In this document: positions 1-64,000 of the stretch, piece after piece
Layout of the letters: every line of letters starts with the position of its first letter
Numbering within the stretch: the first letter of the stretch is position 1
DNA from: Myxococcota bacterium
GTDB lineage: Bacteria; Myxococcota_A; UBA9160; UBA6930
Length of the DNA: 64,000 bases
Assembly (NCBI GenBank): GCA_965223415.1
Contig: OZ245002.1
Span: forward strand, 1,952,001 to 2,016,000
Direction of reading: 5' to 3'
Program-made: the position numbers and the translations under genes
The notes under the pieces: model-generated
Databases searched by the model: none
Seen by the model: the letters and a program-made list of their open reading frames with translations, nothing else
Told to the model about the DNA's origin: nothing

Positions 1-1
1 C

Positions 2-649
2 GCCGGCGCGTGGAACTTCAGCGAGCAGATCTTCGGCTACCTGCTCGAGCCGGCGACCCAGGCGCTGGGCGACGGCGGGAAGCTCCAGGCCATCGCACCG
101 ACGGAGATCTTCTTCACCTATCTGAAGTGCGCGCTCCTCGCGGGCTTCGTGTTCGCGTTGCCCGTGATCTTCTGGCAGCTCTGGGCGTTCATCGCGCCGG
201 GGCTCTATCCCTCGGAGAAGAAGGTCGCCTTGCCCTTCGTGGTGTGCTCGACCCTGCTCTTCGCCGGCGGCGGCGCCTTCGGCTACTTCCTCGTCTTCCC
301 GCTGGTCTACGACTTCTTCGCCGGCTTCAGCAGCAGCTTCGTCGAGTCCGCCTGGACCATGAAGGAAGTCTTCTCCCTCACGACGCGGCTCCTGCTGGCC
401 TTCGGCACCGGCTTCGAGCTACCGGTGCTGGTCTTCTTCCTCTCCGCCGCGGGCATCGTCGACCCGAGCCAGTTCATCGGCGGGCTCAAGTACGCGGTGC
501 TGGTGTCCTTCGTGTTCGCCGCCGTGCTCACGCCCCCCGACATCGTGAGCCAGGTGCTGCTCGCGGTGCCACTGGTGGTGCTCTACGTGCTGGGCGTCGG
601 CGTGGCCTACCTGTTCGCGCCGAGGAGGGACGACGGTGGCTCCGGGTGA
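2..649 (+). CDS. tatC: Twin-arginine translocase subunit TatC (5' partial)
   Basis: Frame is open from the window edge; motifs PTEIFFTYLK, WQLWAFIAPGLYPSEK, FELP, LTPPD; multiple TM helices. Confidence 0.95.
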   Translation, partial: AGAWNFSEQIFGYLLEPATQALGDGGKLQAIAPTEIFFTYLKCALLAGFVFALPVIFWQLWAFIAPGLYPSEKKVALPFVVCSTLLFAGGGAFGYFLVFPLVYDFFAGFSSSFVESAWTMKEVFSLTTRLLLAFGTGFELPVLVFFLSAAGIVDPSQFIGGLKYAVLVSFVFAAVLTPPDIVSQVLLAVPLVVLYVLGVGVAYLFAPRRDDGGSG

Positions 650-1770
650 GGCCCGCCCTGGGCCACGATGAGCACCAGGTCGTCCCCGGCCACCCGATCG
701 CGGGTGGAGTCCCGGAGCCGGTTGGGGCCGAGCGAGTAGAGCGTGAGGCGCCTTCCGCCGTCGCGGCTGCACGCATCGCGCACCCAGTAGGGTGAGCTCC
801 AGGGGTCGAGGACGTACTCGGCCCGCACCGGATCGAGACCGCGCGTGGTGAGTTCGCGGAAGCGCCCGCCCGCCAGGGCGGCTTCCGATTGGCGCGCGGC
901 GAGGCGATAGACGCGCTTGTGCTGGCCGCAGCGCGTGCGCACGCGGCCCGCGCGGAAGTCGCGGGCCAGGGCCGCGAGCTCGGACCGTGCCGCGTCCAGC
1001 GCTGCGGGATCGGAGGCCCGGCTGCGCGACCAGCCGGTGGAGCCGGCCGCCAACAGGAGCACGACCGCGGCGGTCGCCAGCGACACCCGGGCCGGTGCCC
1101 GCGCCCGGCCGCGAGCGAGCCGGAGCAGGGAATCGGCCGCCAGACCGATCCCGAGCAGGAGCTCGACCCACTCCCCCGTGAAGCGGAAGGGGTAGACGGC
1201 GTACAGCGCCGCGGCGCCTACGAAGCCGAGTGCGACACCGGGAGCGGGCGCCTCGATGCCCAGGCGTCGACCCGTGTCCCGGAGCCGGCCGACCCGCACG
1301 AAGAGGGGGAGACCGAGCCCGTAGCCCAGCAGCACGACCTGCAGGCCGAGCTGGCGCAGGTCCTTCGGCAGGACGTTGTGGAGGTTCAGCTCCTGCTGGT
1401 CATTGTGAGCGAGGAAGTAGTCGGGCGGCTGGAGACCGAGGAGCCGTTGCCCCCAGGAAATCTCCTCGCCGGCCACGACGAGGCAACCGAGCGACGCCAG
1501 GGCGGGGAAGACGAAGGACCAGCCGGAGGCCCGGAAGGCGAGGACGCCGAAGGCTCCCGCCGCGGCGACGAGGCTCCAGACGGTGGCCCACTCGACGGGT
1601 CCGTCTTCCTGGAGCAGGCGGTCGTGGAGCTCGGGAGCGAGGGTGTGGAGCAGGCCCGCGGCGAGGACGACCGCCACCGCGAGGAGGCCGACCGCGTGCT
1701 CCGTCCGAAACGCGAGGACGGGGCGCCCGAGCCTTGCCGGCCGGACACCCCGCGGGTTCGCCGACACCAC
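607..1770 (-). CDS. Multi-pass membrane protein with C-terminal GspG-like periplasmic domain (paralog 1)
   Basis: Hydrophobic helices; EDGPVEW and GEEISWGQRL..PDYFLAHN.QQE..HN motifs; C-terminal DPWSSPY...YSLGPN; alignable by eye with 8036-9094. Confidence 0.75.
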   Translation of the reverse strand: MVSANPRGVRPARLGRPVLAFRTEHAVGLLAVAVVLAAGLLHTLAPELHDRLLQEDGPVEWATVWSLVAAAGAFGVLAFRASGWSFVFPALASLGCLVVAGEEISWGQRLLGLQPPDYFLAHNDQQELNLHNVLPKDLRQLGLQVVLLGYGLGLPLFVRVGRLRDTGRRLGIEAPAPGVALGFVGAAALYAVYPFRFTGEWVELLLGIGLAADSLLRLARGRARAPARVSLATAAVVLLLAAGSTGWSRSRASDPAALDAARSELAALARDFRAGRVRTRCGQHKRVYRLAARQSEAALAGGRFRELTTRGLDPVRAEYVLDPWSSPYWVRDACSRDGGRRLTLYSLGPNRLRDSTRDRVAGDDLVLIVAQGGPHPEPPSSLLGANR

Positions 1771-1774
1771 CTAG

Positions 1775-3044
1775 CAGGCTGCTGAAATTCGGCGCTGAGA
1801 GGCGCCAGAACGCCAGAGGGCGCGGGTCCCCGCGGCCCGCTCGGCTCGCTCTTCGATCCCGGAAGTGATCCGGGGTACCTCGTCTCGATGCAGGTGCGTC
1901 ATGTGACCTCTACGAGGTTGCGTATGCGGACCAGGTTGTAGACCGCCGCCGTGAAGACGAACATCCACCCGACCCGATCCGTGCCCCGGTGACGCGTCTT
2001 TCGCATTCCCCCGACCGTCTTCATCCAACCGAAGCACTCCTCGATCCGCTTGCGTTTGTGCTGGCTGATCGCGTAGCCCTCGTGACGGACCGTGCGACCG
2101 TCGATCCGGCTGGCCCGATTCGTCGTGTGCTGCGCCACGTGCGGCGTGATGTTGCGCTTCCGGCAGCCCGCCACGAACTCCTCGGTGTCGTAGCCCTTGT
2201 CCCCGCCCAGCGTGATCCGGCGCCTTCCCGCCACGTCCTCCGCCATCTCCAGCGCTGCCAGCCGCTCGGCGTAGCCATCGGCCTCCGTCAGCAGCGCCGA
2301 GACGATCAGGCCGTTGCGGTTCTCCGTCAGCAGATGGCCCATGTAGGCCAGCTGCGAGGTCTGGCCCTTCTTGCGCGCCAGCCGCGCCTCGGGATCCGTC
2401 GTCGATTCGTGCGTCGCGTTGCTCCGCCGCTCTCCCCGAAAGTTCACCGTCGGGTTGCCCGGATCGTCGTCTCCGTCGTCCCCCGAGCCGTCCTTCGCCC
2501 GGAAGCTCTTCTGGCTCGCCCACGCCTCGATCAGCGTGCCATCCACCGTGAAGTGCTCCGACGACAGAAGGCCGTGGTCCTTTCCCTGCGCCAGCACCGC
2601 CTCAAAGAACGCCTCCGCCACGTCCCCTTCCAGCAGCCGGTCCCGGTTCTTCGTGAAGACCGTCGGGACCCAGACCGCATCCTCCATCCCCAGCCCTACG
2701 AACCAACGGAACAGCAGGTTGTACTCGAGCTGCTCCATCAGCTGGCGCTCACTCCGGATCGAGTAGAGCACCTGCAGCAACAGAGCCCGCAGCAGCCGCT
2801 CCGGTGGGATCGACGGCCGGCCCGTCGACGCGTAGAGCTCCGAGAACCGCCGAGACAGGCCCCTCAGCGCCTCGTCCACCATCGCCCGCATGGGGCGAAG
2901 CGGATGATCCTCCGGAATCCGCGTCTCCAGCGAGACGTAGCTGAACATCGAACCCTGCTCTCGGTCGCTGCCGCGCATCCTCTCTCCCCCCGACCCATCT
3001 TCTACCATCGAGAACACGGAAACGCAGGGTTTTTCAGCAGCCTG
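1775..3044 (-). mobile_element. IS5-family insertion sequence, about 1270 bp, apparently intact
   Basis: 13-bp terminal inverted repeats CAGGCTGCTGAAA (1775-1787) / TTTCAGCAGCCTG (3032-3044), flanked by CTAG at 1771-1774 and 3045-3048 (target duplication); single transposase ORF. Confidence 0.92.
1899..2978 (-). CDS. IS5-family DDE transposase
   Basis: MRGSDREQGSMFSYVSLE start, GRPSIPPE, YNLLFRWF, VDGT, GDKGYD, KRKRIEECFGW; purine-rich RBS before ATG 2978. Confidence 0.93.
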   Translation of the reverse strand: MRGSDREQGSMFSYVSLETRIPEDHPLRPMRAMVDEALRGLSRRFSELYASTGRPSIPPERLLRALLLQVLYSIRSERQLMEQLEYNLLFRWFVGLGMEDAVWVPTVFTKNRDRLLEGDVAEAFFEAVLAQGKDHGLLSSEHFTVDGTLIEAWASQKSFRAKDGSGDDGDDDPGNPTVNFRGERRSNATHESTTDPEARLARKKGQTSQLAYMGHLLTENRNGLIVSALLTEADGYAERLAALEMAEDVAGRRRITLGGDKGYDTEEFVAGCRKRNITPHVAQHTTNRASRIDGRTVRHEGYAISQHKRKRIEECFGWMKTVGGMRKTRHRGTDRVGWMFVFTAAVYNLVRIRNLVEVT

Positions 3045-5033
3045 CTAGCGCCGGCGTGACCGACGGCGCCGCTTCTTCTTGCGCTTCTTGCGCTCCTTCT
3101 TCGTCAGTTTCTTCCCGGTGGGAGCCACGGTCGCCGGCTGCACCCGGCACTGGCGGTCGCTGTTCTTCGTGTCCACGGTGCCGGCCGGCCAGCTTCCCGT
3201 GCCGGACGAGACGTCGACGCGCACCGCGCGCGGCGCCGTCGCCACCGCGGCCGTGAGCAAGAAGTCTCCACTCGGATCGACCGTCCCGTTCGCCAGCTTG
3301 GCGCCCGAGTCGGCGTCATAGGCGTCGGCACTGCCGCCGGGCGGGCCGGCCTTGCCCTTCACCTCGAGGGTGCCGCAGGACCACCAGGCCGATCGGGCAT
3401 GGCTGGCCACCTCGACACCGCACTTCGCCGGAGCGCCGCGCACGCTGATCTCGGTGCTCGCCGGTGCGTCGATCCCCACCGTCACCGAGCACGGTGCCAT
3501 GAAGGGCATGAGCAAGATCATGAAGTCGCCGGCCTGGTCGCCCCAGCCGTAACCGAGGAGGGCACCGCTGTCGCCGTCGAACACGGCGATGCGCTCGCCC
3601 GGGTTGGCGCCGTGGCCCGTGACGGTCAGCGAGCCGAGGGACGAACGCCAGCGCCGAGCCCACGCGGGATCCGCGAAGTCGAGCATCCTCGGCTTGTGGG
3701 GGCCGGCGGTGCTCGGCTCGGCGCTGGGGGCCGAGCTGGAGTCCGAGTCGTCCGAATCATCGGAGTCGGCATCCGCGTCGCCATCGGAGTCCTCGGAATC
3801 CGAGTCGTCCCCGGACTCGTCGTCCCCGAAGCTCCACCAGGCGTCGTCCAGGACCAGGTTGCCGGACGTGACCGGATCCGTCGCCTTCATCTGGAAGGTC
3901 TCACGGGCGGACTCGACCGGGCTGCCGTCGTCGCTCACCGTGACGGTCACGGAGAAGCTGGCCGCCACGCTGGGCGTCCACAGGATCTCGGCGGTCCCAT
4001 CACCGAAGTCGGTGTAGGTGGCGTCCGCGGGGAGACCGCTGAACGCGTAGCCGAGGCCATCCTGGTCCGGGTCCGTCGCCGTCAGCAGCACCTGGAGGGT
4101 CATGCCCACGAGGACGCTGCGGTCGCCGACCGGCGTCAGCATCGGCGGACGGTTCACGTTGCCCACCGTGAGGGTGAAGCCCTCGGTGGCGCTCAAGGAA
4201 GGCGTGCCGTCATCGGTCGCCGTGGCCGTGAGGGCGTGGTTTCCGGCGGCGCCCGGCGTCCAGTCGAAGCTGCCGGTGCCGTCGCCGTTGTCGGCAAAGT
4301 TCGCGCCGGCGGGCAACGGGCTCACGTCGAGGGTGAGCATGTCGCCGTCCGGGTCGGTCGCGGATACGGCGATGCTCACCGGAACGCCGATGGACAGGCT
4401 CTGGTCGGCGATCGCAGTGATGGCCGGCGGCTGGTTGGCCGCCTGACCGACGCTGATCGTGACGACCTCCATCGCCGTCGCCATCGGAACGCCGTCGTCC
4501 GTCGCGTTGAAGGTGACCTGGAAGCTCCCGACCTGGCCCGCCCCCGGCGTCCAGGTGAAGGTGCCGGTGCCGTTCCCGTTGTCGGTGAACTGATGCCCGT
4601 TCGGGCCGTTGGCCACCGCGAGGGCGATGCCGTGGCCGTCGGGATCCCTCGCGCTCACCGGGATGGTGAGGAGCATGCCCTGGGTGGCGGTCTGCGGGCC
4701 GATCGCCGCGAGGACCGGCGGGTTGTTGGCGACCTGCGGGCAGAAGACGCTGTGATCGCGACCACCCCGGTCCCAGGCGTCCCCCTGGGCGCTCACATTG
4801 CCGCTAGACGGGAGGTTCGCGGGGAAGGGACCGTTGTTGTGACACAGCTTGCACTCGTTGAAGAACTCGTTGGGGTCGACGAGATCGGCGAAGGGCGTCG
4901 TCCCGGAGGTCGACGAGCAGAAGGCGTCGACCGCGGGGCCGTAGCCGGGGTCGTCCTTGGCCTGGGCCGTCACCGCCACGAAGAGCGCACACAGGAGCGC
5001 TGCCGTGGTGCGCTGGAGAGACGAGCGGAGCAT
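3045..5033 (-). CDS. Secreted protein with a CxxCH heme motif, three Ig/cadherin-like repeats, a D/S-rich linker and a polybasic tail
   Basis: Signal peptide (..ATAQA-like AxA); ECKLCH; three N(N/Q/R)PP...A(R/T)DPD...W(T)P...(T/S)DDG repeats; tail KKERKKRKKKRRRRSRRR; GGAGG RBS. Confidence 0.8.
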   Translation of the reverse strand: MLRSSLQRTTAALLCALFVAVTAQAKDDPGYGPAVDAFCSSTSGTTPFADLVDPNEFFNECKLCHNNGPFPANLPSSGNVSAQGDAWDRGGRDHSVFCPQVANNPPVLAAIGPQTATQGMLLTIPVSARDPDGHGIALAVANGPNGHQFTDNGNGTGTFTWTPGAGQVGSFQVTFNATDDGVPMATAMEVVTISVGQAANQPPAITAIADQSLSIGVPVSIAVSATDPDGDMLTLDVSPLPAGANFADNGDGTGSFDWTPGAAGNHALTATATDDGTPSLSATEGFTLTVGNVNRPPMLTPVGDRSVLVGMTLQVLLTATDPDQDGLGYAFSGLPADATYTDFGDGTAEILWTPSVAASFSVTVTVSDDGSPVESARETFQMKATDPVTSGNLVLDDAWWSFGDDESGDDSDSEDSDGDADADSDDSDDSDSSSAPSAEPSTAGPHKPRMLDFADPAWARRWRSSLGSLTVTGHGANPGERIAVFDGDSGALLGYGWGDQAGDFMILLMPFMAPCSVTVGIDAPASTEISVRGAPAKCGVEVASHARSAWWSCGTLEVKGKAGPPGGSADAYDADSGAKLANGTVDPSGDFLLTAAVATAPRAVRVDVSSGTGSWPAGTVDTKNSDRQCRVQPATVAPTGKKLTKKERKKRKKKRRRRSRRR

Positions 5034-5169
5034 GGGTCGATTCCTCCCGAAGCCGGGTTTGGCGTCGCACCGTGCGTTCGGAAGGACCTCTCTCCGCTGT
5101 GGTGATCGGGCGCACCCCGGTCGCGATTTGCGGCCGCACGCCTCGAAGCTTCATCTTCCGTGCAGGAGA

Positions 5170-5191
5170 CCTTTAGATTGCCTTCAGAAAG
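5170..5191. promoter_or_regulatory. Candidate OmpR/PhoB-type tandem binding box
   Basis: 11-bp direct repeat CCTTTAGATTG/CCTTCAGAAAG (8/11 identical) in the divergent gap between the response regulator and the heme/Ig gene. Confidence 0.45.
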
Positions 5192-5209
5192 CGGTCGTAG
5201 GATGTGCGC

Positions 5210-5899
5210 GTGAAGGTCCTGTACGTGGAGGACGACTTGGAAGCGCAGGCCTTCGTAGGCCGGGCGCTGGGCGAGAGTGGGTTCGTCGTGGACCTCGCTG
5301 GCGACGGCGCGGCGGGTCTCGAGCTCGCGGTCCGCGGGGGGCACGATGTCATCATCCTCGACGTCCGTCTCCCCGACATGAACGGCTTCGACGTGTTGCG
5401 GGAGCTGCGCGGGAGCGGCGACGAGACTCCGGTGATCTTCCTGTCCGCGCAGGGCGAGGTGACGGATCGCATCGACGGGCTCAACCTGGGCGCGGACGAC
5501 TACCTGACCAAGCCGTTCGCGTTCGCGGAGCTCCTCGCCCGCATCCGCGTGATCGAGCGGCGTCTGCTCCGGGTGGGCAACGACGACACCATGCGGGTCG
5601 CGGACCTCGAGGTCGACGTAGGTCGGCAGGCTGTGCGGCGCGCGGGCCGGAGCATCCACCTGACCCCCAAGGAGCTCCAGCTTCTCGAGTACCTGATGCG
5701 CAACGAGGGCTACGTGGTGTCCCGGACGATGATCGCGGAGAAGGTCTGGGGGCAGGGCTTCGAGAACTACTCGAACGCGATCGACGTCCACGTGAACAAC
5801 CTCCGGCGCAAGGTCGATCGGGATTTCAGGCCGAAGCTGATCCACACGCGCAAGGGCGTCGGCTACGTGATCGAGGACCGCTCTTCCGAGGAAGCCTGA
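5210..5899 (+). CDS. OmpR-family response regulator (CusR/CopR-like)
   Basis: MKVLYVEDD, IILDVRLP, GADDYLTKPF, winged helix with IDVHVNNLRRK and GVGY; start GTG 5210 (alternative 5204). Confidence 0.93.
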   Translation: MKVLYVEDDLEAQAFVGRALGESGFVVDLAGDGAAGLELAVRGGHDVIILDVRLPDMNGFDVLRELRGSGDETPVIFLSAQGEVTDRIDGLNLGADDYLTKPFAFAELLARIRVIERRLLRVGNDDTMRVADLEVDVGRQAVRRAGRSIHLTPKELQLLEYLMRNEGYVVSRTMIAEKVWGQGFENYSNAIDVHVNNLRRKVDRDFRPKLIHTRKGVGYVIEDRSSEEA

Positions 5900-7293
5900 T
5901 TCTCCTCGGCCGGCAGCCAGACCCGGAAGGTCGTTCCGACGCCGACCCGGCTCTCGACCTCGATGCGGCCGCTGTGGGCCCGCGCGATCTCGTGGGCGAT
6001 CGCCAGGCCGAGCCCGAAGCCCGGCACCTTGCCCTCGGCCCCGCCCCGCTCGAAGCGATCGAACACCATCTCCAGATGCTCGGGCGCGATGCCCGGCCCG
6101 TTGTCGACGATCTCGAAGGCGAGCCCGTTCTGCTGCCAGGACCCGCGGACGCGGATCGCGTCGCCGGGCCTCCCATACTTGATCGCGTTGTCGACGAGGT
6201 TCGAGAAGAGCTGGCGGAGCCAGGTGGGCTCACCGCGAACGAGGGCGTCGGGCACGGATTCCAAGCGGAGACCGATGCCCCGATCCTCGGCGAACGGCTC
6301 GAAGAACGCGTGGAGCGTCTCGAGGAGCGGCCGGATCTTGACGCGGGCGACGCGATCGGGATCGAGCCCCGCCCCCGAGCGCGAGAGCTCAAGCAGCCCG
6401 TGAACGCCCTGGGCGAGCTGGTGGGTCTGGGCGAGCAGGTAGGTCAGGACCTCGCGGTACTCCTCGGGCGTGCGCGGCTTCTGGAGGGTGGCGTCGATCT
6501 GGCCGCAGATCCGGTTGAGGGGGGTGCGGATCTGGTGGGCGGCGTTGGCATTGAAGCGCGCCATGCTCTCGATGCCGCGGCGGATGCGGCGGATCATGGC
6601 GTTGAGCGCGCTCGCGAGCCGATCGATCTCGTCGCCGGAGCCTCTCGTCGGGATCGTCTCGAGCAGGTTCGAACTGGTGATGCGCTCCGCCGTCGCCGTG
6701 ATCTGCGAGACCGGGCGAAGGGTACCCCGGGCGAGGACCCAGCCGAGCACGGCGGTGACCAGCACCATCAGCGGGGCCGAGAACATGAGCACGTCACGGA
6801 CCTGCTGGAGCGCGGCCTCGTAGCGTTGGGTATCGATCGCCACCTGGAGCATGCTGCCCGGCGCGCCCGTTGCCACGACGAGGAACGGGTGCTCGCCCCC
6901 GAGATCGACGGTCCGGAGCACCTGCGAGGCGTCGTCCCCGATCTCCGCCCAGGGAGGCGCCGGCCCACCGGCTTCGAGCGAGCCCGCCGCGGCCAGGCGC
7001 TCGCCGTCCTCCCCCACCAGCTCGATGCCCATGCGCAGGTCGGTGGGCGCCTCGCGGACCGTGCGCTGGATGCGCGCGCGGAACCACTCGAGGGTCTTTT
7101 CGGCGCCGTGCTCTTCGGTCTGGGTGTGCAGCGAGTCGCGAAGGTCCCGGGCCTGGATCTCGGCAACGAGGCGCGCCTCGCGATCGATCCGGACCGCCAT
7201 CTGCTGGTGGACCAGGAAGCCGAAGATCCCGAGCGCGAGCAGCACGGCCAGCCCGTACTGCAGCGCCCAACGTGCGCCGATCGTGAGCTTCAG
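5863..7293 (-). CDS. HAMP-containing sensor histidine kinase (CusS-like)
   Basis: Two TM helices, HAMP, H-box AHQIRTPL, N-box NLVDNAIKY, DNGPGI, GFGLGL; start uncertain (CTG 7293 proposed, ATG 7356 alternative). Confidence 0.9.
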   Translation of the reverse strand: MKLTIGARWALQYGLAVLLALGIFGFLVHQQMAVRIDREARLVAEIQARDLRDSLHTQTEEHGAEKTLEWFRARIQRTVREAPTDLRMGIELVGEDGERLAAAGSLEAGGPAPPWAEIGDDASQVLRTVDLGGEHPFLVVATGAPGSMLQVAIDTQRYEAALQQVRDVLMFSAPLMVLVTAVLGWVLARGTLRPVSQITATAERITSSNLLETIPTRGSGDEIDRLASALNAMIRRIRRGIESMARFNANAAHQIRTPLNRICGQIDATLQKPRTPEEYREVLTYLLAQTHQLAQGVHGLLELSRSGAGLDPDRVARVKIRPLLETLHAFFEPFAEDRGIGLRLESVPDALVRGEPTWLRQLFSNLVDNAIKYGRPGDAIRVRGSWQQNGLAFEIVDNGPGIAPEHLEMVFDRFERGGAEGKVPGFGLGLAIAHEIARAHSGRIEVESRVGVGTTFRVWLPAEENQASSEERSSIT

Positions 7294-7526
7294 AGCGGGT
7301 CTCCCTGCATCCTCCGGGGAGGATACGCCGGCCTGCGGCTCGCATGAAGCCAGCATGAGGATGGCGCCAGGCGCTGCGTGAAGAAGTGCCGACGCGCTGC
7401 TCTCGGATCGGGCATCCTGGGCGGTTCGGTGAGCCGGGTCACCGTACCGACCCTTTCACCTGGACGATGTTCCGTGACGCCGCTCGCGTTCCCATGCGCC
7501 CGCACCCAAGAGAAGGAGAGCCCACC

Positions 7527-7985
7527 ATGAGACGTTCCCTCACCCTCGCCGCGATGCTGCTCGTCGCCTGCGCCCTGGCGACCGGCCCGGCATTCGCGAA
7601 ATCCAAGAAGCACTGGAGCCGCTACGACGCCACGCTGGTGTGCGACGTCGCGGCGACCACGGTGGTGGTGCACAATCCGTCCAAGGTCGACATCACGGTC
7701 ATCGCGCGTTTGACGGACGCGATGGGCGACACCCAGCAGGCCTTGAGCGTGCCAGCGGAGGGCCTGACCTCCTTCGACTGCACCAGCACCGGCGTCAACA
7801 CGACCGGCATCCTGAGCTTCGAGGGTCCCGGCATCCTGCACGCCACGGCCACCTACGTGGGCGCCGGCGGCTCCGTCGACGTCGAGCGGCTCGTCCCGAT
7901 CCGCGTGAGCGGCAGGCACGGCCCCCGAGACGATTCCGACACCGGCGATTCGGACAGCGCCGCGGGCGATCCGAACCCCTCCTGA
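7527..7985 (+). CDS. Small secreted hypothetical protein
   Basis: AAGGAG RBS; signal peptide ending PAFA; two Cys in the mature part; acidic DDSDTGDSDS tail. Confidence 0.75.
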   Translation: MRRSLTLAAMLLVACALATGPAFAKSKKHWSRYDATLVCDVAATTVVVHNPSKVDITVIARLTDAMGDTQQALSVPAEGLTSFDCTSTGVNTTGILSFEGPGILHATATYVGAGGSVDVERLVPIRVSGRHGPRDDSDTGDSDSAAGDPNPS

Positions 7986-8035
7986 TCCGATCCCCTTCCC
8001 GTTCCAGCGGGCCCGAGGAGCCGATTCCCTGGGTG

Positions 8036-9094
8036 CTAGGGCTCCTCGGGCTCCGCGACCCACTCGAGGATCGTCTCGGCCACGTCGTCGGGACGAACCT
8101 CGGCGCGGGTGGAGTCGCGCCTGCGGTTCGGGCCGAACGAGTAGACGCGGATGCGGCGGGTCCCGTCGTCCTCGCAGCGATCCATCACCCAGTAGGGCTG
8201 AGCCCAGGGGTCGAGGAACCAGCGGGCCCGCTCCTCGGGCAGGCCGGGAAGCGAGGCGAAGGCGCCGTCCTTCAGGCCCTCGAGGCCGTCGTCCACGATC
8301 ACGTGGTAGAGGCGGCGGTGCAGCCCGCACTCGGTGCGCAGGCGCCCCTCGCGCCAGTCCTCGTGGAGTGCGGCCAGCTCCGCGGCCGCCTTGTGGCCGG
8401 CGTCCGGGTCCTCGGGGCGTAGCGCCGTGAGCGCGGCCGGCGTCGCCGCGGCGAGGAGCACGACACCCGCCACGGAAGGCAGGAGTGCCGTAGCTGCGGG
8501 CAGCGCGCCGACCAGGAAGCCGAGCCCCATGGCGAGCTCCACCCACTCGCCGACGAAGCGCCACGGGTAGGCGACGTAGAGCGCCCAGGTGGCGACGAAG
8601 CCCACGGCGAGCGACGCGGGCGGCGGCACCACGCCGAAACGCTGCAGCAGCGGCCGCACGCGCTGCCACCGCCCGAGCAGCGGGAGCAGCAGCCCGTAGC
8701 CGAGTAGCACCGCCTGCACCGCCAGCTTGCGCGTGTCGTCCCCGATCGTGTTGTGCCAGGTGAACTCCTGCTGCTCGTTGTGCGCGAGGAAGTAGTCCGG
8801 CGACTGGAAGCCGAAGAGCCGCTGGCCCCAGGAGATCTCCTCGCCGGCCACGACGGCGCAGAAGGTCGCGAGTGCAAGGCCGTAGGCGACCGCCAGGCCG
8901 CGGCGCGAGAGGCCCAGGTGCAGGTGAACACCGGCCGCGACCAGGAAGGCCCAGACCGTGGCCCACTCGACGGGACCGTCCTCCTGGGACACGCGGTAGT
9001 AGGCGTCGGGCGACGCCGCCTGGAGGACGCCGCCCGCTGCGAGCACGGCGAGGAGCAGGGCGGGCCCGAGCCACGAGGACGCGCGGTCGGCCAT
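8036..9094 (-). CDS. Multi-pass membrane protein with C-terminal GspG-like domain (paralog 2)
   Basis: Same motifs as 607-1770: EDGPVEWAT, GEEISWGQRL, RF.GEWVEL, DPWAQPY...YSFGPNRRRDST. Confidence 0.78.
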   Translation of the reverse strand: MADRASSWLGPALLLAVLAAGGVLQAASPDAYYRVSQEDGPVEWATVWAFLVAAGVHLHLGLSRRGLAVAYGLALATFCAVVAGEEISWGQRLFGFQSPDYFLAHNEQQEFTWHNTIGDDTRKLAVQAVLLGYGLLLPLLGRWQRVRPLLQRFGVVPPPASLAVGFVATWALYVAYPWRFVGEWVELAMGLGFLVGALPAATALLPSVAGVVLLAAATPAALTALRPEDPDAGHKAAAELAALHEDWREGRLRTECGLHRRLYHVIVDDGLEGLKDGAFASLPGLPEERARWFLDPWAQPYWVMDRCEDDGTRRIRVYSFGPNRRRDSTRAEVRPDDVAETILEWVAEPEEP

Positions 9095-9103
9095 GGTCGG
9101 ACT

Positions 9104-10051
9104 CTAGAGCGTGAGCAGCCGCTCGACGATGGCGTCCTGCGCCGTGTCCGCGTCGACGGCCGTCGCCACCTCCATCTCTGCACCGAGCCCCGCCGACGCC
9201 GGCACCTCGATCGTGCGCAGCACTCCCTCTTCGATCGTCGGCACCACGCGGATCCGCTCGAAGCTGAGCGCGCTCTCGTCGACCAGGGAGAGCACGGTCA
9301 GTGGATCGTGGAGGAAGGCCACATTGTCCGGCGCGAGCGTGCCGCCCAGACCGGTGAAGATCTTCACCTGGAAGGGGGTCCAGCGGCGAATCTGGTCGAC
9401 GAGCACGCGCGGCACCGGACCCGGGCGCTCGGCCAGGCGCTCGAGATCCTGCTCGCGCATCCAGGTCTGGAGCGTGACGTCCGCGGTGACGAGGCGCAGG
9501 TCGAAGCCGGCGCCCAGCACCATCACCGAGGCTTCCGGGTCCGAGCACAGGTTGTAGTCGATGCCGGGCGCGCAAACGTGGCTGCCGATGCGCACCTCTC
9601 GGATGTGGCCGCCCATGATCGTGAGGCGCGCGACCTTCTGCGGGAGATCGGGGTCGAGGGCCAGCGCGTGGGCCAGGTTCGTCAGCGGACCGATCGCCAC
9701 GATCTCGAGCCCCGGCACTTCGGTGGCAGCACGCACGATGCGCTCGGCGGCCGGCTCGACGCTGCGTACCGCGTCGGGGCCGTCCGGGTAGTCCTTCGTC
9801 TCGATGTCGCGCCAGACGAAGCGATTCCTGCGGGCGACGGCGTCCTGGGCGCCGACGCACACCTCGACGTCCGTGTGGCCCGCGAGGCCCAACATGCGCG
9901 CCGCGGCCCAGGCGCGGCCCTCGGTGTTGCCGGCGACGGTCGTGACGGCGACCAGCTCGAGCTCGTCCGCCGCCGAGAAGAGCACGCCCATGGCCACGGC
10001 GTCGTCGACGTCGGAGCCGATGTCCGTATCGAGGAGGATCGGTCGCGTCAT
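9104..10051 (-). CDS. Nucleoside hydrolase (inosine-uridine preferring family)
   Basis: DTDIGSDVDD Ca-binding motif, IGPLTNLA, IMGG, LHDPL; ATGA overlap with the upstream gene. Confidence 0.9.
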   Translation of the reverse strand: MTRPILLDTDIGSDVDDAVAMGVLFSAADELELVAVTTVAGNTEGRAWAAARMLGLAGHTDVEVCVGAQDAVARRNRFVWRDIETKDYPDGPDAVRSVEPAAERIVRAATEVPGLEIVAIGPLTNLAHALALDPDLPQKVARLTIMGGHIREVRIGSHVCAPGIDYNLCSDPEASVMVLGAGFDLRLVTADVTLQTWMREQDLERLAERPGPVPRVLVDQIRRWTPFQVKIFTGLGGTLAPDNVAFLHDPLTVLSLVDESALSFERIRVVPTIEEGVLRTIEVPASAGLGAEMEVATAVDADTAQDAIVERLLTL

Positions 10052-11397
10052 GCTTTGGCCTTCTTCATGTGCGCGTCGATGAAGCCCGTGTCGTAGGTGC
10101 CTTCCTGGAATACCGGATGCCGGGCCAGGCGCCGGTGGAAGGCCAGGGAGGTGTGGATGCCCTCCACCTCGAACTCGTCCGCGGCTCTCGCCAGCCGCGC
10201 GACGGCCTCGGCCCGGTCGCGCCCCCACACCACGAGCTTCGCGAGCATCGGGTCGTAGTGGACGGTCACCTCGCAGCCCGCCGCGACGCCGCTGTCGACC
10301 CGCACGCCTGGCCCGCCCGGCTCGCGCCAGGCCGTGAGCGTCCCCGGCGAGGGCAGGAAGCCCTTGTCCGGGTTCTCGGCGTAGACCCGCGCCTGGATCG
10401 CGTGGCCGCGGATCGCCAGCTCGTCCTGGGTGAAGGAGAGGGGCTCGCCGGCGGCGATGCGGATCATCTCCTTCACCAGATCGATGCCGGTGATCGCCTC
10501 GGTGACGGTGTGCTCCACCTGGATGCGGGTGTTCATCTCCAGGAACCAGAAGCGGTCGTCCGGGTCCACCAGGAACTCGAAGGTGCCGACGCTCTGGTAG
10601 CCGAGGGCCTTCGTCGCCGTCACGGCCGCCTCACCCATGCGCGCCCGCAGCTCGTCGCTCATGCGCGGCGCGGGCGCCTCCTCGACGAGCTTCTGGTGGC
10701 GGCGCTGGATGGAGCACTCGCGCTCGAAGACGTGGACGGCGTTCCCGTGGGTGTCCGCCAGCACCTGGATCTCCACGTGGCGGGGGTGCTCGATCCACTT
10801 CTCGACGTAGAGGCCGTCGTCGCCGAAGGCGCTCTGGGCTTCGCTGCGGGCGCGGGGGAGGGCCTTGGCGAGCTGCTCGGGGCTCTTCACCAGGCGCAGG
10901 CCCTTGCCGCCGCCGCCGGCGCTGGCCTTCACCATCACCGGGTAGCCGATCGCCTCGCAGCGCGCGGCCACCGCTTCGTCGTCCAGGCGCTCGGTGGCGC
11001 CGGGCACGATCGGAACCCCGGCCGCCTCCATGGTCTGGCGCGAGAGCACCTTGTCGCCCATGCGCCGCATCACCTCGGCCTCGGGCCCGATGAAGACGAG
11101 CCCCGCGGCGCGGCAGGCGTCGGCGAAGTCGGCGTTCTCCGAGAGGAAGCCGTAGCCCGGGTGCACGGCGTCGGCGCCGCAGCGCTTCGCGATCCCGACG
11201 ATCCGGTCGGCCACGAGATACGACTCGCGGGCCGGAGCCGGGCCGCAGGGATGGGCCTCGTCGGCGAGCCGCACGTGGGGGGCCGCCGCGTCGGCCTCGG
11301 AGTGGATGGCGGCGGTCGCGACCCCCAGCTCGCGGCACGCCCGGATCACCCGAACGGCGATCTCCCCGCGATTCGCGACGAGGATCTTCTTGAACAG
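10048..11397 (-). CDS. accC: Biotin carboxylase subunit (AccC-like, no BCCP domain)
   Basis: (L/M)FKKILVANRGEIAVRVIR N-terminus, HPGYGFLSEN, GGGGKG, RECSIQRRHQK, EMNTRIQVEH; apparent CTG start at 11397. Confidence 0.88.
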   Translation of the reverse strand: MFKKILVANRGEIAVRVIRACRELGVATAAIHSEADAAAPHVRLADEAHPCGPAPARESYLVADRIVGIAKRCGADAVHPGYGFLSENADFADACRAAGLVFIGPEAEVMRRMGDKVLSRQTMEAAGVPIVPGATERLDDEAVAARCEAIGYPVMVKASAGGGGKGLRLVKSPEQLAKALPRARSEAQSAFGDDGLYVEKWIEHPRHVEIQVLADTHGNAVHVFERECSIQRRHQKLVEEAPAPRMSDELRARMGEAAVTATKALGYQSVGTFEFLVDPDDRFWFLEMNTRIQVEHTVTEAITGIDLVKEMIRIAAGEPLSFTQDELAIRGHAIQARVYAENPDKGFLPSPGTLTAWREPGGPGVRVDSGVAAGCEVTVHYDPMLAKLVVWGRDRAEAVARLARAADEFEVEGIHTSLAFHRRLARHPVFQEGTYDTGFIDAHMKKAKA

Positions 11398-11401
11398 GGT
11401 G

Positions 11402-14155
11402 CTACCCCTGGCGAGCGAGCAGCGAGAGGGTCGCCTCGCGCACGCGCGCCGCGACGGCCTCGGGCGATTCCTCGCTGACGCGCTCGTCGGGCTCGATCTT
11501 GAAGATCGTCTGGCCCTTGGCCACGACGGTGGCGTCCTGGTCGTTCATCAGGTTCTTCACCACGGTGCCGGAGAAGGGCGCTACCACCTTGTTGAACATC
11601 TTCATCACCTCGATGATGAAGAGCGGCTGGCCCTCCTCGAAGTGGTCGCCCTCGTCGACGAGCAGCGGGAGATGCGGGGCCTCGCGGGCGTAGAAGGTGC
11701 CGCCCATCGGCGTCACGATCTCGTCGGAGTTGGCCTTGGGCGGCGGCGAGAGCGCTCGGGTACAGGCGGCCATCTCCTCGGCGTCTTGGAAGCGCTCCGG
11801 GAAGGACGGCACCAGGCTCTCGTCCACCGTGATCTCCAGGAAGGAGGAGCGCACGCCGATTCGCGGGATCAGCAGCAGCAGCTCGAGCCCCACCTGGAAG
11901 CCGCGATGGGAGGCGACGCAGGCGTCCCAGAGGGCCGTGTCGCCGCCGCAGAGCCGCGCGTCCTCCGCGCCGGCGAAGAGCGCCTCGAGCTCCGCCGCGC
12001 TGGCCGCGCCGGTGCGCGCCTCCACCTCGTCGTAGAAGGCCAGGCCCGACGCCAGGATCCCCTGGTCGTGCTCCCAGATCTTCTCCGAGGGTGAGACCCC
12101 CGGGCGCTCCTCCATGTCGAGGAAGTGGTAGAGGCGGTCGAGGAAGCGGACCGGGTTCGCCTCGAAGCGCACCTCCCCGCCGTCCACCTGCCAGAGCTCG
12201 CTGTCGAAGCGGCCGAGGAAGCCCGCCAGCACGTGGGGGTTGGCGAGCAGCTCGTGCACCGGCCGGACGAGCAGGGTCTCCTTCGCGATCAGCACGTCGC
12301 GGGCTTCCGCGTCGGGCTGTGCCTTCACCAGCTCGGCGGCGGCCAGCTCGAGATCGACGTCGTTCACCATCTGTCGCAGGGCGCCGACGGCGGCGAGGAA
12401 CGACTGCATGAAGCGGGTGTTGGGCTCGGCCATCACCCCCTTGCCGAGGAACCACTGGACGAGGCCGTAGTGGACGGGCAGGTTCGTCTGCACGTCGTCG
12501 CCGCGGATCTCCATGCGGCGGAGTACCTCGGCCATGCGCTCGTAGTTGTCGCGCCGGCTCTCGCCGTCGGTGAGCAGCAGCGCGATGTTGGAGTCGTAGG
12601 CGCCGGCCAGGTTGTACCAGATGAAGCTGCCGGTATCGGGGTTCGGGGTGCCGATGCCCTGGTCCCAACGGATCTCGCCGGGGGTGGGCGGCGTCCAGCT
12701 GCGGATCAGCCCGCCGGCGTGGGGCTGGAGGGCCGCGTTGGTGGCGTTGATGCGCACCTCCAGGCCCGAGACCGAGCGCGGCACCCGCTCCGGCCTCGGC
12801 ACCCGCGGCCCGTGCACGGCCAGGAGCACCATCGCTTCGATCAGCTCCTCGACCACGAACCACTCGGCGGGATCGTCCGGGTTGGTGAACTTCAGCGCGT
12901 AGGCGAGCTCGGTCACGCCGTGCTCGACCTGGATGCGCGTGTTCATCTCCATGAAGAAGTGGTGGAAGCCTTCGACGATGCACTCGAAGGTCGATGCCGA
13001 GTCGAGGCCGGTGGCCTCGCCGAACTTCGCGCCCTCGTCCTCCATGCGGCCGAGGGTCTCCTTGTCGCCCCGCAGGATCTCCGCCGTGCGGCCGGCGGCC
13101 TCCTTCAGCTCCGCGTCGAGGAGCTCCTGGGTCAGCGATACCTCGAGGAGCTTCTGCTCGTGCATCTGCACCGAGCAGTCGCGGCCCCCGAGCGAGATGC
13201 ACCAGCTGCCGTTGCCGAGCAGCTGGATCTCGTTGTGGCGGGTGCTCTCGATGTTCAGCTCGATCAGGAAGTTCCGGTTCGTGCCGGGCTCGACCACCTT
13301 CACCTCGGCGAGCACGTCCATGACGGCCGCCGCCACCTCTTCCGGCGTGCGCACCACCCGCTGGCCCTTGCCGCCGCCGCCGCCGATGTGCTTGAAGCGG
13401 ATGCGGTGGTCCGGGTAGTCGCCCCAGATCTCCCGGGCCACCTGCTCCGCGGCGGCCTGCAGCTCGGCGATGGTCACCAGCTCGACGGTGGCGGCGTAGC
13501 CGGCCTGGAGGAGCGCCTCGGCGTTCTCCTCGGGGCTCCGGTCGTCGCTCCATGCGAAGTCGAGGCCGTGCTCTCCCGCGAGGCCCTCGAGGCCCGCCTG
13601 ACCGCCGACCTTGCCGATCAGCGCCCGCGCCGAGAGATCGTCGACGCCCGGGATCACCGCGTTGCCGAGCTCCCGGGCCAGCTTCTTGGCCTCGTCCTTG
13701 GCGCCGGCCCGGCGCACGACCCCGGAGCTGGGGCCGACGAAGCCGATGCCCGCGGCCTCGATGGCCTCGATGAACTCCGCGTCCTCGGCCATGAAGCCGT
13801 AGCCCGCGAAGATGTGGGTGTAGCCGTGGCTGCGGGCGATCCGGGTGATCTCGCGGATGCGCTCCTGCTTCTCCTCCTGGCCCACGCCCATGTAGTCGGC
13901 GACCCGGTGAACGTTTCCCGGGAAGCGCAGGCCCCGCAGCTCCGGCGCCAGGCAGCGCGGGTAGACGACCGAGTCCTTCTCCGAGAGCAGCATTCCGTAC
14001 TCGCGGATGCCCACGCGATCGAAGACCTCGAAGGCCTCCTTGCGAACGGGCCCACGGCAGACGACCAGACACTTCACGTCCTCGAGGGAGAACGCGCGCA
14101 GCCACTCGCTCTCGCACTGGTGGAAGGGTCGGCTCTGCTGCTCTCGGTCCAGCAA
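11402..14155 (-). CDS. Large biotin carboxylase-biotin carrier fusion protein (917 aa)
   Basis: AGYGFMAED, GGGGGKGQR, RDCSVQMHEQK, EMNTRIQVEH; C-terminal EVMKM biotinylation motif; TTG start with AGGAG RBS. Confidence 0.88.
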   Translation of the reverse strand: MLDREQQSRPFHQCESEWLRAFSLEDVKCLVVCRGPVRKEAFEVFDRVGIREYGMLLSEKDSVVYPRCLAPELRGLRFPGNVHRVADYMGVGQEEKQERIREITRIARSHGYTHIFAGYGFMAEDAEFIEAIEAAGIGFVGPSSGVVRRAGAKDEAKKLARELGNAVIPGVDDLSARALIGKVGGQAGLEGLAGEHGLDFAWSDDRSPEENAEALLQAGYAATVELVTIAELQAAAEQVAREIWGDYPDHRIRFKHIGGGGGKGQRVVRTPEEVAAAVMDVLAEVKVVEPGTNRNFLIELNIESTRHNEIQLLGNGSWCISLGGRDCSVQMHEQKLLEVSLTQELLDAELKEAAGRTAEILRGDKETLGRMEDEGAKFGEATGLDSASTFECIVEGFHHFFMEMNTRIQVEHGVTELAYALKFTNPDDPAEWFVVEELIEAMVLLAVHGPRVPRPERVPRSVSGLEVRINATNAALQPHAGGLIRSWTPPTPGEIRWDQGIGTPNPDTGSFIWYNLAGAYDSNIALLLTDGESRRDNYERMAEVLRRMEIRGDDVQTNLPVHYGLVQWFLGKGVMAEPNTRFMQSFLAAVGALRQMVNDVDLELAAAELVKAQPDAEARDVLIAKETLLVRPVHELLANPHVLAGFLGRFDSELWQVDGGEVRFEANPVRFLDRLYHFLDMEERPGVSPSEKIWEHDQGILASGLAFYDEVEARTGAASAAELEALFAGAEDARLCGGDTALWDACVASHRGFQVGLELLLLIPRIGVRSSFLEITVDESLVPSFPERFQDAEEMAACTRALSPPPKANSDEIVTPMGGTFYAREAPHLPLLVDEGDHFEEGQPLFIIEVMKMFNKVVAPFSGTVVKNLMNDQDATVVAKGQTIFKIEPDERVSEESPEAVAARVREATLSLLARQG

Positions 14156-14164
14156 CGGGGGCTC

Positions 14165-15838
14165 CTACTCGAACTCGCGCTGGGGCCCGCCCATCGAGGA
14201 CGGGGTGTAGGTGCGCATCAGGAAGGCGAGGTTCTGGGCGAGGACGCGGCGGCTCGTGCCGGGCAGCACCACCCGGGACACGGAGCCCAGGGAGAGCGCC
14301 TCGTTCGGGTTCATCAGCTCGGCCTCGTACTGCTCGCGCAGCTTCGCGAGGCCGGCGTCGCGCTCGGCGCGCGCCTCGGCCTCGTCGGCGCCGCCGGCCA
14401 CGGCCTTGCGGCAGGCCGCTTCGAGCTCGCGCATCTCGTTCTTGTAGACGAAATCGGTGCCGCCGCCGGAGCCCATCACCGCGATGCGGGCATGGGGCAT
14501 GGCGAACACCATGTCGGCGCCGACGTAGTGGGAGTTGTAGGCCGCGTAGGCGCCGCCGAAGGCGTTGCGGATGATCAGCGTGATCGACGGCACCCGGACG
14601 TCGATGATCGCATCCAGCAGGTGGCGGCCTTCGAGGATGATGCCGCGGCTCTCCTGCTCGGTGCCGACCAGGAAGCCCGGCGTGTCCTCCAGGAAGATCA
14701 GCGGAACGTTGTAGACGTTGCAGAAGCGGATGAAGCGGGTGGCCTTGCGCGCCGCGTCCACGTCGATCTGGCCCGAAGCCACCGCCGAGTTGTTGGCGAC
14801 GAAGCCCACCACGTGGCCGCCGATCCGCCCGAAGGCGGTGACCATGTTGCGCGCCCGGGCGGGCTGCAGCTCGAAGTACTCGCCGTGGTCGCAGATCTGC
14901 TGGATGAAGAGCGTGATGTCGAGCGGCGCGTTCATCCCCGCCGGCGAGTGGAAGGTGCGGCGAAAGAGGGTGTCCTCCTCGAGGGTGAAGCGGTCCACCG
15001 GGTCGGAGGTCTCCATGAAGGGCGAGAGCGAGCGGTTGTCGTCGGGCAGGTAGCCGAGCAGGCGGATCGCCGTGCGCAGCGAGGCCAGCTCGTCCTGGGT
15101 CGTCACGTCGCACACGCCGTTCAGACCGTGGACGCCGGTACCGCCGAGATCGTCGGCCGTGACGTCTTCGCCCGTCGAGCTCTTCACCACCCCCGGGCCC
15201 GTGAGCCCGATGAAGGTCTCCTCGCACTGGATCATGAAGGAGCCCTGGCGGGGCAGGTAGGCGCCGCCGCCGGCGTTGTAGCCGAACATCAGGCTGATGC
15301 TGGGAACCACGCCGCTGATCTTGCGCAGCGCCGTGAAGGCCTCGCTGTAGCCGTCGAGGCCGCCGACGCCGGCGGGCACGAAGGCGCCGGCCGAGTCGTT
15401 CATGCCGATCAGCGGGATGCCGCGCTCGCCGGCCATGTAGATCAGCCGCGCCAGCTTGTCGCCGTTGGTGGCGTCCATCGAGCCCGCGCGCAGGGTGAAG
15501 TCGTGGCCGTAGACCGCGACGTCGCGGCTGTTCACGTCGAGGATGCCGGTGACGATCGAGGCGCCGTCGAGGCCGGGGCCCCAGTTGTGCCAGAGCAGGT
15601 TCGGCTCGCGGTCCGTCAGCACCTTGAGGCGCTCGAAGACGGTCATGCGGCCCTTGGCGTGCTGCACCCGCACGCGGGCGGGGCCACCGCCGCGGCGCGG
15701 CCGGGCGTCGAGCTCGCGACCCCGCGCCAGGGCGGTCTCGTAGACGCTGGCGCCACCGGCAGGCCCGCCGGCCGCCGGCGTGGCGGCCTCCGGGGCGAAC
15801 GGGTTCTCGAGGGAGTAGCTGGGCACGGGCGCATCCAT
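14165..15838 (-). CDS. Acyl-CoA carboxylase carboxyltransferase subunit (PccB-like)
   Basis: [43 protein letters not shown]. Confidence 0.9.
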
Positions 15839-15845
15839 GGCGGGG

Positions 15846-17132
15846 TTAGAGGCTGGAGACCTCGCCGAGACGCTCGCGAAGATCTCGGTCGTAGGCGGCG
15901 ATGTCGATGGGCTCCCGGGCGACCCCGGACTCCATGGCCGCCAGCGCCACGGCCGGTGCCACGTACAGGAGCACGCGTGGATCGAAGGGCTTCGGAATGA
16001 TGGACTTCGGGCCGAAGTCCATGTCCTCACCCGGGTAGGCCCGCTTCACCACCTCCGGGATGGCCTCGCCGCGCTTGGCCAGCTCGGCCAGGGCATCGAC
16101 GGCGGCCCGCTTCATCTTCTCGTTGATGCGCGTGGCCCGGACGTCGAGGGCGCCGCGGAAGATGAAGGGGAAGCCGAGGACATTGTTCACCTGGTTGGGG
16201 AAGTCCGAGCGGCCGGTGGCGATGATCGCGTCGGGCCGCACCGCCTCCACCTCCGGGGGAGAGATCTCCGGGTCCGGGTTCGCCATGGCGAAGATGACCG
16301 GGCGGGTCGCCATCGACTTCACCATCTCCTGGGTGACGACCCCCGCCTGGGAGACCCCTACGAAGACGTCGGCGCCCTTGAGGGCGTCCTCGAGGGTGCG
16401 CGCGTCGGTCGGGCGGGAGAACTCGGCCTTGTAGCTGTTCACCCCCTCGGTGCGCCCGTCGTAGATCACGCCGCGGCTGTCGACGAGGAGCATGTTCTCG
16501 GCCCGGACGCCCAGGTCCTTGTAGAGCTTCGCGCAGGCGATGCCCGAGGCTCCGGCACCGGAGAAGACCACCTTCACCTCGCCGATGGACTTCTGCTGGA
16601 TCTCCAGGGCGTTCATCAGGGCCGCCCCGGAGATGATCGCCGTGCCGTGCTGGTCGTCGTGGAAGACCGGGATGTCGCAGGTCTCGACCAGGGTGCGCTC
16701 GATCTCGAAGCACTCCGGCGCCCGGATGTCCTCCAGGTTGATGCCTCCGAACGAGGGAGCGATCAGCTGGCAGGTGCGGATGATCTCCTTGGGGTCCACG
16801 CTGTCGATCTCGATGTCGAAGACGTCGATGTCGGCGAAGCGCTTGAAGAGGACGCCCTTGCCCTCCATCACAGGCTTGCTGGCCAGGGGCCCGATGTTGC
16901 CGAGCCCGAGCACCGCGGTCCCGTTGGAGATCACCGCGACCAGGTTGCCCTTGGCCGTGTAGCGGTAGACGTCCCCCGGGTGCTTGGCGATCTCCCGGCA
17001 CGGCTCCGCCACACCGGGGCTGTAGGCGAGGGAGAGGTCCTTCTGGGTGATCGTGGGCTTCGTTGGGACGAGCTTGATCTTCCCCGGGCGCCCATCGGCG
17101 TGATAGCGCAACGCCTCTTCTTTGGTGATCAC
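15846..17132 (-). CDS. NAD(P)-dependent malic enzyme (MaeB-type ME domain, no PTA domain)
   Basis: [49 protein letters not shown]. Confidence 0.93.
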
Positions 17133-17280
17133 AGGCAGATCCTCGGGATCCGGGGGGTGGGGACTCCCTGGGGGGCCCAGCGAACGGGGCCCGCGATCCT
17201 AGCAGAATCGCGATGGGCCGACGAGGTGGGAAACCCTTTGAACACGCCGGGTTGAGTGCGATTCGGGGAACCCGCCGGAG

Positions 17281-18426
17281 CTACTCCTTCAGCAGCTCCC
17301 GGGCGATCACGAGGCGCTGGATCTGGTTCGTGCCCTCGTAGATCTGCATGAGCTTGGCGTCCCGCATCAGCTTCTCGACCGGGTACTCCTTCGTGTACCC
17401 GTTGCCGCCGAACACCTGGACCGCGTCGGTCGAGATCTTCATGGCCGCGTCCGTCGAGAAGCACTTCGCGAACGACGAGTACTTCGACGCGCGCAGGCCC
17501 TGGTCGATCATCCAGGCGCTCTGCAGGGTGAGCAGCCGAGCCGCCTCCAGGTCCTTGGCCATGTCGGCGAGCATGAACTGGACCGCCTGGAAGCCCGAGA
17601 TGGGGAAGCCGAAGGCCTTGCGCTCCTCGGCGTAGGCCAGGCTCTCCTCCAGGGCCCGGCGGGCGATGCCGCAGGCCAGGGCGCCGATGGAGGGGCGGGT
17701 CGTGTCGAGGGTCTGCATGGCGATCTTGAAGCCCTGACCCTCGTCGCCGAGCCGCTGGGAGGCCGGAACCCGCACGTTGTCGAAGTGGATCACCCGGGTG
17801 TCGCTGGCCCGCTGCCCCATCTTGTCCTCTTTCTTCCCCTGGGTGACGCCGGGGAGGTCGGAGTCCATGACGAAGGCGCAGATGCCCTTGTGGCGGGAGC
17901 TGCGATCGAGGGTGGCGAAGACGGTGTACATCTCTGCCACACCGCCGTTCGTGATCCAGCACTTCGTGCCGTTCAGCACGTAGTCGTCACCGTCCTTCTC
18001 CGCGAGGAGCTGGAGGCCGGCCACGTCGGAGCCGGCGGCGGGCTCGGAGAGACAGAAGGCGATCTGCTCGAACTTCTCGGTCGCGGCGAGGCGGCCGAGC
18101 CACTCCTTCTTCTGGGGCTCGCTCGCCCCGACGAGCAGCGGGGTGAGGCCGAGATCGTTGGCCATGATCGAGGTGGCCATGCCCGAGCATCCCCAGGCCA
18201 GCTCTTCGACGACCAGGCACGACTCGAAGAGCGAGAGCCCGACGCCACCGTACTCCTCGGGGATCGAAACGCAGGACAGCCCGAGCTCCCAGGCCTCCTT
18301 CATGATCTCGTGAGGGAACTCGCCACTCTGGTCGTAGTCGCCGGCGACCGGCGCGATCTTCTCCTTGGAGAAGCGGCGGGCCGTGTCCTGGAGCGCGAGC
18401 TGTTCGTCGCTGAGAGAGAAGTCCAT
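17281..18426 (-). CDS. Acyl-CoA dehydrogenase
   Basis: [45 protein letters not shown]. Confidence 0.95.
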
Positions 18427-18495
18427 GATCCTGACTCCTAGTCACTTCCCCCATCGAACAAGGAAGCTCGGAGCCGCGAATCGTAGCGGAGTTCT

Positions 18496-19296
18496 CTAAC
18501 GCAGGCGGGCCGAGAGGCGTTCGGCGGCCTCGATCGCAAGCGGCGCGAAGTGCTGACGCAGAGCGTCCTCGCTGACGCGGAACGCGGGCACCGAGATGGA
18601 AACGGCCGCGGCCACGCGATCCGACGCGTCGTACACCGGGGCCGCAACGCAGCACATGCCCTCGACACACTCCTCGAGGTCCAGGGCGAAGCCCTCGCCC
18701 GCCACGCCGCGCAGGTGATCGAAGAACTTGTCGCGATCGGTGATGGTGACTGTGGTGTGACGTGGCAGCTCGCCGTCCCGCGCGCACTCGCGATCGAAGC
18801 GCTCCCAGACCTCGGAGCCGGCCGTCGCCAGCAACACCTTGCCGAGGGCGGTGCAGTGCAGCGGCAGGCGCTGGCCGACTCGCAGGCCCGTCAGCACAGG
18901 CTGGTCCGAGCGCTCGCCGTCCAGGTGGCTCACCTGCAGGTCCTGCAACGCCCCAAGATGCACCGACTCACCGCTCGCCTCCGCCAGGCGCTCGAGCTCG
19001 GCCCGGGCGTGGCGGGCCAGGTCGCGGCCCCGCGAGAACGCGTGACCCAGCTCGAGGCACCGCGCACCCAGCCGATAGCGATCCGTATCCGCCATCTGCT
19101 CCACGTAGCCCCGCTCCTCGAGGGTGGCGAGAAGGCGGAACACATTGTTCTTGTGGAGGGACAGACGCCGGGAGAGCTCGGTGACGCCCAGCTCCTCGGC
19201 CTCGCGGAAGGCTTCGAGAAGACGGAGAGCGTTGATGACCGTCTGGATCACGTACTCGCTCTTGGGACGCCGCGGCAGCTTGGTGGGGGGTGCCAT
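18496..19296 (-). CDS. IclR-family transcriptional regulator
   Basis: N-terminal HTH (GVTELSRRLSLHKNNVFRLL), PLHCTALGKVLL, CVAAPV. Confidence 0.92.
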   Translation of the reverse strand: MAPPTKLPRRPKSEYVIQTVINALRLLEAFREAEELGVTELSRRLSLHKNNVFRLLATLEERGYVEQMADTDRYRLGARCLELGHAFSRGRDLARHARAELERLAEASGESVHLGALQDLQVSHLDGERSDQPVLTGLRVGQRLPLHCTALGKVLLATAGSEVWERFDRECARDGELPRHTTVTITDRDKFFDHLRGVAGEGFALDLEECVEGMCCVAAPVYDASDRVAAAVSISVPAFRVSEDALRQHFAPLAIEAAERLSARLR

Positions 19297-19345
19297 GGGG
19301 GTCTCCGGCCCGGAGCCGTGGGGCCCCGTGCCTCGTGAATACCGG

Positions 19346-19996
19346 CTAGGTGCGGTTCTTGACCTTCTCCCAGTCGGCCAGGAAGGCCTCCAGCCCGGCG
19401 TCGGTGAGCGGATGCTTCACCAGCTGGGCGATGACCTTCGGCGGCATGGTCACCACGTGGGCTCCCATCTTCGCCGCCTCGACCACGTGGATCGGGTGCC
19501 GGACGCTCGCGACCAGCACCTCCGTCTCGAAACCGTAGTTCGCGTAGATGGTGACGATCTGCTGGATCAGTCCCATCCCGTCGGTGGAGATATCATCGAG
19601 CCGCCCGACGAAGGGCGACGCGAAGGTGGCACCCGCCTTGGCGGCCATCAGCGCCTGGGTCGCGCTGAAGATGAGGGTGCAGTTCGTCTGGATGCCCTGG
19701 GACGAGAGCGTCTTCAGCGCCTTCAATCCCTCGAGGGTCATCGGGACCTTGATCACGATGTTGTCGGCGATCTTCCCGAGCTCGGTGGCCTCGGTGATCA
19801 TGCCGTCGTGATCGAGGGCGGTGACCTCCGCGCTGACCGGACCCTCCACGACCTTGCAGATCTCCTGGAGGATCTCCCGCGGATTGCCCGATTCCTTCGA
19901 AAGCAGACTCGGGTTGGTGGTGACGCCATCGAGCAGTCCCATGCCGGCGGCTTCCCGGATGTCGCTCACGCTCGCGGTATCGATGAAGAACTTCAA
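19346..19996 (-). CDS. tal: Transaldolase / fructose-6-phosphate aldolase family
   Basis: FFIDTA, GVTTNPS, VIKVP (Schiff-base Lys), [14 protein letters not shown]. Confidence 0.92.
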
Positions 19997-20067
19997 GTGT
20001 CGACGCTCTCAGGAAGAAGGGCTCGGAGCGGCTGAACGGGCGGTGGGAGCGGGATCGAGCCTGGGGC

Positions 20068-20097
20068 TTTGTAGTCGAGGCGACGTTCTCGTGTCAA
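20068..20097 (-). promoter_or_regulatory. sigma70-type promoter for tal
   Basis: TTGACA-N18-TACAAA on the minus strand. Confidence 0.55.
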
Positions 20098-20152
20098 GAA
20101 CGAGGAGACCCAAATACCTCAGTTTTTCGTCGGTGGGCGCCGGCTTACACTG

Positions 20153-20677
20153 TTATGTGTCCAGCGCCTCTTCGCTCCCCGTGGGAGCGCCGCGTTCGGC
20201 TCCCTCGCTCGCGATCAGCTCGAGAATCAGGAGACCCACACCGATCACGATCACCGAATCCGCGACGTTGAAGTCGGGCCACGAGGTGCCGGTCCACAGA
20301 CGGATGTGCAGGAAGTCGATCACCTCGCCGAAGCGGATGCGGTCGAGGAGGTTGCCCAGGGCACCGCCCAGGATCAGGCCCAGTGCGACGCCGGAGAGCC
20401 GATCCCTGGGGGCGAGCTGGCGGTAGAAGGAGAAGATCAGCACCACCGCGAGGGACGTGGCGATGAGGAAGAACCAGCGACGAAACGGCTCCGGCGCGGT
20501 CGCGAACATCGAGAAGGCGGCGCCCGGATTGCGAACGTGAGTCAGGTAGAAGAAACCCTCGATCACCGGCACGCGATCGCCGTAGGCGAGGTTCGTCACG
20601 ATCCATTGCTTGGTCGCCACGTCGAGGGGCAGGCTGGCGGCCAGGCCGACGAGAAACACCTTCAATTTCGGCGTCAT
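20153..20677 (-). CDS. lspA: Lipoprotein signal peptidase II
   Basis: D..TK, NPGAAFS, GALGNLLDR, VIDF, FNVAD. Confidence 0.96.
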   Translation of the reverse strand: MTPKLKVFLVGLAASLPLDVATKQWIVTNLAYGDRVPVIEGFFYLTHVRNPGAAFSMFATAPEPFRRWFFLIATSLAVVLIFSFYRQLAPRDRLSGVALGLILGGALGNLLDRIRFGEVIDFLHIRLWTGTSWPDFNVADSVIVIGVGLLILELIASEGAERGAPTGSEEALDT

Positions 20678-20693
20678 CGGGCGAAGGAACCTA

Positions 20694-21173
20694 TCACCGC
20701 AGCTCCAGGGCGTCGAGCCGACCGTCGGCCCACACTCCCGGAAACGCCCGCTCCGCCTCTCTCAGCGCTGCGGCATCCCCGAGCGCACCGCGCAGCCCGG
20801 TCGCATGCATCAGGGCCCCTGCGGGTGCGTCTTCCAGGCGGAGCAGCACCTCGGCCTGTTCCAGGAAGTGAACACCCTGGGTGGCGTCACCCCGCGCCTC
20901 GGCGCTGCGTGCGAGCGCGAGGAACGCGTAGGGATTGGTGGGATCCACCTGCAAGGCCCGCTCGAAGAGGGAGCGACCGCGAGAGGCGTTGCCCTCCGCC
21001 TCGGCGTCGAGCCCCCCGAGGACGAGCCGGGTGGACGCACGGCGCGCCGCATCTCCCGCACCGACGACGTGGGAGATGCGGAACGGCTCCGCCCGCGGGG
21101 CAGGGCCGAATGCGGCGCACCCGCTCGTCGCCAGTGCGAGCACCCAGACACCCACGAGACCGACGCGCGTCAC
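20694..21173 (-). CDS. TPR lipoprotein, candidate LpoP-like PBP1B activator
   Basis: GTGA overlap with the PBP1B stop; lipobox TSGC; TPR-like ERALQVDPTNPYAFLALA. Confidence 0.7.
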   Translation of the reverse strand: MTRVGLVGVWVLALATSGCAAFGPAPRAEPFRISHVVGAGDAARRASTRLVLGGLDAEAEGNASRGRSLFERALQVDPTNPYAFLALARSAEARGDATQGVHFLEQAEVLLRLEDAPAGALMHATGLRGALGDAAALREAERAFPGVWADGRLDALELR

Positions 21174-23611
21174 AGCCGATCCAGCCAACGCTCGAACAGG
21201 CGCTGGATGACGGCGCGGGGACCGCGCCGTCGACCGGCGTGATCGCGCTCCACGTCGCGTTCGAAGCGCGCCCACTCCGGGCAGGTGCGAGAGGGCTCGG
21301 TGCCCCTGAGGAAGTACTCGGGCTGCCGCTGGGGACAGCCGCGCATGGCGAGCGCACCGGTCGCAGGATCGACGTCGATGCGGGCGACGTCACCCGGAGG
21401 GACGAAGCGTCCGCGAATCCTCCCTCCGAGGGCGCTGCGCACGAAGCGCGCCCAGAGGGGAACCGCGACCCGGCTGGACGCCAGGCCGAGACTACGGGGC
21501 TGGTCGAAGCCGACCCAAACGGCCACCACGAGCTCCGGCGTGAATCCGACGAACCAGGCGTCCCGCTCGTCGTCGCTGGTGCCGGTCTTTCCCGCCACCG
21601 GTCCGTCGATGCCAGCGCTCCGCAGGGCGCGCGCCGTGCCGCGATCGACCACACCCTGCATGAGGGAGGTGGCGAGGAACGCGGTGCCCGCATCGAGCAC
21701 GCGCTCGAAACGGATCTCCTGGCGCTCGACCGTGCCCCCCCGCGGGTCGACCACGTCTTCGAAGGTGCGGATCTCCGGCCGCACGCCGCGATTGGCCAGG
21801 GTCGCGTAGGCCCTCGCCATCTCGAGGGGCGAGACGTCGGCGGCTCCGATCGCGAGGGAGGGCACCTGGGGAAGCGGGCTCTCGATGCCGAGCCGGCGCG
21901 CCACGTCGCTGATCCGCGCCACTCCCACCTCCTGGCCGAGGCGTGCCGCCGCCACGTTGAAGGAGCGCTCCATGGCGATCCGCACGGGCACGGTGCCGTG
22001 GAACTTGCGGTCGAAGTTCCGCGGCTGCCACGGCCCGGAGACGGTCGCCACCTCGAGGGGTTCGTCGGAGAGCTGGCTCGCCAGGGTGATGTGAGGCGAG
22101 CCGTTCACCGGCTCGAGCGCGGCGACGTACACGAAGGGCTTGAAGACGCTCCCCGCCGGGCGCCGGGCTTGGGTGCAGCGATCGAACTGGCTCTCGGCGT
22201 AGCTACGCCCGCCCACCATCGCGAGCACCTCGCCGGTCTGGGGCCGCAGGGCCACCAGGCACGCCTGCAGCGTGCCCTGCCCTTTCTTCAAGGTGGGGTG
22301 CTTCTCCTCCAGCTCGGCCAGGCCGCCGCGTACCGCATCGGTGGCGGCCCGCTGCAGGCGCAGGTCCAGGGTGGAGTAGATCTCGAGTCCTTCGGTGGTG
22401 AGGGTGTCGCTGCCGTAGAACTCGGGCAGCTGCCGGCGCAGGGCGTCGAGGAAGAAGCGCGCCTCGCGCGGCTCCGGCGTCACGTCCGCCACCTTGAGCG
22501 GCCGGGAGACGGCCAGCTGATAGGCGGGCGGGGCGATCCGCCCCTGCTCGAGCATCAGTCGCAGGACGAGGTCCCTGCGCCGGGTCGCGCTCTCGACCTG
22601 ACGGTGGGGGGAGAGGCCGTTCGGGCTCTGGATGATCGCCGCAATCAGCGCCGACTCGTGGAGGTCGAGGTGGCGCACCGACTTCCCGAAGTAGAGCCGA
22701 GACGCCTCGCCCACGCCGTGAATGGCCGTGGAGCCCCGCTGACCCAGGTAGATCTCGTTGAGATAGGCCTCGAGGATGGCCAGCTTGTCGTAGCGGGCCT
22801 CCAGCAGCAGGGCCATCAGCGCTTCCTGGGCCTTGCGCTCGTAGCTGCGCTCCGGCGTCAGGAAGAAGTTCTTCACCAGCTGCTGGGTGAGGGTGCTGCC
22901 GCCCTGGGTGATCCCGCCGGCGCGCAGGTTGGCGACGAGAGCGCCGAGGATGCGCCGCAGGTCGATCCCCGGGTGCTGGTGGAAGCGCTGGTCCTCCACC
23001 GCGAGCACGGCGTCGATGAGGTGCTGGGGGACGTCGCCGGCCTGGACGAGATCGCGCTGCTCGTGGTCGGGACCGTAGTAGGCGCCCACCAGCTCGGGCT
23101 CCAGGAAGAGCGCCCCCAGCTCGCGGCCGCTGCGGGCGTCCCGCAGCTCTTCGATGGCGCTGCCCGCGAAGCGGATCTTGACCAGTCGGGCGGGCTCGGC
23201 CCGGCTCGGATGCTCGAAAGCGCGCCGATGCAGGCGCACCCCGCGGGCGCCCCAGTGGAAGCGCCCCACGGGAATGTCCGCGGCGCGGCCGATCTCCCGG
23301 TAGCCCAGGCGCTTCAGGGTTCCGCGCAGGTCGACCTGCTTCCAGTCGAGGCCCGGATACAGGATGGTGGGGGCCGAGAGCACCCGCGACGGCACCCGGA
23401 ACAGCCGTCCCTCGAAGCGGGCGACGACGGTGCGGTCGAGTTCGCGGAGCATCCGGCCGAAGGCGAAGCCGCCGGCCATGCTGGCCACCAGCAGCAGCAG
23501 GCCGAGCCAGCGGCGCCAGCGCACACCGCTGCGGCGGGCGGGCTTGCGACGCCTGCCTGCGCTGCGCTTGCGTGCCGGTTTCTTCCTGGCGGCCACGGGC
23601 TCCCTCGGCAT
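21170..23611 (-). CDS. mrcB: Class A penicillin-binding protein 1B
   Basis: Basic N-terminus plus TM, UB2H-like insert, EDQRF, GGSTLTQQLVKN, SVFK, SFN, KTGT. Confidence 0.92.
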   Translation of the reverse strand: MPREPVAARKKPARKRSAGRRRKPARRSGVRWRRWLGLLLLVASMAGGFAFGRMLRELDRTVVARFEGRLFRVPSRVLSAPTILYPGLDWKQVDLRGTLKRLGYREIGRAADIPVGRFHWGARGVRLHRRAFEHPSRAEPARLVKIRFAGSAIEELRDARSGRELGALFLEPELVGAYYGPDHEQRDLVQAGDVPQHLIDAVLAVEDQRFHQHPGIDLRRILGALVANLRAGGITQGGSTLTQQLVKNFFLTPERSYERKAQEALMALLLEARYDKLAILEAYLNEIYLGQRGSTAIHGVGEASRLYFGKSVRHLDLHESALIAAIIQSPNGLSPHRQVESATRRRDLVLRLMLEQGRIAPPAYQLAVSRPLKVADVTPEPREARFFLDALRRQLPEFYGSDTLTTEGLEIYSTLDLRLQRAATDAVRGGLAELEEKHPTLKKGQGTLQACLVALRPQTGEVLAMVGGRSYAESQFDRCTQARRPAGSVFKPFVYVAALEPVNGSPHITLASQLSDEPLEVATVSGPWQPRNFDRKFHGTVPVRIAMERSFNVAAARLGQEVGVARISDVARRLGIESPLPQVPSLAIGAADVSPLEMARAYATLANRGVRPEIRTFEDVVDPRGGTVERQEIRFERVLDAGTAFLATSLMQGVVDRGTARALRSAGIDGPVAGKTGTSDDERDAWFVGFTPELVVAVWVGFDQPRSLGLASSRVAVPLWARFVRSALGGRIRGRFVPPGDVARIDVDPATGALAMRGCPQRQPEYFLRGTEPSRTCPEWARFERDVERDHAGRRRGPRAVIQRLFERWLDRL

Positions 23612-23752
23612 CCGGATGAGCTCCCGCGGCCGCGGGCCTCACCCCAGGCCGAGACTCGCATATGGGGTTGGGGGCCGCCCGGGGCGGACCGGTTCCGTTG
23701 CCGGTTCCCTGCGCATGTTGCGGAACGGCCCGGTTTTTCGGAGAGTTTCCGA

Positions 23753-25165
23753 ATGTCGGGGAAGGGCGAACAGGCTTCCACCAAGCTTTGGGGCGGGCGC
23801 TTCCAGGGAGCGACCGATCCCGCGGTCGAGCGCTTCAGCGCGTCGGTGGCCTTCGATCGGGCGCTGGCGCGCTACGACCTGCGCGGCTCGATCGCCCATG
23901 CCCGCATGCTCGGCGAGACCGGGCTCGTTTCTGCCGGCGACGTGGACGCCATCGTGGCGGGGCTCGAGGCCATCGGCGCGGACATCGAGGCCGGTCGCTT
24001 CGCCTTCGACGACGCCCTCGAGGACATCCACATGAACGTGGAGGCCGCCCTGCGGGAGCGCATCGGCCCGGCAGCGGGGCGCCTGCATACGGGGCGCAGC
24101 CGCAACGACCAGGTGGCGACGGACCTCGCGCTCTACCTGCGCGACGCCGCCGCTGCCGCGGAGGCGGGGCTGGTGCAGCTGCGGGGCGTGCTGCTCGAGC
24201 GCGCCCGGGAGCACGTGGACACGGTGCTGCCCGGCTACACCCATCTGCAGCGGGCCCAGCCGGTGCGGCTCGCTCACCACTGGCTCGCGTTCTTCGAGAT
24301 GTGGACGCGAGACGCCGGCCGCTTCCGGGACCTGCGCGCGCGCCTCGACCGCGCGCCCCTCGGCTCCGGGGCGCTGGCGGGCTCGACCCTTCCCCTCGAC
24401 CGTGCCCGGACCGCGGAGAGCCTGGGCTTCGACGGCCCGTCCCGGAACAGCATGGACGCAGTGGCCTCCCGGGACGGCGCCCTCGAGTTCCTCTCGGCGG
24501 CGGCCATCGCGATGGTGCACCTCTCCCGCTTCGCGGAGGAGCTGGTGCTGTGGTCGTCCAGCGAGTTCGGCTTCGTCACCCTGGCCGATGCCTACTCGAC
24601 GGGCTCGAGCCTGATGCCCCAGAAGAAGAACCCGGACGTGCCGGAGCTGGTGCGGGGCAAGAGTGGCCGGGCCATCGGCAACCTGGTCACCCTGCTGACG
24701 GTGATGAAGGGGCTGCCCCTCACCTACAACCGGGACCTCCAAGAGGACAAGGAGCCGCTCTTCGACTCGGCGCGCACCCTGGGCGACAGCCTCGAGGTAA
24801 TGGCCGGCGCCCTGGCGACGCTCCGCGTGAACGGCGAGCGCATGCGCGAGGCGGCGAGCGATCCGCTGCTGCTCGCCACCGACCTGGCCGAGGCCCTGGT
24901 GCGGCAGGACGTCCCGTTCCGGGAGGCGCACGAGGTGGTCGGCAAGCTCGTGGCCCACTGCGAAGCGAACGATCTGGACCTCGCCGCCCTCTCCCACGAG
25001 GCACTGCGCGGGTTCCATCCCGCCTTCCCTGCCGGGGCGGACGAGCTGTTGGCGCTGGAGCGAGCCCTCGAGGAGCGCGCGCTCCCGGGCGGCACCGCGC
25101 GGGCACGGGTCATGGAAGCGCTGGACGAGGCCACCGCGCGCCTGGCCGGCGAGGGGGAGGAGTGA
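23753..25165 (+). CDS. argH: Argininosuccinate lyase
   Basis: LWGGRF, GRSRNDQV, PGYTHLQRAQP, GSSLMPQKKNPD, YNRDLQEDK. Confidence 0.97.
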   Translation: MSGKGEQASTKLWGGRFQGATDPAVERFSASVAFDRALARYDLRGSIAHARMLGETGLVSAGDVDAIVAGLEAIGADIEAGRFAFDDALEDIHMNVEAALRERIGPAAGRLHTGRSRNDQVATDLALYLRDAAAAAEAGLVQLRGVLLERAREHVDTVLPGYTHLQRAQPVRLAHHWLAFFEMWTRDAGRFRDLRARLDRAPLGSGALAGSTLPLDRARTAESLGFDGPSRNSMDAVASRDGALEFLSAAAIAMVHLSRFAEELVLWSSSEFGFVTLADAYSTGSSLMPQKKNPDVPELVRGKSGRAIGNLVTLLTVMKGLPLTYNRDLQEDKEPLFDSARTLGDSLEVMAGALATLRVNGERMREAASDPLLLATDLAEALVRQDVPFREAHEVVGKLVAHCEANDLDLAALSHEALRGFHPAFPAGADELLALERALEERALPGGTARARVMEALDEATARLAGEGEE

Positions 25166-25167
25166 GC

Positions 25168-25344
25168 ATGCGGAAGATCGCCCTCGGGGTGCTGGTGGTC
25201 GCGGGCCTCGGGCTCGGTTGTGGCAAGTACGGCCCGCCGGTGCGCGCGGCCCAGCCCGCGGAGGAGGCCGCCGTGCCGGCCCCGGCGGCCCCGGCCCCGG
25301 CGCCCGCAGAGACGCCGCCAGCAGCGGAGGCTCCCGCTCCGTGA
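25168..25344 (+). CDS. Small lipoprotein (LptM/YifL-like)
   Basis: Signal peptide with LGLGC, then CGKYGPP; Pro/Ala tail; coupled between argH and dapF. Confidence 0.65.
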   Translation: MRKIALGVLVVAGLGLGCGKYGPPVRAAQPAEEAAVPAPAAPAPAPAETPPAAEAPAP

Positions 25345-26201
25345 CCTTGACGCCGTTCACGAAGATGCACGGCGCGGGCAACGACTTCGTCGTGCTCGAC
25401 GGGCTGCGGAATGAGCTGCCGCCCCTCGAGCCCGTGGCGGCGGCCCTCGGCAACCGGCACACCGGCGTCGGCTTCGACCAGCTGCTCGTCGTGCGGCCGA
25501 GCAGCGCGGCGGACTTCCGCATGGAGATCTACAACGCGGACGGCTCCCAGGTGGAGATGTGCGCGAACGGCATCCGCTGCTTCTACCGCTACCTGCGCGA
25601 CGCGGAACACACCGAGGCGGACGAGGTGCGGGTCGAGACCCTCTCCGGCGTGGTCGTGCCGCGCCATGCCGGTGAAGGCTGGGTGACCGTCGACATGGGG
25701 CCGCCGGTGCTCGCCCCGGCAAAGATCCCCACCACGCTGGGCGACCCGGCGGGAGAGGGCCCGGTGCTCGATGTCCCCCTGGAGGTGGGCGGCCAGACGC
25801 TCACGGTCTCCGCCATCTCGATGGGCAACCCGCACTGCGTCGTCGTGGTGGACGACGTCGACGCCTTCCCGGTGGAGGCGCTGGGGCCCAAGATCGAGCA
25901 CCACCCGGCGTTCCCGAACCGGGTGAACGTCGAGTTCGTGCGCGTCGCGAGCCGTGCACGCGTCCTGCAGCGCACCTGGGAGCGCGGCACCGGCGAGACG
26001 CTGGCCTGCGGCAGCGGCGCCTGCGCCACCGCCGTCGCGCAGATGCTGCGGGGCCAGGTGGACCCGGAGGTCGCGATCGAGCTGCGCGGCGGCGAGCTGC
26101 GCATCGCGTGGGACGGCGGGGACGCGAGCGTCTTCATGACCGGCCCCGCCGCACACGTCTATCGCGGCGAGATCGATCTCGCTGCGCTCGCGAGGGGGTG
26201 A
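25341..26201 (+). CDS. dapF: Diaminopimelate epimerase
   Basis: KMHGAGNDF, EMCANG, MGNPH, ERGTGETLACGSG. Confidence 0.96.
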   Translation: MTLTPFTKMHGAGNDFVVLDGLRNELPPLEPVAAALGNRHTGVGFDQLLVVRPSSAADFRMEIYNADGSQVEMCANGIRCFYRYLRDAEHTEADEVRVETLSGVVVPRHAGEGWVTVDMGPPVLAPAKIPTTLGDPAGEGPVLDVPLEVGGQTLTVSAISMGNPHCVVVVDDVDAFPVEALGPKIEHHPAFPNRVNVEFVRVASRARVLQRTWERGTGETLACGSGACATAVAQMLRGQVDPEVAIELRGGELRIAWDGGDASVFMTGPAAHVYRGEIDLAALARG

Positions 26202-26203
26202 GC

Positions 26204-27076
26204 ATGTTCGAAGGAGTGCTGACGGCGCTGGTCACCCCGTTCCGGGACGGAGCGGTGGACGAACGCGCCCTCCAGGAGCTGGTGGAGCTGCAGATCGGCG
26301 CCGGCGTGGACGGACTGGTGCCCTGCGGCTCGACCGGCGAGTCCGCGACCCTGAGCCACGCGGAGCACCGCCGGGTGGTCGAGGTGGTGGTGGCGGCGGC
26401 CCGGGGACGCGTGCCGGTCGTGGCGGGCACCGGCTCCAACTCGACCCGCGAGGCGGTGGAGCTGACCCGTCACGCCAAGGAGGCGGGTGCCGACGGCGCG
26501 CTCCTGATCTCGCCCTACTACAACAAGCCCACACCCGACGGCATCGTCCAGCACTACGCGGCGATCGCCGCGGAGACGGCGTTCCCGTTGATCGTCTACA
26601 ACATCCCGGGGCGCACGGCCTCGAACATCCTCCCGGAGACCTTCGCCCGGCTCGCCGAGATCGAGCAGGTGGTGGCGGTGAAGGAATCCTGCGGCGACAT
26701 GGACCAGGTGGCGCACCTGATCGCGGCCACGCCGGACGACTTCCGGGTGCTCTCCGGCGACGACTGGGGCACGCTGCCGATCCTTGCGCTGGGTGGCGCC
26801 GGCGTGATCTCGACGACCGGAAACGTGGCGCCCTCGGACATGGTGGAGCTGGTCCGGGCCTACAAGGCCGGCGATCTGGGGCGCGCGCGGGAGGCCTACT
26901 ACCGGCTGCTGCCGCTGTTCGACGCGCTCTTCTGCGAGACCAACCCGATCCCCGTGAAGGCGGCCCTGGCGCTGCGGGGGCTGTGCACCGACGAGATCCG
27001 GCTGCCGCTCACCCCGATCACGCCGCCGAACCGCGAGCGACTGCAGGTCGCCCTGAAAGAGTTCGGTCTCCTGTGA
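26204..27076 (+). CDS. dapA: 4-hydroxy-tetrahydrodipicolinate synthase
   Basis: GSTGE, PYYNKP, YNIPGRT, VKES, ETNPIPVK. Confidence 0.95.
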   Translation: MFEGVLTALVTPFRDGAVDERALQELVELQIGAGVDGLVPCGSTGESATLSHAEHRRVVEVVVAAARGRVPVVAGTGSNSTREAVELTRHAKEAGADGALLISPYYNKPTPDGIVQHYAAIAAETAFPLIVYNIPGRTASNILPETFARLAEIEQVVAVKESCGDMDQVAHLIAATPDDFRVLSGDDWGTLPILALGGAGVISTTGNVAPSDMVELVRAYKAGDLGRAREAYYRLLPLFDALFCETNPIPVKAALALRGLCTDEIRLPLTPITPPNRERLQVALKEFGLL

Positions 27077-27864
27077 GCGGACGGGTCCTGGTCGTCGGCG
27101 CGCTCGGACGCATGGGCGAGCGGGTGCGGGCGGCGCTCCGTGGGCATCCTGCCCTGTCACTGCGTGCCGCGCTGGAGGCGCCGGGACATCCCCGACTCGG
27201 GGAAGAGCTGGCGCCCGGTGTGACCGTGGGAGACGATCCGGCGGCCGCCCTCGACGCCTGCGACGTGGCCATCGTGTTCGCGAACCCCGCGGCCACCCTG
27301 GCCGTGCTGCGGGTCGCGGCCGACCGGGGCCTGCCCTGCGTGGTCGGCACGACGGGCTTCGACCCGGAGCAGCGGGCGGAGCTCGAGGCGCTCGCGGGCA
27401 AGATCCCGCTGGTCGTCGCCGCCAACTTCTCGGTGGCGGTGAACGTGCTCTTCCACCTGGCGCGGGAGGCGGCGCGCCTGCTCGGTCCCGGCTTCGATGC
27501 GGAGATCGTCGAGATCCATCACGGCGGCAAGGTCGACGCGCCGAGCGGCACCGCGCTGCGGCTCGGTGCCGCAGTCGCCGAGGGCCGGGGGCAGAACCTC
27601 GACGAGCACCTGGTGCTCGCGAGAGAAGGGCTGACGGGACCCCGCCCGGAGGCGGCCATCGGGATCCAGACCCTTCGCGGCGGCGACAACCCGGGCGAGC
27701 ACACCCTGCATCTCGTGGGCAGCGGCGAGCGCCTGGAGCTGACCCACCGCTCCATGACCCGGGACCACTTCGCCCGCGGCGCGGTGCGTGCGGCAGCCTG
27801 GGTGAGCGAGCGCGGACCCGGGCTCTACGACATGGAGCAGGTACTGGGGCTCGGAGGCGCGTGA
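27073..27864 (+). CDS. dapB: 4-hydroxy-tetrahydrodipicolinate reductase
   Basis: GALGRMG, GTTG, ANFS, EIHHGGKVDAPSGTA. Confidence 0.95.
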   Translation: MSGRVLVVGALGRMGERVRAALRGHPALSLRAALEAPGHPRLGEELAPGVTVGDDPAAALDACDVAIVFANPAATLAVLRVAADRGLPCVVGTTGFDPEQRAELEALAGKIPLVVAANFSVAVNVLFHLAREAARLLGPGFDAEIVEIHHGGKVDAPSGTALRLGAAVAEGRGQNLDEHLVLAREGLTGPRPEAAIGIQTLRGGDNPGEHTLHLVGSGERLELTHRSMTRDHFARGAVRAAAWVSERGPGLYDMEQVLGLGGA

Positions 27865-28673
27865 GCACGCCGGGCTCGCCCCAGGGCCGGCTCGTCGCGG
27901 GCATCTCCCTGGAAGCGCCAGAGCGGCTGGGCATCGCGGGCGGCGAAGCGATCCTGTTCACCCGAGCATCCCCGGACCGCGACGCCAACGAGGACGCCGC
28001 CGGGCTGTTTCCCCTGGGCCCCGGAGGCGTGCTCGCCGTGGCCGACGGGGTGGGCGGCCTTCCCGCCGGCGAAAGCGCCTCGCGGACGGTGCTCGAGTGC
28101 CTGTGGGATGCGCTGCTCGCCGCGGACCCGAGCGCCGAGAGCCTGCGCGGATCGATCCTCGACGGCATCGAAGCGGGCAATCAGGCGCTGCTGGCGAACG
28201 GCTCCGGCGCGGCGACCACCCTGGCGGTGGCCGAGCTGCGCGGCCGCGAGCTGCGCACCTACCACGTCGGCGATGCGAGCATCCTGCTCGTCGGCCAGCG
28301 CGGGCGCATCAAGTGCCAGACCGTCGCCCACTCGCCAGTCGGCTACGCCCAGGAGGCCGGCCTGCTCGACGAGGAGGAGGCCCTCGACCACGACCAGCGC
28401 CACCTCATCTCGAACGCCGTCGGCACCCCCGACATGCGCATCGAGGTGGGCAGCCCCATCACCATGGCCCCCCGCGACACCCTGCTGCTCGCGACCGACG
28501 GCCTGTTCGACAACCTCCTCCTCTACGAGATCGTCGAAGCCATCCGCCGCGGCCCCCTCGACCGCGCCACCCACACCCTCCAGACCACCTGCCGGCGCCG
28601 CATGCGCGGCGAAGAGCCCGGCCCCTCCAAGCCCGACGACGCCACCCTCGTGCTGTTCCGCGCTACGCGGTGA
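27861..28673 (+). CDS. PP2C/PPM-family Ser/Thr phosphatase
   Basis: NEDA, VADGVGG, VGDA, TDGL, DDAT; GTGA overlap with dapB. Confidence 0.9.
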   Translation: MSTPGSPQGRLVAGISLEAPERLGIAGGEAILFTRASPDRDANEDAAGLFPLGPGGVLAVADGVGGLPAGESASRTVLECLWDALLAADPSAESLRGSILDGIEAGNQALLANGSGAATTLAVAELRGRELRTYHVGDASILLVGQRGRIKCQTVAHSPVGYAQEAGLLDEEEALDHDQRHLISNAVGTPDMRIEVGSPITMAPRDTLLLATDGLFDNLLLYEIVEAIRRGPLDRATHTLQTTCRRRMRGEEPGPSKPDDATLVLFRATR

Positions 28674-29991
28674 AGGAGCCGGCTTTGCGTTCGCGGCGGC
28701 CGCACCAGGGGCAGTGACGCCAGTGGGCCTTGGAGACGGGCCCGCGGCAGCGGGGACAGCGGTCGGACAGGTCCGGGTGCGACCAGGGGCGCTTGGGCTT
28801 CTGCTTGCAGAGGGGGCAGTAGCGCATGAAGGGGCGCAGCTCGCCCTCGCAGCCGCGACGAGGACAGCGGCGCTCGGCGGCGGGGTCGGGGCGGGGCTTG
28901 CGGCCGTTGCCTTCGAGGCGGCCGGCGTAGCACCAGGGGCAGGCGGTCCACTCGGCCCGCACCCCGCGCTCGCACTCGGGGCACACCAGCGGGTAGCTCG
29001 TGATCTCCCGAAAGGAGTTGTCCTGGCTCCCGCACCAGGGACACACCGCCATGGTCTCGGCGATCGGGCCGTCGCAGCGGTGGCAGCGATAGCGCATGCC
29101 GAGGGCCGCACCGTGACGCCGTCGGAAGTGCTCGGCCTCCACGGCCAGGGGCGAGCGGGTCGGCGCGGGCTTGGGGCGGCGCTTTCGCGGCTTGGGCGCG
29201 GCGGCCTTTTCCGCGCGGCGGAACGCCGCCTCGAGGGCGCGGTGAAAGGCGGCCCCGTCCGGGTAGCGTCGGTCCGGATCGAACTCGGCCGCCTTGCGCA
29301 GCACCGCCTGCACCGGCGCCGGCACCTTGCGGACGAAGGTCCGGTGGCCCGGCGGAGGCCACTCGAAGGGCCAGGTGAGCAAGTGACCCGTCAGGATCTC
29401 GTAGGCGATCAGCCCGACCGAGAAGACGTCCGAGCTGAAGCGGGGACGTCCGTAGGCCTGCTCGGGCGCCATGTAGCCCAGGGTTCCCGCCTCGGTGTAG
29501 GTGGCGCTCGCGCCCTTGTGAAGGCGCCAGGTCCCGAAATCGCCCAGGGCGGCGCGGCGATCCTTGAAGATCATCACGTTCTCGGGCTTCACGTCCCGGT
29601 GGAGGATCCGGCGCGCGTGGGCGTGGGCGAGGCCCGCGGCGACGTCGCGGATGATCGAGAGGGCCACCGCCGCGGAGCGTCGGGCGCCGACGTAGTCCGC
29701 GAGGCTCCGCTCGGCCAGCTCGGTGGCGATCAGGAACCAGCCGTCGATCCAGTCCGCATTCAGGACACGCAGCACGTTGGGGTGATCCAGGCGGCTGGCC
29801 ACCCGCGCCTCGTGCTCGATGGCGGCCCGCCCGTGATCCTCGACCTGGCGGGGATCGGCGATCTTGAGCGCGACGAAGCGCCCCTCGACGGTGTCCCGCG
29901 CCTTCCACACCGCGCCGAAGGAGCCCTTGCCGACGAGGCGCTCCAGCCGGTATTTCCCGAGCCTGGATCCCCTGCGAAGCGCGCGCGCCAT
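28663..29991 (-). CDS. Soluble Hanks-type Ser/Thr kinase with four C-terminal zinc ribbons
   Basis: GKGSFG, VALK, HRDVKPEN, DFG, GTLGYMAPE; eight CxxC-type pairs (CHRC/CPWC, CPEC/CPWC, CPRRGC/CPLC, CPRC/CPWC). Confidence 0.92.
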   Translation of the reverse strand: MARALRRGSRLGKYRLERLVGKGSFGAVWKARDTVEGRFVALKIADPRQVEDHGRAAIEHEARVASRLDHPNVLRVLNADWIDGWFLIATELAERSLADYVGARRSAAVALSIIRDVAAGLAHAHARRILHRDVKPENVMIFKDRRAALGDFGTWRLHKGASATYTEAGTLGYMAPEQAYGRPRFSSDVFSVGLIAYEILTGHLLTWPFEWPPPGHRTFVRKVPAPVQAVLRKAAEFDPDRRYPDGAAFHRALEAAFRRAEKAAAPKPRKRRPKPAPTRSPLAVEAEHFRRRHGAALGMRYRCHRCDGPIAETMAVCPWCGSQDNSFREITSYPLVCPECERGVRAEWTACPWCYAGRLEGNGRKPRPDPAAERRCPRRGCEGELRPFMRYCPLCKQKPKRPWSHPDLSDRCPRCRGPVSKAHWRHCPWCGRRERKAGSFTA

Positions 29992-30037
29992 CGCGCGAAT
30001 CCTAACGTGCGCGCGGCGGGGATCGAGCCCCGCGTGC

Positions 30038-30601
30038 CTACCTCTTCGTCTTGAGCTCGGTGGCCTTGCGGGCGACGCGCACGGCCTCGAACGTCGTGCG
30101 CCGGTCGCCGCCGGGCCCGAACACCTGGGTGTCCGACCTCACCTCGAACCGGAGCCTGCCCTCTCCGACGACCTTGCCGGCCGTCGTGGCATGGAAGGGG
30201 GGGTAGGCCTTGCGGGGCATCATCGGTGCGCTGACGTCCATGCCGGGCACCTGGCCCTGGATGGTCTGCACCTCCGCCACCCCCGCGATCCGATCGCCCT
30301 TGAGGACCGCGTCTCCGTGGGAGATGAAAGAGAGGCTCGCGGGCCCGGTGTTGCCCTCGACGCGCTTCACGTCCGCCTCGACGAAGGTGGAGAGGCTCGG
30401 CCCGTCCTGGCGTACCACGAGCTTTCCGGTCATGACGAAGCGGTTCCCGGTCTCACCGACGAGGGTCTGGCCATCGATCTCGTAGATTCCGGCCACATCG
30501 TGCACGGGTTCGTCCTGGGCGGCTCCCGCGACGGCGGTGAGGAGGAGGACCAGACCGCCCGCGGCCGCGAGCGCTCGAACCATTCGAGGGGAGCAGCGCA
30601 T
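30038..30601 (-). CDS. Secreted hypothetical protein (beta-rich)
   Basis: GGAGGT RBS; signal peptide ending AGA; genome-like codon usage. Confidence 0.65.
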   Translation of the reverse strand: MRCSPRMVRALAAAGGLVLLLTAVAGAAQDEPVHDVAGIYEIDGQTLVGETGNRFVMTGKLVVRQDGPSLSTFVEADVKRVEGNTGPASLSFISHGDAVLKGDRIAGVAEVQTIQGQVPGMDVSAPMMPRKAYPPFHATTAGKVVGEGRLRFEVRSDTQVFGPGGDRRTTFEAVRVARKATELKTKR

Positions 30602-30679
30602 GGGATGTACCTCCAGGGGACATCCTGCGCCGGTCGCTCTCCCGGGGCAAGTCCCTCGTTCCAAGGGCCCCGAAGGGAA

Positions 30680-30711
30680 AGGGCCCCGCCGGCCGTAGCC
30701 GACGGGGCCCT
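30680..30711 (-). terminator. Intrinsic terminator-like hairpin after glnA
   Basis: AGGGCCCCGTCGGC-TACG-GCCGGCGGGGCCCT followed by a short T run on the minus strand. Confidence 0.65.
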
Positions 30712-30732
30712 CGCGTACACGGCTGCCCCGAC

Positions 30733-32148
<1,416 letters not shown>

Positions 32149-32238
32149 GAGTGCGTTCGTTCCTCTGGTTGGTGGAGGTGGGGGTGAAGGTCTGCGGGTC
32201 CGCCTCCGTCGGTTGGACCGCAGCGCGGCGGGGCGGCT

Positions 32239-33191
<953 letters not shown>

Positions 33192-33224
33192 CCCGCGCAG
33201 GAGGCGCCGTGCGCCTCGACGCGA

Positions 33225-33256
33225 AACGCCCGAGGCGGCAGGCCGCCCCGGGCGTT
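33225..33256. terminator. Hairpin between the convergent HTH and porin genes
   Basis: AACGCCCGAGGCGGC-AG-GCCGCCCCGGGCGTT. Confidence 0.55.
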
Positions 33257-33358
33257 CGTGTTACAGGACGCTTGGACTAAGAGCCGATCTCACCAATGTG
33301 AAACGCGTACCGGCCTTCCTCGGTGACACGGGCACGCTGGACGTTTCTGAGACGGGCT

Positions 33359-34684
33359 CTAGAAGGTGTAGATCACCTCGACGCCCGCGGTCACCTGGTC
33401 TTCCTCGGAGAACTCGGCCAGGCCGACGCCGAAGCTGTCGTCGTCGACGAACAGGTCCCCACCGTCGCTGATGTCGTCGTAGCGGACCTCGCCGCGCACC
33501 ATCAGGCTCTCGGTGAGCTTGTAGTCCACGGTTCCGGTGAGGCCCCAGACGCTGAGGTCGCTGCCGCCGCCAAAGAAGTCGTCGATGTCGACGTACTCAG
33601 CGCGGACCGCGATGCCGGTCCGCTCGCTGATCGCGTAACGGCTGGCCCAGGCGATCCCGAAGCCGTCGATGTCGGCTCCGCGGGAGTTCTCGGTGTCGAT
33701 GTAGTCGGCGTTGATGTAGGTCGTGAAGTTCTCGGACGGGCTGAAGGAGAGGATCACGTCGAGGATCGTCTCCTTGTCGCCGGCCGGGGCGTCGAAGCCG
33801 AGGCCGCTGTCCGAGCTGCCGTGGGCGCCGTTGAAGGACCAGGAGAACTGGTCCGCGCCACCACCGATCGACCACAGGACGGCCTTGTCGGTATTGCGGT
33901 CGATGTCGTTGGCCGGGAAGGAGCGCGTCTCGTTGACGAAGCCCAGAGAGACGTCGAGGCCGCCCACGCCGGCGGAGGCCAGCACGCCGGTGTGCGTGAT
34001 CGGCTGGAACAGGTTGTAGACGTGGCCGCGCGTGATGTTGAAGTTGTCCGGCGATTGCACCACCTCGGCGCCGATCACCGTGGCGAACTTGCCGAACTTC
34101 ATCTCCACCCCCTCGCCGATCGGCGCGAGGTACTGGATGTAGGCCTGGTACAGCTCGAAATCGTTGCCGCTGAAGCCGTCGCCTGCGCCGAAATCGCCGG
34201 AGAGGAGCCCCGCGTCCTTGCCGTAGGCCAGGTCGACGCGGAAGCCGGCGCGGTTCTCCTCGCTGACGCCGCGCTCCATCCAGATCCAGAACTGGTCCAG
34301 GGAGAAGCTGTTGGCGTCGGGATGGAACGGGTAGGCGAAGCCGCCGGTGTTCGAGCCCGCCAGGGCACGCCCGTCCGGATCGTTGAAGTTGTAGAAGTAG
34401 CTCCCCGAGAGCCAGCCGCCGATCTCGAGAGTGTCGAGGAACTGGGACAGGCCGTTCGAGGCCTGCTGGTCCATCTCCACCTGCTCGATCACGTGCTGCT
34501 GCGCCGAGAGGCGCTCGTTCGCGACAGCCAGCTGATCGGTGGTCGCTTGGAGGCGATCCTCCATCTGGCTCATCCGCTCCTGCATGGCGCGCATCTGCTG
34601 CGCCACGTCCTCGTCCGCTGCGGTCGCGCTCCACGGAACGCACATCGACAGGACGATCAAGCCCGCCAGCCATCGACGCTTCAT
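33359..34684 (-). CDS. Outer-membrane beta-barrel porin (BBP2/OmpL-like) with an N-terminal coiled coil
   Basis: Signal peptide, coiled coil, YFYNFN, LYQAYI, GKFATVIGAEV, VRGEVRYD, terminal YTF. Confidence 0.82.
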   Translation of the reverse strand: MKRRWLAGLIVLSMCVPWSATAADEDVAQQMRAMQERMSQMEDRLQATTDQLAVANERLSAQQHVIEQVEMDQQASNGLSQFLDTLEIGGWLSGSYFYNFNDPDGRALAGSNTGGFAYPFHPDANSFSLDQFWIWMERGVSEENRAGFRVDLAYGKDAGLLSGDFGAGDGFSGNDFELYQAYIQYLAPIGEGVEMKFGKFATVIGAEVVQSPDNFNITRGHVYNLFQPITHTGVLASAGVGGLDVSLGFVNETRSFPANDIDRNTDKAVLWSIGGGADQFSWSFNGAHGSSDSGLGFDAPAGDKETILDVILSFSPSENFTTYINADYIDTENSRGADIDGFGIAWASRYAISERTGIAVRAEYVDIDDFFGGGSDLSVWGLTGTVDYKLTESLMVRGEVRYDDISDGGDLFVDDDSFGVGLAEFSEEDQVTAGVEVIYTF

Positions 34685-34735
34685 CTTCCCAATCCCTCCT
34701 GGTGGTGATGCCCCATGCACTGCCCGACGCGAGAA

Positions 34736-34751
34736 TGCAACCCGCGTACCG
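34736..34751 (-). promoter_or_regulatory. sigma54 promoter of the porin gene
   Basis: CGGTAC-GCGGG-TTGCA about 50 bp upstream of the ATG. Confidence 0.6.
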
Positions 34752-34855
34752 TCGCCGACCGGCCTTCGCGGCCCACGCTCCGTGCGCGTGCAGGCACAGC
34801 TGAGCGGGAAACGGAACCTCTCTCCTCGGATCGATCGGGCGGGGCTAGGGGGGTG

Positions 34856-34893
34856 TGCCCCGATGGGAGGCGTGCGTGCTTGGGAATAGGGCA
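34856..34893. promoter_or_regulatory. Tandem NtrC-like enhancer sites for the porin promoter
   Basis: TGCCCCGATGGGAGGCG and TGCTTGGGAATAGGGCA, starts 21 bp apart, about 105-140 bp upstream of the -24 box. Confidence 0.5.
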
Positions 34894-34946
34894 CGGGCAC
34901 ACCGGTGGCAACCGGGAAAGACCCTCACCGGAACGAGGCCGCCCGC

Positions 34947-35642
34947 TCAGTCGGAGGGCCAGAGATCGTGCGCGTCGAGCCAAGCCCAGGTACGCGAACA
35001 CGTTCCCATGGCGTCCGGTGTGGCACGCAGCACGCGGAGATCGTCCGCCGTGTCGATGTCGAAGCCCTCGGGGAGCAGCTCGGCGCGCAGCCCGAGACTC
35101 GCCGCCTGCGCCAGGGTGTCGCGAAGGACGGAGCCCGTGCTCATGGGGTGGTCGAACAGGCCGGGGGCCGGCCGGCGCAGGCCCACCAGGTTGTAGCCTC
35201 CGTCGCGGTCCGGGCAGAGCACGAGTTCGGCGCGGGCGAGGGCCGCAAGGGCGCCGGCCAGGGTGGCGCCGTCCAGGGCTGGACTGTCGCTGCCCCGCAC
35301 GAGGATTGGGCCGAAGCCCTCTGCCGCCGCCGCGGCGATGGCGTGCTCCATGCGTTCGGAGAGGTCGGCGCCCTGCTGGCCGACCACCGAGCAGCCCGGC
35401 GGCACCGGCACGCCTGGTGCGCCGACGGCACCTTCCGGGTGGATCGCGAGGCGCAGCGCCAGCCCCAGGGGCGGTGCCGCCCGCGCCATCGCCTCGAGCA
35501 CGTCCTCGAGCAGACACGCGTAGAACCCGGCGGCCTGCTCGGCCGTGAAGGGCGGACACAGCCTCGTCTTCACGGCGCCGGGCGCGGGACGCTTGGCGAA
35601 GACGATCAGCAGCGGGCCCCGGCCGGGCTCGCCGCGGCTCAC
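34947..35642 (-). CDS. DUF2064/TIGR04282-type glycosyltransferase-fold protein (CofC-like)
   Basis: VFAKRPAPGAVKTRL, QQGADLSERM, GSDSP, DGGYNLVG, DIDT..DL. Confidence 0.85.
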   Translation of the reverse strand: MSRGEPGRGPLLIVFAKRPAPGAVKTRLCPPFTAEQAAGFYACLLEDVLEAMARAAPPLGLALRLAIHPEGAVGAPGVPVPPGCSVVGQQGADLSERMEHAIAAAAAEGFGPILVRGSDSPALDGATLAGALAALARAELVLCPDRDGGYNLVGLRRPAPGLFDHPMSTGSVLRDTLAQAASLGLRAELLPEGFDIDTADDLRVLRATPDAMGTCSRTWAWLDAHDLWPSD

Positions 35643-36598
35643 GGCGCGAAGGGCAGGGGGGCGACCTCGGCCTCGGCTTCGCCGCCATCCACCCGCAGCC
35701 GCGCGCCGGGCGTGGCCAGCTCCGCCTTCACGTAGCCGATGCCGATCGGCCCGAGGGCGGGCGAGTCGAGCGCGCTCGTCACCTCGCCCGCCCGGCGGCC
35801 CTCGTGGGCCAGCTCGGTGCCCGGTGCCGGCGGCGTGCCGGGGAAGCGCAGGCCGACGAGCAGATGGTTCGCGCGGCCGCGGCTGCGCATCCGCGCCACG
35901 ACCTCCTGGCCGGTGTAGCAGCCCTTCGTCTCGGAGACGGCGGCGTCCAGGCGCGCCTCGGCGGGCAGCACGGACTCGTCGAGCTCCCGGCCCATGAGCG
36001 GCTCTCCCATCTCGACCCGTAGGCACTCGGCGGCGTCGGGCTCGCCGTCCACCAGGCCGTGGCCCGCACCTGCCTCGCGCAGCGCCCGGGCGACCGCCTC
36101 GCCGTGGCCGGCCGGGACGAAGAGCTGGAGGCCGGGCAGCCCGGTCAGGCTGAAGGCCGCGACGCGGACCTCCTGGCCCGCGAGCTCGGCGTGGCAGCTC
36201 CCGCCGGCCTCCGGCACCGGGAGGATCGGCGGCAGCCGGCCGCCTTCGACGGACCAGCGCTCGAAGTCGTCGCTGCGATCCGCGAGGGTGACGTCGTCAG
36301 CGATGACGAAGCCCTCGAGGCGCTCGATCACGGGCCCGGCGGCGGCGCGCGGAAGCTCGAGCCAGAAGGCGTCGTCCGTGCACAGGACGTTCAGGTCCGC
36401 GGTGATGCGGCCCTGGCGGGTGAGCAGCAGCGCGCGGCAGCCGTCGCCCTGCGCGAGCGTCGTGACGTCGTTGGTCAGCATGCCGTCGAGCCAACGCACG
36501 CGCTCGCTCCCGCCCACCTCGATGACGCCGCGGTCGGGGCGCGGGAACAGGCCCGCACCGCTGCGGATCGCCGCCACCCGCTCGGCGAGGCCCGTCAC
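35639..36598 (-). CDS. ygfZ: YgfZ/GcvT-family folate-binding protein
   Basis: KGCYTGQEVVAR signature; GcvT-like N- and C-terminal regions. Confidence 0.82.
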   Translation of the reverse strand: MTGLAERVAAIRSGAGLFPRPDRGVIEVGGSERVRWLDGMLTNDVTTLAQGDGCRALLLTRQGRITADLNVLCTDDAFWLELPRAAAGPVIERLEGFVIADDVTLADRSDDFERWSVEGGRLPPILPVPEAGGSCHAELAGQEVRVAAFSLTGLPGLQLFVPAGHGEAVARALREAGAGHGLVDGEPDAAECLRVEMGEPLMGRELDESVLPAEARLDAAVSETKGCYTGQEVVARMRSRGRANHLLVGLRFPGTPPAPGTELAHEGRRAGEVTSALDSPALGPIGIGYVKAELATPGARLRVDGGEAEAEVAPLPFAP

Positions 36599-37617
36599 GA
36601 AGCGTGCTCCGGCAGCCGCGCCACCGTCAGGTCCGCACGCGGCTCCGGCAGCGCGGGAGGTCCGTAGCGAGCGCGCACCGCCTCCTCCTGGCGCGCGTGC
36701 CAGTCGTCCCAGCGCTCTTGCATGACATCGAAATCGCGCTCGTTGTCCACGTCGACAGCGCAACCGCCACCCTCGGTGATGACGAAGCGGAAGCGGGTCG
36801 CCAGTAGCGCGCCCACCGCCCGCTCGACCCGCTCCAGGGCGATCCAGCTGCGCAGCCGATCCGCGAGCCAGCGCCAGCGGTGACGGTCGAACACGCCGGC
36901 CAGGTGCATCAGGCCGTAGTAGCCGAGTACGCGCAGGCCGCCGCCTTCGTCCCAGAAGATCCGCCACGCCAGCGCCAGCGCGTTGCCGAGTTGCTTCTGG
37001 TAGCGGTGCTCGTACATCTCCTCGATGTAGTTGCGTTTGCCGAGCTTCGGCGGCCGCACCAGGTGCAGGTTGCTCTGGCGCACGCGCCCCTCCCGCAGGT
37101 TGAAGTACGCCATCTCGATGCCCGGCGCGTCGGCGGTCGGGTAGAAGGGCGCCATGCTCTCCTCGGTCACGAGCCCGAGGGAGTAGTCGACGTCCTGGGC
37201 GATGGACTGCTGGATGAACGCGGAGATCTCCTGGGAGCTCGCCATCGGGATGTCCGAGGAGAGGAAGAGGACGAGCTGCTCCGCCTCCTCCGGCGTCGGA
37301 TCCCGGCCGGCGGGCCCGGCCCCGGGCAGGAGCCGCCGGTACGTCTCCCAGACGTTCTCGAGCAGGTTGCGGAACTGCGGCACCACCGCGAGCGGCTTCA
37401 CGAGCTGCCCCTCGAGCTCGCGCCGGAAGATCTCCTCCAGCCGCTCCGCATTCCCGACGACCCAGACCTCGCTCACCTCGGGCACCCGCTGCAGCACCGC
37501 CACCGCATGGGAAACGAGGCTCATCCCCCCCAGCTCGAGGTACGCCTTGTTGCCCCCGTAGACCGCCTTGGCGGCCCGGCCGTCCCCAGCCGCAACGATG
37601 GCAGGCACTTGTTCCAT
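36595..37617 (-). CDS. MobA-like nucleotidyltransferase-fold protein
   Basis: IVAAGDGR...NKAYLEL, SSDIP, VDVD. Confidence 0.75.
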   Translation of the reverse strand: MEQVPAIVAAGDGRAAKAVYGGNKAYLELGGMSLVSHAVAVLQRVPEVSEVWVVGNAERLEEIFRRELEGQLVKPLAVVPQFRNLLENVWETYRRLLPGAGPAGRDPTPEEAEQLVLFLSSDIPMASSQEISAFIQQSIAQDVDYSLGLVTEESMAPFYPTADAPGIEMAYFNLREGRVRQSNLHLVRPPKLGKRNYIEEMYEHRYQKQLGNALALAWRIFWDEGGGLRVLGYYGLMHLAGVFDRHRWRWLADRLRSWIALERVERAVGALLATRFRFVITEGGGCAVDVDNERDFDVMQERWDDWHARQEEAVRARYGPPALPEPRADLTVARLPEHAS

Positions 37618-37630
37618 AGAACGAACCAGC

Positions 37631-37675
37631 GTACCCCGCCCCGAAGTACCCGGCCTCGAAGTACCCCGCCCCGAG
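37631..37675. repeat. 3 x 15-bp tandem repeat
   Basis: GTACCCCGCCCCGAA / GTACCCGGCCTCGAA / GTACCCCGCCCCGAG. Confidence 0.85.
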
Positions 37676-37791
37676 GGAAGGCTGCGAGCGGCCGAAGGCC
37701 GCAAGCGAAGCCCGAGGCAAGCGCCCTAGGCGCGCGCAGCGAGGCCCCGTGAGCCTTCGGCCCAGGGGAGCCGAGCGAAGCTCGCACGAAA

Positions 37792-37867
37792 TGGTGGAGC
37801 CGAGCGGGATCGAACCGCCAACCTCCGCGTTGCGAACGCGGCGCTCTCCCAATTGAGCTACGGCCCC
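37792..37867 (-). tRNA. tRNA-Ala (anticodon CGC)
   Basis: 76 nt, GGGGCCGTAGCTCAATTGGGAGAGCG...TTCGCAA loop...GGTTCGATCC...CTCCACCA; G3:U70 pair; encoded CCA. Confidence 0.97.
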
Positions 37868-37882
37868 GTCAGGAAAGGAGAA

Positions 37883-37934
37883 ACGGTAGGCGTCGCGTTG
37901 GAGGCTTGCAACGGCGGCCCGGGCTCCCCACGCT
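37883..37934. promoter_or_regulatory. Divergent sigma70 promoters (tRNA-Ala / usp) sharing one palindromic -35
   Basis: TTGCAA at 37906-37911; 17 bp to TACCGT (minus) and 17 bp to CACGCT (plus). Confidence 0.5.
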
Positions 37935-37941
37935 AAGGGGC

Positions 37942-38388
37942 ATGGCCGTGGAGATCCGGCGAATCCTCGTCCCGATCGACTTCTCCGAGCATGCCGAGCC
38001 CGTCCTGGAGTGGGCCGCGCACCTGGCGGAGGAGCACGGCAGCGAGGTGATCCTCCTCCACGCCTACCACCTGCCGGTCGAGTTCCAGCAGCTCGAGGGC
38101 GCCTACCTCCCCCAGGACTTCTGGGACACGGTCAAGGACGAGGGACGCCAGGGCCTGGCCGACCACGAAGAGGCCCTGCGCACCCGCGGCCTGCAGGTGC
38201 GCTCGGTCGTCCGAGAGGGCTATCCCGCCACCGTGATCGAGGAGGAGGCCGCCGCCGAGCAGGTGGACCTGATCGTGCTGGGCACCCACGGCCTCTCCGG
38301 CCTCAAGCACCTGCTCCTCGGCAGTATCGCCGAGCGCGTCGTCCAGAAAGCCCCCTGCCCCGTCCTCACCGTCAAGCTCCCCGACTGA
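37942..38388 (+). CDS. Universal stress protein
   Basis: ILVPIDFS, DLIVLGTHG..G...LLGSIAERVVQKAPCPVL. Confidence 0.94.
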   Translation: MAVEIRRILVPIDFSEHAEPVLEWAAHLAEEHGSEVILLHAYHLPVEFQQLEGAYLPQDFWDTVKDEGRQGLADHEEALRTRGLQVRSVVREGYPATVIEEEAAAEQVDLIVLGTHGLSGLKHLLLGSIAERVVQKAPCPVLTVKLPD

Positions 38389-38389
38389 C

Positions 38390-38458
38390 GTGAGACAAAG
38401 GGACGTTCCTGACTGTCTCACGCTTCGTGAGACAGTCAGGAACGTCCCTTTGTCTCAC
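38390..38458. repeat. Perfect palindrome, 33-bp arms and 3-nt loop, with nested inverted repeats
   Basis: GTGAGACAAAGGGACGTTCCTGACTGTCTCACG-CTT-exact reverse complement. Confidence 0.95.
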
Positions 38459-40061
38459 TCTTCTCGCCGAGCTTGCCGGCGGGGTGGCGGGCGTGGTAGG
38501 CGGCGCGGGTGAAGCCGCGCTCCTCTTCGAGGGCGGCGGAGAGGGCGGCAAGGACGAGGAGCTCGGCGGCGACGCTGGCGCGGGGGGCCAGGCCGAGGCC
38601 GCCGCCTTCGCGCGCGACGCCGGCCTCGAGCACCACCTCGGCCTCCGCAGCGAGGGGGGACGACGCATCGCCGGTGACGGCGATGATCCTCGCCCCGAGG
38701 CCCCGCGCCGCCCGGGCCGTCGCCGTGAGTTCGGTGGCGCCGCTGTTGCTGATGGCGATCACTACGTCGCCCGCCACGATCTGGCCGGCGCTGCCGTGCA
38801 CCGCCTCGGTGCCGTGCAGGAACGTCGCAGGGGTTCCCGTCGAGCTGAGCAGGGAGGCCGCGTAGTGGGCCACGTGCTCGGGCTTGCCGATGCCGGTGAC
38901 GTGCACGCGGCCACCGGCCGCTTCGCAGGCGCGGATGCAGGCCACCGCTGCGTCAAAGGCGCTCCGGTCGATGCGCTCGCGAAGCGCAGCGAGCTCCTCG
39001 ACGGCCACGTCGAAAGCGCGTAGGGCGCGCTCGGCGGACGGGGTGGCCGCGCGGGTCACGGCCTCGGGCAGCGCCAGCTCCACCGGCGCGCCGTCGTAGA
39101 GCTCGCGCACCCGCGCGAGGGCGGCGGCCGGATCGTCGGGAAAGGCGCCGAGCTTCTCGACGCAGGCTGCGCCGCAGGCGCAGCCGAGCCGCGCCGCATC
39201 CTCCCAGCCCAGCCCCTGGGCCAGCGCCACCAGCAGCCCGCCCAGGAAGGCGTCGCCGGCTCCGGTGGTGTCGACCACCTCCTTCGCCGGGCGTGCCGGC
39301 ACACGCAGCGCGGTGCCCTCGGCCGCGAGTGCGCAGCCCGCCGCGCCGTCGGTCACCACCACGGCGCCGCTCCCGTAGCGCTCGCGCAGGGCCTGGGCCA
39401 CGGCCAGGGCATCGCCGGCGGCCTCGGGCACGAGCTCCGCCGCGGCGGCCTTGGCCGGCTTCAGCACGTCGGCCGCCTGTAGCAGCGCCTCGAGAGTCTC
39501 GGCGTCGCCGAGGCCCGGCACGGCGTCGGAGGGTGGCACGTCCAGGTCCAGCAGCGTCGGCACGCCGGCCTCCCGCGCGATCGTCAGCACGGCGAGGGCG
39601 GTCTCGAGGGGCAGCTGCGACACCTCGGTGGTCACCCGCGCGGCGCCGCCGATGAACGCCGCGTGGTGCTCGCGCACGAAGGCCGGCGTCGTCTCGGAGG
39701 TGGCGCCCGGGGCCATGTAGATGGCGCGCTCGCCTTCGTCGTCGACGAAGATGTCGGCTAAGGTGCTGGCCGAGCCGTCGAGCACGATGCGCCGCTCGAT
39801 GCCGAGGCGGTCCATCGCTGCGCGGAGGTAGCGCCCGCCGGCGTCGTCCGCCTGCCGTCCGAAGATGCCGGTCGGCAGTCCGAGAGCCGCGGCCCAGCCG
39901 AGATGGTTCAGCACCACGCCGCCGACCCTCTGCTCCTCCGTCACGCCCTCCCGGGCGTGGATCATGCCCTTCTCCTCGCCTCCGAGGATGCGCCGCACGC
40001 GGCGGATGCGATCCACCGCCATCGAACCGATGCCGATGGTGCGGCCGTGGCGGTCGCTCAC
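38436..40061 (-). CDS. PfkB-family sugar kinase fused to a KdsD/KpsF-like SIS isomerase
   Basis: GGVVLN, DLDVP, VTDGAAG, DTTGAGDAF; then VTGIGKPEH..SSTGTP..EAVHG..ISNSG and HPAGKLG. Confidence 0.88.
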   Translation of the reverse strand: MSDRHGRTIGIGSMAVDRIRRVRRILGGEEKGMIHAREGVTEEQRVGGVVLNHLGWAAALGLPTGIFGRQADDAGGRYLRAAMDRLGIERRIVLDGSASTLADIFVDDEGERAIYMAPGATSETTPAFVREHHAAFIGGAARVTTEVSQLPLETALAVLTIAREAGVPTLLDLDVPPSDAVPGLGDAETLEALLQAADVLKPAKAAAAELVPEAAGDALAVAQALRERYGSGAVVVTDGAAGCALAAEGTALRVPARPAKEVVDTTGAGDAFLGGLLVALAQGLGWEDAARLGCACGAACVEKLGAFPDDPAAALARVRELYDGAPVELALPEAVTRAATPSAERALRAFDVAVEELAALRERIDRSAFDAAVACIRACEAAGGRVHVTGIGKPEHVAHYAASLLSSTGTPATFLHGTEAVHGSAGQIVAGDVVIAISNSGATELTATARAARGLGARIIAVTGDASSPLAAEAEVVLEAGVAREGGGLGLAPRASVAAELLVLAALSAALEEERGFTRAAYHARHPAGKLGEKSETKGRS

Positions 40062-41146
40062 TCGTGGGCTCCCAGGTCCGGCGTCACCCAGGTGGGCACG
40101 AGCAGCTCGGCAGCGAGGCCGCGCACCTCCTCGAACATGGCGTCGAAGCGCTCGGCATCCGGGCGGGCGAGGGCCGGTGTGCCCTCGGCCACGGCGTCGC
40201 TCGAGATCACGCCCCGCGCGAGCAGCGCGCGCTTCAGGCACGCGATCGTCCGCTTGCCGCCGGCCGCGCGGGTGCCGACCCGGAACGCCTCGACCACCCG
40301 CTGCACCCGGTCCATCCGTTCCGCGTCGCCGGCGCGGCACAGCTGCCAGGCCCGCGCCCACTCCCGCGGCATCGCGTTCGCCGGGCCCGCCACCACGCCG
40401 ATCGGAAGACCGCCGCGCATCCGGTAGCGCTGCCAGTGCTCGGAGAGCGACCCGAGCCAGCCGCTCCGCGGCCGGAAGATCTCGAAGATCAGCATGGCGT
40501 TGCCCACGTAGATGCCGAACTCGCCGCGCTCGCGGAAGCCGGCGGCCGCCTTGGTGTAGTTGCCGAGCACCTTCTTCGACGCGCTCACCTTGATGCCGCG
40601 CACGAAGTCGAGGCGTGAGAGCGCCTTCACCTGGCGCGTGCGGATGTGCGGGATCGCCGGGTCCGCGGCGATGTCGGCGTTGTCGTACAGGTACACCGGA
40701 ATGCGTCGGGTGCGCGAATCGAGCAGGTCCGCGACGTCCCGCGCGACGAAGCGCACTGGATCGCCCAGGCCGCGGATCGAGAGCGGCGCCAGCACCGCCG
40801 CATCCACTCCCGCGGCGATCGCGGCGTCCAGGTTCTCGAGGGTCTCCTCGGGCGTGCGCGCGGTGACGCCGGCCCAGGCCTCTACCGGGCGCCCGAGGCC
40901 CGCGTTGGCCTTGGCCACCTCCTCGGCGCAGACCTGGATCACCCGTCGCTGGGTGGCTGCGCCGATGCGATCCCACTCGCCCGTGGTGCCCGCCGAGAAC
41001 ACCACGTCCGCCCCGTAGCCGTCCTGCACCACGAAGCGCACGACCGAGCGAAGGTCGTCCTCGATCAGCCGTCCGTCGTCACAGAGCGGCGTCACCACGG
41101 GCACCGAAAGCCCGGGTCTCGGCCGCGCGTCTTCGACCGTCCGCAT
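40058..41146 (-). CDS. DHDPS/NAL-superfamily class I aldolase (divergent)
   Basis: VPVVTP, GTTGE, LYDN, GIKVS (Schiff-base Lys); GTGA-coupled to the kinase-SIS gene. Confidence 0.8.
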   Translation of the reverse strand: MRTVEDARPRPGLSVPVVTPLCDDGRLIEDDLRSVVRFVVQDGYGADVVFSAGTTGEWDRIGAATQRRVIQVCAEEVAKANAGLGRPVEAWAGVTARTPEETLENLDAAIAAGVDAAVLAPLSIRGLGDPVRFVARDVADLLDSRTRRIPVYLYDNADIAADPAIPHIRTRQVKALSRLDFVRGIKVSASKKVLGNYTKAAAGFRERGEFGIYVGNAMLIFEIFRPRSGWLGSLSEHWQRYRMRGGLPIGVVAGPANAMPREWARAWQLCRAGDAERMDRVQRVVEAFRVGTRAAGGKRTIACLKRALLARGVISSDAVAEGTPALARPDAERFDAMFEEVRGLAAELLVPTWVTPDLGAHE

Positions 41147-41276
41147 GCCGGAACAGTAGCGAGAACGGAAATCGGAAAGAACTTCCCCGTCTCTTCCGAT
41201 TCTCCGTCCCGATCCCGGGCACCCCCCGGAAGACGGCTCGCCAGGGGCGCGCAGCGAGCCGCAGGCGAGCGAAGGG

Positions 41277-41882
41277 TCAGACGGACTCGAAGAAGGTTCC
41301 TACGGGCACACCCAGGGCGGTGGCGACCTTGTAGAGGGTCATCACCGAGGCGGCGCTCTTGCCGAGCTCGATCTGGGAGATGAGGCTCACCGAGAGGCCG
41401 GTGCGGTTCGCCACCTGCTTCAGGGTGAGGGTCAGCTCGTGCCGGCGGCTGCGGATGCGCTCGCCGATGGCGGCATTCAGGCGCTCCTCCGGGTCGACCG
41501 CCAGCCCGTGCTCCTTCACCGCAGCGGAGAGGACGGGGCGCAGCTCGTGCACGGCGGAGGGGCGCTTCAGGTAGTCGAAGGCCCGGTGCTTCATGGTCGC
41601 CACCGCCGCCTCGACGCTCGGCTCGTCGGTCATGCAGATGACGCAGAGGTCGTCGTCCACCGAGCGGATCTGTTGGAGCAGCCCGATGCCCTCCTCACCG
41701 GGGCGGCCCAGGTCGAGGAGCACCATCTGGTAGCGCCCGTCCTTCACCTCGCGGGGCGCCCGGGCCGGCTCCTCGAGGGCGGTGGCCTCGTAGCCCTCCG
41801 CCGCCAGGAAATGGGCGAGCTGGCCGCGCAGGTGCACGTCCGGCTCCACGACGAGCACATTCAAGGGCTGGCTTCCTGCCAT
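41277..41882 (-). CDS. Response regulator with a C-terminal XRE-type HTH
   Basis: REC (VVEPD, LLDL, AFDYLKRP) plus TLKQVANRTGLSVSLISQIELG. Confidence 0.88.
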   Translation of the reverse strand: MAGSQPLNVLVVEPDVHLRGQLAHFLAAEGYEATALEEPARAPREVKDGRYQMVLLDLGRPGEEGIGLLQQIRSVDDDLCVICMTDEPSVEAAVATMKHRAFDYLKRPSAVHELRPVLSAAVKEHGLAVDPEERLNAAIGERIRSRRHELTLTLKQVANRTGLSVSLISQIELGKSAASVMTLYKVATALGVPVGTFFESV

Positions 41883-41984
41883 GGTTCTTCCGACCTCCCG
41901 TCCATCGAATCCCCTACTGATTCGGCTGGAGGCGGAACGACTTGAGGGAAAACCCCGAGTCGAAGACCCTGTTTTCCCGGGTGC

Positions 41985-44011
<2,027 letters not shown>

Positions 44012-44794
44012 TCACTCGACGGCGTGCCTCGGGACGACCACCGGACCCTCGGGTCCGGAGAGCACCTCCGCCTCGACGCCGAAGGCGCGGCGCAGGGCGT
44101 CGGGAAGCAGCACCGCTTCCGGCGTGCCCGCGGCGAGCACGCAGCCCTGGGCGAGTAGCGCGATGCGGTCGGCGGCGCGCACCGAGAGCGCCAGGTCGTG
44201 GGAGACGACCAGCGCGCTGCGCCCCTCCGCCGCCCACTCGCGCAGCAGCGCCAGCAGCTGGAGACGGCGGGCCAGATCGAGGTGGGCCGTCGCCTCGTCG
44301 AGCAGCAGGATGACCGGATCCTGGGCCAACGCCCGCGCCACCATCACGAGCTGCCGTTCGCCGCCGGAGAGCTCGAGGATGGAGCGCTCGGCCAGGGCGA
44401 GGAGACCCAGCCGTTCGAGGGCCGCGTGGGCGATGCGGCGGTCCTTCGCCGACTCGAAGCCCAGCAGGCCCTGGTGGGGCGTGCGGCCCATCAGCACCAC
44501 CTCGTCCACCCGGAACGGGAAGGGCACCGTCGTCTCCTGCGGAACCAGCGCCATCTGCCGGGCGAGCCCTCGGCGCCCGTGGGCCGCGAGGGGCCGCCCG
44601 TCCAGGCGGATGTCGCCCCGATCCGGCGCGAGCAGCCCGCAGGCGATCCGCAGCAGCGTGGTCTTGCCGGCGCCGTTGCGCCCGGCCAGCAGCAGCACCT
44701 CGCCGTGCCCGAGCTGGAGGTCGACGCCGGCCAGCACCGAACGGCCGGCGAGATCCACGCCGACGCCGGAGAGCGTGAGCAGGGCGGCGCTCAC
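44012..44794 (-). CDS. ABC transporter ATP-binding protein (BtuD/FecE family)
   Basis: GRNGAGKTT, LSGGERQ, LLLDE, SHDL. Confidence 0.92.
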   Translation of the reverse strand: MSAALLTLSGVGVDLAGRSVLAGVDLQLGHGEVLLLAGRNGAGKTTLLRIACGLLAPDRGDIRLDGRPLAAHGRRGLARQMALVPQETTVPFPFRVDEVVLMGRTPHQGLLGFESAKDRRIAHAALERLGLLALAERSILELSGGERQLVMVARALAQDPVILLLDEATAHLDLARRLQLLALLREWAAEGRSALVVSHDLALSVRAADRIALLAQGCVLAAGTPEAVLLPDALRRAFGVEAEVLSGPEGPVVVPRHAVE

Positions 44795-45810
44795 GAAACG
44801 AACACCGCGCGGTGTCGGCGGCGCAGCAGGTAGAGGAAGAAGGGACCCCCGGCCAGGGCGGTGATCGCTCCGACGGGAAGCTCGCGCCCGCCGAGCACGC
44901 TGCGGGCCAGGGTGTCGCAGAGGATCAGGAACGCGGCTCCGCTGAGGGCGGCGGAGGGCAGGAGCAGCCGGTGGTCGGAGCCGAGCCGGAGCCGCAGGGC
45001 GTGGGGCACGATCAGCCCTACGAAGCCCACCAGCCCGGAGACGGATACGGCGGCCCCGACCATCAGCGAGGTGGCGACCAGCAGCAGCCGCTGCACCCAC
45101 ACCACGTCGACGCCGAGCTGCGCCGCCGATTCCTCACCCAGGGCCAACGCGTTCAGGGACCGGGCGAGCGGCAGCGCGCAGGCCAGTCCCGCCACCAGGA
45201 AGAGGGCGACCCAGCCGGTGGCCTCGCCGCGCACGTCGGAGAGGCTGCCGATCAGCCACAGGAAGATGCGCGCACCGTCCGTGAGGCCGGCCAGGGACGC
45301 CAGGAACACGATCGCCGCGGAGGCGAACGCGTTGAACACCACGCCGGTGAGAAGTAGCGACGTGCCGGCGAAACGCCCGACGGGGCCGACCACCGCGAGC
45401 AGCAGCAGGACCGTCGCCACCGCCCCGGCGAAGGCCGCAGGCGGTACCGCTGCGTAGCCCAACCCGAGAGCCCCGCCTAACGACAGGGCAAGGATTCCGC
45501 CCAGGGCCGCGCCACCGGACACACCGAGGATGAAGGGATCCGCGAGGGGGTTGCGCAGGAGCGCCTGATAGATGGCCCCGGCCACGGCGAGGGAGGCCCC
45601 CACCAGGCCCGCGAGCAGGACGCGCGGAACGCGCACCCGCAGCACGATGTCCGCCGCGGCCCCGTCGCTGCGTCCGGCCAGCGCTTCCCATGTCTCCGCG
45701 AGCCCCAGCGCACTCGGGCCCACCACCAGCCCGAAGCCCGTCGCCGCGAAGAGGATCGCGAGCAGCACCCCCGTCACGACCAGCCAGCGCCCCGGCGTGA
45801 GCGGACTCAT
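44791..45810 (-). CDS. FecCD/BtuC-family permease
   Basis: RVPR, QALLRNPLADP, LGEESAAQLG, GFVGLIVPH. Confidence 0.93.
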   Translation of the reverse strand: MSPLTPGRWLVVTGVLLAILFAATGFGLVVGPSALGLAETWEALAGRSDGAAADIVLRVRVPRVLLAGLVGASLAVAGAIYQALLRNPLADPFILGVSGGAALGGILALSLGGALGLGYAAVPPAAFAGAVATVLLLLAVVGPVGRFAGTSLLLTGVVFNAFASAAIVFLASLAGLTDGARIFLWLIGSLSDVRGEATGWVALFLVAGLACALPLARSLNALALGEESAAQLGVDVVWVQRLLLVATSLMVGAAVSVSGLVGFVGLIVPHALRLRLGSDHRLLLPSAALSGAAFLILCDTLARSVLGGRELPVGAITALAGGPFFLYLLRRRHRAVFVS

Positions 45811-46682
45811 GGAGCGGACGCTTCCAGAGCGCCGGGGTGCACCGCCCCTACCAGCGCGCGGAGCGCCTCGTCGAGCTGGGGCCCCGGAAGGGTCACGAGT
45901 CCTTCCGGGAAGGAGACGATGCGTTCGTTCGCGACGGCGGGGAGCGAGGGCCAACGCCGCCAGAAGTCCGTGGCGGGCTCCGGGGCCCGGGCCGAGTCGA
46001 TCAGCAGGTCCGGCGCCGCCGAGAGCAGCCACTCCCGCGCCACCCGCGGATAGGAGCCCTCGAGCTCCGCGCCCAGGTTTCGCGCGCCGGCGCTCGCGAG
46101 CATCTCGTCGATGAAGCTCCCGCGGCCCACCAGAAAGAGCGGGTCCCGTTGCAGCACGAGCACCGTGCGCACCCGCGGCAGGCCGGCGACGGCGTCCTCG
46201 ACCTGGCGGCGCGTCGCCCGAATGGCCTCCGCCCGCTCGCGGGCGGCCGCGCTATGGCCGACGCGCTCTCCCAGGAGCTCGATGGTCTCCACCACCGCGT
46301 CGAAGCCCTGGGGATCCACGGCGAGGCGGGGCACGCCCAGGCTCGCGAGCCGGTCGCGGAAGCCGCGCTGCTCGGCGCTCGGCACGAGCACGACCAGATC
46401 GGGCCGCAGGGCCACCACCGCCTCGAGGCTCGGGTTGTAGAGCCCGCCGACCCGCGGCAGCTCCGCGAGCTCCGGGCGCTGGCGGGCCGAGTAGTCGTCG
46501 ACGCCGACCAGCTGCTCCCGGGCGCCGATCGCCAGCAGGATCGCGGTGAGCGAGGGGTTCAGCGAGACGATGCGCTTCGCGGGCGCGGCCGCGCGCTCGG
46601 CGGCCACCGGCTCGGCAGCCGAGGCCGGACCCGGGGAGAGGGCGAGGAAGACCCCGGCCCATGCGGCGACGAGGGCGCGCAT
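45807..46682 (-). CDS. Helical-backbone substrate-binding protein (BtuF-like)
   Basis: Signal peptide, RIVSLNPSLT, NPSLEAVVALRPD, SFIDEML, PGP. Confidence 0.88.
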   Translation of the reverse strand: MRALVAAWAGVFLALSPGPASAAEPVAAERAAAPAKRIVSLNPSLTAILLAIGAREQLVGVDDYSARQRPELAELPRVGGLYNPSLEAVVALRPDLVVLVPSAEQRGFRDRLASLGVPRLAVDPQGFDAVVETIELLGERVGHSAAARERAEAIRATRRQVEDAVAGLPRVRTVLVLQRDPLFLVGRGSFIDEMLASAGARNLGAELEGSYPRVAREWLLSAAPDLLIDSARAPEPATDFWRRWPSLPAVANERIVSFPEGLVTLPGPQLDEALRALVGAVHPGALEASAP

Positions 46683-46702
46683 GGGCCGGGGATAGCAAGG
46701 GT

Positions 46703-47041
46703 CTACTCGACCCGCAGGGTGGTCGTACCGCCGAGCTTCACGAACGGGCGCAGCTTGGCGAGGGCGGCCTCGCCGATGCCCTTCACGTCCACCAGCTCGT
46801 CCACCTTCTTGAAGCCGCCGCGCTCCTTGCGCAGGGCCACGATGGCCCGGGCCCGGCTCTCGCCGACACCGGGCAGGAGCACGAGCTGCTCCACGTTGGC
46901 GGTGTTCAGGTTGAGCGCGCCGTGGAGGGTGGGCTTGGCCGCGTGGGCGGGCTGCGGCCACAGCACGGCACCGGCGGCGGGCGCCGCCAGCGCGAGGGCC
47001 AGGGCGAGGCCCAGACGGAGAGGAACGGTTCGCAGGTTCAT
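46703..47041 (-). CDS. comEA: ComEA-family helix-hairpin-helix DNA-binding protein
   Basis: Signal peptide, LNLNTA, LPGVG..RA..IV, VKGIG. Confidence 0.88.
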   Translation of the reverse strand: MNLRTVPLRLGLALALALAAPAAGAVLWPQPAHAAKPTLHGALNLNTANVEQLVLLPGVGESRARAIVALRKERGGFKKVDELVDVKGIGEAALAKLRPFVKLGGTTTLRVE

Positions 47042-47082
47042 ATGGGGAGGTATCCCCGGGACCGGCGGGGTGAGAAAGGGGG

Positions 47083-48132
47083 CTAGCTCGCCCGGTGCAC
47101 CGAGTAGTCGGCGGCCGCGACGAGGGCTCGCTTGGTGGCGCCGTCGGGGAAGGGCGCGATGGCGTCCGCCGCGCGCTTCACGTGCTCCTCGGCGCGGCGG
47201 TCGGTGTCTTCGATGCCGCGGTGGCGGCGTACGAGCTCGACGATGGGCGCCAGCTCGGTGGGGCTCAGCACCTGGTCCACCTCGACGGGCCCCTCGACCT
47301 CGAGCTCGCTGGTGCGCTGGGAAGCGGTCTTGAGCAGGCCCGCCACGAGCTCCCGCTCGGCGGACGTGCAGCGCTTCAGGGTGAGCAGCAGCGGCAGGGT
47401 GACCTTGCCCTCGCGGACGTCGGTGAGGGGCTGCTTGCCGAGCTCCTCCTCGCCACCGTCGAAGTCGAGGGCGTCGTCGCGAAGCTGGAAGGCCAGGCCG
47501 AGCTCGCGCCCGAACTCCGCGACCCGCCGCCGCTCGGCCCGGGTGACACCGCCCAGGATCGCACCGGCCTCGGCGGCGGCGGAGAGCAGCGTCGCGCTCT
47601 TGCGCTCGATCACCTCGTAGTAGTGGGTCTCGGTCACCTGCGGGTCGAAGCTCGCTTCGAGCTGCAGCAGCTCGCCCTCGGCCATGAGGCGGATCGTGTT
47701 CGAGAAGATCCACAGCACGTCGAGGTCGCCGTCCTCGACGATCAACGAGGAGGCGCGGGCGTAGAAGAAATCGCCGACCAGCACCGCGCGCCGGTTGCCC
47801 CAGATGGCGCGGGCGGCGGGACGGCCGCGCCGCAGATTCCCGAGATCGACGACGTCGTCGTGGAGCAGGGTGGCGGTGTGCAGCATCTCCACCGCCGAGG
47901 CGATCTGGATGCAGCGGGGACCGGTGTAGCCGCAGAGCCGGGCCGCGAGCATCAACAGCACGGGCCGCAGGCGCTTGCCGCCGGAGGAGAGCACGTGCTC
48001 GCCGATCGCACCGACCAGCGCCTGCTCGCTGGCGAGCTGATCGCGCATCGTGCGTTCGACTTGCTCCAGGTGGGGAGCGAGCTCGGTCAAGGCGCTGGCG
48101 AGGGCCGGAGGAGGGGAGGGGCTCTGGGCCAT
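47083..48132 (-). CDS. ispB: Polyprenyl diphosphate synthase (IspB-like)
   Basis: GGKRLRP, HDDVVD..LRRG, FQLRDDALD, EGKVTLP. Confidence 0.88.
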   Translation of the reverse strand: MAQSPSPPPALASALTELAPHLEQVERTMRDQLASEQALVGAIGEHVLSSGGKRLRPVLLMLAARLCGYTGPRCIQIASAVEMLHTATLLHDDVVDLGNLRRGRPAARAIWGNRRAVLVGDFFYARASSLIVEDGDLDVLWIFSNTIRLMAEGELLQLEASFDPQVTETHYYEVIERKSATLLSAAAEAGAILGGVTRAERRRVAEFGRELGLAFQLRDDALDFDGGEEELGKQPLTDVREGKVTLPLLLTLKRCTSAERELVAGLLKTASQRTSELEVEGPVEVDQVLSPTELAPIVELVRRHRGIEDTDRRAEEHVKRAADAIAPFPDGATKRALVAAADYSVHRAS

Positions 48133-48140
48133 CGCTTCCC

Positions 48141-48169
48141 ACGCTAGCGCCGACCCCTGGCGGTGTCAA
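48141..48169 (-). promoter_or_regulatory. sigma70 promoter, near-leaderless ispB transcript
   Basis: TTGACA-N17-TAGCGT, 8 nt before the ATG. Confidence 0.7.
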
Positions 48170-48205
48170 AGCGAGAATGTCGAAAAGCCTTGAAAAGACG
48201 GGCGT

Positions 48206-49597
48206 TTACCGTGGTTCACCCGAGCGTGGACCGGCGTTCTCGACCAGCCAATGCACCGCCTGCCCCACGTGCTCCACACCGACGGCGCCGCCGGAGTTTC
48301 CCGCGACGCCGGAGGGGACGAGCACCTGGCCGAAGCCTAGGCGAGCGGCCTCGCGCAGGCGCTGGTCGAGGCGTCCGACCCGGCGCACCTCGCCGCCGAG
48401 CCCGACCTCGCCGCAGGCGGCCACGTCCGGAGGGAGCGGCTTGTCGAGGCGGCTCGATGCGATGGCGAGGGCCACCGCGAGATCCGCGGCGGGCTCGGAG
48501 ACGCGCACGCCGCCGACCACGTTCACGTACACGTCGCAGGAGAGCAGATCGATCTCGCTGTGGCGGTCGAGCACCGCGAGGAGCAGCGCCACCCGCGCGT
48601 CGTCGATGCCGACGCAGGTGCGTCGCGCGGTGCCGTAGCCCGCCGGTGCGACGAGGGCCTGCACCTCGAGCAGCACCGGCCGCGTGCCCTCCATCACCGG
48701 CACGATGCACGAGCCCGGCGCGCCCGGGTGCCGCTCGGCCAGGAAGAGCTCGCTCGGGTTCTCGACGGCGACCAGGCCCTTCTCGCCCATCGTGAAGATG
48801 CCCACCTCTTGAGTGGAGCCGAAGCGGTTCTTCGTGGCGCGCAGCAGGCGGAAAGGCGTGCCGCGATCGCCTTCGAAGGTGAGCACCACGTCGACCAGGT
48901 GCTCGAGGACGCGCGGGCCGGCGAGGGTGCCCTCCTTGGTGACGTGGCCCACCAGCACGAGGGCCGTGCCGTGGCTCTTGGCAGTGGCGGAGAGCAGGCC
49001 AGCGCACTCGCGCACCTGGGCCACGGAGCCGGCGGCGGATTCGATGCGCTCGGTGCGGGCGGTCTGGATCGAGTCGATCACCACCACCACCGGGCGGTGC
49101 TCGCGCCAGGGCGCGGCCAGGGCCTCCACCCGCGTCTCCGAGAGCGCCATCAGCGAGCGCGGGATCTCGCCGAGCCGGGCGGCGCGCAGGCGCACCTGCT
49201 CGAGGCTCTCCTCGCCGGTGACGTAGAGGACGCGCCCGGCCCGCTGCTCGAGCTGGGCGGCGAGCTGCAGGGAGAGGGTCGACTTGCCGATCCCCGGCTC
49301 GCCGCCGATCAGCACGACCGAGCCGGGCACGAGGCCGCCGCCGAGCACGCGATCGAGCTCGGCGATGCCCGTGGCCAGGCGGGGCGCACCGCCGGCGTCG
49401 ACGTCGGCCAGGGCGACGGCCTGGCCGCTGGTGCCGCCGGTGGCGGGCTCCGGGGCCACCAGCGCCGCCGGCGCCTCCCCGCCCAGCGGCTCCTCCACCA
49501 GGGTGTCCCAGGCGCCGCAGCCCGGGCAGCGCCCGAGCCAGCGAGGCTGCTGGGTGCCGCACTCGGTGCAGCAGTAGACGGAGCGCGGCTTGGCCAT
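48206..49597 (-). CDS. radA: DNA repair protein RadA/Sms
   Basis: C4 zinc finger, GEPGIGKST, DSIQT, KNRFG, Lon-like C-terminus. Confidence 0.97.
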   Translation of the reverse strand: MAKPRSVYCCTECGTQQPRWLGRCPGCGAWDTLVEEPLGGEAPAALVAPEPATGGTSGQAVALADVDAGGAPRLATGIAELDRVLGGGLVPGSVVLIGGEPGIGKSTLSLQLAAQLEQRAGRVLYVTGEESLEQVRLRAARLGEIPRSLMALSETRVEALAAPWREHRPVVVVIDSIQTARTERIESAAGSVAQVRECAGLLSATAKSHGTALVLVGHVTKEGTLAGPRVLEHLVDVVLTFEGDRGTPFRLLRATKNRFGSTQEVGIFTMGEKGLVAVENPSELFLAERHPGAPGSCIVPVMEGTRPVLLEVQALVAPAGYGTARRTCVGIDDARVALLLAVLDRHSEIDLLSCDVYVNVVGGVRVSEPAADLAVALAIASSRLDKPLPPDVAACGEVGLGGEVRRVGRLDQRLREAARLGFGQVLVPSGVAGNSGGAVGVEHVGQAVHWLVENAGPRSGEPR

Positions 49598-49635
49598 GGG
49601 GCGCGAATGTAGCGATGGCGACGTACCGTATGGGG

Positions 49636-50253
49636 ATGGGCCTCTACGACATCTACGAGCAACGCGTCTTCCCCCGCTTCCTCGACCGGGCGATGAAGCA
49701 GTTCGGCCCCCAGCGCGAGCCCACCCTCGCCGAGGCGCGGGGCGACGTGCTGGAGATCGGCTTCGGCACCGGCCTCAACCTCCCGCACTACCCCGAGGGC
49801 GTGGAGAAGCTCTCGACGGTGGATCCGATGGACGCCCTCCAGGAGAAGGTGCAGGAGCGCATCGACCGGGTGCCCTTCCCGGTCGAACGCCACCACCTGC
49901 CCGCCGACGGCGGCCTGCCCTTCGATCGCGGCCGCTTCGACACCGTGACCGTCACCTGGACCCTGTGCACCATCCCGGACGCCGGCGCCGCTCTGACGGA
50001 GATGCACCGGGTCCTCAAGCCCGAGGGCAGGCTGCTGTTCATCGAGCACGGCCGCAGCGACGACGCGAGGATCGCCCGCTGGCAGGACCGCCTGAACCCG
50101 ATCTGGAACGTGATCGGCTGCGGCTGCAACCTGAACCGCTCCACCGCCGACCTGGTCGAGCGCGCCGGCTTCCAGCTCGAGCGCCTCGAGCAGCTCATCG
50201 AGGGCCCGCGCATCTTCGCCACCCTCTACCGCGGAGCCGCCCTACCGAAATGA
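49636..50253 (+). CDS. Class I SAM-dependent methyltransferase
   Basis: VLEIGFGTG, FDTV...TLCT, VLKPEG..LFIEH; alternative starts 49615 and 49630. Confidence 0.9.
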   Translation: MGLYDIYEQRVFPRFLDRAMKQFGPQREPTLAEARGDVLEIGFGTGLNLPHYPEGVEKLSTVDPMDALQEKVQERIDRVPFPVERHHLPADGGLPFDRGRFDTVTVTWTLCTIPDAGAALTEMHRVLKPEGRLLFIEHGRSDDARIARWQDRLNPIWNVIGCGCNLNRSTADLVERAGFQLERLEQLIEGPRIFATLYRGAALPK

Positions 50254-50322
50254 AGAAACGGGGCCAGAGTTAAGAATTCAGTTCTGGAAGAACTGAATTC
50301 TTAACTCTGGCCCCGTTTCTTC
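50252..50322. repeat. Perfect AT-rich palindrome, 34-bp arms and 3-nt loop
   Basis: GAAGAAACGGGGCCAGAGTTAAGAATTCAGTTCT-GGA-exact reverse complement. Confidence 0.95.
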
Positions 50323-50323
50323 G

Positions 50324-50355
50324 CTGTCACCCTGGCTGCGAGGGTAGGGTGACGG
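50324..50355. promoter_or_regulatory. Candidate BirA operator
   Basis: CTGTCACCC-N14-GGGTGACGG, resembling the proteobacterial TGTMAACC-N14..16-GGTTKACA box; 40 bp upstream of bioB. Confidence 0.65.
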
Positions 50356-50394
50356 TGCTAAGTTGCCGTGCTCATGAGGGTTTCGGGAGGCGGT

Positions 50395-51480
50395 ATGTTC
50401 GAGCACTACGAGCGGCTGGCGGCGCGGGCGTTGGCGGGGGAGGCGCCGTCGGAGGACGACGCCCTGTGGATCCTGGACGGGGACGACGTCCAGCTGCTGC
50501 CGCTGCTGCAGGCGGCCTACGCCCCGCGGGAGAAGCACTTCGGCCGCAAGGTGATGGTGCACGTCCTGAACAACGTGCAGAACGGCCTGTGCCCGGAAGA
50601 CTGCGGCTACTGCTCCCAGTCGAAGGGCTCCGAGGCGCCGATCCTCAAGTACCCGATGAAGGCCGAGGACGAGATCCTCGCCGAGGCCGAGGCGGCGGTC
50701 CGTGCCGGCGCGTCCCGCTACTGCATGGTCCTCTCGGGCCGCGGGCCGGGCCTCGAGCGCACCCGCCAGCTCGCGGAAGTGATCCGCACCGTCAAGGCCA
50801 CCTACCCGATCGAGGTCTGCCTCTCGGTGGGTCTGGTCGACGACGAGCAGGCCCGGATGTTGGCGGACGCGGGGCTCGACCGGCTCAACCACAACCTCAA
50901 CACCAGCGAGACCCACTACGCGGACATCTGCACCACCCACACCTACGAGGACCGGGTGCAGACGCTCCACGCCGCCAAGAGCGCGGGCATCGGCACCTGC
51001 AGCGGGCTCATCGTGGGCATGGGCGAGACGAGCCGGGACGTGGTGGACGTCGCCTTCCACCTCCGCAAGCTCGAGGTGCCGTCGATCCCGGTGAACTTCC
51101 TGATCCCCATCGAGGGCAACCCTGTCACCGACGACGGCAGTCTCACCCCGGAACGCTGCCTCCGCGCCCTGGCCCTGATGCGGCTGGTCAACCCGGCGGC
51201 CGAGGTGCGCGTGGCCGGCGGCCGCGAAGGCAACATCCGCAGCCTCGGCCCCCTGGCGCTCTGGCCCGCCAACTCGCTCTTCATGGAGGGCTACCTCACC
51301 ACGAAGGGCGATGACGAGCGCGAGACCTACCGCATGATCCGGGACGCGGGCTTCGAGGTGGAAGGCAACCCCACCTTCGACGCCCTGCAGGCCGAGCCCG
51401 CCGCTGCCGGGTTCCGCCTGCGCGGCGGCGACGGCGAGATCCTGAAGCCCGAGATCGCGCGGCCGACGCGGGGCTTCTGA
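50395..51480 (+). CDS. bioB: Biotin synthase
   Basis: CPEDCGYCSQS radical-SAM motif, NHNLNT, CSG.IVGMGE, PVNFL, AGGRE. Confidence 0.96.
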   Translation: MFEHYERLAARALAGEAPSEDDALWILDGDDVQLLPLLQAAYAPREKHFGRKVMVHVLNNVQNGLCPEDCGYCSQSKGSEAPILKYPMKAEDEILAEAEAAVRAGASRYCMVLSGRGPGLERTRQLAEVIRTVKATYPIEVCLSVGLVDDEQARMLADAGLDRLNHNLNTSETHYADICTTHTYEDRVQTLHAAKSAGIGTCSGLIVGMGETSRDVVDVAFHLRKLEVPSIPVNFLIPIEGNPVTDDGSLTPERCLRALALMRLVNPAAEVRVAGGREGNIRSLGPLALWPANSLFMEGYLTTKGDDERETYRMIRDAGFEVEGNPTFDALQAEPAAAGFRLRGGDGEILKPEIARPTRGF

Positions 51481-51487
51481 GGCCGCC

Positions 51488-52666
51488 GTGGCGACCCTCG
51501 ACGAGGTGGCCGCGGAGACGTTAGGCGCCCTTCGCGCTCGGGGCACCCACCGCCGCATGCGCGTGCTCGAGGGCGCCCAGGCGCCGCGTATGTGCGTCGA
51601 CGGCCGGGACGTGCTGCTCTTCGCCGGCAGCAACTACCTCGACCTCGCCCAGCATCCGGAGGTCGTGGACGCCGCGGCGGGCGCCGCCCGGGATCACGGC
51701 GCCGCCGCCGGCGGCTCGCGACTCATCACGGGCAACCTGGCCATCCACGAGGCCCTGGAGGAAGAGCTCGCCGCCTTCTTCGGCAGCGAGGCGGCCCTCG
51801 CCTTCAACACCGGCTACATGGCGAACGTCGGCGTCATCCCCGCCCTGGTCGGCAAAGGCGACGTGGTCGTCTCCGACGCCCTCAACCACGCGTCGATCAT
51901 CGACGGCTGCCGGCTCTCGCAGGCGGCGACGCGCGTCTTCCCCCACGGCGATACGGACGCCCTGGCCAACGTGCTCGCTGAAGCCGAGGGCCGCTTCCGG
52001 CGCGTGCTCGTCGCGGTCGACGGCGTGTACAGCATGGACGGCGACGTGGCTCCCCTCGCCGAGATCCTGGCCCTCGCGAAGCGCCACGGCGCCCTCACCC
52101 TCCTCGACGACGCCCACGGCACGGGCACCCTCGGTGCGACCGGCCGCGGCAGCGCCGAGCATCGCGGCGTGCCAGCGGACGACGTCGACGTGCACATGGG
52201 CACCCTCGGCAAGTCCCTCGGCTCCTTCGGCGCCTTCGTCGTCGGGAGCGCCGCGCTGCGAGAGCTGCTCGTGAACGCCGCGCGCAGCTTCATCTTCTCC
52301 TGCGCGCTGGCACCGCCGGCGGTGGAGGCGGCGCGGGCGGCGCTGCGTGTCGTCCAGCGCGAGCCCTGGCGCCGCGAGCGTCTGCAGGCGAACGCCGTCC
52401 GGCTGCGGGACGGCCTGGCGCGGCACGGCATCTCGACGGCACCCAGCACCACGCACATCGTGCCGGTCGTGCTGGGCGACAACGCGCGCACCATGCGGGT
52501 GTGCGAGCGGCTGCTGGAGCGCGGCTTCTACGCCCAGGGCATCCGCCACCCGTCCGTTCCCGAGGGCACCGCGCGGCTACGCATCACGCCGATGGCCACG
52601 CACAAGGAGACGGAGATCGACGCCCTCGTCGCGGCCGTGGCTGGCGAGACGACGCCTGGCCCATGA
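51488..52666 (+). CDS. bioF: 8-amino-7-oxononanoate synthase
   Basis: SNYL, GGSRL, LNHASIIDG, YSMDGD, DDAHG, GTLGK. Confidence 0.94.
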   Translation: MATLDEVAAETLGALRARGTHRRMRVLEGAQAPRMCVDGRDVLLFAGSNYLDLAQHPEVVDAAAGAARDHGAAAGGSRLITGNLAIHEALEEELAAFFGSEAALAFNTGYMANVGVIPALVGKGDVVVSDALNHASIIDGCRLSQAATRVFPHGDTDALANVLAEAEGRFRRVLVAVDGVYSMDGDVAPLAEILALAKRHGALTLLDDAHGTGTLGATGRGSAEHRGVPADDVDVHMGTLGKSLGSFGAFVVGSAALRELLVNAARSFIFSCALAPPAVEAARAALRVVQREPWRRERLQANAVRLRDGLARHGISTAPSTTHIVPVVLGDNARTMRVCERLLERGFYAQGIRHPSVPEGTARLRITPMATHKETEIDALVAAVAGETTPGP

Positions 52667-53331
52667 GCTGGTTCGTCACCGGTACCGATACCGGCGTCGG
52701 CAAGACCGTCGTGGCCTGCGCCCTGGCCCGGGGCGTCCGCGCCCAGGGGGTCGACGTGGGCGTCATGAAGCCCGCGGAGACCGGTGTCGAGGCCGCAGGG
52801 CCGCTGGACGCGCTGGCCCTGCGCGAAGCCGCCGCCAGCGACGATCCCCTCGAGCTCGTCTGCCCCGAGGCCTTCGCGCTGCCGGCGGCGCCCACCGTCG
52901 CCGCCGCGGCCGAGGGCCGCGAGGTCGACGCCGACGCCATCCGCCGCGCCTGGCACGAGCTCCGCGGCCGCCACGAGCACATGATCGTCGAAGGCGCCGG
53001 CGGCCTGCTCGTGCCGATCTGGAAGGGGGCGACCATGGCCGATCTCGCTTCCGAGCTCGGCCTCCCCCTGGTAGTCGTCGCCCGCGGCGCCCTGGGCACG
53101 ATCAACCACACCCTCCTCACGATCGAGGCGGCCCGGCGCCGGGACCTCGAGATCGCCGGCGTGGTGATCTCCCACGTGACGGGGCGACTGTCCGACGCAG
53201 ACGCCCGCAATCTCGGCGCGCTGCGCGACGAGCTCGGGACACTCCTCCTCGGGGAGGTGCCGCCGCTCGGCGCGGACGTCGACTCCGCGCTGGATCACCT
53301 CGACGTGGCCGGGCTGCTCGGCGAAGGGTGA
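52663..53331 (+). CDS. bioD: Dethiobiotin synthetase
   Basis: FVTGTDTGVGKT, MKP, EGAGGL, LGTINHTLL. Confidence 0.95.
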   Translation: MSWFVTGTDTGVGKTVVACALARGVRAQGVDVGVMKPAETGVEAAGPLDALALREAAASDDPLELVCPEAFALPAAPTVAAAAEGREVDADAIRRAWHELRGRHEHMIVEGAGGLLVPIWKGATMADLASELGLPLVVVARGALGTINHTLLTIEAARRRDLEIAGVVISHVTGRLSDADARNLGALRDELGTLLLGEVPPLGADVDSALDHLDVAGLLGEG

Positions 53332-53352
53332 GCGATCGCCCGGTCTTGCCGC

Positions 53353-54426
53353 CTACGGACAGGGGACGAAAGTCGTCACCAGCTCCGGCTCCGGCAGGGT
53401 CCAGCACTTCCCTGCCGGCTCCCAGGGCGGGCCCGGCCTTCCCGCGCACTCACCCAGGACGGGCAGGATGCGGGTCAGCAGCTCATCCATGTCGGTGAGG
53501 CGGACGACGAGAGGCTCCTCGTCGGGGCCCCGGAAGAAGTCCTCCCAGTGGCCGATCATCACGTGCCGGGGCTCGAGGTCGCGGAGCAGGCCCTCGGGAT
53601 AGTCCCTGGCTTGGGAGAAGCCACCGGCGGTGAGGATGGCGAGGTCCACGCGGCGCTCGGCGAGCAGGGAGCGGGGAACGAAGCCGAGCGGCGGCTGGCT
53701 CGCGGCGTCCTGGACGTGGATGCGGAAGACCGGGCGGTCACCTTCCATGAAGTCGATCAGGAAGGCGAAGGTCTGCCCTTCGACCCAGCCGTAGGCGAAG
53801 TGCGGGAGATGATCCAGCGGCCGCGGCTGGTGGCCGCCGTAGAGCTTGATCGGCCCGACGTGGTTGCCGTGCTCGGAGTGCAGCGCCATCACGCGAACCT
53901 TGCCGCCGGCGTACCGGTGCCACTGCCCCTCGCGCCGCCAGTTGCCGGCATCGGCGTCGAGCGGCCGCACCGCAAGGCGCTCCTCGTGGATCAGGTTCGC
54001 CGCGGTCTGGCTCGCGAGGACCGGGATCCGGTCGTTGGGGTCTCTTCCCTGCTCGAGCGTCTTCACGATGGTCGGCAGGTCCATCAGGTGGTCGTAGTGG
54101 GCGTGGCCGACCAGGATCGCCTCCGGATCGCCCCAGCTCCTGCGGCGACGCTCCGGATCGATGCGGCTCTGGTTGGGCCAGATCGGGAGCAGCGCGAGAC
54201 GCGCGACGCCCGGGTTCGAGTAGAAGGGCGCCGTCAGGATCTCGACGCCGTCGCGCGCGAAGCGGAAGCCCCCGGCGCGGAGGTACTGGACCGTCACCGG
54301 CCGCCCACTCGCACCACACGCGTTCACGGTTCCAGCCTCGTGGGTCACCGCACCTTCCGGCGGCTGGGTGGCACAGGCGGACAGCAGAAGGGCGAGGACC
54401 AGGGAGAGAGCGGGGCGGCGGGGCAC
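53353..54426 (-). CDS. Metallo-beta-lactamase-fold lipoprotein
   Basis: Lipobox LSAC; GHAHYDHLMD; HWEDFF. Confidence 0.82.
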   Translation of the reverse strand: MPRRPALSLVLALLLSACATQPPEGAVTHEAGTVNACGASGRPVTVQYLRAGGFRFARDGVEILTAPFYSNPGVARLALLPIWPNQSRIDPERRRRSWGDPEAILVGHAHYDHLMDLPTIVKTLEQGRDPNDRIPVLASQTAANLIHEERLAVRPLDADAGNWRREGQWHRYAGGKVRVMALHSEHGNHVGPIKLYGGHQPRPLDHLPHFAYGWVEGQTFAFLIDFMEGDRPVFRIHVQDAASQPPLGFVPRSLLAERRVDLAILTAGGFSQARDYPEGLLRDLEPRHVMIGHWEDFFRGPDEEPLVVRLTDMDELLTRILPVLGECAGRPGPPWEPAGKCWTLPEPELVTTFVPCP

Positions 54427-54480
54427 CGCGTCACGATAAACGGGGCAGCGGGTCGTCGCGTCACGATAAACGGGGCGGCG
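54411..54480. repeat. About 2.3 x 30-bp tandem duplication in a divergent promoter region
   Basis: CGCGTCACGATAAACGGGGC at 54427 and 54457. Confidence 0.8.
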
Positions 54481-54543
54481 CCCCGCGTCTCGCCCGAAAC
54501 GGGTCGCTCAAGGCCGGTTTCCGGAGCGCCGATGCGGAGTTGC

Positions 54544-55320
54544 ATGATCTCCCCCAGATCCCTCCGACTGTTTGCGATCGCGTTCGCTTTCTTACTGGCA
54601 ACGCCTCTCGCCGTGCTGGCGCAGAGCTGGGTGCCGGTCGCGGTCGGCAACGCCTGGAGCTACCGCATCTCCCAGACGGCGGAGTACGCGCTGGGCGGCG
54701 AGGCCGTCTCCCGCGAATCGAAGAGCGGCCGCTACAGCCGGGAGATCGTGAAGAGCGGCCGACACTCCCAGGTGCCGGTGCCCGTCTACGTCTTCGAGGA
54801 CGTCCGCAAGTGGAAGGGCGCCGGCGAGGACGACCGCATGAGCAGCCTAGGCGCCGAGCGCGGTGGCGCGTTCCTCGAGTACGCGATGGACCTGGGCGAA
54901 GGCCTGGCGATGCACGACAGCCCGCTCGTCTACGTCCCCGCCTCGGTGAAGGGCGGCCTCGAATGGAAGGTGGGAACGGTCCAGCTCAGCGGCCTGACGG
55001 TGGAGATGCGCGGCGAGATCCTCGGGCTCCAGACCGCCAAAACCCCGGCCGGGCCCTTCGAGCGCTGCCTCAAGGTCCGCTACACCGGCGGCGTCTCGGG
55101 CCTGGTCGAGCTCGAGGACGGCCGGCTGCCGGTCCGCGGAGGCCAGCTCGACGTCCTCCACTGGTTCGCCCCGGGTGTGGGCCTGGTCATGGCCGAGGAG
55201 ACCCTGCGTCTGGACCTCCTCACCGCCCAGGGCACCATGACCAGCACCATGACCGACCGCTACGCCCTGGAGCGCTACGAGGTCGACGGCGCCCCCGCAC
55301 CGGCCCGTCGCGCCCGCTGA
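54544..55320 (+). CDS. Secreted hypothetical protein
   Basis: Signal peptide; PVAVGNAWSY, TPAGPFERCLKV, WFAPGVGLV motifs of a recurrent uncharacterised beta-rich family. Confidence 0.72.
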   Translation: MISPRSLRLFAIAFAFLLATPLAVLAQSWVPVAVGNAWSYRISQTAEYALGGEAVSRESKSGRYSREIVKSGRHSQVPVPVYVFEDVRKWKGAGEDDRMSSLGAERGGAFLEYAMDLGEGLAMHDSPLVYVPASVKGGLEWKVGTVQLSGLTVEMRGEILGLQTAKTPAGPFERCLKVRYTGGVSGLVELEDGRLPVRGGQLDVLHWFAPGVGLVMAEETLRLDLLTAQGTMTSTMTDRYALERYEVDGAPAPARRAR

Positions 55321-55391
55321 GGCCCACTCCGGGCCGGTCCCTGGGGGGATTGCCCCTCAAGCGTATCCCGTGACCGGCCGAAACAGGCCGA

Positions 55392-55967
55392 ATGCCCCAG
55401 TTCGGGACCGACGTCGCGGAAGACCTCGTGCTCATCGAAGTGAAGATGAAGCAGCTCAAGAACGAGTACGAGCAGTACTTCCTGGGCACCCGCAAGCGCG
55501 AGCCCCACATGCTCCGCGGCGAGGTGAACAAGATGATCGTCACCTACACGAACATCCCGCTCAACAACACGGGCCACCGCTTCAAGTTCAACAACCTCCG
55601 CGCCCGCTACTTCGCCTTCAAGCGCCTGTGGGACGACACCCTCCGCAAGATCGAAGAAGGCCGCTACGAGCGACACCTCTTCAAGGCCAATCTCCATGAG
55701 CGCGAGCGCACGGATTCGGTGGAGCGCCGCCGCGACGTCACCGCGCGGGACACCGGCCCGGGCCGCGACGAGCTCTTCGACGCCTACGTCACCGCCCGCG
55801 ACTCCACCGGCCAGGGCTCGAAGGGCATCACCCGCGACAAGCTCGAGAAGGTGCTGGCCAAGCAGGAGGCGGCGATCCGCCAGAAGTTCCGGTGTGAGAA
55901 GGTGAAGTTCCGGGTGGTCGTCGAGGCCGGGAAGGCAAAGGTCAAGGCCACGCCGGTTCGGGCTTGA
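55392..55967 (+). CDS. MXAN_5187 C-terminal-domain-like protein
   Basis: EYEQYFLG...FKFNNL..RY and LFDAYV.AR...FRVVVEAGKAKVKA patterns, recognised from memory. Confidence 0.65.
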   Translation: MPQFGTDVAEDLVLIEVKMKQLKNEYEQYFLGTRKREPHMLRGEVNKMIVTYTNIPLNNTGHRFKFNNLRARYFAFKRLWDDTLRKIEEGRYERHLFKANLHERERTDSVERRRDVTARDTGPGRDELFDAYVTARDSTGQGSKGITRDKLEKVLAKQEAAIRQKFRCEKVKFRVVVEAGKAKVKATPVRA

Positions 55968-55987
55968 GGGCGGTTCTCGTTCGGTAG

Positions 55988-56098
55988 GCCGCTTCGCTTC
56001 TCGGGGCGGATCACGGGGCGGGGGGACGGCCAGCGCTCCATGGCTCGGCCTGCCCCCGCTCCCGGCGACTCCCAAGCCCGCAAGAGAAGCGAAGCGGC
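55988..56098. repeat. About 110-nt hairpin element with perfect 15-bp terminal inverted repeats
   Basis: GCCGCTTCGCTTCTC ... GAGAAGCGAAGCGGC with an internal GC stem; lies between convergent genes. Confidence 0.7.
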
Positions 56099-56514
56099 TA
56101 GCTCTTGAACTTCTCCGACACCGCCACCCGCGCGATCGCCCGGGAGTACGCCTCCTGGTACTCCTCGTAGAGCTCCTCCCCCTCGTCGCTCTGGCGCATC
56201 TCCTCGAGCTGCTTCCTGGCCCGGTCCGCCGCCACCTGCGCCCGCTCGAAGTCGATCTCGTGGGAGAACTCGCAGGTTCCGACCATCACCGTGACGGCGT
56301 TCTCGTGGACCTCCGCGATGCCCTTGGAAACGGCGGCGAGCAGGGTCTCGGAGTTCTGCTGCACCTCCATCTCGCCCGGGCGCAGGCTGGTCATGAAGAC
56401 CTCGTGGCCCTCGAGGATGCCGAAGTCGCCCTCGATGCCGGGCAGCACGACGCTCTCCACCTCGCCCTGGAAGGCCTGGCCCTCGGGCGTCACCACCGTG
56501 AGATCGATCGCCAT
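56098..56514 (-). CDS. atpC: ATP synthase epsilon subunit
   Basis: VVTPEG, LPGIEGDFGILEGH, C-terminal helices. Confidence 0.95.
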   Translation of the reverse strand: MAIDLTVVTPEGQAFQGEVESVVLPGIEGDFGILEGHEVFMTSLRPGEMEVQQNSETLLAAVSKGIAEVHENAVTVMVGTCEFSHEIDFERAQVAADRARKQLEEMRQSDEGEELYEEYQEAYSRAIARVAVSEKFKS

Positions 56515-56516
56515 CG

Positions 56517-58860
<2,344 letters not shown>

Positions 58861-58865
58861 GTCGG

Positions 58866-60410
<1,545 letters not shown>

Positions 60411-60480
60411 GGCTTCTGGGGCTCCGCGTTCGCGGCGCGCTCGGGGCGCCGCGGGGTGGATGGTGGGAAGGGACGGCCGA

Positions 60481-61023
60481 CTAGCCCCTGGCGAGGCTCG
60501 CGCGCAGCTGCTGGAGCTGGCTCTTCAGACTGCCGTCGTAGACGGTGTCGCCGATCTGGGCGACGACGCCGCCCAGCAGGCTCGGATCGATCTCGATCTC
60601 CAGCTCCACGTCGCCGCCGGCGCGGGCGCCGAGGGCACGCTGGAGACGCGAGCGCTGCTCGTCGGTGAGCGGCGCGGCACAGCGCACCTGGGCCTTGGTG
60701 CGCCCGGCGTCGCGATCCGCCAGCTCGCCGAAGGCGGCCTCGATCGCCGCGTAGTCCACGAGCCGCCGCTGGTCGATCAGGAACGAATAGAAGCTGCGCA
60801 GGAGTGCGCTCGCCCCGAGCTTCTCCGCCACCGTGGCCAGCACCGCTCGCCGCTGGCCGGTCGGGTGGAGGGGCTGGAGGAGCACCTCGCGCAGCTCGTC
60901 GTTCTCCTGGAGCAGGCCGCCGAGGGCAGCCAGCTCCCCGCGCACGGCGTCGACGTTGCCGTGCTCCTTGGCGAGCTGGAAGAGCGCCTTCGCATAGCGT
61001 TCGGCGGCGGCGGCCCGTGCCAC
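60481..61023 (-). CDS. atpH: ATP synthase delta subunit
   Basis: [22 protein letters not shown]. Confidence 0.95.
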
Positions 61024-61574
61024 TAGTGCGTCCCTCCCTGCTCGACCTTCTGGATGAATTCGTCGACGAGGCGCAGGCGGTCCTCGTCGTCCACCTGCTC
61101 GGTGAGGATCTTGCCGGCGAGCTCGGTGGCCAGGTCCGCCACCTCGTCGCGCAGGGACACCTTCGCGGCGCGCAGCTCTCGGTCGACCACGGCGCCAGCG
61201 CTGGCGCGAATGCGCTCGGCGGTGGCCTCCGCGTCGGCGACGATGGCTTCGCGCTCCTGCTGGGCGGCCTTGTGGGCGGCGGCGCGGATCGATTCCACCT
61301 CGGTATCGAGCTGGGCGGCGCGCTGGGTCCACTCCTGGAGCTTGCTCTCGGCCTGCTGGAGCAGCTTCTCGGAGCCCTCCAGATTGCCCTGGATCTCGTC
61401 GCGGCGATCGCTCAGGTAGGCGAGCACGGGCTTGCGCGCGAAGTAGACCAGCACGCCCACGAGCAGGACCAGGTTCGCGACCTCCCAGAAGAGGCCCATG
61501 CCTCCTTCGGCCGCGGCGTGGGCCGCGCTGGGAACGAGGGCGAGCCCCGCGAGCGAGAGGGCGACACGCTTCAC
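61023..61574 (-). CDS. atpF: ATP synthase b subunit
   Basis: TM helix plus RKP..YL..R, long coiled coil, RLVDEFI. Confidence 0.92.
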   Translation of the reverse strand: MKRVALSLAGLALVPSAAHAAAEGGMGLFWEVANLVLLVGVLVYFARKPVLAYLSDRRDEIQGNLEGSEKLLQQAESKLQEWTQRAAQLDTEVESIRAAAHKAAQQEREAIVADAEATAERIRASAGAVVDRELRAAKVSLRDEVADLATELAGKILTEQVDDEDRLRLVDEFIQKVEQGGTH

Positions 61575-62140
61575 GACAGGCTCCTTCCGAGCACCCGGCT
61601 GGCGGCCTCGCGGGCGAGCTGCTCCGCCTGGGTGCGCAGCTCCTGGCGCGCGCCGGCCAGCGCCTCGGCCACGCCGCTGCGAGCGCGCTGCACCTCGCTC
61701 TCGGCGTCTCCGCGGGCCGAGGCGGTGACGCGCGATTGCTCGCGGCGCGCCTCCTCGAGCTGACCGCGGCGGTCCTCCTCGGCGAGCTTGCGCGCCTCGG
61801 TGACGGCGACCTGGTACTCGCCGAGCACACGCTCCGCCTCGGCGTCGATCTCCTTCGCCCGGCCGCGCGCTCCCTCGATGCGCCGGTCGCGCTCTTCGAG
61901 GACGCCGAGCAGCGGCTGGAAGAGGAGCTTGTTCGCGGGCCAGATCAGAAGCGTGAAGAAGACGAGGAGCTGGACTTCGAGTGCCTTCCAGGGAGTCTTC
62001 CAGAGCTGCCCGTCGCCGTAGAGAAGATCCTGGACGATTTCGGGGAAGATCACGAGCCCGCCCTCGGCGGCGCCGGCGGCCATCGGAGCCCCCGCCAGGG
62101 CCGCGGCCGTTGCGATCGTCACGATGCGTCTTCGCGTCAT
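61571..62140 (-). CDS. ATP synthase b' subunit
   Basis: QLLVF...NKLLFQPLL.VLEER, coiled coil; first gene of the atp operon. Confidence 0.88.
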   Translation of the reverse strand: MTRRRIVTIATAAALAGAPMAAGAAEGGLVIFPEIVQDLLYGDGQLWKTPWKALEVQLLVFFTLLIWPANKLLFQPLLGVLEERDRRIEGARGRAKEIDAEAERVLGEYQVAVTEARKLAEEDRRGQLEEARREQSRVTASARGDAESEVQRARSGVAEALAGARQELRTQAEQLAREAASRVLGRSLS

Positions 62141-62337
62141 CGCCTCTCTCGAGCTCCTTCCGTCCCGTCCGACCCGTCTGTCCCCGCGGCAGTCCCGGCG
62201 CCGGCGGGGGGCGCCGGCGGCCGTCGTGCTCCCCGGTTCGCGGCCTCCGGGGCGAGGCCAGGGCGGAGACGGGCCCTCTCGGGCCGGTCTCGGGCGGCGC
62301 CAATGCTTGCAAATCCGCCCCGAGTTTCAAGCCGGGA

Positions 62338-62748
62338 TCAGGGCGATTCCGTCGCGGAATCGGGGGCCTGGACGCCCTCCGGGCCGCTGCCGACGGCGTG
62401 CGCGGGGGGCGGCTCCGGCGAGGTGCGGCAGCTCCCCTGGAGAATGCCGCCTTCGGCGACCTTCACTCGGGGCGTGACCAGGTTGCCGACCACCTGCCCG
62501 CTGGGCAGGAGCTCCGCCCGCTCGTGGGCCCAGACCTCTCCCTCCAGCAGGCCCTCGACCACCAGCACGTCCACCTCCACCTGGGCCTGGACGTGGGCGC
62601 CGGGGCCGATCTCGAGCCGTCCGGTGGCGTGGATCGTGCCGGTGATGGTGCCGTCCACCCGGGCGGCGCCCCGAAAGGTGAGCAGCCCGTCGAAGTGGCT
62701 TCCGCTCCCGATCACGGTGGGAGCCGGCTCGTCGCTGGCGATCTTCAG
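62338..62748 (-). CDS. Bactofilin (polymer-forming cytoskeletal protein)
   Basis: TVIGSGSHFDGLLTF.G.ARVDG...V.GNL.TP.V.V.EG..L.G beta-helix; CTG 62748 or GTG 62715 start. Confidence 0.88.
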   Translation of the reverse strand: MKIASDEPAPTVIGSGSHFDGLLTFRGAARVDGTITGTIHATGRLEIGPGAHVQAQVEVDVLVVEGLLEGEVWAHERAELLPSGQVVGNLVTPRVKVAEGGILQGSCRTSPEPPPAHAVGSGPEGVQAPDSATESP

Positions 62749-63671
62749 AAGCGTGACCCTTCCAGGATGGCCTGGCTCAGGCGGTGCAGGTCCTCGGCGT
62801 CGTAGAAGTCGATCTCGATGCGGCCCTGCGAGCCGCTCGCGGTGATGCGCACCTGGGTCTGGAGGCGCTCCCGCAGCGCGTCGATCAGGCCCTGCAGGTT
62901 CGGGTCGGTGCCGGCCGCGGCGCGGGGCCGGGGCTTTCGCCGGCGGGCGGGGCCGGCCGCCTGGCGCGCCAGCTCCTCGGCGCCCCGCACGGAGATCTGC
63001 TCGGCGACGATCCGGTCGCGCAGGTGGTGTCGGCGCTCCGGGTTGCCGACGGCGAGCAGCGCCTTGGCGTGGCCCATGCGCAGGGCGCCGTTCTCCACGT
63101 CGGCCTGGAGCTCGCGGGGCAGCTCGAGGAGCCGCAGATGGTTGGCGACGCTCGAGCGATCGAGGCCCACGCGGCGTCCCACCTCCTCCTGGGTCGCGCC
63201 CTGCTCCTGGAGCGCGCGGAAGGCCAGCGCCAGCTCGATCGGGTTCAGGTCGGCGCGCTGGACGTTCTCGACGAGGGCCACCTCGAGGAGATCCCGCGGC
63301 GCCACGTCCTGCACCGTCGCGGGAAGGGTCTCGAGGCCCGCCAGCCGGCTGGCCCGCCAGCGCCGCTCACCGACGACGAGCTCGTAGGGCGCCGCGCTTC
63401 CCTCCGGCGCACGTCGCACGACGACGGGCTGGAGCACACCGTGGCGACGGACCGAATCGGCCAGACGCTGGAGCTCCTCGTCGTCGAAGACGCGGCGGGG
63501 CTGCTCCGGGTTCGGCGCGATCGCCTCCACTGGAAGCTCCGCCCAGCCGTTGCCGCCGGGTATGACACTGTCCTGTGTCGGAGGCGTCTCCGTCCGCGTC
63601 TCCGCGGGCGGCGGTGCGGCGGGGATGAGCGCGTCGAGTCCGCGTCCGAGTGCGTTCCTGCGTGAAGCCAT
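62745..63671 (-). CDS. parB: Chromosome partitioning protein ParB
   Basis: ALGRGLDAL, NPEQPR, GERRWRA, ENVQRADL, HTH RSSVANHLRLL. Confidence 0.97.
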   Translation of the reverse strand: MASRRNALGRGLDALIPAAPPPAETRTETPPTQDSVIPGGNGWAELPVEAIAPNPEQPRRVFDDEELQRLADSVRRHGVLQPVVVRRAPEGSAAPYELVVGERRWRASRLAGLETLPATVQDVAPRDLLEVALVENVQRADLNPIELALAFRALQEQGATQEEVGRRVGLDRSSVANHLRLLELPRELQADVENGALRMGHAKALLAVGNPERRHHLRDRIVAEQISVRGAEELARQAAGPARRRKPRPRAAAGTDPNLQGLIDALRERLQTQVRITASGSQGRIEIDFYDAEDLHRLSQAILEGSRF

Positions 63672-63682
63672 GGGGTCCTCGC

Positions 63683-64000
63683 TCAGCCCGCCGATTGCAC
63701 GGCGGCCAGGGGAAGGGTCGGTGGCTTGCGCGGCGGACCCGGGTAGCGCCGCATCAGCTCGCCGGCCAGGTCCAGGTAGGCGCGCGCACCCTTGGACGCG
63801 ATGTCGTAGAGCAGGATGGGCTTGCCATGGCTGGGGGCCTCGCTGAGCCGCACGTTGCGCGGAATCACGGTGGCGAAGACCTGATCGCCGAAGTGGGAGC
63901 GCACCTCCTGCTCGACCTGCCGGCTCAGGTTGGCGCGGCGGTCCATCATCGTGAGGACGATGCCTTCGATGCCGAGGGACGGGTGCAGCGCGGTGCGAAC
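63683..64000 (-). CDS. parA: Chromosome partitioning ATPase ParA (5' partial)
   Basis: GIVLTMMD.R.NLS..V, IPRNVRLSEAPSHG; upstream of parB. Confidence 0.93.
   Translation of the reverse strand, partial: VRTALHPSLGIEGIVLTMMDRRANLSRQVEQEVRSHFGDQVFATVIPRNVRLSEAPSHGKPILLYDIASKGARAYLDLAGELMRRYPGPPRKPPTLPLAAVQSAG

Follow-up and report, generated by a model that had tools for sequence, protein, structure and literature searches.

A translationally coupled aldolase and PfkB-SIS fusion gene pair in an uncultured Myxococcota-type lineage, a candidate compact route for Kdo salvage

The 64,000-nucleotide stretch of contig OZ245002.1 from a Myxococcota bacterium (GenBank assembly GCA_965223415.1, positions 1,952,001 to 2,016,000), hereafter the window, carries on its reverse strand a gene for a divergent aldolase of the DHDPS/NAL type followed by a gene for one polypeptide that joins a PfkB kinase to a SIS domain (Table 1). 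The first-pass annotation had claimed this translationally coupled two-gene arrangement, and reading of the open reading frames of the window has confirmed it with exact coordinates; both domains of the fusion are matched by Pfam, and the GTGA overlap of the aldolase stop codon with the fusion start codon points to translational coupling. With a third-position GC of 0.89-0.94 in the aldolase and fusion genes and more than 1500 database relatives each (1558 for the aldolase at E<=1e-5 and 1790 for the fusion at E<=1e-10), both reading frames are genuine genes.

Table 1. Positions of the gene pair, its motifs and its neighbours in the window
Feature	Position	Strand	Remarks
dapA	about 26207-27076	+	PF00701 331.6 bits, full length
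Hairpin	38392..38456	.	perfect, 30-nt arms extending to a 33-bp stem; separates the fusion and usp genes, which converge on it
PfkB-SIS fusion	38436..40061	-	GTG start at 40061, stop 38436-38438, 541 aa
SIS domain, arabinose-5-phosphate isomerase (API) type	38460..39017	-	single domain, fusion residues 349-534
PfkB (ribokinase-like) kinase domain	39141..40031	-	fusion residues 11-307, Pfam PfkB 140.7 bits
Catalytic Asp270 in DTTGAGD anion hole, kinase	39252-39254	-	GXGD motif, predicted
GTGA overlap, aldolase stop and fusion start	40058..40061	-	TGA 40060-40058, GTG 40061-40059
Divergent DHDPS/NAL-type aldolase	40058..41146	-	ATG start, 362 aa
Lys186, aldolase	40589-40591	-	putative Schiff-base Lys
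Tyr154, aldolase	40685-40687	-	catalytic Tyr, predicted
GTTGE motif, aldolase	40976-40990	-	pyruvate-binding motif of DHDPS/NAL type
Response regulator, REC + XRE-type HTH	41277..41882	-	Pfam Response_reg + HTH_3; directly upstream of the aldolase
Enolase	42689..44011	-	TIGR01060 657 bits; conserved upstream neighbour

For comparison, 80 related genome loci were chosen by aldolase similarity, 73 of them with complete downstream sequence. The response regulator is an optional neighbour present at 43 of these 80 loci. On the other side of the gene pair, one arm of the hairpin contains the last six codons of the fusion; with two matches against none expected, a folding energy of -71.7 kcal/mol (z -12.8) and a call by the terminator scan on both strands, the hairpin looks like a bidirectional terminator. 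Across positions 38200-44200, Rfam identified no riboswitch and gave only sub-threshold miRNA-like matches to the hairpin, and a scan for sigma-70-like promoters found none. For the nearby nucleotidyltransferase-like gene (36598-37704), the PDB yields no sequence relative at E<=0.1, and three neighbouring open reading frames match no Pfam family.

The aldolase is matched by Pfam PF00701 (DHDPS) with 33.4 bits (cutoff 22.1), the alignment covering only residues 12-118. Its AF2 model (pLDDT 86.5, pTM 0.88) finds as the top Foldseek match 5c54 (TM 0.83 by target length), the N-acetylneuraminate lyase of Corynebacterium glutamicum, a sialic-acid lyase and the nearest solved structure, and all of the Foldseek matches listed are DHDPS, NAL or YagE enzymes with a TM of 0.78-0.85 by target length; as modelled, the aldolase shares the TIM-barrel fold of the DHDPS/NAL enzymes. 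The roles of the Schiff-base Lys, the catalytic Tyr and the pyruvate-binding GxTGE motif are presumably those of DHDPS/NAL enzymes, and their surroundings are strictly conserved in an alignment of 30 sequences, with G53, T54-E57 (TTGE), Y152, L153, Y154, D155 and N156 (YLYDN), G184, K186 and V187 invariant and I185 and S188 conserved to at least 90%. GTTGE, Tyr and Lys are all present at 79 of the 80 related loci, and the initial assignment of a divergent DHDPS/NAL-type aldolase with intact catalytic residues is thereby borne out. A family-specific loop, HIRTR, is conserved as well (H167, I168, R169 and T170 invariant, R171 at least 90% in the 30 sequences). The internal insertion noticed at first is also real: in an alignment with the DapA of the window, residue 245 of the aldolase falls opposite DapA residue 188, and about 18 residues near 229-247 are missing from the shorter family members P0293 and P0304. 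The window does, as had been stated, contain a genuine dapA elsewhere; the aldolase scores 30.1 bits against the DapA equivalog TIGR00674 and misses its cutoff of 206.15, which rules out a DapA paralogue for lysine synthesis. Against the archaeal KD(P)G aldolase model NF040954 it scores 26.6 bits. Overall, the aldolase is remote from characterised enzymes, being about 22% identical to the best structure and finding 405 matches at E<=1e-3 among 1.84 billion representatives.

The kinase domain passes the PF00294 threshold (140.7 bits vs 25.8), and its DTTGAGDAF stretch is retained in 20 fusion homologues, with D264, T266-G267-A268-G269-D270 and A271-F272 invariant and T265 conserved to at least 90%. 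It scores 105.5 bits against the ribokinase equivalog TIGR02152, thus missing the cutoff of 299.65, 89.4 bits against the IolC kinase model and 58.9 bits against the KDG kinase model; the best PDB sequence matches are ribokinases (6znx, 8cqx, 6ilr, 1gqt), and ribokinases also stand at the top of the Foldseek list for the modelled domain. By sequence and modelled structure, ribokinases, a kind of pentose kinase, are nearest to the domain, which would fit a kinase of D-arabinose, the C2 epimer of ribose. The NXXE motif, which has a functional role in PfkB kinases, is absent: P-N-E-T-E of Escherichia coli RbsK aligns with P-A-K-A-A, and the Asn is equally absent from the aligned 20 fusion homologues and distant fusions.

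The SIS domain, matched by Pfam at fusion residues 385-507 with 57.3 bits, scores 118, 116.7 and 114.7 bits against the NCBIfam models of KpsF, GutQ and KdsD, 41.3 bits against HxlB (PHI) and at most 18.5 bits against GmhA models, while missing the curated full-length cutoffs of the API models (203.7, 481 and 505). In the PDB it matches 5uqi (111.8 bits), KdsD (2xhz, 87.4 bits) and 3etn (84 bits), and it is 43.6% identical to the SIS domain of E. coli KdsD over 140 aa (E 1.6e-20). K393, H422, E444 and H526 align with K59, H88, E111 and H193 of E. coli KdsD, which we take to be its active-site residues; K393, H422 and H526 do not vary among the 20 fusion homologues and E444 is kept in at least 90% of them; the motifs GIGKPEH, SSTGTPATFLHGTEAVHG, SNSG and HPAGKLG, all present in the window, are conserved in these homologues as well. 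Pfam detects no CBS domain in the fusion, and the protein stops where the CBS region of KdsD starts; single-domain isomerases of this kind without CBS exist in the PDB, namely 5uqi and 3etn. The first-pass annotation had recognised KdsD/KpsF-like motifs without CBS domains and asked whether the domain might cluster with PHI or GmhA instead; judged by these profile scores and residues, it groups with the arabinose-5-phosphate isomerases. Heptose synthesis by GmhA and HldE/HldA offers a precedent for SIS isomerase and PfkB kinase families acting in succession; the SIS domain here, however, scores 115-118 bits against API models and no more than 18.5 bits against those of GmhA, and a GmhA/HldE-type heptose module is ruled out. 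An Amadori module of the FrlD/FrlB type was likewise rejected, as the fructoselysine 6-kinase model was the sole Frl-pathway model matched and no FrlB-type deglycase model occurred among the matches of the SIS domain. A predicted complex of the aldolase and the SIS domain received a score of 0.00, which counts neither way.

The two coupled genes would provide three activities, a pyruvate-dependent class-I aldolase, a ribokinase-like PfkB kinase and, fused to the latter, a CBS-less arabinose-5-phosphate isomerase. By analogy with known pathways, we tentatively favour, at somewhat less than even confidence, a catabolic or salvage route for the 8-carbon 3-deoxy-ulosonic acid Kdo. Cleavage of Kdo by the aldolase would give pyruvate and D-arabinose; D-arabinose would then be phosphorylated to D-arabinose 5-phosphate (A5P) by the kinase, and the SIS domain would isomerise A5P to ribulose 5-phosphate (Ru5P), which would enter the pentose phosphate pathway; alternatively, A5P might be left for reuse in Kdo synthesis. 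To our knowledge, Kdo is the only established metabolic destination of A5P in bacteria. We infer the substrates, the order of the steps and the direction of the route alike, and Kdo as the substrate of the aldolase is a guess.

In sialic-acid catabolism, the aldolase NanA is followed by the kinase NanK and then by the epimerase NanE. The route proposed here would follow the same logic, as an aldolase of the NAL superfamily would release pyruvate and a sugar from a 3-deoxy-ulosonic acid, the sugar then being processed by a kinase and an isomerising enzyme, and the best structural match of the aldolase is a N-acetylneuraminate lyase. Unlike in the Nan system, the kinase belongs to the PfkB family (NanK is a ROK kinase), a SIS aldose-ketose isomerase takes the place of the NanE epimerase, the aldolase, about 22% identical, carries insertions, and the implied sugar has five carbons instead of six. 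KdsD, GutQ, KpsF and the single-domain 5uqi and 3etn are the best HMM and PDB matches of the SIS domain, which has the counterparts of the KdsD active-site residues; unlike KdsD, GutQ and KpsF, it lacks the CBS pair, sits C-terminal to a PfkB kinase and is coupled to an aldolase. D-arabinokinase is classified as EC 2.7.1.54. Together with the Kdo aldolase, EC 4.1.2.23, it represents the two activities proposed for the kinase and the aldolase here. In the table of a survey from 2007, EC 4.1.2.23 and EC 2.7.1.54 appear as validated orphan activities with no sequence attached (PMC1940265).

Linkage of the aldolase, PfkB and SIS modules, whose recurrence in other genomes had been named as a check, is conserved among the related loci. 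At each of the 73 loci whose downstream sequence is complete, the SIS gene comes directly after the aldolase, and at 70 a PfkB kinase lies between them; among the 79 loci with the aldolase stop inside the locus, the stop stands in an [AGT]TGA context in 67 (GTGA 40, ATGA 22, TTGA 5) and reads CTGA in 11 and TTAA in one. All 80 loci derive from one Myxococcota-type MAG lineage, uncultured and from soil and marine sources, and the conserved synteny therefore partly reflects shared ancestry and is not independent evidence. At three of the 73 loci (L009, L010 and L078), where aldolase motifs and SIS gene are both kept, there is no kinase nearby. The linkage is reinforced by natural fusions: in a separate clade of the family, aldolase, PfkB and SIS, or aldolase and SIS alone, are joined in one polypeptide, and three longer fused forms are found among close relatives. 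Of five fused forms, four (P0292, P0285, P0275 and P0307) carry a dead aldolase domain that has lost Lys and Tyr, and also GTTGE where the region aligns, next to intact SIS motifs; the stand-alone relatives P0249 and P0250 have lost the Schiff-base Lys as well. The PfkB-SIS part of the fused relatives is 39-40% identical to that of the window and its SIS domain is still API-like. P0292 has kept an alignable PfkB-SIS part (40% identity) with GXGD and SIS motifs beside its dead aldolase, which would fit a kinase product that feeds the isomerase.

The component domains of the chain suggested by the first-pass annotation, an API-type SIS domain, a DHDPS/NAL aldolase and a ribokinase-like kinase in conserved linkage, have held up; a strict linear succession of aldolase, kinase and isomerase is, on the other hand, disfavoured by the loci without a kinase, unless it is encoded elsewhere, by the dead aldolases beside intact SIS motifs and by the missing NXXE motif of the kinase. 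In an alternative, semi-phosphorylative order, the kinase would convert Kdo to Kdo-8-phosphate before the aldolase acts on it; release of pyruvate and A5P would then be followed by isomerisation of A5P to Ru5P by the SIS domain. The semi-phosphorylative Entner-Doudoroff pathway with KDG kinase and archaeal KD(P)G aldolase similarly pairs a PfkB-family kinase with a pyruvate aldolase of the DHDPS family, and weak HMM matches to both are among the scores given above; unlike here, that pathway has no isomerase, the scores stay far below the cutoffs and the kinase is more ribokinase-like. The kinase-less loci with their paired aldolase and SIS genes, as well as the existence of aldolase-SIS fusions, suggest that the aldolase product could be a phosphorylated substrate of the SIS domain; PfkB kinases including the KDG and IolC kinases and the DHDPS-family archaeal KD(P)G aldolase provide family precedents, and the conserved basic residues of the HIRTR loop could bind phosphate. 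Since HMM, PDB sequence and fold comparisons all score the kinase higher with ribokinases than with KDG kinases, and since the aldolase domains of the aldolase-SIS fusions examined are dead, we regard this order as unlikely. That the aldolase-like and kinase-like parts act mainly as partners of the isomerase, in a regulatory or scaffolding role that replaces the CBS pair of KdsD, might be read from the recurrent loss of the Schiff-base Lys next to intact SIS motifs, the kinase without NXXE and the SIS domain without CBS; retention of the aldolase motifs in nearly the entire clade of the window, with core residues invariant in 30 homologues, and of the catalytic Asp of the kinase GXGD motif in all 20 homologues makes this highly improbable.

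The gene pair resides in a housekeeping block with radA, a polyprenyl synthase and enolase. Enolase lies upstream of the aldolase at 75 of the 80 loci, less than 50 nt away in several (such as L011, L023 and L049), and the median identity across loci, chosen by aldolase similarity, is 71.3% for the aldolase vs 74.6% for enolase; conservation near the level of enolase is unusual for a salvage pathway. In the window and the 80 loci, the conserved neighbourhood holds neither a sugar-acid transporter nor a Kdo hydrolase or other Kdo-releasing enzyme, and the ABC system that flanks it belongs to the FecCD/periplasmic-binding-protein-2 type; this lack and the housekeeping setting speak against Kdo salvage. 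The context, the slow evolution of the genes, the 380 genome stretches that encode a relative and the adjoining enolase (kdsA presumably neighbours eno in Pseudomonas) might rather suit biosynthesis, with the SIS domain as the housekeeping KdsD of the lineage, the aldolase condensing pyruvate and A5P to Kdo-8-phosphate without KdsA and the kinase as an accessory entry; aldolase and SIS domain without a kinase would then form a self-contained two-step path. Pyruvate aldolases of the DHDPS/NAL superfamily favour cleavage at cellular concentrations, though, and PEP-dependent KdsA is, as far as we know, universal in Kdo producers, so that this direction seems quite improbable. Its fullest version, in which a pyruvate-dependent class-I aldolase and the lineage's own CBS-less isomerase replace KdsA in the synthesis of Kdo-8-phosphate and the ribokinase-like domain feeds free pentose into the A5P pool, we consider very doubtful. 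A tblastn search with E. coli KdsA, KdsC, LptA and LptC gave no match in the window and the 80 loci, which comprise only about 1 Mb.

The lack of Kdo or LPS genes near the pair in the window and the 80 loci might also indicate a different compound; the aldolase would then use another 2-keto-3-deoxy sugar acid, and the phosphosugar substrate of the API-like SIS domain would differ from A5P. The remoteness of the aldolase clade and the failure to reach any equivalog HMM cutoff are compatible with such a substrate. Furthermore, candidate atlas matches (score 0.88-0.90), to be taken as leads only, would place PfkB-SIS architectures in Bacillota and Actinomycetota, in which we know of no Kdo, and these possible Gram-positive clusters likewise disfavour Kdo salvage. 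The active-site residues and overall similarity of the SIS domain are, however, specifically API-like and persist in the distant fused relatives, and a different compound is accordingly judged somewhat unlikely, yet to be taken seriously.

A literature search, with subscription journals outside its coverage, found no description of a system of aldolase and PfkB-SIS fusion. If the Kdo reading is true, sequences would become available for EC 4.1.2.23 and EC 2.7.1.54, orphans in the table of the 2007 survey (PMC1940265), and the pair would represent the first genetic route that degrades or recycles the signature sugar of LPS, in a lineage related to Gram-negative predators. If, on the other hand, the biosynthetic reading is true, the pair would offer another route around KdsA, which is essential to LPS synthesis. 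On either reading, this compact and highly conserved family, annotated only generically, is a well-defined target for enzymology; among its members, domains have become fused, the kinase has been lost in places and the aldolase has decayed to a pseudoenzyme in some.

The aldolase, a divergent DHDPS/NAL-type protein, and the PfkB-SIS fusion following it are encoded in the window, a chromosomal segment with a GC content of 71%; the ORF ends, start codons and the GTGA overlap of aldolase stop and fusion start were read in the sequence, and the coordinates and description in the first-pass annotation are right (table). A GGGAG motif is located a few bases 5' of the fusion GTG, and third-position GC is 0.89-0.94 in both reading frames. 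Names given in databases to relatives of the aldolase and the fusion are generic only, and a literature search did not find a published description of the trio of aldolase, PfkB kinase and SIS isomerase or of a fusion of PfkB with an arabinose-5-phosphate isomerase (API). EC 4.1.2.23, the Kdo aldolase, and EC 2.7.1.54 are both listed with the rank 'difficult' in the validated-orphan-activity table of a 2007 survey (PMC1940265), and a 2025 article still cites the endogenous Escherichia coli Kdo aldolase by EC number and biochemical papers from 1966-1990 only (PMC12199768).

Coordinates of the gene pair, of neighbouring elements and of features in related loci (positions refer to the window unless a locus is named)
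Feature	Position	Strand	Details
Aldolase ORF	ATG at 41146, TGA at 40060-40058	-	362 aa
PfkB-SIS fusion ORF	GTG at 40061-40059, end 38436	-	541 aa
NXXE-replacing segment of the kinase	~39438-39464 (fusion residues ~200-208)	-	K201 and P202 invariant; K204 at least 90% conserved
Genuine dapA	~26.2-27.1 kb		331.6 bits, full length; adjoins dapF
Hairpin	38392-38456		intergenic, where the fusion and usp genes converge; 30-nt perfect arms, 33-bp stem, -71.7 kcal/mol
Second hairpin	50252-50322		perfect hairpin, intergenic; 34-nt arms; 3' of methyltransferase gene
Small terminator-like hairpin	41173-41189	-	T-rich tail; in the 130-nt gap from response-regulator gene to aldolase start codon
Gene of ~231 aa	41988-42680	-	between enolase and response regulator; N-terminal hydrophobic segment
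369-aa protein	36598-37704	-	weak MobA/IspD-like nucleotidyltransferase N-terminus, 35 bits
DDE transposase (DUF772 + DDE_Tnp_1)	1902-3044	-	adjoins large Ig-repeat protein; region otherwise housekeeping
Palindrome in L001, the closest relative	L001 10700-10800		50 nt, perfect, unrelated sequence; same place after SIS gene
Kinase-less locus L009	8001-9706		aldolase, then stand-alone SIS of ~196 aa
Kinase-less locus L010	5317-7001		aldolase, then stand-alone SIS of ~196 aa
Kinase-less locus L078	4112-5810		aldolase, then stand-alone SIS of ~196 aa

The firmest prediction concerns the SIS domain, which would interconvert arabinose 5-phosphate (A5P) and ribulose 5-phosphate (Ru5P). Pfam places SIS at residues 385-507 of the fusion (57.3 bits) and no CBS domain in it. 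Scored alone, the domain reaches 118 bits with KpsF, 116.7 with GutQ and 114.7 with KdsD versus 41.3 with 6-phospho-3-hexuloisomerase and at most 18.5 with GmhA, in agreement with its earlier description as KdsD/KpsF-like and devoid of CBS domains; the curated API cutoffs are out of reach, since alignment is confined to the SIS half of the profile (positions 1-152 of 268). Of solved structures, the best matches are 5uqi, a single-domain isomerase (111.8 bits), the SIS domain of E. coli KdsD (2xhz, 87.4 bits) and Bacteroides fragilis 3etn (84 bits), and among the E. coli K-12 proteins compared KdsD (43.6% identity, E 1.6e-20) and GutQ (39.9%) are matched. Queried with E. coli GmhA, the window gave no match and four related loci gave marginal ones (47-48 aa, E ~1e-5). 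K393, H422, E444 and H526, conserved among 20 homologues, align with KdsD K59, H88, E111 and H193, which we take to be the catalytic residues.

The aldolase is matched by Pfam DHDPS (PF00701) with 33.4 bits over residues 12-118 only and stays below the cutoff of the NCBIfam DapA model (30 bits, cutoff 206); the HpaI-like, archaeal KD(P)G aldolase and KdgD models of NCBIfam match comparably weakly. That the true dapA is found elsewhere in the window, as proposed beforehand, is borne out by a full-length gene (table). A structure model of the aldolase built from 30 homologues (pLDDT 86.5, pTM 0.88) had, among the PDB matches listed by Foldseek, only DHDPS, NAL and YagE structures, with the N-acetylneuraminate lyase of Corynebacterium glutamicum, 5c54, as top match (TM 0.83 by target length, ~22% identity) and equally as top sequence match (E 3.5e-7). 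G53, TTGE (T54-E57), YLYDN (Y152-N156), G184, K186 and V187 are invariant in the 30 homologues, with conservation of I185 and S188 of at least 90%. The assignment as a divergent DHDPS/NAL-type aldolase with retained Tyr and Lys stands, and the enzyme very probably forms a Schiff base with pyruvate. The insertion noted in the first-pass annotation is equally present, as the protein is ~60 residues longer than the window's DapA, its residue 245 aligning with DapA residue 188, and a segment near 229-247 is absent from the shorter relatives P0293 and P0304. Two loops of the aldolase, at residues 156-171 and ~226-247, are specific to its family and are candidates for a phosphate site. The family is small and remote: among 1.84 billion representatives searched, 405 proteins passed E<=1e-3 and 61 passed E<=1e-30. 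That the pathway handles a sugar altogether different from Kdo is a reading to be taken seriously, if a doubtful one.

The kinase domain (Pfam PfkB, residues 11-307, 140.7 bits) is nearest to ribokinases by HMM (105.5 bits, cutoff 299.65), and ribokinases are also closest in the PDB sequence search (6znx, 8cqx, 6ilr, 1gqt) and in a fold search with a moderate model (pLDDT 72.2). Its catalytic Asp lies in a GXGD motif retained as DTTGAGDAF, in which every position is invariant (D264, T266-D270, A271-F272) except T265, conserved to at least 90%. The kinase has no NXXE motif: the P-N-E-T-E of E. coli ribokinase aligns with P-A-K-A-A, and the Asn is missing across the family and in the distant fusions. 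In a semi-phosphorylative order, which we consider unlikely, the kinase would act on the acid and the aldolase on Kdo-8-P.

Among one genome per species, 405 pattern matches were obtained, of which 380 encoded a relative, and the best 80 of these 380 loci were read by tblastn with the window proteins as queries. All 80 are labelled as metagenome-assembled or uncultured-organism assemblies and none as a cultured strain. Labels are Myxococcota or Deltaproteobacteria, with some Spirochaetales, Chloroflexota and Proteobacteria nested in the same clade; L007, L032, L034, L044, L051, L053-L055, L064, L068, L069, L077, L078 and L080 are labelled Spirochaetales, Spirochaetaceae or Chloroflexota. By their aldolases and synteny these loci nest in the Myxococcota-labelled clade, so that the taxonomic labels of the MAGs concerned look inconsistent. 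Downstream of the aldolase, PfkB and SIS are present in 70 of the 80 loci, PfkB only in five that end inside PfkB, SIS only in three (L009, L010, L078) and nothing in two that end at the aldolase; where the downstream sequence is complete, SIS follows in 73/73 loci with PfkB in between in 70/73. The aldolase stop lies inside GTGA, ATGA or TTGA in 67 of 79 loci with a readable stop. The linkage is conserved in other genomes, the 80 loci coming from one lineage; since the wider order of radA, polyprenyl synthase, FecCD-type ABC transporter, enolase, (response regulator), aldolase and PfkB-SIS is also conserved, much of the linkage is shared ancestry. Relative to the window, enolase has a median identity of 74.6%, SIS of 66.2%, PfkB of 64.7% and the aldolase of 71.3%, the last figure being biased upward because loci were picked for aldolase similarity. 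A biosynthetic role, with Kdo-8-P formed from pyruvate by the aldolase, would be quite improbable.

Neighbouring elements were also recorded (table). The final six codons of the fusion sit within one arm of the hairpin behind it, and a perfect hairpin at that place was found in none of four other relatives. The ~231-aa gene has no Pfam family, and the 369-aa protein, whose downstream position is kept in 30 of the 80 loci, has no sequence relative in the PDB.

In a separate well-supported clade of the aldolase family (SH-aLRT 100) the domains are joined in single proteins: aldolase-PfkB-SIS in P0264 (895 aa) and P0292 (861 aa), aldolase-SIS in P0285 (562 aa) and P0275 (544 aa), and aldolase-PfkB in P0307 (607 aa), truncated in appearance. 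Their domains are arranged as the separate genes are, and these fusions give independent support for a functional tie. Unexpectedly, the Schiff-base Lys and the Tyr are gone from the aldolase domain of P0292, P0285, P0275 and P0307, as is GTTGE in the first three, the region being unaligned in P0307; P0264 is the sole fused form with all three aldolase motifs, and the SIS motifs are intact wherever a SIS domain is present. Stand-alone P0249 has lost the Lys, GTTGE and Tyr motifs, and P0250 the Lys with FLYDN kept. In the window's clade all three motifs occur in 79 of 80 loci, including the three kinase-less ones, which have no PfkB domain nearby and of which L078 carries its 196-aa SIS gene immediately 3' of the aldolase. 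With L009 grouping as sister to L010 and L078 standing apart in the tree, the kinase was maybe lost more than once; the supported (starred) branches require just one loss. That the non-SIS parts are mainly regulatory seems very improbable. Look-alikes picked by a language model point to relatives of the aldolase in Binatota and Verrucomicrobiota and to PfkB-SIS architectures in Acidobacteriota, Bacillota and Actinomycetota; those of Bacillota and Actinomycetota, scoring 0.88-0.90, are leads only.

The chain proposed in the first-pass annotation, in which Kdo would be split by the aldolase to pyruvate and D-arabinose, D-arabinose converted to A5P and A5P to Ru5P, is tentatively ranked first. 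It shares its logic with sialic-acid catabolism, and the ribokinase-like kinase fits it. On the other hand, a simple linear salvage is poorly matched by the lack of the kinase in some loci, an aldolase domain that is probably dead in most fused forms, a kinase without NXXE, a conserved neighbourhood without transporter or Kdo-releasing enzyme, and the housekeeping setting with slowly evolving genes. As a speculation, these architectures might be reconciled by a hub centred on A5P, in which the isomerase would stay constant and kinase and aldolase would serve as alternative entries or exits.
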